The notes under the pieces were generated by a model. That model had not been told where the DNA came from. It searched no databases and saw nothing but the letters and a program-made list of their open reading frames with translations. A program made the position numbers and the translations under genes. From sequence record SRR20825019_54: 41,968 bases of DNA; one strand, 5' to 3'. Of the stretch, positions 1 through 41,968 are shown in pieces (the first letter of the stretch is position 1; each line of letters opens with the position of its first letter).

Positions 1-839
1 ACCAAAGCTCCACTTTCTACATGTCTAAAGCCCATTTCCAGTCCTAATTCCTCATATTTTTTAAATTGTTCCGGAAGGATAAATTGTTTTACCGGGAGGT
101 GTTTTTTTGAAGGCTGGAGGTACTGCCCAATAGTGATAACATCCACATTCGCTTTTCGTAGGTCTTCCATAGTGGCGATAACTTCGCTCTCTTCTTCGCC
201 CAAGCCCAACATGATGCCCGATTTGGTCCTGTTTGCTCCGTTTTTCTTTAGATAGTCCAATACTTCCAGACTTCTTTCGTACTTGGCTTGTATTCTAACC
301 TCTCGTGTCAGCCTCTTTACGGTTTCCATGTTATGGGAAATCACTTCAGGGGCTACGTTCAATATTCTGTCCAAATGGTTGGGGATTCCTTGGAAATCAG
401 GAATCAATGTTTCCATTGTTGTTTCTGGATTCATGCGCCTTACGGCTTTTACCGTTTCTGCCCAGATAATGGACCCCATATCTTTTAGGTCGTCACGGTC
501 CACAGAGGTGAGCACGGCATGTTTAATGTTCATGATCTTTATGGAGCGGGCCACTTTTTCCGGCTCCGCCCAATCCACAGTTTCCGGGCGTCCTGTTTTT
601 ACACCACAGAACCCACAGGAACGGGTGCAGATATTTCCCAAAATCATGAATGTAGCGGTACCTTCGCCCCAACATTCACCCATGTTTGGGCAGCTGCCGG
701 AGGTGCAAATGGTATGTAGATCGTACTTGTCCACAAGCCCCCTGAGCTGGGTGTATTTTTTGCCCGTTGGAAGCTTAACCCTTAGCCACTTTGGCTTTCC
801 TTTGGGTGGTATTACGTTTTCTGCTACGCTTGTGCTCAT
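1..839 (-). CDS. lipA: Lipoyl synthase (3' end runs off the left edge)
   Basis: Manual minus-strand translation from ATG at 839: [24 protein letters not shown]...[15 protein letters not shown]...[11 protein letters not shown]...[13 protein letters not shown]; LipA CX4CX5C and radical-SAM CX3CX2C motifs. Absent from the ORF track because it is truncated. Confidence 0.96.
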
Positions 840-857
840 AGAACAAATTTAGAAGTA

Positions 858-865
858 CAAAGATA
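858..865 (-). promoter_or_regulatory. Bacteroidetes -7 promoter element (TATCTTTG) for lipA
   Basis: CAAAGATA on + = TAnnTTTG on -, 18 nt upstream of the lipA ATG. Confidence 0.6.
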
Positions 866-901
866 CGAAACTGGGAAAGAAACTGTGTGACTTGGAAGGA
901 G

Positions 902-1462
902 TCACTTTTTTTTGATGATTTCTGCCAAAAGTTTTTTGGCGCGGAGCAATTTCACCTTTATGTTATTGACGGGCTCATTGAGTTCTTTGGCTATGTCGGC
1001 ATAGCTCATTTCTTGAAAATAGCGCAGGTTGATCACTTTCTGATAGTGGGGTTTCATCTTTTTGATATCCTGCAAGAGGTTGGCCAGATTTTGTTCCGTA
1101 ATCAAACGGTCCTCTACCGTGGGAGTTTCGTCCAAAACTTTTTTTACCTCGTCTGCGCGGGATTCCATTTCGTTCATTAGACTTCTTTTGCGTTTTCTGA
1201 GAAGGTCTACATGAAGGTTTTTGGATATGGTGATGAGCCAAGTTTTGAACTCATAGTTTTCGTCGTAGGTATCGATTTTATCGAATGCTTTGGAAAAAGT
1301 CCTTATGGTAATGTCCTCGGCATCGTTTTCATTTTTGGTGCGAAGCATTTGAAAACCGTACACATCGTTCCAAAAAGTGTCAACGAGGTTACTAAAGGCA
1401 ATTTGGTTTCCCTCTTTTGCCCTTTGTATAATCTCCTTGATGGAATCGTCGGTTTTTTCCAA
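902..1462 (-). CDS. ECF-type RNA polymerase sigma-70 factor
   Basis: Region 2 (DAEDITIRTFSKAF...FKTWLITISKN) and region 4 (LRYFQEMSYADIAKELNEPVNNIKVKLLRAKKLL); TTG start. Confidence 0.9.
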   Translation of the reverse strand: MEKTDDSIKEIIQRAKEGNQIAFSNLVDTFWNDVYGFQMLRTKNENDAEDITIRTFSKAFDKIDTYDENYEFKTWLITISKNLHVDLLRKRKRSLMNEMESRADEVKKVLDETPTVEDRLITEQNLANLLQDIKKMKPHYQKVINLRYFQEMSYADIAKELNEPVNNIKVKLLRAKKLLAEIIKKK

Positions 1463-1489
1463 ATAATAAGGCTTGCCTAAAAATTAATT

Positions 1490-1699
1490 TTATTGGGTAT
1501 TTGTAACGTTATCTTTCTTGCAATCTTGTTCTTCCGGTAGTTTTCCGCAAAAACCACAAGCTTCCCCGTCCTTGTTCAAAAAGGGACTTTGACTTGCACA
1601 TGTTCCGGCAAACTCACCATTCTTTTTCCCCCAGATTTTGATGGCGATTCCTGCAAATGCAAGTGCTAACAATCCAATGGTGACCAATACTAACTTCAT
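1490..1699 (-). CDS. Small membrane-anchored Cys-rich protein (NqrM/DUF539-like architecture)
   Basis: MKLVLVTIGLLALAFAGIAIKIW transmembrane segment, then GTC...CGFC...C; ATG at 1699 preferred over the upstream ORF start at 1708. Confidence 0.75.
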   Translation of the reverse strand: MKLVLVTIGLLALAFAGIAIKIWGKKNGEFAGTCASQSPFLNKDGEACGFCGKLPEEQDCKKDNVTNTQ

Positions 1700-1716
1700 A
1701 AAATCCAACTTTTGTA

Positions 1717-1724
1717 CAAAGGTA
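1717..1724 (-). promoter_or_regulatory. -7 promoter element (TACCTTTG)
   Basis: CAAAGGTA on +, 17 nt upstream of the ATG at 1699. Confidence 0.55.
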
Positions 1725-1783
1725 CAAAATACCTTGTTAAAGGTCGGAATGTTTAAGGTTTCTTTACCGTAAAACCTATTTTA

Positions 1784-2542
1784 TTAGTAATTGATATTGG
1801 CTACGATATTGTCTACAGATGGAATATTGTTTCCGCCCTTTGGTTCAATGGTGATATATCCCACAGCATTGTCAGCGTAGGGTAGGGCAAGAAGTTTGTC
1901 TTTTTCATCAAAATCTTTGATTACACCCAGGTTTACCAATTCTCCATTGACCTCTGCCCACATTTGGAAGCATTTGTCTTCGGGAAGTTCCGGAACGTTG
2001 CTCACATTGATGTACGACAGTTTTTTAACAGGGTTTATGTATGCAATGGCCTTGAGTTCCTTTGCCTCACGTTCACCTCTTACCTGATATTTTTTGGTAG
2101 CAGGATTGTTAAGAACGATGAACTGGTTTCTCATGTCGGCCAATTGGTCCTTCATGTTATCCTCCAAATACTTGATTTGGTTGGTTACGAGGGTATTTTC
2201 TTCCTGTAATGTTTTGTTCTGGTTCCAAAAGAAAAGGGAGGAGCCGGCGAAAATCATGATGGCGATACTGGCGGCAACGGCATATCTCATATATCTTTTG
2301 CTTACCATGGTTTCTTTTCGTGCACTGGCAATTATAATGTCCTTTAAGCCTTCTGGAGTTTTTTTGGCATACATATTGGCAAAAGTCTCCAAGTTTTTCT
2401 GGAGCACTTCATAGGTCTCCCGCACTTCGGGGTACATGGCAATATATCTTTCCGCTTTTTGGGATTCTTCCTTGGTGGTGTCTCCTAAAAGGTATTTCTC
2501 TAAAATGTCGGACTCTAAAAATATTTTTACTTTTTCTTTCAT
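1784..2542 (-). CDS. Anti-sigma factor, RskA-like
   Basis: N-terminal LEKYLLG domain, TM helix (YAVAASIAIMIFAGSSLFFW), coiled coil, C-terminal LPEDKCFQMWA...ITIEPKGG..PS motif; ATGA overlap with the upstream ECF gene. Confidence 0.85.
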   Translation of the reverse strand: MKEKVKIFLESDILEKYLLGDTTKEESQKAERYIAMYPEVRETYEVLQKNLETFANMYAKKTPEGLKDIIIASARKETMVSKRYMRYAVAASIAIMIFAGSSLFFWNQNKTLQEENTLVTNQIKYLEDNMKDQLADMRNQFIVLNNPATKKYQVRGEREAKELKAIAYINPVKKLSYINVSNVPELPEDKCFQMWAEVNGELVNLGVIKDFDEKDKLLALPYADNAVGYITIEPKGGNNIPSVDNIVANINY

Positions 2543-3105
2543 GACAACAAATTTAAGATTAAGAGCAGGGACATTGTTGTTCCGTAAATCTTTCCAAGTT
2601 CCCTAAGTCCTATTTTTAACCGGGATTTTATGGTTCCCAAAGGAATGTCCAATTCATCACTTGCCTCCTGCTGCGTCATTCCTTCAAAAAATAGGGCCTC
2701 TAAAACAATTCTGTACTTATCTTCGATTTTGTCCAAGTTTTCTTGGATGTCCAGATGTTCCGGGTTAATGGCCTTGACTCCAAGATTATATACGTCTGAA
2801 ACGTCGATTTGGATTTCTTTATCCGATTTATTATTGACGCTACGCAATTTATCTATGGCAGTATTCCTAACAATCCTGAACAACCATGTAAAAAGTTTTG
2901 CCTTGGAAGCATCGTAGGTGTCGGCTTTTTTCCAGATTTTGATAAAACTTTCCTGTAGCACATCTTGGGCCAAATCCTCATCTTTTACCACCTTAAAGGC
3001 AACCCCGAAGAGCGTATCCCCATAATTTTCATAAAGTAGGGAAATAGCTTTGTCGTCTTTTTCCTCAAGGAGTGAAACAATATGTCTCTCTATCAATGTG
3101 CTCAT
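2539..3105 (-). CDS. ECF-type RNA polymerase sigma-70 factor (SigK-like), cognate to the downstream anti-sigma
   Basis: AQDVLQESFIKIW...LFTWLFRIVRNTAID; GMTQQEASDELDIPLGTIKSRLK. Confidence 0.92.
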   Translation of the reverse strand: MSTLIERHIVSLLEEKDDKAISLLYENYGDTLFGVAFKVVKDEDLAQDVLQESFIKIWKKADTYDASKAKLFTWLFRIVRNTAIDKLRSVNNKSDKEIQIDVSDVYNLGVKAINPEHLDIQENLDKIEDKYRIVLEALFFEGMTQQEASDELDIPLGTIKSRLKIGLRELGKIYGTTMSLLLILNLLS

Positions 3106-3173
3106 TAATGATGCTTTTGGTAAAATTTTTTATGGGACCAAAATCTAAAATAGGATTTATCTCGTATATAAAA

Positions 3174-3181
3174 CAAAGCTA
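3174..3181 (-). promoter_or_regulatory. -7 promoter element (TAGCTTTG) for the ECF/anti-sigma operon
   Basis: CAAAGCTA on +; abuts a 25-bp near-perfect palindrome at 3181-3205. Confidence 0.5.
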
Positions 3182-3279
3182 AGACAGAAAAAGCTTTTTT
3201 GTCTTGTGAATTTTGAATAGAAATAAGGGGCTTCAAAGCCCTGACGACATACATAAATTTGGTTAGTTTGGTTTGGTAT

Positions 3280-3320
3280 AACCCTCGTTATTGACTTCAA
3301 TGCGGGGGTTATTTTATTAT
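3280..3320 (+). terminator. Hairpin with a T-rich tail, oriented as a plus-strand intrinsic terminator
   Basis: AACCCTCGTTATTGA-CT-TCAATGCGGGGGTT followed by ATTTTATT; overlaps the murB stop codon. Confidence 0.5.
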
Positions 3321-4325
3321 GTTCACTTCTGGTTGAATCTTTATCTTGAAGGTTTTTTGCACTTCGTCTTGAATTTTTTTGCTTAGGTCAAGAATCTCTT
3401 TACCCGTGGCACTTCCGTGGTTAACCAAAACAAGGGCCTGTTTTTCGTGCACACCTGCGTCACCAAAGCGTTTTCCCTTAAAACCACATTGCTCTACCAA
3501 CCAACCGGCGGGAATCTTAAATTGATTATCGTCCATTTCATAAAAAGGCGCATTGGGGTATTTTTTGATGAACTTATCAAACGCTTTTTGAGAAATCACG
3601 GGATTTTTAAAAAAGCTTCCGCTATTGCCTATTTCCTTAGGGTTGGGCAGTTTGCTTCTGCGTATGGCAATGACGGCGTCGGAAATATCCCTGATTGTCG
3701 GATGTACAATGCCCTTCTCCTTCAATTCGTTCTCAATGGAACCATAGCCTGTGTGAAGCACATGGTCTTTCTTGGTCAACTTGAGTACTATCGAAGTGAT
3801 GATGTATTTATCCTTTGCTCTGTTCTTGAAAATGGATTCCCTGTACCCGAACTCGCATGCTTCGTTATCAAAACCCTCTAGCTCCCCGGTTTTGACGTCC
3901 ATGGCTGCGCAACTCACAAAAACATCCTTTAGTTCAACTCCATAAGCACCAATATTTTGGATGGGTGCCGTGCCAACGTTGCCCGGGATGAGCGAAAGAT
4001 TCTCGAGTCCGCCAAATCCTTGTTCCAGACTCCACATAACAAGTTCGTGCCAATTCTCACCGGCCATTGCCTTCACCTCTACAAAATTCTCGTTTTCTTC
4101 AACAATGGAGATGCCCTTTAGTTTTAGGTGTACCACCAAAGCATCTATATCTTTGGTAAGTAGCATGTTGCTTCCTCCGCTGATGATGAACTTTTTGGGA
4201 TATGCTTTGAGCTCCAGTACTTTTTGAAGCTGGACAAGACCTGTTATTTCAACAAAGAACCGTGCCTTAACGTCAATGCCGAAGGTATTATAGTTTTTTA
4301 AGGATATGTTTTCCTGTATGTTCAC
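3309..4325 (-). CDS. murB: UDP-N-acetylenolpyruvoylglucosamine reductase
   Basis: NTFGI, GGSNML, LENLSLIPGNVGTAPIQNIGAYG, GNSGSFFKNP, HEKQALVLVN, EVN motifs. Confidence 0.97.
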   Translation of the reverse strand: MNIQENISLKNYNTFGIDVKARFFVEITGLVQLQKVLELKAYPKKFIISGGSNMLLTKDIDALVVHLKLKGISIVEENENFVEVKAMAGENWHELVMWSLEQGFGGLENLSLIPGNVGTAPIQNIGAYGVELKDVFVSCAAMDVKTGELEGFDNEACEFGYRESIFKNRAKDKYIITSIVLKLTKKDHVLHTGYGSIENELKEKGIVHPTIRDISDAVIAIRRSKLPNPKEIGNSGSFFKNPVISQKAFDKFIKKYPNAPFYEMDDNQFKIPAGWLVEQCGFKGKRFGDAGVHEKQALVLVNHGSATGKEILDLSKKIQDEVQKTFKIKIQPEVNIIK

Positions 4326-5515
4326 TGGGCGTTGTACTCTCTTAAAGCCTTACCTAAAATATGGACTGCCTTTACAAGTTGCTCTTTTTTCAGCACATAG
4401 GCAATTCTAATCTGATTTTTTCCCAAGCCAGGTGTTGCATAAAAACCGGCAGCGGGAGCTACCATCACCGTATTTCCTTCTACCTCAAAACTTTCCAACA
4501 ACCATTGCGCAAAATGGTCCGCATTCTCAATGGGAAGCTCGACAACACAATAAAAGGCACCTTGTGGGGTAGCAACCTTTACACCTTCCAATTTATTGAG
4601 CTCGGTAATCAAAAGGTTTCTTCGGGAAACATATTCGTCGATTACATCATCAAAATAGGATTGTGGAGTTTCCAAAGCGGCCTCGCTGGCAATTTGGGCA
4701 AAGGTTGGGGGTGACAATCTCGCTTGCGCAAATTTTAGTGCAGTACCAATAACTTCTTTGTTTTTTGAAATCATACAACCGATACGGGCGCCGCACATGC
4801 TGTACCTTTTGGATACGGAATCAACCACAATGGCATACTCTTCCAATCCCTCGACCTGAAGAATTGAATAGTGTTCCCTGCCGTCATAAGTAAATTCGCG
4901 GTATACCTCATCGGCCACTAGGAAAAGATTGTACTTTTTGACCAAATCCGCCAACTGATGAATTTCTTCCCTACTATAAAGGTATCCCGTTGGGTTTCCA
5001 GGGTTACAAATTAGAATGGCCTTCGTTTTTGGAGTGATAAGGTCTTCAAACTTGGAAATGGGGGGAAGTGCAAAGTTATTTTCAATAGATGAAGCAATGG
5101 GTTTTACCTTAACACCTGCAGCTGTGGCAAAGCCATTGTAATTTGCATAAAATGGTTCGGGTATGATAATTTCATCATCATTGTCCATAATGGTTCCCAA
5201 GGTAAAGGACAATGCCTCGGAACCGCCCGTGGTCACTATAATATCTTCAGCATCAACAAAAATATCCTGTTTTGCATAGTAATCCGAAATTTTTTTACGG
5301 TACTCCTCAGAACCTTGGGTCATGCTGTACTCAAGAACCTCAATGGTGTGGTTGCGAACCGCATCCAAAGCCACTTTTGGGGTTTTAATATCGGGTTGTC
5401 CAATATTTAGGTGGATTACATGGGTTCCTCGTTTTTTGGCAGCCTCTGCGTAGGGCACCAATTTTCGGATGGGTGATGCGGGCATTTGAGTCCCTTTCTT
5501 TGAAATGCTTGGCAT
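4322..5515 (-). CDS. PLP-dependent aminotransferase class I/II (aspartate aminotransferase family)
   Basis: LNIGQPD, NPGNPTG, DEVY, SVSKRYSMCGARIG (PLP lysine). Confidence 0.92.
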   Translation of the reverse strand: MPSISKKGTQMPASPIRKLVPYAEAAKKRGTHVIHLNIGQPDIKTPKVALDAVRNHTIEVLEYSMTQGSEEYRKKISDYYAKQDIFVDAEDIIVTTGGSEALSFTLGTIMDNDDEIIIPEPFYANYNGFATAAGVKVKPIASSIENNFALPPISKFEDLITPKTKAILICNPGNPTGYLYSREEIHQLADLVKKYNLFLVADEVYREFTYDGREHYSILQVEGLEEYAIVVDSVSKRYSMCGARIGCMISKNKEVIGTALKFAQARLSPPTFAQIASEAALETPQSYFDDVIDEYVSRRNLLITELNKLEGVKVATPQGAFYCVVELPIENADHFAQWLLESFEVEGNTVMVAPAAGFYATPGLGKNQIRIAYVLKKEQLVKAVHILGKALREYNAQ

Positions 5516-5662
5516 GAACTAAAGTTTTGGCAAAAATGAGAAAACCTAATATCGAAAACAACAAGATTGAACATAAATTAATTGTTATTGGAAATGTTAA
5601 AATATGATAGAGTTAAAACCTTATTTTGTATATTTCTTAGTGAAGAGGTGATTATTTTATGT

Positions 5663-7006
5663 ATGTTGATGAGAAAGGGTTTTATTTTTATACTTCTTTT
5701 AATTGTGCCAATGATTATTTTGGCGCAGGGTTTTGAATTGCCCAAGGATAAGAAATTCCAGCGAATCAACTTTGAACTCATAAATAACCTCATCATCATT
5801 CCTGTGGAGATTAACGGGGTTGAACTGACCTTTATACTCGATTCCGGTGTAAGCAAACCTATTCTTTTCAATCTGTCAGAATCAGATTCCATACCCATCA
5901 ACAATGTTTCAGAAGTCACCATACGTGGTCTGGGAGATGGTAAGCCTATGAAAGCCCTGAGTTCCAAAAGGAATATATTTAGGTTGGGCCAAGCGATAAA
6001 TTTTGCCCAAGATCTATATGTGGTGATGGATCGTGGAATCGATTTTTCAACAACATTGGGAATTCCCGTGCATGGCATAATGGGCTATGACCTATTCCGT
6101 GATTTTATTGTTGAAGTGAACTATAGCGCTGGAAAACTGAAACTGCACAATCCCGAACTTTACACATATAAGGAGAGGAGAAACAGACAAACCATTCCTT
6201 TGTTGGTAGAAAAAAGAAAAGCTTATGTTGAGGGAACGGTATTGATGAAGGATACAGCCAATATTAATGTGAAGTTACTTGTGGATACGGGCAGTAGCGA
6301 TGCACTTTGGTTGTTTCCAGAACCGGAAAAGGGATTGGAAATACCCGAAAAAAATTATGAGGACCATCTGGGAAGAGGGTTGAGCGGCGATATTTTTGGA
6401 AAACGGAGTAAAATCAATGGAGTCCAGATAGGTGATTTTAAACTGGATGAGGCCAAGGTAGCTTTTCCTTATAGAGAGTCTTTTCAGGGGATTGATAGCT
6501 TGAATGGCCGAAACGGTAGTTTGGGGGGAGAGGTGCTCAAACGTTTCAACATGGTTTTTGATTATGGCAGAGGTCTGGTCACCCTAAAAAAGAACGGTAA
6601 TTTTAATGAACCCTTTCAGTATAACTTGGCAGGAATCGATTTGCAACACAATGGCTTAAGATACATTGCAGAGAGTATTGCGGATGTTAATGGGCTTGTC
6701 AAGGAAGACAATGGCGATACGTTTGGTAACGTTCAAATTTTGTTGGAGAACAAGACCAGGTTGAGTTTGGTCCCAGAAATTGTGGTGTCCGGTATCCGTG
6801 CCGGTAGTCCTGCTGCAGAGGCTGGTTTACGTGAAGGAGACGTTATATTGGCCGTAAACGGGAAAAAGGTCCACAAATACAAACTTCAGGAAATTCTTAA
6901 AATGATAAACGAACGTGAAGGAAAGCGGATAAAAGTGCTTATAGAAAGATATAATACAGACCTGCTTTTCACCTTTGTCCTTAAAAAGATGTTCGACGAC
7001 GATTAA
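5663..7006 (+). CDS. Secreted aspartyl protease with two retropepsin-like domains and a C-terminal PDZ domain
   Basis: Signal peptide (MRKGFIFILLLIVPMIILAQ), ILDSG and LVDTGS motifs, PDZ (GSPAAEAGLREGDVILAVNG); start at 5663 or 5669 rather than 5582. Confidence 0.85.
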   Translation: MLMRKGFIFILLLIVPMIILAQGFELPKDKKFQRINFELINNLIIIPVEINGVELTFILDSGVSKPILFNLSESDSIPINNVSEVTIRGLGDGKPMKALSSKRNIFRLGQAINFAQDLYVVMDRGIDFSTTLGIPVHGIMGYDLFRDFIVEVNYSAGKLKLHNPELYTYKERRNRQTIPLLVEKRKAYVEGTVLMKDTANINVKLLVDTGSSDALWLFPEPEKGLEIPEKNYEDHLGRGLSGDIFGKRSKINGVQIGDFKLDEAKVAFPYRESFQGIDSLNGRNGSLGGEVLKRFNMVFDYGRGLVTLKKNGNFNEPFQYNLAGIDLQHNGLRYIAESIADVNGLVKEDNGDTFGNVQILLENKTRLSLVPEIVVSGIRAGSPAAEAGLREGDVILAVNGKKVHKYKLQEILKMINEREGKRIKVLIERYNTDLLFTFVLKKMFDDD

Positions 7007-7010
7007 AAGA

Positions 7011-7042
7011 AAGGCCCCAAAATCAATTGATTTTAGGGCCTT
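7011..7042. terminator. Palindrome between convergent genes, probable terminator
   Basis: AAGGCCC-C-AAAATCAA/TTGATTTT-A-GGGCCTT, one mismatch; T-rich tail on the minus strand. Confidence 0.7.
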
Positions 7043-7067
7043 CAAAAAAATAATTCTCTTCTTCTTC

Positions 7068-7454
7068 TTACTTTGCTCCAGGATTTTTAACGGTACCCTT
7101 GATTTTGAGTACTTTCGTTGGAGTGTCAGCATTTGAGGTTACAGTAATGGCCTTTCTGATAGGGCCAACTCTGTTTGTGTCATATTTTACTTCGATTTTA
7201 CCAACTTTTCCAGGCATAATCGGTTCTTCTGGTTTTTTAGGAATAGTACATCCACAGCTAGATTTAACACTACTGATTACCAAAGGAGCATCACCTGTAT
7301 TGGTAAATTCAAATATACGAATACCATCGCTACCTCTTTCAATTTCTCCGTAATCAATGGTCTCGCTCTTAAATTCGATTTTAGCGGTTTCTTGAGCGTA
7401 TACCCCTAAGGATAAAAGCCCTATAAACAGCATCAGTACAGTTTTTTTCATCAT
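7068..7454 (-). CDS. DUF1573 domain secreted protein
   Basis: Signal peptide; FEFTNTGDAPLVISSVKSSCGCT motif; start MMKK at 7454/7451, supported by TACATTTG at 7476-7483. Confidence 0.88.
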   Translation of the reverse strand: MMKKTVLMLFIGLLSLGVYAQETAKIEFKSETIDYGEIERGSDGIRIFEFTNTGDAPLVISSVKSSCGCTIPKKPEEPIMPGKVGKIEVKYDTNRVGPIRKAITVTSNADTPTKVLKIKGTVKNPGAK

Positions 7455-7534
7455 TTTTGGTTTTTGGGTGAATTTCAAATGTAGATGTTTTGATACCTGC
7501 ATCCAAAATTCTTTTGTTATAGAATAACGTTACT

Positions 7535-7542
7535 TATTTTTG
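7535..7542 (+). promoter_or_regulatory. -7 promoter element (TATTTTTG) for valS
   Basis: Exact TAnnTTTG match about 110 nt upstream of the valS ATG. Confidence 0.45.
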
Positions 7543-7651
7543 TTTCGTATTTCTGAATTGGTCCTAAGCTGAAGAATAGCGTAAAATTAACATTTTGCTT
7601 TCCTTTCAAAAAAACCAATCACAGTCTTATTAACAAAAACTATACCGAAAA

Positions 7652-10276
7652 ATGGAAATTCCATCAAAATATGACCCAAAAAGGGTTGAAGAACACTGGT
7701 ATGCCTACTGGTCGGAACACGATTATTTTAGTTCCAAACCAGACGAAAGGGAGCCTTACACCATAGTAATTCCCCCGCCAAACGTAACAGGCGTGCTCCA
7801 TATGGGGCATATGCTCAACAATACCATTCAAGATGTTCTTATCCGAAGAGCGAGGCTCTTGGGGAAAAACGCTTGTTGGGTCCCTGGAATGGACCACGCA
7901 TCCATAGCCACCGAGGCCAAAGTAGTGGCCAAGCTTAAGGCAGATGGTATCGACAAGTCCAAATTATCCCGTGATGAATTTCTAAAACACGCTTGGGATT
8001 GGACCAATGAGTATGGGGGAGTAATTCTTCAACAATTGAAAAAACTCGGCTGTTCCTGCGATTGGGACCGCACCAAGTTTACGATGGATGACGATATGTC
8101 AGCCTCGGTAATAAAAGTTTTTGTCGATTTATATAACAAAGGTTTGATTTACAGGGGATACCGAATGGTAAACTGGGACCCCGAGGCAAAGACCACACTT
8201 TCTGATGAAGAAGTAATTTATGAAGAGCGACAAGGAAATTTATATTATCTCTCGTATGCCATTGAAGGTTCAGACGAAAAAGTGACCATAGCCACTACAC
8301 GTCCGGAGACCATTTTGGGCGATACCGCGATTTGTATCAACCCAAATGATGAAAGATATCATCATTTAAGGGGGAAAAAGGTAATTGTGCCAATTTCTGG
8401 CAGGGTTATTCCTATTATAGAAGATGAATATGTCGATGTTGAATTTGGTACAGGTTGCTTAAAAGTTACCCCTGCACACGACGAGAACGATAAAAATCTT
8501 GGAGAAAAGCATGATCTTGAAGTAATCGATATTTTCAACGAGGATGCGACCCTTAATTCTTTTGGCCTTCATTATGAAGGAAAAGACCGTTTTGTGGTAC
8601 GCAAGGAAATTTCCAAAGAACTAGAGGAAAAGGGTTTTTTGGTAAAAATAGAACAGCATACCAACAAAGTTGGTACATCTGAAAGGACTAAGGCCGTAAT
8701 CGAGCCGAGACTTTCGGACCAGTGGTTCTTGAAAATGGAAAACCTGTCAAAACCTGCTTTGGATGGGGTTTTGGAAACCAAGGACGTTAAACTATACCCA
8801 TCAAAGTTCGACAATACCTATCGCCACTGGATGGAAAACATCCGTGATTGGAACATTTCCCGTCAATTATGGTGGGGGCAACAAATACCGGCCTACTACT
8901 ACGGCGATGGTAAAGAAGATTTTGTGGTGGCCGAAACTGCCGAAGAAGCATTGGAACTGGCAAAGGCCAAAAAACCGGAAGTGCAACTATCGGACTTACG
9001 CCAAGACCCGGATGTTCTAGATACTTGGTTCTCCTCGTGGTTATGGCCCATCAGCGTGTTTGGAGGTATCTTGGAACCGGAAAACGACGAGGTAAACTAT
9101 TATTACCCGACCAACGATTTGGTGACCGGACCCGACATTTTGTTCTTCTGGGTGGCCAGAATGATCATGGCAGGATACGAATACCGAGGAAAACGACCTT
9201 TTGACAATGTTTACCTCACAGGATTGGTACGTGACAAGCAACGTAGGAAAATGTCCAAATCCTTGGGCAACTCGCCCGATGCCCTGCAACTGATATCCGA
9301 TTTTGGGGGCGATGGGGTTCGTGTGGGACTATTGTTGAGTTCGGCAGCAGGGAACGACTTGCTGTTCGATGAAGCTCTTTGCCAGCAAGGAGCCAACTTT
9401 GCCAATAAAATTTGGAACGCTTTCCGTTTGGTACAAGGATGGGAAGTGGCCGATATTTCGCAGCCTGAAGCGGCACAAAAAGGAATCGAGTGGTACAAGG
9501 CCAAGTTTAATCAAACCTTGGTAGAGATTGAGGACCATTTCTCCAAATATCGTATTTCCGATGCGTTGATGGCTACCTATAAATTGGTTTGGGACGATTT
9601 CTGTTCTTGGTTATTGGAAATCGTAAAGCCCGAGTATCAAAAACCCATTGACCAAAGAACGTATAATGAGGTATTGGGTCTTTTTGAAGAAAACCTGAAG
9701 CTGTTGCATCCATTCATGCCATTTTTAACAGAAGAAGTTTGGCAGCATATCGCCGAACGTACTCCAGAGGATGCTTTGATTGTTTCCCAATGGCCAGAAG
9801 CAAAAGAAGTGGATTCAGCCTTGATTGCCGATTTTGAATTTGCTTCCGAAGTGATTTCAGGAATCAGAACCATCAGAAAGGAGAAAAACATTCCTCAAAA
9901 AGATGCTTTGGAACTTTTTGTGTTGAATGCCGAAGGGGTGGGCTCGCAAATGGATGCCATTATCCTGAAATTGGGTAACCTATCAAAAATGGAAACGATA
10001 GATACCAGTTTGGACGGAGCCCTGACCTTTAGGGTAAAAAGCAATGAGTACTTTATTCCGATAAGTGGCGCCATTGATGTTGAGGCGGAAATTGCCAAAA
10101 TCACGGAGGAACTCAATTACACCAAAGGATTTTTGAAATCTGTTGAAAAAAAATTGAGCAACGAGCGTTTTGTAAATAACGCACCCGAACAAGTGGTGGA
10201 AATGGAACGTAAAAAAGCTGCCGATGCCGAAGCCAAAATCGAAACTTTGGAAAAGAGTTTGGCTAGTTTGAGGTAA
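7652..10276 (+). CDS. valS: Valine--tRNA ligase
   Basis: [13 protein letters not shown] (HIGH), [17 protein letters not shown]-terminal coiled coil. Confidence 0.98.
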
Positions 10277-10303
10277 TTTTTGAATACGCAGTATATAGAT
10301 ATG

Positions 10304-10335
10304 GAAAAGGGGAGCTTGCTTCCCTTTTCTTATTA
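10304..10335 (+). terminator. Intrinsic terminator after valS
   Basis: GAAAAGGGGAGC-TT-GCTTCCCTTTTC followed by a T-rich tail. Confidence 0.8.
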
Positions 10336-10380
10336 TTTTTCATACTTTGACATAGAAAAGAACCAACAACTCAAATACCC

Positions 10381-11769
10381 ATGAAAAACCTTAATAGAAG
10401 AAGTTTTATTCAAAAGACTTCGTTGACCGCCGCAGCTGTTTCCATAGCCCCGACCTATTTAAGAGCCAATTCCGAGAGACCTATCTCATCGACCTATATG
10501 GGTGGCTTTGCTGCCCAAAAATTGGAAAAGGTCCGTGCCGCCTTTATTGGAGTGGGAGCTAGGGGAGGCACACATGCCAAGTTCTTTGCTGCTTTGGAAG
10601 GGACCGAGGTAGTCGCTATCTGTGATCTTTATGAGGATATGGTCAAAGAGAAGACACGTTGGGTTAAAGAGGCAGCAGGAGAAAACCGCCATAAAAACAT
10701 AGCCCAATACTGGGGAGACGAGGATGAGTGGAGGACCATGCTCAAGGAAGTAAAGCCCGATGTGGTGTTTATTGCCACCAATTGGGCCAACCATGCGCCA
10801 ATGGCCATCGGAGCCATGGAACACGGTGCCCATGCTTTTGTTGAGGTACCTATGGCCACTACCATTCAGGATATGTGGGACATTGTGGATGCCAGTGAGC
10901 GTACCCAAAAGCATTGCATGATGCTGGAAAACGTGAACTATAGTCGCGATGAGCTTATGTTTCTCAATATGTGCCGACAAGGCTTGATCGGGGAAATTTT
11001 ACATGGTGAGGCAGCCTATATCCACGAATTACGTTGGCAGATGGAAGAGCAGGAGAGGGGGACGGGGTCATGGCGAACACCTCATTATGCCAAGCGTAAC
11101 GGAAATTTATATCCCACGCATGGTTTGGGACCCGTTGCCCAATACATGAACTTGGCACGGCAAGAGGATACCTTTGGTAGTTTGGTTTCTTTCTCAACGC
11201 CATCGAGAGGGAGGGAGCTCTACGCTGAAAAAAATTATCCCGCCGACCATAAATGGAACCAGTTGGATTTTAAAGGCGGCGATTTAAATACATCCATCAT
11301 CAAAACCACTTTGGGAAAAACCATCATGGTACAATGGGACGAAACCAGTCCAAGACCCTATTCCCGGTTGAACTTGGTACAGGGAACCAAAGGGATTCTG
11401 GCAGGGTTCCCGACCCGCGTGGCCTTAGAAGGCGGCGTGGAAGGAATTACGAAAGACCATCATTCTTGGGTTCAAGGGGAGCAACTTGAAAAATTATATG
11501 AGAAGTACGATCACCCGCTTTACAAACGACTGAATGAAGCCGCAAAGGGCAGCGGACATGGTGGTATGGACGGAATCATGGTGTACCGTATAGTGGAATG
11601 CTTGCAAAAGGGGCTTCCGCTCGACCAAAATGTTTATGAAGGGTGTCTATGGAGCGCCGTATCTCCATTGAGCGAACGGTCCGTGGCAAGTAATGGAGCA
11701 CCGCAACCTTTCCCCGATTTTACGAGAGGCAACTGGAAGGATACCGAACCGTTGCAAATTATTAGTTAG
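10381..11769 (+). CDS. GH109 family NAD+-dependent N-acetylgalactosaminidase (Gfo/Idh/MocA fold), Tat-exported
   Basis: Tat signal RRSFIQK; Rossmann IGVGARG; EVP; ENVNY; YPTHG; GHGGMD; C-terminal FPDFTRG. Confidence 0.85.
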   Translation: MKNLNRRSFIQKTSLTAAAVSIAPTYLRANSERPISSTYMGGFAAQKLEKVRAAFIGVGARGGTHAKFFAALEGTEVVAICDLYEDMVKEKTRWVKEAAGENRHKNIAQYWGDEDEWRTMLKEVKPDVVFIATNWANHAPMAIGAMEHGAHAFVEVPMATTIQDMWDIVDASERTQKHCMMLENVNYSRDELMFLNMCRQGLIGEILHGEAAYIHELRWQMEEQERGTGSWRTPHYAKRNGNLYPTHGLGPVAQYMNLARQEDTFGSLVSFSTPSRGRELYAEKNYPADHKWNQLDFKGGDLNTSIIKTTLGKTIMVQWDETSPRPYSRLNLVQGTKGILAGFPTRVALEGGVEGITKDHHSWVQGEQLEKLYEKYDHPLYKRLNEAAKGSGHGGMDGIMVYRIVECLQKGLPLDQNVYEGCLWSAVSPLSERSVASNGAPQPFPDFTRGNWKDTEPLQIIS

Positions 11770-11781
11770 TAGAAAATATTC

Positions 11782-12834
11782 ATGATTGAAATAAAAGTAC
11801 CCGCCCGAATCTGTTTTTATGGCGACCATCAAGATTATTTGGGACTTCCTGTGATTGCAGGAACCATTGACCGATTCATCAATTTAAGGGCAACGCCCAA
11901 TTCCAATAAGCAATATCTGTTGAAATTGTTGGACCTGAACGAAGAAACATCCATTTCGTTGGATGATGATTTGAAGGCGATTCAGCCCGATGATTATTTT
12001 AGGTCGGTGATGTCCGTGCTGAAAAAGGAGGGTTTTCAATTTGACCAAGGTTATGATATCGAAATCTCGGGAAATATTCCCGTAAACGCTGGACTCTCCA
12101 GTTCTTCCGCACTGGTGGTCGCATGGATTCGTTTTTTGGTGGCTACGCAAGATAAATCAGACGACATCAGCAATTATCAAATCGGAAGATGGGCCTACGA
12201 AGCCGAAGTGCTTTTTTTTGATCAGCCCGGAGGATTGATGGACCAATATACCATCGCCCAGAAAGGATTGATCTATATCGATACCCAAAGTGGGGAAAGT
12301 ACCCGGTTAAGTGCTGATATGGGAAAGCTGTTGGTTGCTGAATCGGGCGTGCCCAAGAAAACTTTGGAAGTATTAAAAAACGCTAGGGTGTATCAACAAC
12401 GGGCGGTGGATGCCGTTAAAAAGGTCCATTCCGAATTTGAACTGGAGCAAGCAAGCTTGGCGGATTACGAAGCATATTTTGATTTGGTGCCAGAGGAGCT
12501 TCAAGGCTATTGGTATGCCGCTGTTTACAATTATCATATCACTCTTGAAGCTAAAAAAGAGTTGTTGACAGCTAATCCTGATGCTCAGGTTTTGGGAGAT
12601 TTAATGAACCGACACCAAATCATCCTTCAAAACCAAATCCAGAATACCCCTCTGGAAATGGTAGAAATGATGGATGCCGCAAGGGAAGCTGGGGCCGTGG
12701 GAGCCAAAATAATCGGTTCGGGCGGAGGTGGCTGTATGGTAGCCATGGTTACGGACGATATAGCCGAAAAGGTGAAACAAGCATTTTTGGACAAAGGTGC
12801 CAAGGCCGTCTACGAGGTAGAATTAACAAGTTGA
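11782..12834 (+). CDS. GHMP-family sugar kinase (galactokinase/GalNAc kinase-like)
   Basis: PARICFYGDHQDY, PVNAGLSSSSA, GGLMDQ, GAKIIGSGGGGC. Confidence 0.85.
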   Translation: MIEIKVPARICFYGDHQDYLGLPVIAGTIDRFINLRATPNSNKQYLLKLLDLNEETSISLDDDLKAIQPDDYFRSVMSVLKKEGFQFDQGYDIEISGNIPVNAGLSSSSALVVAWIRFLVATQDKSDDISNYQIGRWAYEAEVLFFDQPGGLMDQYTIAQKGLIYIDTQSGESTRLSADMGKLLVAESGVPKKTLEVLKNARVYQQRAVDAVKKVHSEFELEQASLADYEAYFDLVPEELQGYWYAAVYNYHITLEAKKELLTANPDAQVLGDLMNRHQIILQNQIQNTPLEMVEMMDAAREAGAVGAKIIGSGGGGCMVAMVTDDIAEKVKQAFLDKGAKAVYEVELTS

Positions 12835-13667
12835 TAAAAATGGAGAATATAAGTTTGATCATCATGGTAGGTGGTGCATCATCACGAATGAAGCGGAGTT
12901 TGAAGGAACGGGATGACCAGGTTATGGACCACATCCCGCATAAGAGTTTGATTCCCGTTGGAAAAAATGGTAGACCATTTTTGTACTATCTGGTTCAAAA
13001 TGCTGTGGAGGCAGGGTATAAAAGATTGTACTTGATCACAAGTCCCGAAAATACAGCGTTTCAAAATTTGATAGATCAAGGAGGGCTTCCAGATGGATTG
13101 GAGATATTTTTGGCAATCCAGACGGTGCCGGAAGGACGAACAAAGCCATTGGGCACTGCGGATGCGCTTCAGCAATGTTTGGACCAGTACCCTGAATTAA
13201 AACAGGGCACCTTCACGGTTTGTAATGGCGATAATCTATACTCCGTTGGTGCTTTGGGAGATTTAAGAAGTGATAGAAATGCTCCTCACGCGCTCATCAG
13301 TTACGGAAGCTCAGGTTTCGATTATACCGAGGAGCGGATTGCCAAGTTTGCCGTGATGGATATTTCCGAAGATGGGTTTTTACAACAAATCGTTGAAAAA
13401 CCAAATGTGGAAGATGTCCCTAAATATAAGGATGCATCCGGACAGCTCAGGGTAAGCATGAACATTTTTAGTTTTTCGGGGAAAGAGATTTATCCATACT
13501 TAAAAAACTGCCCTATAGATGCTGTTCGCGACGAAAAGGAACTGCCCAAAGCGGTCGCTGTTTTGGTGGAGCAAGAACCGCGAAGCGTGCTTTGTATACC
13601 CCGCTCCGAGCACATTCCTGATCTAACGGATGCTAATGATATTCAGTTATTTAAAAATTTAGATTAA
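12831..13667 (+). CDS. Sugar-phosphate nucleotidyltransferase
   Basis: MVGGASSRMK, KSLIPVG, KPLGTADA, NGDNLY, IVEKP; TTG start overlapping the kinase stop, or ATG at 12840. Confidence 0.82.
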   Translation: MIKMENISLIIMVGGASSRMKRSLKERDDQVMDHIPHKSLIPVGKNGRPFLYYLVQNAVEAGYKRLYLITSPENTAFQNLIDQGGLPDGLEIFLAIQTVPEGRTKPLGTADALQQCLDQYPELKQGTFTVCNGDNLYSVGALGDLRSDRNAPHALISYGSSGFDYTEERIAKFAVMDISEDGFLQQIVEKPNVEDVPKYKDASGQLRVSMNIFSFSGKEIYPYLKNCPIDAVRDEKELPKAVAVLVEQEPRSVLCIPRSEHIPDLTDANDIQLFKNLD

Positions 13668-13723
13668 CTTAAAGGCATATAACCCCATTCTTGCATCGAG
13701 CAAAATTTTAAATTTTTCTTGAT

Positions 13724-14992
13724 ATGGAATCATATGCAACGGCATTGTTATATGCCACCCCTTTTTTTATCGGCTTGGTATTGATTGAGATTCTTTATGG
13801 CCGATTTGTAAAAGATCAGAAACACAATCTTATGGATACCGTGAGCAGCCTCAGCTCTGGTTTGACCAATGTGGTAAAGGATTCCTTGGGATTGGTGCTG
13901 ATTTTGATCAGTTATCCTTTTTTATTGGAGCATTTGGCGCTTATCGAGATCAAGGCTACGTGGTTGGTATGGGTGGTGGCCTTTATTGCTCTCGACTTTG
14001 CGGGGTATTGGAACCATAGGTTAAGTCATCATATCAACTTTTTTTGGAACCAGCACGTGATTCATCATAGCAGTGAAGAGTTCAATTTGGCCTGTGCACT
14101 TCGGCAACCTATCTCTAATTTACTGGGCTATTATGCGCTTTTATTGATTCCGGCCGCGTTGGTCGGTGTGCCGCACAAAGTGATTGCGGTTTTAGCCCCC
14201 ATTCATTTATTTGCGCAGTTTTGGTACCATACCCAGCACATTGGGAAAATGGGCTTTTTGGAATATGTCATCGTTACCCCTTCGCAGCATAGGGTGCACC
14301 ATGCCATCAACAAGGAGTATATTGATAAGAACCTTGGACAGATTTTTTGTGTGTGGGATAGAATCTTCGGAACCTTTCAGGAAGAACTGGATGAGGTTCC
14401 ACCGCAATACGGTGTTCTGAAACCAGCAAATACATGGAACCCGATTATCATCAATTTTCAACATCTATGGCGATTGATTCAAGATGCTTGGCGGACCAAA
14501 AATTATCGGGACAAATTCAGGATTTGGTTTATGCCTACGGGTTGGCGTCCAGAGGATGTTAAAGAAAAATATCCCATTTCTATAATCAAGAATGTATACA
14601 ATTTCAGGAAATATCAACCTGAAGCTTCTGCTGCGCTAAAAGCATATTCCCTTTTTCAATTGGTCGTAACCACCTTTTTGATGTTGTTTATGTTCTATAG
14701 CTATGCAGCGATTGGGTTTGACGGTCTGCTGCTGTTCGGAGCCTTTATTTTTGTTGGAATCTATGGATACACTACTTTGATGGACCGTAAAATTTATGCA
14801 GTTTGGATTGAAGTGATCAGGGGAGTAGGTGGATTGACCTTGATTTATTTTACAAACGATTGGTTTGGATTCAATTCAGACTTTTCGATAGGAAGCTATC
14901 TTGTTGCCCTTTATTTTTTAATAACGATTTTTGGAGGTGTTTACTTTACTTACTTTGAAAAGTCGTTTGCCACTCCGGACTTGGCTTCTTAG
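13724..14992 (+). CDS. Sterol desaturase / fatty-acid hydroxylase family membrane protein, alkylglycerol monooxygenase-like
   Basis: His boxes HRLSH, HVIHH, FWYH, HRVHH; HHSSEEFNL..ALRQ; DKN...WDRIFGTF; multi-TM C-terminal extension. Confidence 0.85.
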   Translation: MESYATALLYATPFFIGLVLIEILYGRFVKDQKHNLMDTVSSLSSGLTNVVKDSLGLVLILISYPFLLEHLALIEIKATWLVWVVAFIALDFAGYWNHRLSHHINFFWNQHVIHHSSEEFNLACALRQPISNLLGYYALLLIPAALVGVPHKVIAVLAPIHLFAQFWYHTQHIGKMGFLEYVIVTPSQHRVHHAINKEYIDKNLGQIFCVWDRIFGTFQEELDEVPPQYGVLKPANTWNPIIINFQHLWRLIQDAWRTKNYRDKFRIWFMPTGWRPEDVKEKYPISIIKNVYNFRKYQPEASAALKAYSLFQLVVTTFLMLFMFYSYAAIGFDGLLLFGAFIFVGIYGYTTLMDRKIYAVWIEVIRGVGGLTLIYFTNDWFGFNSDFSIGSYLVALYFLITIFGGVYFTYFEKSFATPDLAS

Positions 14993-15252
14993 AGCGTTTT
15001 TAGCTCTTTGTCCACTAATTCCACGTATTTCTCCATAGCCTCTTCCCTGCTTATTCTTTTGGCCTGGAAAAGGGCATTTGCTTTAAAGGCATTGATGAGG
15101 GGTGTCCTGCTTCCCGGATTGTCAAAGTTTTTGTTGGCAATCTTAAAATAGGCGTAGAGCTTTAAGAGTAGGTCTGCGGGTAGGGGATCGGTATAGTCAT
15201 TAACAAAGTTAACGGCGTCTTCGAATCTTTTATGTAGGTCCTTGTTAATCAT
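14989..15252 (-). CDS. Acyl-CoA-binding protein
   Basis: 87 aa; FEDAVNFV...LLKLYAYFKIA...SREEAMEKYVELV. Confidence 0.8.
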   Translation of the reverse strand: MINKDLHKRFEDAVNFVNDYTDPLPADLLLKLYAYFKIANKNFDNPGSRTPLINAFKANALFQAKRISREEAMEKYVELVDKELKTL

Positions 15253-15910
15253 CCAACGGTCTTACGGAAGCAATACAAGTGTGCGCTCCAACTACTTTTT
15301 GATTGAGCTTAACGGTAATATCGCAGTCCAAAGGAAGCAGTAAATCAACACGGGAACCAAATTTTATGAAGCCCGCATCCTCGCCTTGGGTTACTTGTTC
15401 ACCTTCCTCAGCGTAGTTTACAATTCTACGGGCCATTGCACCGGCAATTTGTCGGTAACCTATTTCACCAAATTTTGGGGTGTGGAGTATAACTGTGGTT
15501 CGTTCGTTCTCCGTACTGGATTTTGGGTGCCAGGCCACCAAATATTTCCCGGGATGATATTTGGAGTACGTTACCGTTCCACTGGCGGGATATCGGGTAA
15601 CGTGTACATTGGTGGGGGACATGAATATGGATACCTGTTTTCTTTTTTCCTTGAAATATTCAGGTTCATCCACTTCTTCAATGACCACTACCTTCCCGTC
15701 AACGGGGGCCAATATTTCATCAAAACTACGGGTGACACGTCTTTTGGGATTTCTGAAAAACTGGAGAATGGCAATGAGGAAAATCAATGCGGCAACCTGA
15801 AGCGAAAAACGGGCCCACTCCAAATTAACGTAGTAATGTGCCGCCAGAACGGCTGCAACCACGATAAAGAAAGTGATGATGATAATTTTTTGACCCTCTT
15901 TATGAAACAT
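15245..15910 (-). CDS. psd: Phosphatidylserine decarboxylase proenzyme
   Basis: FFRNP, APVDGKV, SIFMSPTNVHV, NER, RQIAGAMARRI, GFIKFGSRVD (self-cleavage GS). Confidence 0.93.
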   Translation of the reverse strand: MFHKEGQKIIIITFFIVVAAVLAAHYYVNLEWARFSLQVAALIFLIAILQFFRNPKRRVTRSFDEILAPVDGKVVVIEEVDEPEYFKEKRKQVSIFMSPTNVHVTRYPASGTVTYSKYHPGKYLVAWHPKSSTENERTTVILHTPKFGEIGYRQIAGAMARRIVNYAEEGEQVTQGEDAGFIKFGSRVDLLLPLDCDITVKLNQKVVGAHTCIASVRPLDD

Positions 15911-16703
15911 AGGAGAAAATATTTAAAATCAAATAAGCAAAAGGCGCAGCGAACACTAGGCTATCCAAACGATCCCAAATTCCACCATGTCCCGGTAATA
16001 TGGCGCCACTGTCCTTAACCCCGGCCATTCGTTTGAACTTGGATTCCAATAAATCTCCCAAACTCCCTGCTACAACTATTAAACAGGCCATTGCCATCCA
16101 CTCGGTAATCGACAATCTTGTTTCGTACCATGATAAAAAGTAAGCGGCCACCAATGCAAAAATAAGACCTCCTACAGAACCTTCAATGGTTTTTTTTGGA
16201 GAAACTGAAGGAAAAAGTTTAGTTCGGCCGAAAGTACGTCCTGTTAAATAGGCAAAAGTATCATTGACCCATATCAAAATAAAGATGCCCATGATAAGAA
16301 ATTGGGCAAAATCATCATGCTTATATGGAATCATGGTCAAAAAAATACAGCCTCCACCGATGTAAAATAAACCAATGATGAATTTTTGGAACGTGCTAAA
16401 TTTTTTGGGCCTTTTAGAGAACAGGAACATGAGCAATGCAATGTCCACCGTGATGGTACAGAGCATTAGAAGGTTTATGGTGGTCGAGTCATTGGTAAGG
16501 TATATAAAAACCCACCAAAGTGCCAAATAGGCCATGAATATATGGTAGCCCTTCAGGTTTACAATGCGCTTGTATTCATAAAGGCATGCCAGCCCAAATG
16601 TCATAAATAAAAAGTCGAAGGCATCCGAGCTTAGAAAAACAGCACCCAGTAGAAGCAACACGTAAATCACCCCGGTTATGGAGCGTCTTAAAATTTCTCT
16701 CAT
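15900..16703 (-). CDS. cdsA: Phosphatidate cytidylyltransferase
   Basis: WVNDTFAY, SPKKTIEG, GDLLESKFKRMAGVKDSGAILPGHGGIWDRLDS. Confidence 0.94.
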   Translation of the reverse strand: MREILRRSITGVIYVLLLLGAVFLSSDAFDFLFMTFGLACLYEYKRIVNLKGYHIFMAYLALWWVFIYLTNDSTTINLLMLCTITVDIALLMFLFSKRPKKFSTFQKFIIGLFYIGGGCIFLTMIPYKHDDFAQFLIMGIFILIWVNDTFAYLTGRTFGRTKLFPSVSPKKTIEGSVGGLIFALVAAYFLSWYETRLSITEWMAMACLIVVAGSLGDLLESKFKRMAGVKDSGAILPGHGGIWDRLDSLVFAAPFAYLILNIFSYVS

Positions 16704-16707
16704 GTAC

Positions 16708-17316
16708 TTAGAAATCTTCTAGGAGCAAAAGATATACATTTTTTGATGCACTTCCGTAAGAAAGGAAATCATCTTTGTTTTCCGCTGTGGGCTGAAAGTG
16801 TTTTAATGTGGTAATATTGTTGGGAATGTTCTTTTGATAGCGTTCCTTGATGATCTTAAGGGCTTCGCTTATGGAATCCACTAACTGACTCGTTGTGGCA
16901 AAAACCACCAAATTGGATGGCAGTTCGTCCAATTTCTTTTCCTTGATCTGATTGGAACAGACCAATATGGAGCCGTTGTGGGCCACAAGATGTTCGCAGG
17001 TGGTAAAGAAGATGTTGCTTTCCTTGCGATTGTCCGTGAACTGTAGCTTCTCAGAGGCAAACTTTGTTTCCAGCCTGGGATCTAAAGAATAGAAAAGATG
17101 GTTTTGCCAATCGTTTTCCGAAATAATGCTTTTAAGGGCATCGGAAACCTCGGCAAAATCTTCACAGTAGATGAACTTTCCACCGTTTTTCTTAAAGTAG
17201 ATGGTGAATTTTTCATCCACGGGAATTTTTAAATCGGGCATATGGTCACCACGGGTTTCCGCAGTTTCCTTGGAAACCTTTTTTCCTCCTCCGAAAAGTT
17301 TTTTAAAAACTCCCAT
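16708..17316 (-). CDS. LUD (lactate utilization B/C-like) domain protein
   Basis: TCEHLVAHNGSIL...LP..LVVFATTSQLV; usual position after ftsH in Flavobacteria. Confidence 0.7.
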   Translation of the reverse strand: MGVFKKLFGGGKKVSKETAETRGDHMPDLKIPVDEKFTIYFKKNGGKFIYCEDFAEVSDALKSIISENDWQNHLFYSLDPRLETKFASEKLQFTDNRKESNIFFTTCEHLVAHNGSILVCSNQIKEKKLDELPSNLVVFATTSQLVDSISEALKIIKERYQKNIPNNITTLKHFQPTAENKDDFLSYGSASKNVYLLLLEDF

Positions 17317-17381
17317 TTATGGCATGTGTTCTTTTCTACTGAATCAATATAATTCTTTTGATTAGAATTTTTTGAATGATT

Positions 17382-19331
17382 TTATTCTGTGGGCTCCAGT
17401 TTTTCCTCTTCCTTTTCAAAAGGTCTTCGGCCAAAAATCTTTTCCAAATCGTCCTTAAAGATAACTTCTTTGTCCAAAAGTCTTTCGGCAAGTTCTGTCA
17501 GCTTGTCTTTGTTGTCTGCCAACAATTTAATGGCGCGCTGATATTGCTCTTCTATCATTTTGGATATTTCCTGATCAATTTTTTGTGCCGTCTGCTCGCT
17601 GTATGGCTTGGTAAACCCATACTCGTTCTGTCCTGATGAATCATAATAGGTAATGTTCCCCAATTGGTCGTTAAGTCCGTAAATAGTGACCATGGCACGA
17701 GCCTGTTTGGTTACTTTTTCCAAATCGCTCAAGGCGCCGGTAGAAATTCTATCGAACATGACTTTCTCAGCGGCTCTACCTCCCATGGTGGCGCACATTT
17801 CGTCCAACATTTGCTCAGGACGAACAATCAAGCGTTCTTCGGGTAAATACCAAGCTGCTCCCAAGGATTGTCCTCTTGGAACGATGGTGACTTTCACTAA
17901 AGGTGCCGCATGCTCCAGCATCCAGCTTACGGTCGCGTGACCAGCTTCGTGGAACGCGATGGTCTTCTTTTCGTCCGGAGTGATGATTTTGTTCTTCTTC
18001 TCCAATCCACCAACAATTCTATCGACTGCATCCAAGAAATCTTGCTTGTTTACTGCTTTTTTCTCTTTTCTGGCGGCAATAAGAGCAGCTTCGTTACAGA
18101 CGTTGGCAATGTCGGCACCGGAGAAACCTGGTGTCTGTTTGGCCAAGAAATCCAAGTCCAAAGTTTCTGCTGTTTTTATCGGACGAAGGTGTACTTCAAA
18201 TATTTCTTTTCTTTCGTTGAGATCAGGAAGGTCAACATAAATTTGACGGTCAAAACGGCCTGCACGCATCAATGCTTTGTCCAGTACGTCAGCACGGTTG
18301 GTGGCGGCCAGAACAATTACGTTGGTATTGGTGCCAAAACCGTCCATTTCTGTCAATAGCTGGTTCAATGTATTTTCACGTTCGTCATTGGAACCTGTAA
18401 AGTTGTTCTTGCCCCTTGCACGTCCGATGGCATCGATTTCATCAATAAATATGATGGCTGGGGATTTGTCCTTCGCTTGTTTGAACAAATCACGAACCCT
18501 GGAAGCTCCCACACCTACGAACATTTCAACAAAATCCGAACCTGATAAGGAGAAGAAGGGCACTTTTGCCTCACCTGCCACGGCTTTTGCCAATAGGGTT
18601 TTACCGGTTCCTGGAGGGCCCACCAAAAGGGCTCCTTTAGGTATTTTTCCCCCAAGAGAGGTGTATTTGTCGGGATTCTTAAGGAATTCTACAATTTCTT
18701 GAACTTCTTCTTTGGCTCCCTCCAATCCTGCAACATCTTTAAAAGAAGTGCGGGTGTCTGTTTTTTCGTCGAACAATTTGGCTTTGGATTTTCCTATGTT
18801 GAAAATCTGACCTCCAGCACCTCCACCGGCACCACCTGACATTCTGCGCATTAGGTAGATCCAGATACCTATTATCAAGGCAAATGGCAATAGGGTTAGG
18901 AATATTTCCCCAAGAACATTGGACTCTGTGTCAAACTCGACAATGGTGTCTAGGTTGTTCTCTTTCTTTATTTCGGTGATTTCATTCTGGAAAATCTGTA
19001 AATCTCCGTAATCCAAAACATATTGAGGAACCAGACCGCTTGATGGAAGAAGGGGCTTTTCGGCCACTCCTTTGTGTACGTCTTTTTTCAGGGCCTCTTC
19101 GGTTAGATAAACCTTTGCCTGACGTGTGTTCGTAATTATGACGATCTTGGAGATGTCACCATTACGTAAGAATTCCTGTAATTCAGAAGTTGTGGTTTTT
19201 TCGGTGCTTGAAAAACTGCTTCCACCAAAAAATTGGAAGCCAATAATCAATGCGATGACCACACCATATATCCACCACGAGCTAAATCGTGGTTTTTTGG
19301 GAGCATTATTCGGGTTGTTTTCTTTTGCCAT
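17382..19331 (-). CDS. ftsH: ATP-dependent zinc metalloprotease FtsH
   Basis: Two TM segments, GPPGTGKT, IFIDEID, SRH, HEAGH. Confidence 0.98.
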   Translation of the reverse strand: MAKENNPNNAPKKPRFSSWWIYGVVIALIIGFQFFGGSSFSSTEKTTTSELQEFLRNGDISKIVIITNTRQAKVYLTEEALKKDVHKGVAEKPLLPSSGLVPQYVLDYGDLQIFQNEITEIKKENNLDTIVEFDTESNVLGEIFLTLLPFALIIGIWIYLMRRMSGGAGGGAGGQIFNIGKSKAKLFDEKTDTRTSFKDVAGLEGAKEEVQEIVEFLKNPDKYTSLGGKIPKGALLVGPPGTGKTLLAKAVAGEAKVPFFSLSGSDFVEMFVGVGASRVRDLFKQAKDKSPAIIFIDEIDAIGRARGKNNFTGSNDERENTLNQLLTEMDGFGTNTNVIVLAATNRADVLDKALMRAGRFDRQIYVDLPDLNERKEIFEVHLRPIKTAETLDLDFLAKQTPGFSGADIANVCNEAALIAARKEKKAVNKQDFLDAVDRIVGGLEKKNKIITPDEKKTIAFHEAGHATVSWMLEHAAPLVKVTIVPRGQSLGAAWYLPEERLIVRPEQMLDEMCATMGGRAAEKVMFDRISTGALSDLEKVTKQARAMVTIYGLNDQLGNITYYDSSGQNEYGFTKPYSEQTAQKIDQEISKMIEEQYQRAIKLLADNKDKLTELAERLLDKEVIFKDDLEKIFGRRPFEKEEEKLEPTE

Positions 19332-19337
19332 TTTTTC

Positions 19338-19715
19338 TTAAGAATTGTAACTGCTTTCCACCATAGTGACCTTGGCATCTCCCCAAAGTCCCTCAATATC
19401 GTAAAATTCCCTAATGTGTTTTTGAAATACATGTACCACAACGTTTACATAATCCATCAGCACCCATTCGGCGTTCTCGGAGCCCTCGACATGCCATGGC
19501 TTGTCTTGTATGGCCTTGCTCACCTTTTTTTGGACGGAGGATACTATTGCGTTAACATGCGTGTTGGAAGTACCGTTACAGATGATGAAGTAGTCGCAAA
19601 CTGTATTTTCGATTTCCCTAAGGTCCAGTAGATTTATGTCAACTCCTTTAACGTCTTCTATTCCTTCCAGGATCAAGGCAATCAATTCATCTGCGCTAGC
19701 TTTCTTTTTCTGCAT
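19338..19715 (-). CDS. rsfS: Ribosome silencing factor
   Basis: DYFIICNG, WVLMDYVNVVVHVF...REFYDIEGLW. Confidence 0.95.
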   Translation of the reverse strand: MQKKKASADELIALILEGIEDVKGVDINLLDLREIENTVCDYFIICNGTSNTHVNAIVSSVQKKVSKAIQDKPWHVEGSENAEWVLMDYVNVVVHVFQKHIREFYDIEGLWGDAKVTMVESSYNS

Positions 19716-19734
19716 TCAAAAAGTTTAGTTTTTA

Positions 19735-19742
19735 CAAAGTTA
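19735..19742 (-). promoter_or_regulatory. -7 promoter element (TAACTTTG) for the rsfS-ftsH-LUD-cdsA-psd-ACBP run
   Basis: CAAAGTTA on +, 19 nt upstream of the rsfS ATG. Confidence 0.6.
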
Positions 19743-19797
19743 TGTTTTTTTTGTTTTCTTAGCCCTAGTTTTTAACAAATCGTAAAGGCTTGTCATA

Positions 19798-20541
19798 TTG
19801 GGAAAACATTTTCAAATACTCAAACTTGATGCCACGGACTCCACAAATCAATATTTAAAGGATTTGTTGCGTTCCGAGAATCCTATGGATTATACAGTTG
19901 TTGTTACCGAGCGACAACTTAAAGGAAGGGGGCAAATGGGAACGGTCTGGCAGTCAGAGGGAGGTAAGAACCTTACATTTAGTGTGTTGAGGAGGTTTGA
20001 TGCACTGAGCGTCAAGCATCAATTTGTGTTGAATATTGCCGTTTCCTTGGCTGTTTTGGACACGTTGACGGAGCTTTCCATTCCCGATGTGACGGTAAAA
20101 TGGCCCAACGACATTATGTCAGGTTCCAAGAAAATTTGTGGCATTTTAATAGAAAATGTACTTAGGGGAGAGTATGTGGGTCAATCCATTATAGGAATTG
20201 GTTTGAATGTGAACCAAACTGATTTTACGAATTTCGAGAAGGCTTCTTCATTAAAGCAGATTGTGGGCCGCAATTTTGATTTGGACGAACTTTTATATGG
20301 GGTGCTTCACAGACTTCAACATCATATGGAAAGGATTGAATCCAAAAGCGTGAAACAGTTATTGCCTTCTTATGAGAAGTTACTTTTTAGGAAGGATAAG
20401 CCTTCTACATTTAGCGACCCCCATGGAAATAGGTTCATGGGTTTTATCCGAATGGTTTCACCAACTGGTAAACTGATTATTGAACTGGAAGACCAGGTTC
20501 TCAAAGAATTCGATTTAAAAGAGGTGACCTTGCTCTACTGA
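19798..20541 (+). CDS. birA: Biotin--[acetyl-CoA-carboxylase] ligase (no N-terminal HTH)
   Basis: DSTN, QLKGRGQ, KWPNDI, KICGILIE, GIGLNVN; TTG start. Confidence 0.92.
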   Translation: MGKHFQILKLDATDSTNQYLKDLLRSENPMDYTVVVTERQLKGRGQMGTVWQSEGGKNLTFSVLRRFDALSVKHQFVLNIAVSLAVLDTLTELSIPDVTVKWPNDIMSGSKKICGILIENVLRGEYVGQSIIGIGLNVNQTDFTNFEKASSLKQIVGRNFDLDELLYGVLHRLQHHMERIESKSVKQLLPSYEKLLFRKDKPSTFSDPHGNRFMGFIRMVSPTGKLIIELEDQVLKEFDLKEVTLLY

Positions 20542-20933
20542 CCTATTTTGTCCATGTTGTTGGACAATGTACCCATAAAGTTGGTGATGGGTGCTTTGAT
20601 CATCATGGCCATCATGGCATTGAACTGTCCCTCGAAACTAAGTGCTACTTCACTTTCGTTGTCTCCGAGCGATGCAATGTCGGCGGTAAGGGTAAAAGGT
20701 AGTTTGTCACTTGCTGCGCCCAAGACCACCTTATTATACGGGTTTTGTTCTTTTAGCCTAAGTACAATTTCGGGCATACCTTTTAGGGCGAATTTGAAAG
20801 TGTTCTCGTCCAACACTTCAAACTTGTCTATATTCTCGGGCATTAAAGTTTCAAAGTTTTTGATATCTGTCAAGAACTCAAATACTTCTTTGTCGCTTTT
20901 GGCTACTTTCTTTTTTGAGGCTTCAATGTGCAT
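20535..20933 (-). CDS. SRPBCC/CoxG-like small protein
   Basis: 132 aa; EVFEFLTD..NFETLMP; NAMMAMMIKAPI; follows pyrE. Confidence 0.7.
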   Translation of the reverse strand: MHIEASKKKVAKSDKEVFEFLTDIKNFETLMPENIDKFEVLDENTFKFALKGMPEIVLRLKEQNPYNKVVLGAASDKLPFTLTADIASLGDNESEVALSFEGQFNAMMAMMIKAPITNFMGTLSNNMDKIGQ

Positions 20934-20939
20934 AGTAAA

Positions 20940-21581
20940 TTATTGTTTCCATTCTTGTGGATTGGATCTCCACTCAAGAAGTGTCTTTAATTGTGATTCT
21001 TTGATGTAATTGGTTTCAGAGGCCTGTTCGATCAAGTGCTCGTAATCCGATAGGGTATGGAGTTCAATACCTTCTTTTTCGAAGTTTTCGGTGGATACGG
21101 GAAAACCATACGTGAAGATGGCGATCATTCCTTTTATATCGGCATTTTGTTCCTTGAGAGCTTGCACGGCATTAAGGCTGCTATTGCCGGTGCTTATCAA
21201 ATCCTCTATCACAACAACGCTCTGTCCGGCTTCAAAATATCCTTCGATTTGATTTTGTCTGCCATGTTCTTTGGGTTTTGGCCTTATGTAAACAAAGGGC
21301 AGTCCCAGTGCTTCTGCTACCAAAATACCTATTCCAATAGCCCCCGTGGCCACTCCGGCGATCACATCTGGCTTGCCGTAAAGGTTCTCTACTTGCTTGG
21401 CAATTTCTTCCCGAACAAAATTCCGAACCTGCGGATAGGACAACATAATCCTGTTGTCGCAATAAATAGGAGATTTCCAACCCGAAGCCCATGTAAAAGG
21501 ATTTTCAGGTTCCAACTTAATTGCATTAATTTGTAATAACAGCTCAGCTGTTTTTTTTGCGATTTGTTTATCTAAAACCAT
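20940..21581 (-). CDS. pyrE: Orotate phosphoribosyltransferase
   Basis: FTWASGWKSPIYCDNR, VVVIEDLISTGNS; start at ATG 21581 (MVLDKQ), since the longer ORF overlaps the NUDIX gene. Confidence 0.95.
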   Translation of the reverse strand: MVLDKQIAKKTAELLLQINAIKLEPENPFTWASGWKSPIYCDNRIMLSYPQVRNFVREEIAKQVENLYGKPDVIAGVATGAIGIGILVAEALGLPFVYIRPKPKEHGRQNQIEGYFEAGQSVVVIEDLISTGNSSLNAVQALKEQNADIKGMIAIFTYGFPVSTENFEKEGIELHTLSDYEHLIEQASETNYIKESQLKTLLEWRSNPQEWKQ

Positions 21582-21588
21582 TGCGCAA

Positions 21589-22188
21589 ATGTATGAAGTT
21601 TTTGTTAATGAGGCTCCACTGATTTTAACAAACGAGCGCCCCCAGGATTCCAATGGTAATTTGTTTTCTTTGGATGGTGATTCCATTGTTGAGGCCATAA
21701 AACTTTTGTCCAAAAAGAAAGTAAAAAAGGCATACCTCTATCATCCTGATGAGAAGAAGATCCTAAAACTTTTTATGCACAAAATTCCGGTGGTAGTCGC
21801 TGGCGGAGGATTTGTGATCAATAGAAAGGGGAAGGTCCTTTTTATCTACAGGAACGGAAAATGGGACCTGCCCAAGGGCAAGGTAGATAAGGGCGAATCC
21901 ATTGAAAATGCCGCAATTCGTGAAGTTGAAGAGGAAACAGGTGTCAAGAATCTGGAAATTGACAGGTTCCTTCATACTACTTACCATATTTTTAAACGGA
22001 ACGGGGAGTACCGACTAAAACAGACGCACTGGTTTATTATGTCCACTGATTATACCGGAAAGTTAGTGGCCGAAAAGTCAGAAGGTATCAAAAAGGTAAA
22101 GTGGAAAGGTTCGCGAAAGACCAAAAAGGCCTTAAAAAACTCTTATCATAATATAAAGATATTGTTCGAGGATTGGCCTTTTAATTAG
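21589..22188 (+). CDS. NUDIX hydrolase
   Basis: Nudix box GKVDKGESIENAAIREVEEETG. Confidence 0.92.
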   Translation: MYEVFVNEAPLILTNERPQDSNGNLFSLDGDSIVEAIKLLSKKKVKKAYLYHPDEKKILKLFMHKIPVVVAGGGFVINRKGKVLFIYRNGKWDLPKGKVDKGESIENAAIREVEEETGVKNLEIDRFLHTTYHIFKRNGEYRLKQTHWFIMSTDYTGKLVAEKSEGIKKVKWKGSRKTKKALKNSYHNIKILFEDWPFN

Positions 22189-23953
22189 GGAGCAGACCTG
22201 CTGCTTCGCTTCCTTTGGCAACTCGGTATATCGGGTATGTCATGTACGCTTCCTCAAAATGTTCGGAGCGTTCAAAAATCCAATTGAGCTGTGCATACCA
22301 GTTATTGGCAAAGTTGAGCTCGGCTTCTTTTTTTGTCTCGAATTCCTGTAGCAGCAAAGAATCCTGTTGAAGCATTTTAATGGCCACATCCTCAAAAACG
22401 TATGGGGAAAAACCTTCCTTGCGTTGTAAAACGGTATCAAAAAAGTTCCAATTAAAGAATGAATCGGCGCCTTGTGGCTCCAATGTTTCCATAAGGTATC
22501 TAATTCCTGGCTGACGGGTAGGTATCAATAGGTCACCTTCTCTAAAATGGACTTTTTTAGTGTGTTTTGTGACTTTGGTATTCGAATGGAGATAGTGTCC
22601 TTCGTATGGGGCATTTCGTGTATCGTAATCCTCAATGGTGTACCCTTCCACCAAAAGTGTGGTGTCTTTTTTGATGGCCGTATATTGAATTTTATTGGCA
22701 TCCAATCGCTCTATCACTCGTTTCCAGCTTTTCTTGACAATATAGGCGGCAGGAACGGTAACCGTATCCACCGGATAAAAATAATCTTGATAGGTGGTCT
22801 CTTTGGTAAACGGTTTGTCCCTGTTGTATTTCAATCGCGGAAGTCCGGTTACTTCACTGGTAAGTTGTTCCACCTCAAATCCCTTAAAGTCAAGGGTGCT
22901 CGTTTTTGTGGTGTCCACTTGCCAGTTGAAATAATACTCGGAAAGTTCGAGATTCTTTTCCAAGGTCTCTTTTCGTAATGTTTTAATTTTGTCGTGCTCT
23001 TTCTCTACTACCTCTATCAAACTCTGCATTAGGGCATAGGTTCCCTCAACTCGCTGTTTATAGGGTTTCAGCATATGGGTTTCCACCATCAGTCCCAAGG
23101 TGCTCCAAAGGGTGGTATAGCCTGTGGAATATCTTGGATGATCCATAAATTGACTGAAGCCCATCTCGGGCGGCACATTGAAAACATTTACATAAGGCGT
23201 AATGTCCCATTCTTTTTCGGCCAAAGAATTTTCAAGATTTGGCATTAGGGTTCCGTGAAGATATTCCCCCATTTCACCACCTAGCTTGTTGTGCTGGGTG
23301 AAAAGGTGGGTCAAAGTATACTGATAATCGGCTCCATTGCTCACATGGTTGTCTATAAAGACATCTGGTTTTACCATATGGAATATTTGGGCGAAGGTCC
23401 GGGCATTTTCGGTATCCATTTTAATGAAATCCCTGTTAAGGTCGTAGTTACGTGCATTGCCCCTGAAACCATACTCCAAGGGGCCGTTTTGGTTTGCCCT
23501 GGTTGTGGAATTTCTGTTCAGCGCACCGCCGACGTTATATATGGGTATGGTTACCAGTACGGTGTTCTCTGGCATTTTTAGTTTGCCCGTCGCCAGATCA
23601 CGGTATAGCATCATTGTTGCATCAATGCCATCGCTTTCACCGGGGTGTATGCCATTGTTTATTAAGATAATGGATTTTTCCTTGCGGATATTTTCATAAT
23701 TAAAATCCCCATCCGGATTAAAGGTTACGGTATGCAGCGGGATTCCACTATCTGTTTTTCCTGTGGTGTGTATGTTTATCTGCGGAAATTCGCGTGCAAG
23801 GCCCATGTAATAATCAATGGTTTGCCTGTATGTTGCAGTTTCTAAGCCACCCGAAGCTTCGTAATGTGTTTGGTACGAGGATTTTTCTCCTTGTGTTTCG
23901 GACTCACAGGATATAAAAAGGAATACGGCCGCTAAAAAAAATAAATGTTTCAA
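22181..23953 (-). CDS. M14 family zinc carboxypeptidase, lipoprotein
   Basis: Lipobox FISC; GIHPGE, DLNRDF, FIDNH; TTG start; TATTTTTG promoter element at 24002-24009. Confidence 0.88.
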   Translation of the reverse strand: MKHLFFLAAVFLFISCESETQGEKSSYQTHYEASGGLETATYRQTIDYYMGLAREFPQINIHTTGKTDSGIPLHTVTFNPDGDFNYENIRKEKSIILINNGIHPGESDGIDATMMLYRDLATGKLKMPENTVLVTIPIYNVGGALNRNSTTRANQNGPLEYGFRGNARNYDLNRDFIKMDTENARTFAQIFHMVKPDVFIDNHVSNGADYQYTLTHLFTQHNKLGGEMGEYLHGTLMPNLENSLAEKEWDITPYVNVFNVPPEMGFSQFMDHPRYSTGYTTLWSTLGLMVETHMLKPYKQRVEGTYALMQSLIEVVEKEHDKIKTLRKETLEKNLELSEYYFNWQVDTTKTSTLDFKGFEVEQLTSEVTGLPRLKYNRDKPFTKETTYQDYFYPVDTVTVPAAYIVKKSWKRVIERLDANKIQYTAIKKDTTLLVEGYTIEDYDTRNAPYEGHYLHSNTKVTKHTKKVHFREGDLLIPTRQPGIRYLMETLEPQGADSFFNWNFFDTVLQRKEGFSPYVFEDVAIKMLQQDSLLLQEFETKKEAELNFANNWYAQLNWIFERSEHFEEAYMTYPIYRVAKGSEAAGLLPN

Positions 23954-24022
23954 AATACTTCGGGAACTTTAAGTTGCACTTAATGTTGTGCTTATCAGTG
24001 CCAAAAATACAGAATATTATAA

Positions 24023-24436
24023 TTAGGAGGCCATATCCATTAATCCAAGATCGGTTGCCTCGATTTTGAAAATGGGTTTGTTCTTAAAATTGAGTATATA
24101 CGGGCACCTGTCCTTAAAACTGCTCCATTTTTGATGGTCCAGTGGGTCTATGGAAGAAGTGATCATGTTAATGATGATATGCTCTTTTAAGTCTAAGATA
24201 ATAAGTTCGTCCAAGAAGTCCCATCCATCCATAATGGGCATGTTGATGTCCAGAAATATAACATCGGGAATTGTTTTATTGGATTCATGCCTTTCTAACA
24301 GTGCGTCATAGGCTTCTTTACCATTCTGAAATATTTGGACATCATCACATTTGGTAACGGACTTTAGCATTTTTTTTATACCAAATACTGTTATGGGATC
24401 ATCGTCCACTATAAAAATACAACTAACTTTCTTCAT
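24023..24436 (-). CDS. Single-domain response regulator (CheY-like)
   Basis: IVDDD, FLDINMPIMDG, TSS, KP; start MKKVS at 24436. Confidence 0.9.
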   Translation of the reverse strand: MKKVSCIFIVDDDPITVFGIKKMLKSVTKCDDVQIFQNGKEAYDALLERHESNKTIPDVIFLDINMPIMDGWDFLDELIILDLKEHIIINMITSSIDPLDHQKWSSFKDRCPYILNFKNKPIFKIEATDLGLMDMAS

Positions 24437-26251
24437 TAAAATACACATTAAATGTAGTGCCTCTATCAACATCACTTTGCACTGTTATACTTCCGCCCAT
24501 GGCCTCTATTTGGTTTTTTACAAGATAAAGACCAAAGCCTTTGGAGTCTTCTTTGTTATGGAATGTCTTGTACATGCCAAAAATTTTGTCACCGTATTTT
24601 TCCAAATCAATCCCAAGACCATTGTCGGATATGCTCAGTAGTACACCTTCTTTTGATTTTACCGCATTGATTATGATCAATGGTTTTCGAATGGGACTCC
24701 TATATTTTACGGCATTGGAGATTAGGTTTAGAATAATACTGTCCAGATAGGCAGGTACACATTCTACTTTGATATCTTCGGCTACATGATTGATTATCTG
24801 CGAATCATATTTGTTCAAAAAGGCAGAAAAATTCTGTAAAACCTTCACAATGTTTTGTTTGAGGAACAATGGTTTTTTGGTTACAGATGTATTGGTGTTC
24901 ACATCTACCACTTGATTAAGGTTTTCCAAGGTCTCCAATAAATTGTCTGATGCTTGCGAGAGCATTTTGGTGATTCGTTCTCTCTCTCTGTCGGGTCGTT
25001 TTCTGACTTTAAAAATTCCAAGAGCATGGAAAAGTTTGCGGAGTGCGATCGTAGGTTATGGGATACAATGTGAGCAAAATCTATTAATTTTTGATTCTGC
25101 ATCGAGGTTATTTTGATAAGATCTCGTAATTCGCCTTCCTTCTTTTTGATGGAGGAAATATCCAAGCTCATACCAATAAGACCACACACTTTACCATCCA
25201 GATCAAAATAAGGTATTTTGGAGGTCAGAAAATGGGTTGTTTTGCCATTATGGGTAATAGCGGTCTCTTTGCCAATAATAGGAGTAAGGTGCTTCATGAC
25301 CTGTATATCCTCTTCCCTTGATATTTTTGCCGTATCCTCATTATATATGTCGAAATCATTTTTGCCGATGATTTCCTCCTTACTCTTGTTGATATAATGG
25401 GACTCTCCTTTGTTGATCAGGATTTTTCTGGACTCAAGGTCTTTCACATAAACGTTCAATGGTAAGCTATCAACAAGTGTGCTGAGCAATTGTTGATGCT
25501 CCTTGACCTTGTTTTCGGCCATCACCTCGTCATGAATATCCCGTATTGTTCCAAAAACCTTAACGGTATTACCGTTTTCTACATAAGGTTTACCGGTAAT
25601 CCGTACCCATCTTTCTTCACCGTTAAATGTTATGATCATCAAATTGGTGTCGTAGGATTGCTGGTTTTCAATCGCTTTGTGAAAGAGCATTGAAACCTTG
25701 TTTCTGCTATAACCCGGTTTAAAAAATTCAATGGCCTCGGCCGTGGTAGGCTCAAAACAATCGGGAACATGATGGATACGCTTGGTTTCTTTGCACCATG
25801 TGAGTTGTTCTGTCGCTATTTCAAATTCCCACCAACCTGTTTTGGATACTTCTACCTTGGTCTCCAAAATGTTCTGCAACCACTCGACTTGATGCTCTTT
25901 TTCCACTTCGGCCGTAATGTTGTCCGTTTGGATTATGGTCCCGATTACGTTTTCCTTCTCGTCGAACCAAGGGGCGAAATAACTCTTGAAATGGCCAGTG
26001 CCGTTATGGTTTGATATTTTGTGCCTAAGAGAGAAGGATTTATTTTCCTTTAATTTTTTTTTGAGATCTGGGATGCCAGCATATAATGGAAACACTTTGG
26101 TATGGTGGTCGCTGTTCTGTGGAGGCAATCCAAAGATGTCTAGCCACGAAGAGGAGGCATCCACCAAAATACCTTTTTTGCACAGAAGTGCTGTTGCTTT
26201 GGGCAACTGTTTCAATAAGTAAAATTGGTCAACTCTTCTTACTGCTTTCAA
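24423..26251 (-). pseudogene. PAS-domain sensor histidine kinase split by a 2-bp frameshift
   Basis: ORF 24905-26251 has PAS domains and the H-box (SHNLRSH); ORF 24423-24965 has HATPase N/G1/F/G2 boxes. Removing one AG from (AG)5 at 24980-24989 joins them as ...DPTERERITKMLSQASDNL... Confidence 0.88.
24979..24989. repeat. (TC)5T / (AG)5A dinucleotide repeat at the kinase frameshift
   Basis: TCTCTCTCTCT read directly from the sequence. Confidence 0.9.
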
Positions 26252-26448
26252 AACTCGGGGTTGTTTAAAAAACGTTAGTGCTTACTCAGAAATTTCCGAC
26301 TAAGCTATAATTATTTGGTCGATACAACGCATATTATGTTGCGAAAGCAATCATTAATGTTGTATCCAAAGGGTTGGCCATGGTTTCTATAAATATAGAA
26401 AGAAAGAATTTACCTACAAATTAAATTCGATGAACGGAAAGTAGATCG

Positions 26449-26904
26449 TTATTTTACTACAACGGTCTCTGGCACCAAGCCTGTATAGTCCCCTCCATTC
26501 CTTATTACATCTCGAACTATTGATGAGCTGATGTAAGATTTTCCAGAGGATGTCAATAGAAATACTGTTTCAATCTCCGATAACTTTCTATTGGTGTGTG
26601 CAATGGCTTTTTCAAATTCAAAATCGGCAGGGTTGCGCAACCCTCTAAGAATAAAAGTGGCATCTATTTTTTTGCAAAAATCCACGGTCATGCCCTTGTA
26701 GGTGGTCACTTTTATTTTTGGTTCGTCGGCAAATGCCTTTTGAATAAAACTTACACGTTCTTCCAATGAGAACATATAATTTTTGTCGGCATTTATCCCT
26801 ATGGCAATCACCAATTCATCAAAAAGGGTCACACCTCTCTTAATAATGTCGTAATGCCCTAAAGTAAGCGGGTCAAAAGAACCAGGGAACAATGCACGTC
26901 TCAT
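26449..26904 (-). CDS. coaD: Pantetheine-phosphate adenylyltransferase
   Basis: FPGSFDPLTLGH, RGLR...DFEFE, ISSSIVR. Confidence 0.97.
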   Translation of the reverse strand: MRRALFPGSFDPLTLGHYDIIKRGVTLFDELVIAIGINADKNYMFSLEERVSFIQKAFADEPKIKVTTYKGMTVDFCKKIDATFILRGLRNPADFEFEKAIAHTNRKLSEIETVFLLTSSGKSYISSSIVRDVIRNGGDYTGLVPETVVVK

Positions 26905-26937
26905 GTTGTGGAATAAAGTTTCCTAAAAATACAGTTT

Positions 26938-27912
26938 CTATCGCAAAGCTTCAACAATTGCAGTGTCAAATAACTCCTCCAAAGTGATTCCTGCCGTTTT
27001 AGCTTGTTGGGGCAATAGGCTTTCCTCCGTAAGTCCGGGGGTTGTGTTTATTTCGAGAAGATGTGGCTCATCTCCAATGAAAATAAATTCACTTCGGGTG
27101 TATCCTTTAAGTCCGAGCGTTTTATAAATAAATTCTGCCAGCTGCCTTACGTTGGATTCTTGCTTTTCCGAAATCCTTGCGGGTGTGATTTCTTGTGATT
27201 TACCTAGATATTTGGCCTCAAAATCAAAAAAATCGTTTTCTGAGATGATCTCGGTGGCGGGGAGGACGGTTACCTTATTATTGAATGTGATAACCCCGAT
27301 CGATACTTCGGTACCATCCAAAAAGGATTCTATAATGATTTGTGAATCTTCCTTGAACGCACTTTCTATGGCATCTGCCAATGCTGCCTTATCGTAAACT
27401 TTTGATACCCCGTAGCTACTGCCCGCGCGGTTCGCTTTTACAAAACATGGTAGGCCCACTTTATCCACAATGGAGTCTTCATCAATACTTTGTCCCTTAT
27501 TTAAAAAATACGAGGTTGCACACGGAACATTGTAAGGTTTTAGTGCACTCAATAGATCTCGCTTATTAAAGGTCAGTGCTGCCTCATAATGGTTGCAAGA
27601 TGTTTGCGGTATTCCAAGAAGCTCAAAATAGGCCTGCATAAGCCCATCTTCACCTGGGGTGCCGTGAATCGCATTGAATACACAGTCAAATTGAATTTTT
27701 TTACCATGTATCTCAACACTGAAATCGGACCTTTCAATAGGATGCTCCTGCTCCAATTCATCCAAATAATACCATTTATTTTTAGTGATGACAATTCGGT
27801 AAGGATTATATTTTTCTCTGTCCAAATATTTGTGCACCACATTTCCACTCTTGATGGAAATATTGTACTCACTGGAATAGCCGCCCATAATGATGGCAAT
27901 GTTCTTTTTCAT
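26938..27912 (-). CDS. ddl: D-alanine--D-alanine ligase
   Basis: GGYSSE, HGTPGEDG, GSSYG, FDFEAKY, LEINTTPG. Confidence 0.96.
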   Translation of the reverse strand: MKKNIAIIMGGYSSEYNISIKSGNVVHKYLDREKYNPYRIVITKNKWYYLDELEQEHPIERSDFSVEIHGKKIQFDCVFNAIHGTPGEDGLMQAYFELLGIPQTSCNHYEAALTFNKRDLLSALKPYNVPCATSYFLNKGQSIDEDSIVDKVGLPCFVKANRAGSSYGVSKVYDKAALADAIESAFKEDSQIIIESFLDGTEVSIGVITFNNKVTVLPATEIISENDFFDFEAKYLGKSQEITPARISEKQESNVRQLAEFIYKTLGLKGYTRSEFIFIGDEPHLLEINTTPGLTEESLLPQQAKTAGITLEELFDTAIVEALR

Positions 27913-27964
27913 TGTCTTGTAAAATAACGCGAAGCCAAAATAAAGAAAAAAGGGTTGGCTTTCC

Positions 27965-27972
27965 TATATTTG
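27965..27972 (+). promoter_or_regulatory. -7 promoter element (TATATTTG) for PASTA-rluD
   Basis: Exact TAnnTTTG match 19 nt before the ATG at 27992. Confidence 0.6.
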
Positions 27973-27991
27973 TTCCGATAAGGTGAACTAC

Positions 27992-28579
27992 ATGAAAAAT
28001 TTTCTCAACTTTTTAAAAAGCAAGACTTTTTTGATCCAACTCGGATTGGCGGTCGTTGCTATTCTGGTGTTGGTCTTTATTTCTTTACAATGGCTTAAGA
28101 GCACCACAAACCACGGTGAGTTTGTTGAGGTACCCGACTTTTCCAAAATGTCGGTGTCGGAGATGCGCAAGGCAGTTGAGGATGCTGGACTTAGATATCA
28201 AGTGTTGGATTCTTCGGAATATAATCCCGACTATCCCCGTTTTTCCATACTGGACCAAAACCCTCCTGCAGGCAACAAGGTAAAATCCAACCGGAAAATA
28301 TATTTTACCGTAAATCCCTCGGGTTATAAAAAGGTAAGTGTACCGGATATTATCCAAGTAACCCAACGTAATGCCGCCTCTATGTTGAGGGCAGTAGGTT
28401 TGGATGTGGAGCGTGTGACATATATCGATGAGCTTGGTAAGGACATGGTATACAATATGAAGTTCAAAGGAAAATATTTAAAGCCCGGAGATAAATTACC
28501 CAAGACTTCAAAAATTGAATTGATTTGTGGTAACGGTACCATTCCGGGCAGTGCAAGGGTACAGGCAGAATCCAACTAA
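27992..28579 (+). CDS. PASTA domain-containing membrane protein
   Basis: N-terminal TM; two PASTA-like repeats (VEVPDF...QNPPAG.KVK; VSVPDII). Confidence 0.85.
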   Translation: MKNFLNFLKSKTFLIQLGLAVVAILVLVFISLQWLKSTTNHGEFVEVPDFSKMSVSEMRKAVEDAGLRYQVLDSSEYNPDYPRFSILDQNPPAGNKVKSNRKIYFTVNPSGYKKVSVPDIIQVTQRNAASMLRAVGLDVERVTYIDELGKDMVYNMKFKGKYLKPGDKLPKTSKIELICGNGTIPGSARVQAESN

Positions 28580-28581
28580 AG

Positions 28582-29628
28582 ATGGATATTTCGGATAATC
28601 AAGAAGATTTTTCCCAGGACGAGCTTTCGCAGGACGATCTCTATGAGCATCACAGTTTTGTGGCCTCAAAAGGTCAGGAACCACTGCGCGTGGATAAATT
28701 CTTGATGAACTTTATTGAGAACGCTACGCGGAACAAAATCCAGCAGGCTGCCAAAAAAGGCCATATATGGGTCAATGGTTCCATCGTTAAGCAAAATTAT
28801 AAAGTAAAGGCAGGAGACGAGGTCAAGGTGATGTTCGAGCATCCACCCTATGAATTTTTATTGACACCGGAGAACATCCCCTTGGATATTGTTTACGAGG
28901 ATGAGGTGCTTTTGGTGGTGAACAAACCCGCGGGCATGGTAGTGCATCCCGGACACGGAAATTATTCGGGAACATTGATCAATGCCTTGGTCTATCATTT
29001 CGAGAACCTTCCCAACAATAGTTCCGATAGGCCGGGACTTGTTCATCGCATCGATAAGGACACCTCTGGTCTATTGGTAATTGCCAAAACAGAGTCGGCC
29101 ATGACACATTTGGCGCAACAGTTTTTTGAGAAAACCAGCGAACGGGAATATATTGCTCTGGTTTGGGGCAATGTAGAGGAAGACGAAGGCACAATTGAAG
29201 GCCATATCGCCCGCAATCCAAAAAATCGTTTACAGATGATGGTTTTTCCAGATGGAAGTGATGGCAAAGAAGCAGTTACCCATTACAAAGTAATAGAGCG
29301 TTTAGGGTACGTAACATTGGTCTCTTGCAAGTTGGAAACCGGTAGGACCCATCAAATTCGGGTACACATGAAATATATTGGACATACCCTGTTCAATGAT
29401 GAGCGCTACGGTGGTGATAAAATTTTAAAGGGGACAACCTTTACCAAATACAAGCAGTTTGTTGATAATGCCTTTAAGGAACTGCCCAGACAGGCCTTAC
29501 ATGCCAAAACCCTAGGTTTTGAACATCCCGTTACCGGTGAGTTTATGCGATTTGATTCCGAACTTCCAGAGGATATGGTGAACGGAATCGAAAAATGGCG
29601 TGGCTATGCCAAACATCACGAATCATAG
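28582..29628 (+). CDS. rluD: RluA-family 23S rRNA pseudouridine synthase with S4 domain (RluD)
   Basis: RVDKFL S4 domain; NKPAGMVVHP; HRIDKDTSG; GRTHQIRVH; QALHA. Confidence 0.9.
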   Translation: MDISDNQEDFSQDELSQDDLYEHHSFVASKGQEPLRVDKFLMNFIENATRNKIQQAAKKGHIWVNGSIVKQNYKVKAGDEVKVMFEHPPYEFLLTPENIPLDIVYEDEVLLVVNKPAGMVVHPGHGNYSGTLINALVYHFENLPNNSSDRPGLVHRIDKDTSGLLVIAKTESAMTHLAQQFFEKTSEREYIALVWGNVEEDEGTIEGHIARNPKNRLQMMVFPDGSDGKEAVTHYKVIERLGYVTLVSCKLETGRTHQIRVHMKYIGHTLFNDERYGGDKILKGTTFTKYKQFVDNAFKELPRQALHAKTLGFEHPVTGEFMRFDSELPEDMVNGIEKWRGYAKHHES

Positions 29629-29716
29629 TTTTCTTCAATCTTAAGATTGAAAACACCATTGGAATCCTTTTCCAAAAAACTAAAATCATCGCTATTTTTA
29701 CAAAAATTAGAAGAAG

Positions 29717-30478
29717 ATGAAAATTGTGATATCTCCTGCAAAGTCGTTGGATTATGATACGGCATTGCCCACATCAAAATATACCCAGCCCCAATTTTTG
29801 GAGCAAGCGGAAAAACTTAATTCCGTACTCAAAAAGAAAAAGCCCAAGGCCTTGATGGATTTAATGTCCATTTCCGATAAGCTGGCGGACCTGAATTGGG
29901 AGCGCAATCAAAAATTTGATACACCTTTTACTACGGAAAATGCAAGACCATCGGTGTATGCTTTTAATGGAGATGTGTACCAGGGATTGGATGCATATAC
30001 TATCCCCGAGGATAAGCTGGACCGATTGCAGGATACTTTACGAATTCTGTCCGGTCTGTATGGTGTTTTAAGGCCTTTGGATTTGATGCAGCCCTACCGC
30101 TTGGAAATGGGAACGCAATTAAAAGTAGGCCGTAAAAAGAACTTGTACGAATTCTGGAAGAAGGACATTGTAAACTTTCTGAACAGCGAGCTTAAGGATG
30201 ATGAACTTTTTATAAATTTGGCCAGCAACGAATATTTTAGCGCTGTGGATTCCAAACAATTAAAAGTTCCTGTAATTGCCCCGGTCTTCAAGGATTGGAA
30301 AAACGATAAATTGAAAGTAATCAGTTTTTTTGCCAAAAAAGCCCGTGGTTCCATGGTGCGTTATATATTGGATACCGGAGCGGAGACCTTGGACGATATC
30401 AAGAATTTTGACTACGATGGATATCTCTACAGCGAAGAACACACGGTCAAGAAAAACGAACCCGTTTTCATTCGATAA
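29717..30478 (+). CDS. yaaA: Peroxide stress protein YaaA (UPF0246)
   Basis: ISPAKSL, ILSGLYG.LRPLD..PYRLEMG, NLASNEY, AKKARG. Confidence 0.93.
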
Positions 30479-30533
30479 AAACTTTGGTAAAATCCGAAGT
30501 ATTCTTTAAGTTATAATCGATAAGGTATGTTGT

Positions 30534-30541
30534 TACGTTTG
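30534..30541 (+). promoter_or_regulatory. -7 promoter element (TACGTTTG) for ppc
   Basis: Exact TAnnTTTG match about 110 nt before the ATG. Confidence 0.45.
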
Positions 30542-30651
30542 AAGTGCACATGCCTTAAATTGTGATACACTTAAATTTAACCCAGAGGTTACACTTTATT
30601 CACGACCTTTGAGTGTTTGACTATTTTTTAACACTAACATAAAACAGATAC

Positions 30652-33198
30652 ATGCAGCAAAGTAAACGGTTAGAAGAGTTTAAAAAATCGGTAACCAATA
30701 AGTTCAACATCTATAATAGCCTTTTCTTGAGCTTGCCATACAAGAATGTGGAAAACGTAGGGATTCTTATTCCACTTTTGTTGGATCAATGCGAAAAAGG
30801 ATTAAAGGCTGGCAAAGATCCCCAAGAAATTTTGGAAGTGTTCTTCTCCAACTTTGTGGATATTCAGGACGAGAGGGAGCGTTTGGATTTTATGTTCAGG
30901 ATCGTGCAGTACGTGGAGCGCCAAGTGGTGCTTTATGATAGTGTGGAGGATTCCGCATTTCCCAAACTACAGGAATATAGTAGTTCTTTGACCATACCCG
31001 ATTATTTTGAGTTGGTGAACCGTACCAAAAACTGGGACAAGGTTTCCAAAAAACTTTCCACCTTTAGTGCACGCATTGTATTAACCGCCCACCCAACGCA
31101 ATTTTATACACCAGCGGTTTTGGATATTATTGCCGAACTCCGCTCGTTGATAGATGAGGACAGGATACATGATATTGATGTAACTCTACAACAATTGGGC
31201 TTGACATCCTTGATTAATGCAAAAAAGCCAACACCTTTGGATGAGGCGAAAAACATTATTTATATTCTTCGTAACACCTATTACGATGCTGTCGGTGAAC
31301 TGTATCAATATGTAAAAAGCAATATCCGTGATGAAAAGTTCGAGAACTATAATTTGATGAAACTTGGTTTTTGGCCAGGCGGGGATCGTGACGGAAACCC
31401 TTTTGTAACAGCCGATATCACCAAAGAGGTGGCCGATGAATTACGGTTGACCCTAATGAAGTGTTACTATAACGAATTGAAGAATCTTCGAAAAAAACTC
31501 ACATTCAAGAGTATGCAAGAAGAGCTCAATGCATTGAGCACAAAACTTTATCATGCCATGTTCGATTCCAATGCACCAATTTCGTACGAAGGAATCATTG
31601 AGCATTTAAGTGCGGTTAGGAATCAATTGATAGATAACTATCATGGGCTGTATTTAGACGAATTAGATAGGTTTATTGATAAAGTACATATTTTCAAAAC
31701 ACATTTCGCCACTTTGGATATCCGTCAAGATCACAGCAAGCATACCTTGGTAGTGGAGTCCGTATTGAAAAAGAATGGAGTCATCAAAGAAAGCTTGGAC
31801 GAGCTCAAGGAAAAGGAGTTGGTTAAGCTGTTGTTGGAGAAGGATTTTAAACTAAAGGCAGAGGATTTTGATGATGATATTGTGAAGGACACTATTGTTA
31901 ATATCCAAAACCTGAAAGCGATCCAAGAGAAGAATGGTGAAGACGGTTGCAACCGATACATCATCAGTAACTCGGAGGATATTTTCTCCGTATTGTTCGT
32001 GTTCGGATTGTTCAGATGGTGCGGATGGAACGAGAAGGATATCACTTTCGATATTGTTCCGTTGTTCGAAACCATGAAAGGTATGGATGCTTCCGAAGAA
32101 GTGATGCAGACCCTGTTCGATATTCCAAAATACAGACAGCACCTAGAACGAAGAAGAGATATACATACCATAATGCTCGGCTTCTCCGACGGAACCAAGG
32201 ACGGAGGTTACCTAAAGGCCAACTGGTCCATTTTAAAGACCAAGGAAACTTTGAGCAAGGTGTGCAAAAAAAACGGTATCGCAGCCATATTCTTTGATGG
32301 TAGGGGAGGACCACCCGCCCGTGGTGGAGGTAAAACCCATAGATTTTATGCGGCACAGACCAAGGATGTGGCCAATCACGAGATTCAGTTAACTATCCAA
32401 GGGCAGACCATTACCAGTACCTACGGTACCAAAGAGCAGTTTATGCACAACTCCGAGCAGTTATTGACAGCAGGATTGAGCAATAATCTATTTGGAAAGG
32501 AACTTACCATTTCCGCCTCGCAAAGGAAGTTGATAGAGGAGCTTTCCGAACTTAGTTTTGATAAATACGATGCCCTAAAACAGCATGATAAGTTTATCCC
32601 GTATTTGGAAAATAGAAGTACGTTAAAATATTATACCAAAGCCAACATAGGAAGTAGGCCCGGTAAACGCGGTAGCGCAAAACAGTTGACATTATCTGAC
32701 CTACGGGCAATTTCTTTTGTGGGATCATGGAGCCAATTAAAGCAGAATGTACCTGGGTACTTCGGACTTGGGTCGGCCATACAAAAGTTGAAAGATGAAG
32801 GAAGGCTGAACGAGGTGAAGAAACTATACAAAGAGGTTCCTTTCTTTAAGGCATTGATGTTGAACAGTATGATGTCCTTGGCGAAGACCAATTTTGACTT
32901 GACCAGTTACATGAAAGATGATCCTGAATTCGGTGACTTCTGGAAGATACTTTTTGAAGAATATCAGTTGTCCAAGAAAATGCTTTTGCAGATTTCCGGA
33001 CTTAAGATTTTGATGGAAGACGAAGCTGTATCGAGGGAATCCGTAAAAATCAGGGAAAAGATTGTATTGCCGTTATTGGTGATTCAACAAAATGCTTTGT
33101 ACCACATCACGCAAAATTCAGAGTATAAGGAATTGTACGAGAAAATTGTGACCCGCTCTTTATACGGAAACATTAATGCGAGTAGGAATTCGGCTTAA
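30652..33198 (+). CDS. ppc: Phosphoenolpyruvate carboxylase
   Basis: VLTAHPTQ, GGDRDGNP, VPLFET, MLGFSDGTKDGG, GRGG, TIQG, LRAI. Confidence 0.95.
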   Translation: MQQSKRLEEFKKSVTNKFNIYNSLFLSLPYKNVENVGILIPLLLDQCEKGLKAGKDPQEILEVFFSNFVDIQDERERLDFMFRIVQYVERQVVLYDSVEDSAFPKLQEYSSSLTIPDYFELVNRTKNWDKVSKKLSTFSARIVLTAHPTQFYTPAVLDIIAELRSLIDEDRIHDIDVTLQQLGLTSLINAKKPTPLDEAKNIIYILRNTYYDAVGELYQYVKSNIRDEKFENYNLMKLGFWPGGDRDGNPFVTADITKEVADELRLTLMKCYYNELKNLRKKLTFKSMQEELNALSTKLYHAMFDSNAPISYEGIIEHLSAVRNQLIDNYHGLYLDELDRFIDKVHIFKTHFATLDIRQDHSKHTLVVESVLKKNGVIKESLDELKEKELVKLLLEKDFKLKAEDFDDDIVKDTIVNIQNLKAIQEKNGEDGCNRYIISNSEDIFSVLFVFGLFRWCGWNEKDITFDIVPLFETMKGMDASEEVMQTLFDIPKYRQHLERRRDIHTIMLGFSDGTKDGGYLKANWSILKTKETLSKVCKKNGIAAIFFDGRGGPPARGGGKTHRFYAAQTKDVANHEIQLTIQGQTITSTYGTKEQFMHNSEQLLTAGLSNNLFGKELTISASQRKLIEELSELSFDKYDALKQHDKFIPYLENRSTLKYYTKANIGSRPGKRGSAKQLTLSDLRAISFVGSWSQLKQNVPGYFGLGSAIQKLKDEGRLNEVKKLYKEVPFFKALMLNSMMSLAKTNFDLTSYMKDDPEFGDFWKILFEEYQLSKKMLLQISGLKILMEDEAVSRESVKIREKIVLPLLVIQQNALYHITQNSEYKELYEKIVTRSLYGNINASRNSA

Positions 33199-33301
33199 CC
33201 AAGTTGAATTCTAGTAGTTTAAGGTTTAATTGCAGAGATTCTTTATTTTGGAAACAATATAATCTCTACCAAAAGGGTATTCAACAACAAAACAACCTCT
33301 T

Positions 33302-35041
33302 ATGGGAAGAATCTTTTGCTATTTGTCAATTGTATTTGTATTCATTTCATTTTCTTGTTCTGACAATCAAGGAGATGAATTTGAATCAGAGCAACTAGGT
33401 AGTTTGGAAGTAAAAGCAGTCTATGAAAGTGGCACCGCCATCCCCGATGTTACGGTTTTCACAGTTCCCAAAACCGTCGAGAAAATAACCAATGAGATGG
33501 GGAAAGTTGTTTTCAACGATATACCGGTTGGAAATTATGAGGTTAATTTAACCCCATCATTTTCAGATGTTGGTGTGACAATCCAAGTAACGGTGAAAGA
33601 AAATCAGGTTGAGGTAGTCGAGGCCATAATGGGACCTGACCCAATTTCAGAAACTCCTGTTGACTTTGATATTCTTTTGAAGAATATATATGACCAAATA
33701 AAAACAGAGTTTTTATTTGATGCCAATGGTTACTCCCACTATTGGGGAGATATAGGAACGAATATGGCCAGAATAAACCCCAATTCGATGGGCAGATTTG
33801 GTGATTTGGATCAGTATTATTTTCAACCAAGTGATTATGTAATAAATGAAGTTTGGTCTGAACATTACAGGGTGATTAGACTTACAAATATTGGTTTGGA
33901 TGAAATAAAAGGGTTGGATCAGGCCTTGGAAGAGGAAGTCGGTGCCGTTAGATTTGAATCTGAGTTTCGTTTTTTACGCGCACTTTTATATTTCAACTTG
34001 GTTAAGCTTTACGGAAATCCTATTTTGGTGACGACAGCCGAGTTTAATTCGAATAATGCACCACCACATGTACAGGGTAGAGAAGATGTATTTGATCAAA
34101 TTGTAGATGACCTAATATTTGCACAGCAGAATTTATCCTCTGGCTTGGCCAAAGAAAGGGCGTCAAAGGAAGCGGCAACAGCCTTGCTTGGAAAAGTGTA
34201 TCTAACAATGGCTGGCTTTCCGATGTACCAAACAGATAAATATGCCCTTGCCTTAGAAGAATTGGAGAAGATTGTTGGAGGTTATACATTGGAAGAGAAC
34301 TATGAAGATGTTTTTTCAATTGAGAATGAAAGCACAAACACCGAGGTTATTTTTAGTATCGCTTTTGATGGCTCCGGAAATTATAGTGTGCCTTGGGGAC
34401 CGCAGGGCATTTCCTTTAATGACCGTTTGTTGCTGGTTCCTGGCTTTATAAACTCGTTTTTTGAGGAAGGTGACGAGCCCGTCGAACCTGTAATTTTCCC
34501 TTTGGAGACAGGTGATTCAAGGTTTTATCAAAATATTGCTACGTTTTCGTATGCAAATGGAAACATGATGGATGAAACCTTAGTGGAAAATTGGCGGCCA
34601 TATAAATTTATCAAAGAAGTTGAGGAACCTAGTGTGATGAATCAAGAATCTTTTGATTATCCATATTTGAGAATGGCAGACGTGCATCTAATGATTGCTG
34701 AGGCCGAAAATATGTTGAATGGTCCTACAACTAAGGCATATAATGCTTTGAATTTGGTAAGAAGAAGGGCTTATGGCGATTTGAACCATGATGCTCAAAA
34801 TGGATTGAGCCAAGAAGAGTTTTCAAATCTTATTTTAAATGAAAGGCGTTTGGAGTTTTGCTTTGAAGGACAGTTTAAGGACGACCTTATTAGAATGAAT
34901 GCTCTGGAAGCAGAAATATTAAATTACAATCAAGATTATCCAGAGTTGGCAAGAGACTTTCAAAGCCATGAATATATATGGCCAATACCACAATCCGAAA
35001 CAAATTTTAACCCGAATGTTGTTCAAAATGAAGGATATTAA
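33302..35041 (+). CDS. RagB/SusD-family surface lipoprotein with an extra N-terminal carboxypeptidase-regulatory-like beta domain
   Basis: Lipobox ISFSC then an acidic stretch; SusD motifs W..HY.VI...N, RFLRALLYFNLVKLYG, ALLGKVYL, RMADVHLMIAEA, LNLVRRRA, ERRLEFCFEG, WPIPQSE, QNEGY. Confidence 0.88.
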   Translation: MGRIFCYLSIVFVFISFSCSDNQGDEFESEQLGSLEVKAVYESGTAIPDVTVFTVPKTVEKITNEMGKVVFNDIPVGNYEVNLTPSFSDVGVTIQVTVKENQVEVVEAIMGPDPISETPVDFDILLKNIYDQIKTEFLFDANGYSHYWGDIGTNMARINPNSMGRFGDLDQYYFQPSDYVINEVWSEHYRVIRLTNIGLDEIKGLDQALEEEVGAVRFESEFRFLRALLYFNLVKLYGNPILVTTAEFNSNNAPPHVQGREDVFDQIVDDLIFAQQNLSSGLAKERASKEAATALLGKVYLTMAGFPMYQTDKYALALEELEKIVGGYTLEENYEDVFSIENESTNTEVIFSIAFDGSGNYSVPWGPQGISFNDRLLLVPGFINSFFEEGDEPVEPVIFPLETGDSRFYQNIATFSYANGNMMDETLVENWRPYKFIKEVEEPSVMNQESFDYPYLRMADVHLMIAEAENMLNGPTTKAYNALNLVRRRAYGDLNHDAQNGLSQEEFSNLILNERRLEFCFEGQFKDDLIRMNALEAEILNYNQDYPELARDFQSHEYIWPIPQSETNFNPNVVQNEGY

Positions 35042-35049
35042 ATAGAATT

Positions 35050-35739
35050 TTGAGTTCAGCACTTTTCAAACATACACACCCCTATAAACCCTTTTTGTTG
35101 GAGGAGGCCACCAAGTTGATTGTGGGTACCCTGCCACCGCCCCGTTTTACCAAAGGAGAGTTAAAACCTCAGGATGTAGATTTCTGTTATGGCAGTTGCA
35201 ATGGTCAGTTGTGGCCTATCTTAGATAGAATATTCAATTTGGGACTGGTTTATGAAACTACCCAAGAAGCAGTTGAACAACGTAAACAATTCCTCATCAA
35301 ACATAAAATCGGTGTATGTGATATAGTGGAGAGTGCCGAGCGTGAAAAAATCGATGCCTCCGATTTGGGCATGCAGAATGTTGTCCTTCGGGATATGATA
35401 GGGTATTTACAGCAGTACCCAAATATTGGAACCCTCTTGTTCACTGGCGGAAACAGTAAAAATGGACCGGAGTTCTTTTTTCGGAGACAGTTAAAGGAAA
35501 ACGGACTCAAGTTAAAAGTTATCTCCAATACGGTGCCCAGGATTCATCATTTAGAGCTACCGTTTAACTTTAATGGAGTTAAGAAGACAAGAACTGTCAG
35601 AACTGTTTCGCTCATCGCCCCATCTGGCGCAGCCAATCGTGCCGTAGGTGGTTTACAGGCCTATAAAGACCTCAAAAGTAAAAATCCCGAATTCAATACA
35701 GTAGACTTTAGGGTAATGCAATACAGCGAATTTTTCTAA
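35050..35739 (+). CDS. Uracil-DNA glycosylase superfamily protein (Mug/HDG-like)
   Basis: HPY.PF, LIVGTLPP, FCYGS...LWPIL, LFTGG, PSGAAN; TTG start. Confidence 0.78.
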   Translation: MSSALFKHTHPYKPFLLEEATKLIVGTLPPPRFTKGELKPQDVDFCYGSCNGQLWPILDRIFNLGLVYETTQEAVEQRKQFLIKHKIGVCDIVESAEREKIDASDLGMQNVVLRDMIGYLQQYPNIGTLLFTGGNSKNGPEFFFRRQLKENGLKLKVISNTVPRIHHLELPFNFNGVKKTRTVRTVSLIAPSGAANRAVGGLQAYKDLKSKNPEFNTVDFRVMQYSEFF

Positions 35740-35823
35740 AAATTCGTTGACCTGTCTCAACATTTACGTCCATTTTTACGTTTTACCCGTAGATATATGG
35801 TTCTATAAACTAAAAATTGAATT

Positions 35824-36006
35824 ATGAAATCAATTAGTAAAATTGTAGGAGTTGTATTTGCCATCCTAATGTTTAGTTCTTGTTCCGCGCATAGAAGCGC
35901 AGGTCAAAGTGCCACGGCTCCAGGGCAAGTAAAAAAGATTACAGGTGCAAAAAGTGCAAAAGCCTATGCTCCTGGACAACAAAAGAAAAAAGGCAATAAG
36001 CACTGA
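35824..36006 (+). CDS. Small basic lipoprotein with two PGQxKK repeats
   Basis: Lipobox FSSC; APGQVKK and APGQQKK; followed by a terminator. Confidence 0.75.
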   Translation: MKSISKIVGVVFAILMFSSCSAHRSAGQSATAPGQVKKITGAKSAKAYAPGQQKKKGNKH

Positions 36007-36026
36007 TTATTTCTCAGCATAACCCC

Positions 36027-36057
36027 AAAAAAAGCTCCGATTTTCGGGGCTTTTTTT
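36027..36057. terminator. Bidirectional intrinsic terminator
   Basis: AAAAAAAGCTCCGA-TTT-TCGGGGCTTTTTTT between convergent genes. Confidence 0.88.
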
Positions 36058-36062
36058 ATGTC

Positions 36063-37559
36063 TTATTCCATGGGAGTGGATAAAATACTGTAAAAGGATT
36101 TTATGCCATACGCCAATTGGCCAATTTTGATGTTCTCGTTAGGACTGTGTTGGTTATTGTCAGGATTGACAACAGGTACAATAAAGGCAGGAATTTTTAA
36201 TTCATTGATGAAGGGAGCGATAGGAACCGTACCCCCCATGGTTCTAATTTGAATAACTTCCTCCCCAAAACTTTGGTTCAGGGTTTTTACAATAAATTCG
36301 CCATAGGGATTGTCCAAATTGGTACGGAAGGCATCTGTAACACTGCCCTCTCCAACAGTTATTATTTTATCGAATTGCATCCGCTCTTCTTTGGATGGAA
36401 CATGGTCCAATACTTTGTATCCCTGTTTGGCGATATGATCTTTGACCAATTTTTTCAATCTGGAGCCGTCGCTTTCTACGACCAACCTCAAATCCAACTC
36501 GGCTGTGGCACTTTCGGGAACAATGGTTCGTGCTTTGTCACCAACCCAACCAGATTCCAAACCGCGAATATTCAAAGATGGATATTGAAGGGCCTCCTGA
36601 TAATAACCGCCTACCTTTTCCGCAGTTTTAAATTGAAGCTTTTCTGCAATGGCAGAATCGTCATCGGGAACGCTCTTTAAAATTGAATCGGTTTTCCCAT
36701 CTATAGAAATACCATCGTAATAACCGGGAATAATTACTCTTCCTTGGTCATCCTTCATAGTGGCCAATAACTTGGACAATTGAAAACCTGGATTTGGCGC
36801 ATAATTGCCGTAATGGCCGCTGTGCTGAGGTTTTATGGGGCCATAGGTTGTCAATGTCAATGTAGTGATGCCACGACATCCATATACAACGGTTGGCTTT
36901 TCAGAAGCATGTACCGGCCCGTCCACAATCATTAAAAAGTCCGATTCCAGAAGTTCACGGTATTGTTTTACCGCGGCGGGTAATGGTTTGCTGCTTTTTT
37001 CTTCTTCACTGTCCAGGATTACCTTAATGTTGAACGGGATTTCAATACCATCATTTTTAAGAAGATCAACGGCATTGAGAAGCATTACAATAGGCGATTT
37101 ATCATCCGAGGTCGACCTGCCGAACAAACGCCAGTCATAGTTGATGTCATCATCCAGCTCATCAAAAGAAATTGTTTCGAACCCACTGTCATTGGGTTTT
37201 TTGAGAACTACCTGATAAGGGTCCGGCTGATTCCATTTGCTAGGGTCTACGGATTGTCCGTCAAAATGCATATAAATGAGCACCGTTGGTTTATTGGCGT
37301 TCATGGGCATGGCCGCAAAGAATAAAGGCAATCCTTCCGTGTCCAGCACTGCGGTATTGAATCCTCTATCCCCGAATTTTCGCTTGAGCCACATAATGTT
37401 ACGGTCAATATCGGCGGCATCCAGGGCATCGTTAGGAATAGCGATAAATTCGCGGACCTCGTTGATGGCATCGGCCACTTGCGATTTTACGGCCACATCA
37501 TCTTGGGCAAAAAGAGAAAAAGTAAGCGACAGGAAAACTAAAGAAAATGTTTTTTTCAT
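36063..37559 (-). CDS. M20/M25/M40 family metallopeptidase with signal peptide
   Basis: HFDGQ, GRSTSDDK, DSEEE, HSGHYG, NQHSPNEN. Confidence 0.88.
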   Translation of the reverse strand: MKKTFSLVFLSLTFSLFAQDDVAVKSQVADAINEVREFIAIPNDALDAADIDRNIMWLKRKFGDRGFNTAVLDTEGLPLFFAAMPMNANKPTVLIYMHFDGQSVDPSKWNQPDPYQVVLKKPNDSGFETISFDELDDDINYDWRLFGRSTSDDKSPIVMLLNAVDLLKNDGIEIPFNIKVILDSEEEKSSKPLPAAVKQYRELLESDFLMIVDGPVHASEKPTVVYGCRGITTLTLTTYGPIKPQHSGHYGNYAPNPGFQLSKLLATMKDDQGRVIIPGYYDGISIDGKTDSILKSVPDDDSAIAEKLQFKTAEKVGGYYQEALQYPSLNIRGLESGWVGDKARTIVPESATAELDLRLVVESDGSRLKKLVKDHIAKQGYKVLDHVPSKEERMQFDKIITVGEGSVTDAFRTNLDNPYGEFIVKTLNQSFGEEVIQIRTMGGTVPIAPFINELKIPAFIVPVVNPDNNQHSPNENIKIGQLAYGIKSFYSILSTPME

Positions 37560-37593
37560 GAAAGTGCTCGTCTGGGTTTTTAAAAGCCGAAAT

Positions 37594-38376
37594 TTAACGA
37601 ATTTGCTTCACAAAGTCACCAATACCGGCGACCCCGTTTGCTGTTAAATGTTTGATGAAAGCTGAACCGATTATGGCTCCTTTTGCTTTTTTTGTCGCTT
37701 GTTCAAAAGTTTCCGCGTTGCTTATTCCAAACCCTACAATTTGAGGGTTGCTCAACTTCATATTGGCAATTCGGTCAAAATAGTCCAACTGCTCAGCGCC
37801 AAAACCTTGTTTGGCACCTGTAGTGCTTGCCGAACTTACCATGTAAATAAAACCTTCCGAAGCATCGTCAATGGCTTTGATGCGCTCATCGCTGGTTTGG
37901 GGAGTGATCAAGAAAATGTTGATCAGACCATGTTTTTTGAATATGGGTTCGTACTCTTCTTGGTACACATCCAAAGGCAGGTCGGGCAATATCAACCCAT
38001 CAATTCCAATTTCTTCACATTTTGCGCAGAATGCTTCCACACCGTATTGGAGTACCGGATTGAAATAACCCATTAAGATCAACGGGATGGATACGGTTTT
38101 ACGGATATCCTTGAGCTGTTCGAAGAGCAAGGCGGTGTTCATTCCGTTCTTGAGTGCTGCAGTGGAGCTTTCCTGAATGGTGGGGCCATCTGCCAACGGG
38201 TCGCTAAAGGGCAATCCTATCTCAATGAGGTCTACACCGCTTTTTTCGAGATCCTGTATGATTTTTACGGTGTCATCCAAGTTGGGATAACCTGCTGAAA
38301 AGTATATGGAAAGGATTTTTCCTGCTCGTCCGGCAGACGGGCTGTCCTCCTGTAGTTTTTGTTTGATTCTGTTCAT
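37594..38376 (-). CDS. trpA: Tryptophan synthase alpha chain (7-aa insertion near the N-terminus)
   Basis: [44 protein letters not shown]. Confidence 0.97.
38321..38341. repeat. 21-bp palindromic REP-like element inside trpA
   Basis: CCTGCTCGTCCGGCAGACGGG; excision restores QEDRKILSIYF. Confidence 0.7.
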
Positions 38377-39557
38377 AGTTTGAAATAATCAATATAGTTC
38401 TGTAAATCTTTATCGCCACGGCCTGATAGGTTCACGACCACGACATCATCGGGATTGAATTTTCTGTCCTCAAAAATGGCCAGGGCATGTGATGATTCAA
38501 TTGCAGGGATTATCCCTTCCAGTTTGCATAGTTCCAATCCTGCTTTCATGGCGTCGTCATCTGTAATAGAAATAAATTCACCTCGGCCGGAAGCGAACAG
38601 GTGTGCATGCATGGGGCCAACACCCGGATAATCCAGACCTGCGGAAATGGAATAGGGCTCTGTTATTTGCCCGTCTTGGGTCTGCATCAACAATGTTTTG
38701 CTGCCATGAATGATTCCTATTTTGCCCAAGGCGGATGTAGCGGCACTTTCTCCGGAGTCAATGCCCTTTCCTGCAGCCTCTACTGCGATGATTCCGACTT
38801 CGGGAGTGTCCAAATAATGATAATAGGCACCTGCGGCATTACTACCGCCACCCACGCAGGCAACCACAAAATCTGGGTTTTTCCTACCTTCTTTTTCTTG
38901 GAGCTGATTTTTGATTTCTTCCGAAATCACTGACTGAAAACGCGCCACCATGTCCGGATAGGGGTGTGGGCCCACTACCGAACCAATAATGTAATGCGTG
39001 TCGACTGGATTATTGATCCAATCGCGAATAGCTTCGTTTGTGGCATCTTTTAAAGTTTTGCTTCCAGAAGTGGCGGGTCTCACCTCTGCTCCAAGCATTT
39101 TCATACGGGCAACGTTGGGAGCTTGTCGGGCAATATCAATTTCACCCATGTACACCACACATTGAATGCCCATCAAGGCACAAACAGTAGCTGTTGCCAC
39201 GCCATGCTGTCCGGCCCCGGTTTCTGCAATGATTCTGTTCTTGCCCAATTTTTTGGCCATGAGTATTTGGCCTATGGTATTGTTGACTTTGTGTGCACCA
39301 GTATGGCATAGATCTTCTCTTTTTAGATAGATCTTGGTATTGTATTTTTCGGAAAGCCGCTTGGCAAAATAGAGAGGAGTTGGACGGCCTACGTAATCCT
39401 TCAATAATTGATGGAACTCATCCTTAAATGAAGGTTCTTCCATAATGTTGAGATAATTTTGGCGAAGTTCTTCACAATTGGGATAGAGCATCTCTGGGAT
39501 AAAAGCCCCTCCAAACTCACCATAATACCCCCGTTCATCGGCATGATAGCTTTTCAT
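38373..39557 (-). CDS. trpB: Tryptophan synthase beta chain
   Basis: [53 protein letters not shown]. Confidence 0.98.
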
Positions 39558-39571
39558 TGGTGTTCAGTTTA

Positions 39572-40222
39572 TTAGTTGCGAATGCTGTTGAGCGATTCGA
39601 TAAATGTTTTTAAATCTTCTATACTCTTAAGCCCTGGCGCTGATTCGAATTTACTGTTCACATCAACGGCATAACAATTTTTTGAGGCCGGACTGCTTAA
39701 AAACTCCTGTAGATCTTGGATGGATTCCAATCCGATGCCACCACTTAAAAAGTAAGGCTTTTGGGACGGATACTTTTCAAGAACGGACCAATCAAATGTA
39801 TAGCCATTGCCACCGGGCAGTTTCCCCTTGGTATCAAAAAGATAAAAATCACAGACTTCTTCGTAGTCCTTCAAAATGGAAAAATCAAAATCATCTTTAA
39901 TGGAAAACACTTTGATGATGTCTAGATTTCTCGACGGCGCTCGAAATGACAGAAAGCTATTTTTTAATTGTTGACAGTACTTGGCACTTTCCTTTCCATG
40001 GAGCTGTATGGCATCCAATTGATGTTGGGACACTTTTTCCAAAACATATTCTTGGTCGGTATCGACGAATACACCTACTTTTTTAATTTGACTGGGAATC
40101 TTTGGCATGTCACCAGAAAAATAACGGGCCGATGGTTCCCAAAAAATAAACCCTAAATAATCAGGTCGCAATTGAGCGACTTTTGATGGATTATGGTTCA
40201 TGCCGCAAACCTTTAGCTTCAT
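39572..40222 (-). CDS. trpF: Phosphoribosylanthranilate isomerase (9-aa loop insertion)
   Basis: KVCG, GFIF, VGVFV, QLHGKE, LFDT, GGNG.TFDW, LSGGI, DVNSKFE. Confidence 0.95.
   Translation of the reverse strand: MKLKVCGMNHNPSKVAQLRPDYLGFIFWEPSARYFSGDMPKIPSQIKKVGVFVDTDQEYVLEKVSQHQLDAIQLHGKESAKYCQQLKNSFLSFRAPSRNLDIIKVFSIKDDFDFSILKDYEEVCDFYLFDTKGKLPGGNGYTFDWSVLEKYPSQKPYFLSGGIGLESIQDLQEFLSSPASKNCYAVDVNSKFESAPGLKSIEDLKTFIESLNSIRN
39924..39951. repeat. About 27-28-bp palindromic REP-like element inside trpF
   Basis: AGATTTCTCGACGGCGCTCGAAATGACA, encoding SFRAPSRNL on the minus strand. Confidence 0.7.
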
Positions 40223-41004
40223 TGTTCCAGTCTTTTTATGAATTCCGCTGCGTTTTTACCGGGGTCGTCCGTTTTCATAAAATTCTCGCCTATCAAAAAT
40301 CCTTGATAGCTAAATTCCTTTAAATCCCTAATGGCCTCAACGGAACTTATACCGCTTTCTGAAACCTTTACAAAATCATCTGGGATTTGTTGTGATAATG
40401 TTCTGCTGATATCCAAGTCTACCTCGAAAGATTTTAGGTTACGGTTGTTCACGCCCAGCATATCCAAACTTGGCATCAACGATTTTTCGAGTTCTTCTTG
40501 ATTGTGTACTTCCAAGAGCACGTCCAATCCCAGTCCCTTTGCCAGTTCGGATAGCGTTTTTATTTCGTCCCTTCTCAAAATTGCCGCAATCAATAAAATA
40601 ACATCAGCTCCATAGGCCTTGGCCTCTACGATTTGATATTCATCTATGATGAATTCCTTACGCAAGATGGGCATATTGGTGGACGCTCTTGCCAACAGTA
40701 GATCATCAATGGAACCGCCAAAATATTTACCATCCGTTAGTACTGACATGCCACATGCGCCTGCCTCGGAATACCCCTTTGCTACGTCTTGTACACTCAA
40801 ACTTTGATTGATAACGGATTTTGAAGGCGAACGTCTTTTATGTTCCGCGATTATGCCTGAGTTGCTTTTGCGCAATACTTCGGCAAGTGAAATGGATGTA
40901 CGCTCCATCATCACCGAAGCTTCCAATTGGGCCTGTGTGATGAGCGATTTTTTTAAATCGACTTCTATGCGTTTGTTTGCTACTATTTTATCTAAAATGT
41001 TCAT
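40219..41004 (-). CDS. trpC: Indole-3-glycerol phosphate synthase
   Basis: IIAEHKRRSPSK, SVLTD, LRKEFI, LLEVH, GVNNRNL, SESGI, LIGE. Confidence 0.97.
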   Translation of the reverse strand: MNILDKIVANKRIEVDLKKSLITQAQLEASVMMERTSISLAEVLRKSNSGIIAEHKRRSPSKSVINQSLSVQDVAKGYSEAGACGMSVLTDGKYFGGSIDDLLLARASTNMPILRKEFIIDEYQIVEAKAYGADVILLIAAILRRDEIKTLSELAKGLGLDVLLEVHNQEELEKSLMPSLDMLGVNNRNLKSFEVDLDISRTLSQQIPDDFVKVSESGISSVEAIRDLKEFSYQGFLIGENFMKTDDPGKNAAEFIKRLEQ

Positions 41005-41015
41005 ATTTTATTTTG

Positions 41016-41050
41016 AAGCCCGAAGTCGGTAGTCCGAAGTCGGTAACTTT
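41016..41050 (+). repeat. Degenerate 7-bp tandem array, left flank of the four-helix-bundle gene
   Basis: AAGCCCG AAGTCGG TAGTCCG AAGTCGG TAACTTT; includes an exact 12-bp direct repeat CCGAAGTCGGTA at 41020 and 41034. Confidence 0.8.
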
Positions 41051-41056
41051 TTATAA

Positions 41057-41422
41057 TTATTTGATGTTTTTTTTAAAAGCGACCAACATGTTCATTGAAT
41101 TGAAAGCTTCAATATAAAGCTCATCAAATCTTTCGCTTGAAATATAATTTTTTCTATTCGCTTTGTGTAAGCAGGTAACAACTTCACTTAAAGACCTAAT
41201 TGCATAACCAACGAATTTTTTAAATTCAGGATTTGTCTGTCCTATAGAATCTTCTGAAATGTTTAATGCTATTGAATCCACAGCTCGTCTTATCTGTGAG
41301 CTGAGATTGTAAACCTCGTTTTTTGGGAAGAGTTTCGTTATGTTATTTATGGCTTCTCCAAAATCCATGGCACACTGCCAAACAATTATCTTTTCAAACT
41401 TGAATTTTGACTCTATTATCAC
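41057..41422 (-). CDS. Four helix bundle protein (23S rRNA IVP / TIGR02436-like family)
   Basis: FEKIIVWQ.A...FPKNEVYNLSSQIRRAVDSIALNISE...EF.KF...A..SL.EV; GTG start uncertain. Confidence 0.88.
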   Translation of the reverse strand: MIIESKFKFEKIIVWQCAMDFGEAINNITKLFPKNEVYNLSSQIRRAVDSIALNISEDSIGQTNPEFKKFVGYAIRSLSEVVTCLHKANRKNYISSERFDELYIEAFNSMNMLVAFKKNIK

Positions 41423-41445
41423 TGTTGATTTATTTCTAGTCTCAT

Positions 41446-41480
41446 TAAACTTCGGACCTCAGTCTTCCGACTCCTGACTT
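41446..41480 (-). repeat. Degenerate 7-bp tandem array, right flank, inverted relative to the left array
   Basis: Minus strand reads AAGTCAG GAGTCGG AAGACTG AGGTCCG AAGTTTA, starting at the last base of the trpD stop codon. Confidence 0.75.
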
Positions 41481-41968
41481 TAATTAGATAAAGATTGCAA
41501 TTTTTTGAGTGATGCCAACCCTTTGCCGCCGAGTAATGACTCTTTAGCTTTTTCAAAACCTTCTTTTGGGGTGATGCCTTTTACCGTTGCAATGGCTATT
41601 CCTGCATTGGCACAGACCACGTTGTTTTGGGCCTCGGTACCTTTTCCTTGCAAAATATTCATAAATATTTGGGCGGATTCCGCAATGTCGCTACCTCCGA
41701 TAATGTCCTCTTGCGAAACCTTTTCCACGCCAAAATCCGAAGGCGTTAGCATTGCCTCTGTATGATTTGATATGGTCTTGGTATCGCCTGTCAAGGAGAT
41801 TTCATCATATCCGTCCAAAGCATTTAAAATGGTGAATTTCTTATCTGTATTCTGATACAGATACCCATACATCCTTGCCAATTCCAAATTATAGACCCCT
41901 ACCATTTGGTTTTTGGGGAATGCTGGGTTTACCATTGGTCCTAACATATTAAAGAATGTTTTTACCGC
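41480..41968 (-). CDS. trpD: Anthranilate phosphoribosyltransferase (5' part beyond the right edge)
   Basis: Frame is open to the edge: AVKTFFNMLGPMVNP...QMVGVY...DGYDEIS...NAG; directly upstream of trpC in the operon. Confidence 0.95.
   Translation of the reverse strand, partial: AVKTFFNMLGPMVNPAFPKNQMVGVYNLELARMYGYLYQNTDKKFTILNALDGYDEISLTGDTKTISNHTEAMLTPSDFGVEKVSQEDIIGGSDIAESAQIFMNILQGKGTEAQNNVVCANAGIAIATVKGITPKEGFEKAKESLLGGKGLASLKKLQSLSN

Follow-up and report, generated by a model that had tools for sequence, protein, structure and literature searches.

What is a gene for a four-helix-bundle protein doing inside a trp operon, and are the short repeats on its two sides connected with the protein that it encodes? 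The question is raised by the window, the whole 41,968-nt stretch of DNA analysed here, in which such a gene separates trpD from trpC on the minus strand. It bears on PF05635/TIGR02436, a very large protein family that published accounts (PMC4990558, PMC10053308) continue to describe as functionally uncharacterised. We compared the locus with 129 control segments and with 66 cassettes found in its own bacterial family.

The insert between trpD and trpC

The features of the locus, in the direction of transcription, are as follows.

41480..41968, minus strand: 3' part of trpD (anthranilate phosphoribosyltransferase), from the ORF list; PF00591 at 7.1e-26; TAA stop at 41482-41480
41449..41479, minus strand: 5' arm, AGTCAGG AGTCGGA AGACTGA GGTCCGA AGT; 4-5 AGTCNRR heptamers
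41423..41448, minus strand: 5' spacer, 26 nt, from the arm to the start codon; identity 0.56, with indels in the group B orthologues
41057..41422, minus strand: gene for a four-helix-bundle protein (PF05635 / TIGR02436), 121 aa; GTG start
41045..41056, minus strand: 3' spacer, 12 nt (TTATAAAAAGTT); not conserved, identity 0.40
41015..41044, minus strand: 3' arm, ACCGACTTCGGACTACCGACTTCGGGCTTC, about 4 inverted units; identity 0.77
41005..41014, minus strand: A/T-rich leader, AAAATAAAAT, 10 nt, from the 3' arm to the trpC ATG; identity 0.48
40219..41004, minus strand: trpC (indole-3-glycerol-phosphate synthase), 261 aa; PF00218 at 1.4e-79

A profile search matched the 121-aa ORF to PF05635 at 1.1e-28 (99.9 bits; curated cut-off, 33.8) and to TIGR02436 at 2.2e-27 (95.4 bits; curated cut-off, 24), in agreement with the preliminary description of this DNA, which had placed a four-helix-bundle ORF of this length between trpD and trpC. 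PF05635 is the sole family match of the protein; it is not a Y1 (HUH) transposase, and no transposase gene was found within the cassette. By sequence similarity the protein resembles 2gsc (7e-13) and 2rld (5e-4), each deposited with five chains. GTG is the only start candidate of the ORF in the window, and the ATG of all nine orthologues reads ATA here. The GC content of the ORF, earlier put at about 33%, is 0.333 over 41100-41399; the trp genes have 0.40-0.45. Low GC characterises the family as such, the ORF lying below its flanks in 66/66 cassettes, old orthologous copies included, and it is therefore no sign of recent transfer, which we ruled out as its explanation. A scan for sigma-70 promoters and terminators, which does not cover Bacteroidota promoters, gave nothing above shuffled sequences. 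The 5' spacer also holds a short ATG-started frame that is absent from the orthologues.

The 5' arm begins directly after the TAA of trpD, and the 3' arm stops 10-11 nt before the trpC ATG (41002-41004, minus strand); the preliminary description had the ends of the arrays at the same places. It had also recognised inverted heptamer arrays on each side, and we likewise find about four AGTCNRR units per arm. The sense strand of the 5' arm is purine-rich, and AGTCNRR is GRRGWCN in another phase; the 3' arm holds two direct copies of a 14-nt repeat. The perfect 9-nt inverted repeat reported before is present at 41032-41040 / 41449-41457, and longer inverted arms extend over 29 nt at 72% or 24 nt at 75% complementarity. 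According to TRF, 41024-41045 is the sole period-7 tandem repeat of the window, and 7 is the best lag in both flanks, each with a score of 17/28 that is reached by 2/129 control segments. As tandem 7-nt units in non-coding DNA, the arrays are heptanucleotide simple-sequence repeats. Arm-to-arm complementarity taken alone is marginal (Smith-Waterman score 21, control 95th percentile 20), and it is solely within the context of its family that the feature in the window is beyond doubt.

The trpD stop overlaps or abuts the trpC start in 9/28 other genera, and a PF05635 gene lies at the junction in 0/28. Gene and arms form a single 475-nt insert at the trpD/trpC junction, which in many relatives is an overlap. 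Insertion between trpD and trpC, as first proposed, is borne out by these counts.

A family of cassettes with inverted period-7 flanks

Among the 66 cassettes the best lag was 7 in 53/66 upstream and 46/66 downstream flanks, against 13/129 controls, and the inverted complementarity of the flanks exceeded the control 95th percentile in 49/66. The paralogues in the nearest genome have period-7 flanks of their own in 8/8 cases. The cassettes sit within operons and are co-oriented with their neighbours: the gene upstream points the same way in 55/66 and the opposite way in 3, the gene downstream the same way in 59/66 and the opposite way in 0. The purine-rich arm is the upstream one, the 5' arm being the purine-richer in 54/66.

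Related cassettes occupy many unrelated operons. One protein clade is spread over at least 12 different sites, copy number among genera ranges from 0 to 12, and 7/12 of the multi-member site groups are single clades. Array length has its median at 2.6-2.8 strict units and its maximum at 12, with no correlation between the two arms of a cassette (r 0.16). Since array lengths are variable and uncorrelated between arms, pairing cannot explain the long one-sided arrays. A scheme of five units per arm, matching a pentamer, was dropped on the same observations. The best explanation of the locus in the window is that it is a resident copy of this class, that is, a PF05635 gene accompanied by inverted arrays of ∼7-nt units particular to its clade. 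A literature search found no published description of this cassette architecture.

Age, inheritance and selection

An orthologous cassette is present in nine named relatives. In a tree of TrpC and TrpD, the cassette is carried by 9/10 rows of the clade of the window (SH-aLRT 99), and the only member without it is G296, the sister of the genome of the window. In a related genome, represented by contigs X1-X3 of RNA runs, 122 other letters replace the cassette. (RNA-run X4 consists of one 250-nt contig inside trpD.) The cassette is thus an old resident, vertically inherited through the clade of the window and lost in one sister species. The preliminary description had inferred a transposase-less mobile cassette; its first half stands, as no transposase is encoded, and recent mobility does not, since 9/10 clade members carry the cassette.

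Comparison of the two orthologue groups indicates which parts are maintained. Identity is 0.73 in the 5' arm and 0.77 in the 3' arm, as against 0.56 in the 5' spacer, 0.40 in the 3' spacer and 0.48 in the leader; at codon positions 1/2/3 of the cassette gene it is 0.87/0.90/0.56. Purifying selection therefore acts on the protein and on both arms, and not on the spacers. In the 3' arm, 28/30 bases (ACCGACTTCGGACTACCGACTTCGGGCT) are identical in the window, L101 and L102. The protein itself is 88% identical to that of L101 (TrpC and TrpD, 89% and 91%) and 74% identical to that of L108 (TrpC and TrpD, 75% and 76%). The orthologue in L109 carries a frameshift.

The cassettes of the window and of G381, both at trpD|trpC, separate in a free tree, as two independent insertions would, but an AU test does not reject the two as one clade (p 0.436). 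At other long trpD-trpC spacers, tblastn with the 66 query proteins detected no gene remnants (nothing better than E 0.15), and Rfam gave no match for the other trpD-trpC junction elements.

Repeat unit and protein clade vary together

The repeat unit tracks the protein clade: over 2079 pairs at non-orthologous sites the Mantel r was 0.449, a value reached by 0/2000 permutations. The unit consists of a conserved core of 4-6 nt, the other positions being variable. We derived the motif GAWGWC on one set of cassettes (set A) and then scored it in an independent set B, counting at least two occurrences per flank. For set B proteins at least 59% identical, GAWGWC was found in 22/26 5' flanks and 20/26 3' flanks, compared with 0/14 for less similar proteins and 0/35 in other clades. 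The unit GRRGWCN accordingly accompanies its protein clade over unrelated insertion sites and Bacteroidota orders. Descent and homogenisation of the arrays might together account for some of this link.

Arrays also occur away from the gene. Heptamer arrays of other units are present at 5/28 gene-less trpD-trpC junctions, and the unit of the arms themselves occurs at six gene-less loci in G001, in which the genome-wide searches were made in place of the window's own genome. These six further GRAGTCA arrays are distant from any PF05635 match and lie at the 3' ends of other genes, some in composite tracts. The gene is hence flanked by inverted copies of dispersed repeats, the layout of REPIN-RAYT systems. 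Arrays of the unit of the window's clade are found in 8/13 genomes encoding the protein of that clade and in 10/108 others (Fisher p 4e-5), the arms of the cassettes themselves being counted too. With GGCAGT arrays and the L067 clade this link was only weakly reproduced (5/26 versus 5/95, p 0.04), and G016 has 14 array matches in the GGCAGT test with no related protein.

Pairing of the arms

That the arms are able to pair in the trp transcript, as suggested from the outset, is supported by structure prediction. In the MFE and centroid folds alike (z -3.2) the arms close the predicted structure, and in the window the predicted arm duplex has ∼23 bp with three 1x1 mismatches and an energy of -32 kcal/mol, orthologues ranging from -32 to -56 kcal/mol. 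Own arms are more stable together than mismatched arms (-37.8 versus -26.9), and in 37/49 cases they are the better match when set against the arms of close relatives. Among 10 orthologues there was no compensatory change, and own arms beat cross-species arms in just 5/10.

The further suggestion, that the pairing belongs specifically to RNA, found no support. Sense-strand mismatches compatible with G.U numbered 76 against 71 of the A.C type, with no excess, and the sense duplex was the more stable in 35 cassettes, the antisense duplex in 31. With no G.U or sense/antisense difference, RNA and DNA pairing are indistinguishable. We also considered one flipped-out base per unit and dropped it, as the mismatch periodicity is 0.11 at 7, compared with 0.09 at 6 and 0.08 at 8.

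Discussion

The gene is inherited together with its heptamer arms, conservation of both exceeds that of neutral sites, and the unit is matched to the protein clade. An architecture like that of intervening sequences (IVS) extends beyond rRNA, and in the clade of the window an operon junction has carried such an insert over long evolutionary times with the downstream gene retained. The uncharacterised function of PF05635 and the excess of heptamers in bacteria merge into one testable question, namely whether the protein binds its own arrays.

We see roughly even chances that the cassette is a read-through-transcribed, IVS-like gene-in-stem unit whose arms are putative recognition arrays of its own protein. 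The cassette would have no promoter of its own and would be transcribed by read-through within the trp mRNA, where the arms may form an imperfect ∼23-bp stem with the ORF in its loop. Such a stem would resemble the ORF-bearing 23S rRNA IVS and could keep the insertion tolerable for trpC. The arrays would be recognised by the encoded, presumably ring-forming protein, probably on RNA and less likely on DNA, and through this recognition the protein might regulate its own synthesis, stem processing or array upkeep. A wider reading, which we put forward only tentatively, is that PF05635 proteins in general are sequence-specific readers of heptamer arrays, the cognate 7-nt unit of each clade bracketing its own gene and being scattered behind others. 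The PF05635 gene and its arrays would then make up a genome-wide system for post-transcriptional control or array propagation.

Several other explanations have to be set beside the gene-in-stem unit. It is unlikely that the cassette is a pure RNA intervening sequence, in which the arms pair for excision by RNase III, the protein is unrelated to them and the unit drifts freely. The arms do pair in predicted folds, own arms match better than those of close relatives in 37/49 cases, the cassettes are co-oriented with their operons, and the accessible part of PMC4990558 gives the precedent of an rRNA IVS cut by RNase III. However, the unit is kept across sites and orders (22/26), which pairing alone does not need, and compensatory and G.U signals are absent. 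Moreover, the lengths of the arms are unequal and uncorrelated, one-sided and gene-less arrays exist, and the period of 7 is left unexplained. Distinctly unlikely, in our judgement, is a non-autonomous DNA element of the MITE or REPIN type, with the arrays as terminal repeats that a transposase acting in trans recognises on DNA, and with the gene as cargo or specificity factor. The inversion of the arms, the spread of one protein clade over at least 12 sites, the differing presence of the cassette within genera, the dispersed arrays with the same unit as the arms, the single Y1_Tnp gene of G001 and the lack of an RNA-specific signal all agree with it. On the other hand, a repeat search found no direct repeat bracketing the ends of the insert, although a duplication of 2-4 nt would be invisible because the ancestral target is a stop/start codon overlap. 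Of the 46 gene-bearing genomes, 21 have no Y1_Tnp match (Fisher p 0.08) and 27 no RVT_1 match, nor does G001, which is 100% complete, have one in the RVT_1 search; dependence on a reverse transcriptase or a Y1 transposase is unsupported. The 7/12 single-clade site groups are consistent with long vertical residence, and the orientation relative to transcription, together with the purine asymmetry, points to a strand-specific role.

A domesticated host function, with the protein as a small nucleic-acid-binding regulator or chaperone of host operons (here trp) and the arrays as ordinary operator or UTR sites, would fit the slow evolution of the protein, which is about that of TrpC and TrpD, its long vertical residence and the arrays at the 3' ends of other genes. 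We nevertheless hold it to be very improbable: related cassettes lie in many unrelated operons, the cassette was lost in the sister species and is frameshifted in L109, the copy in the window has no ATG, and copy number varies from 0 to 12 among genera. Finally, slippage-born heptamer repeats might accumulate at gene ends and a passenger gene come to lie among them by coincidence. Gene-less arrays at 5/28 other trpD-trpC junctions and in the composite tracts of G001 are in keeping with this, as is the excess of bacterial heptamer repeats in the accessible parts of PMC4692102 and PMC4679880. Such a coincidence is hardly credible and already disfavoured, given that lag 7 scores highest in 53/66 upstream and 46/66 downstream flanks and in 13/129 controls, that the arms are inverted and clade-specific, and that they are conserved above neutral sites.

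Comparison with known systems

In REP/REPIN-RAYT systems a single-copy gene is flanked by its own cognate inverted repeats, copies of which are also scattered through intergenic regions; the gene is passed on vertically over long times, and the repeat sequence varies with the clade of the gene. The cassettes share the inverted cognate flanks, the dispersed copies, the vertical inheritance and the clade-specific unit. They differ in having a four-helix-bundle protein with no known catalytic motifs in place of a Y1 transposase, and tandem heptamers in place of palindromic REPs, and in that the link between dispersed arrays and gene is partial. If PF05635 proteins do read heptamer arrays, the organisation would be like that of REPIN-RAYT, built on a ring-shaped nucleic-acid-binding protein. 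TRAP and HutP are homo-oligomeric ring-shaped RNA-binding regulators whose targets are tandem short motifs with a conserved core and variable spacers. The predicted ring-forming oligomer and the tandem short units with a conserved core offer an analogy, whereas the folds are unrelated and the array lengths here do not match a subunit number. To our knowledge, no binding has been shown for PF05635 proteins outside diversity-generating retroelements (DGRs). Cyanobacterial STRR are tandem heptanucleotide repeats, likewise intergenic and near gene ends.

The same holds, as far as the accessible parts of the reports go, for the GGGAATC repeats of Xanthomonas, with 70-75 convergent (inverted) heptamer pairs per genome (Rehm et al., PMC4692102), and the TAACTGA repeats of Beggiatoaceae, also found in some Bacteroidetes (PMC4679880): both are tandem intergenic 7-nt units near gene ends, as here. 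In contrast to these repeats as described there, the present arrays enclose a gene and vary with its clade. The accessible portions of the two main texts make no mention of four helix, 23S or intervening, and the first presents the bacterial heptamer excess as being without an accepted explanation (PMC4692102).

The pentameric barrel of the DGR accessory protein Avd, built of four-helix bundles, is homologous to the cassette protein. In the available parts of the sources, the Avd pentamer binds a specific RNA stem-loop, holding flipped-out bases in crevices between protomers (bioRxiv 10.1101/2023.10.23.563531); the stem-loop adjoins the gene of Avd itself, and DGR RNA sequences up- and downstream of the cargo pair (bioRxiv 10.1101/2023.10.23.563531; PMC10053308). 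Unlike a DGR, the cassette in the window lacks a reverse transcriptase as well as template and variable repeats, and its neighbours are trp genes.

A close parallel in layout is the 23S rRNA IVS of Coxiella burnetii, Leptospira and others, with an S23p/PF05635 protein in the loop and complementary termini that form a stem, as is predicted here. Tandem heptamers, a sporadic distribution among strains and the lack of a transposase are further points in common, to judge from the accessible part of PMC4990558. There the Coxiella IVS combines an S23p ORF, GACAGAT heptamers (immediately before the ORF, 2-3 in tandem according to strain and a further, degenerate one) and a stem of 28 bp with one mismatch and one bulge that is cut by RNase III (PMC4990558). 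The IVS lies in helix 25 or 45 of 23S rRNA, whereas the cassette in the window lies between two protein-coding operon genes, and its stem, 72-75% complementary, is far less perfect than the 28-bp stem of the IVS. The Coxiella protein is judged to be decaying (PMC4990558, in the part available); that of the present cassette is under purifying selection. If PF05635 proteins are indeed readers of heptamer arrays, the rRNA IVS, Avd and the bacterial excess of heptamer repeats would be three faces of one partnership between a protein and its repeats.

Layout of the cassette

The gene and its arrays fill the space between trpD and trpC on the minus strand, with the parts arranged as follows.

Parts of the cassette in the order of transcription
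41482-41480, minus: stop codon (TAA) closing the 3' part of trpD
41479-41449, minus: 5' array, 31 nt, AGTCAGG AGTCGGA AGACTGA GGTCCGA AGT, directly after the trpD stop
between 5' array and ORF, minus: 5' spacer, 26 nt
41422-41057, minus: ORF of 121 aa with a GTG start (PF05635, 1.1e-28; TIGR02436, 2.2e-27)
between ORF and 3' array, minus: 3' spacer, 12 nt
41044-41015, minus: 3' array, 30 nt, ACCGACTTCGGACTACCGACTTCGGGCTTC
between 3' array and trpC ATG, minus: leader, 10 nt, A/T-rich
41004, minus: trpC ATG

The solved structures nearest to the ORF protein are 2gsc (7e-13) and 2rld, both of which have five chains in their deposited entries, and the GC content of the ORF is 0.33, against 0.40-0.45 in the surroundings. 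The preliminary description had reported a four-helix-bundle gene between inverted heptamer arrays at this junction, and this is borne out by the ORF profile, the arms, TRF and the lag-7 score. The description also holds for the 9-nt perfect inverted repeat and for the two longer inverted arms, of 29 nt (72%) and 24 nt (75%), the cassette's is the sole period-7 array that TRF finds in the 42-kb window, and the lag-7 score of 17/28 in each flank is reached by only 2 of 129 control segments. A second perfect inverted repeat of 9 nt, TTTATCTAA / TTAGATAAA, is located beyond the arms at 40987-40995 and 41484-41492, that is, in trpC codons 4-7 and the final trpD codons; it is probably due to chance, because it is absent from L101 and L103, two of the relatives with a cassette at the same junction.

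A recurrent architecture

The nearest genome, G001, contains all sampled words of the window and has eight PF05635 matches, one with an internal stop and one (L004) being the window's copy. Paralogue flanks, proposed as a check in the preliminary description, carry inverted repeats of ∼7 nt on both sides at all eight genes, with a different unit at each, for example AATCAAG, GATGTTG or CACCAAA (12 copies). The architecture is common to the paralogues; the sequence is not.

We extended the comparison to 66 cassettes: the eight of G001, 29 further loci from the same bacterial family (those listed, apart from G001's own, among over 240 matches to PF05635 spread over 61 genera) and the window protein's 29 nearest homologues in 401 genomes. 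The best lag was 7 in 53/66 upstream and 46/66 downstream flanks, compared with 13 of the 129 control segments, which came from positions 600 nt distant; a lag of 8-9 is favoured by one clade of cassettes. L001, L039, L045, L051 and L058, which share one insertion site, and L047, located elsewhere, have arms that repeat every 8 or 9 nt (with units such as TTAGATTA) or lack a clear period; the other cassettes have period 7. When upstream flanks were aligned with reverse-complemented downstream flanks the mean local score was 26.8, against 18.7 in direct orientation, 16.1 for shuffles and 16.0 for distant segments, and inverted complementarity exceeded the 95th percentile of controls in 49/66 cassettes. 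With a score of 21 against a threshold of 20, the window's copy is a weak example. In three cassettes (L067, L125 and L132) the arrays on both sides are direct rather than inverted, as if the gene lay within one long array.

The orientation of the cassettes is nearly fixed relative to transcription, the upstream neighbour being on the same strand in 55 of the 66 and opposite in three, and the downstream neighbour on the same strand in 59 and opposite in none. The sense strand is richer in purines in the upstream arm (54/66 cassettes, 27/34 site groups). Both features point to a strand-specific role. ORF GC content is below that of the flanks in 66/66, so low GC is a trait of the family and not a mark of recent arrival.

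Orthologous cassettes flank a thiolase-like gene of a fatty-acid oxidation operon on both sides, in five genera each (L002, L055, L059, L063, L064 and L044, L049, L053, L065, L066); at the downstream site the AATCAAG unit is retained in all five. In another genus, trpG and trpD are separated by a PF05635 cassette (L040, G025:C1:115232-115546) with the unit GAGATTT/GAGACAA, and a second trp-operon junction has therefore been colonised.

Constraint on the protein and the repeat unit

Ten orthologous cassettes were aligned, and group A (window, L101, L102) was compared with group B (L103-L108), leaving aside the frameshifted L109. Identity between the groups was 0.87, 0.90 and 0.56 at codon positions 1, 2 and 3, and 0.73 and 0.77 in the 5' and 3' arms, compared with 0.56 in the 5' spacer (omitting an indel of ∼29 columns), 0.40 in the 3' spacer and 0.48 in the leader to trpC. 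Protein and arms are therefore both under purifying selection. Within the arms of the ten orthologues the AGTC core is nearly invariant, and variation falls on the remaining three positions of the unit.

Two of the copies show a decay event. At the window's ORF start (41414-41422, GTG ATA ATA), ATA replaces the start ATG of all nine orthologues and only a GTG one codon upstream is left, which may mean weak translation or beginning decay. In L109, from a Flagellimonas marinaquae record, a 1-nt deletion near codon 108 shifts the frame, and the ORF runs through the intact 3' arm to stop 2 nt before the trpC ATG.

Across 2079 pairs of cassettes at non-orthologous sites, arm similarity increases with protein identity (Mantel r 0.449, reached by 0/2000 permutations). 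Of the 12 site groups that have several members, seven form single clades in the protein tree. In 37/49 cases the two arms of a cassette resemble each other more closely than they resemble those of close-protein cassettes, and the latter match better than distant-clade arms in 49/49. In a split-sample test the motif GAWGWC was fixed on the family set and counted in an independent set. Among cassettes away from trpD|trpC whose proteins show 59% identity or more, two or more copies are present in 22/26 sense 5' flanks and 20/26 reverse-complemented 3' flanks, the independent sites being fewer than 26, perhaps 15, because several loci share one site (Lutibacter). Mean counts were 3.4 and 2.8, respectively, against 0.27 in 260-nt controls, and two or more copies were found in 0/14 cassettes whose proteins are less similar and in 0/35 from other clades. 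The relatives with the motif belong to Flavobacteriales, Prolixibacteraceae and other Bacteroidales-type MAGs. Since neutral DNA would be randomised at 60-70% protein identity, the unit sequence itself is constrained, not merely its pairing. These comparisons show that the unit co-varies with the protein and that the arms are conserved.

Age and descent of the insertion

In 28 other genera with both trpD and trpC in the locus, the trpD stop and trpC start overlap or abut in nine, are 4 nt apart in one and 18-315 nt apart in 18, and none has a PF05635 gene at the junction. An unrelated, hairpin-like element of 92 nt replaces the cassette in the same-genus genome G296, and G115 has a different spacer of 135 nt. 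Other small hairpin elements, of REP or MITE type, occupy this junction in L098 (G296; GTCATTCC...GGAATC...), L016, L021, L037 and L038. For small inserts, the trpD-trpC boundary is a hot spot.

Nine more species with the cassette at precisely this position emerged from a scan of named genome records (L101-L109: Muricauda, Flagellimonas and Allomuricauda spp., one Galbibacter and one MAG), with proteins 74-88% identical to the window's; G381 also has one (71%). A tree of 41 rows built on TrpC+TrpD groups the window's genome with G296 and eight of these species in a clade with an SH-aLRT of 99, in which 9/10 rows carry the cassette, the exception being G296, sister of the window's genome (support 99). 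The identity of the cassette protein parallels that of the host genes (L101, 88% against 89% for TrpC and 91% for TrpD; L108, 74% against 75% and 76%). Cassette presence requires at least four changes on the host tree; a single protein clade of the window and G381 is not rejected (AU test, p 0.436), the free protein tree placing them apart. The clade is most simply explained by a single old insertion that was passed on vertically and then lost or replaced in G296, an insertion that G381 and Galbibacter may share.

RVT_1 matches are lacking in G001 and in 27 of 46 genomes carrying the gene (link p 0.22), Y1_Tnp matches in 21 of the 46 (p 0.08), neither link being significant, and a repeat search found no direct repeat bracketing the window's insert. 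There is no obvious mobiliser. The small mobile cassette of the preliminary description gives way to an old, conserved and vertically inherited resident that has not moved recently, as the nine of ten clade rows indicate.

Arrays without the gene

Junctions lacking the gene had been expected to lack the arrays. Heptamer arrays with other units nevertheless occur at 5/28 of the other trpD-trpC junctions: TAGTTAG (6 copies; L012 in G090), TTATTGG (4 copies; L015 in G065), TTGTTAG (10 copies; L024 in G064) and short arrays at L018 and L023. The first three begin inside the trpD stop codon and are followed by a conserved non-coding element of ∼230 nt, whose ends are conserved (AAAAGTCAAG... and ...TTTTGCATCAAGGCAAAATGAA, the 3' motif also being present in G115); neither a match in Rfam nor any remnant of the four-helix-bundle gene was found there.

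G001 has six more arrays, 3 to ∼16 units long, built of GGAGTCA, GAAGTCA or GAGGTCA and far from PF05635 matches (within L150-L162: contig C60, 97199-97225, 99441-99488, 131988-132028, 192927-193037 and 205982-206001; contig C1, 23231-23271). They lie on one strand only of their contigs, directly behind a same-strand open frame or terminator-like hairpin at four of the six loci, and in composite tracts with other heptamers (GGCAGTR, AAGACAT, CCCTTCA), arrays of such units, GGCAGTR among them, coming after them. In a census of 121 genera requiring three exact units, and counting the cassettes' own arms, GRRGWCN arrays were present in 8/13 genomes encoding a close relative of the window's protein (E ≤1e-39) versus 10/108 others (Fisher p 4e-5). 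Replication was weak: GGCAGT arrays accompany the L067 protein clade in 5/26 versus 5/95 genomes (p 0.04), and occur without a close protein of that clade in G016 (14 matches), G043 and G001. A relation in trans between protein and dispersed arrays is possible, though not strict.

Pairing of the arms and comparison with known systems

That the arms could pair in the trp transcript, as suggested previously, is supported by the predicted fold of 40995-41490, whose MFE and centroid structures they close (-109.1 kcal/mol, z -3.2, 0/100 shuffles as good). The isolated duplex has ∼23 bp with three 1x1 mismatches (-32.2 kcal/mol; orthologues -32 to -56). None of three tests showed a signal specific to RNA: sense-strand mismatches comprised 76 of G.U type against 71 of A.C type (p 0.74), stability favoured the sense duplex in 35 cassettes and the antisense duplex in 31 (p 0.82), and among the orthologues own arms paired better than cross-species arms in only 5/10. 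Because transversion-type mismatches predominate (286/433) and the two array lengths are uncorrelated (r 0.16), the arms look like two opposed motif sets more than a maintained helix.

The window's cassette is real and a member of a recurrent class. Papers naming PF05635 call it uncharacterised or Avd-like, and we found no description of such genes within inverted heptamer arrays in operons in full-text searches of openly accessible main texts; the class appears to be absent from print. Heptamer arrays themselves are described by Rehm et al. (PMC4692102) for Xanthomonas, each genome having 70-75 convergent pairs, and as TAACTGA arrays by MacGregor (PMC4679880); the terms 'four helix', '23S' and 'intervening' are absent from the main texts of both.

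The likeliest mechanism, to which we give an even chance, is that the cassette would be transcribed by read-through, its arms forming a stem that may be processed like that of an rRNA intervening sequence (IVS), and that the encoded protein, as a ring, would bind and recognise the arrays specific to its clade. In the Coxiella IVS, the S23p ORF lies inside a 28-bp stem that RNase III cuts, and GACAGAT heptamers precede it, two or three in tandem by strain plus one degenerate copy (PMC4990558). In diversity-generating retroelements (DGR), according to a cryo-EM preprint (10.1101/2023.10.23.563531), sequences flanking the cargo of the RNA pair together, and the Avd pentamer grips a specific RNA stem-loop, whose flipped-out bases sit in the crevices between protomers.
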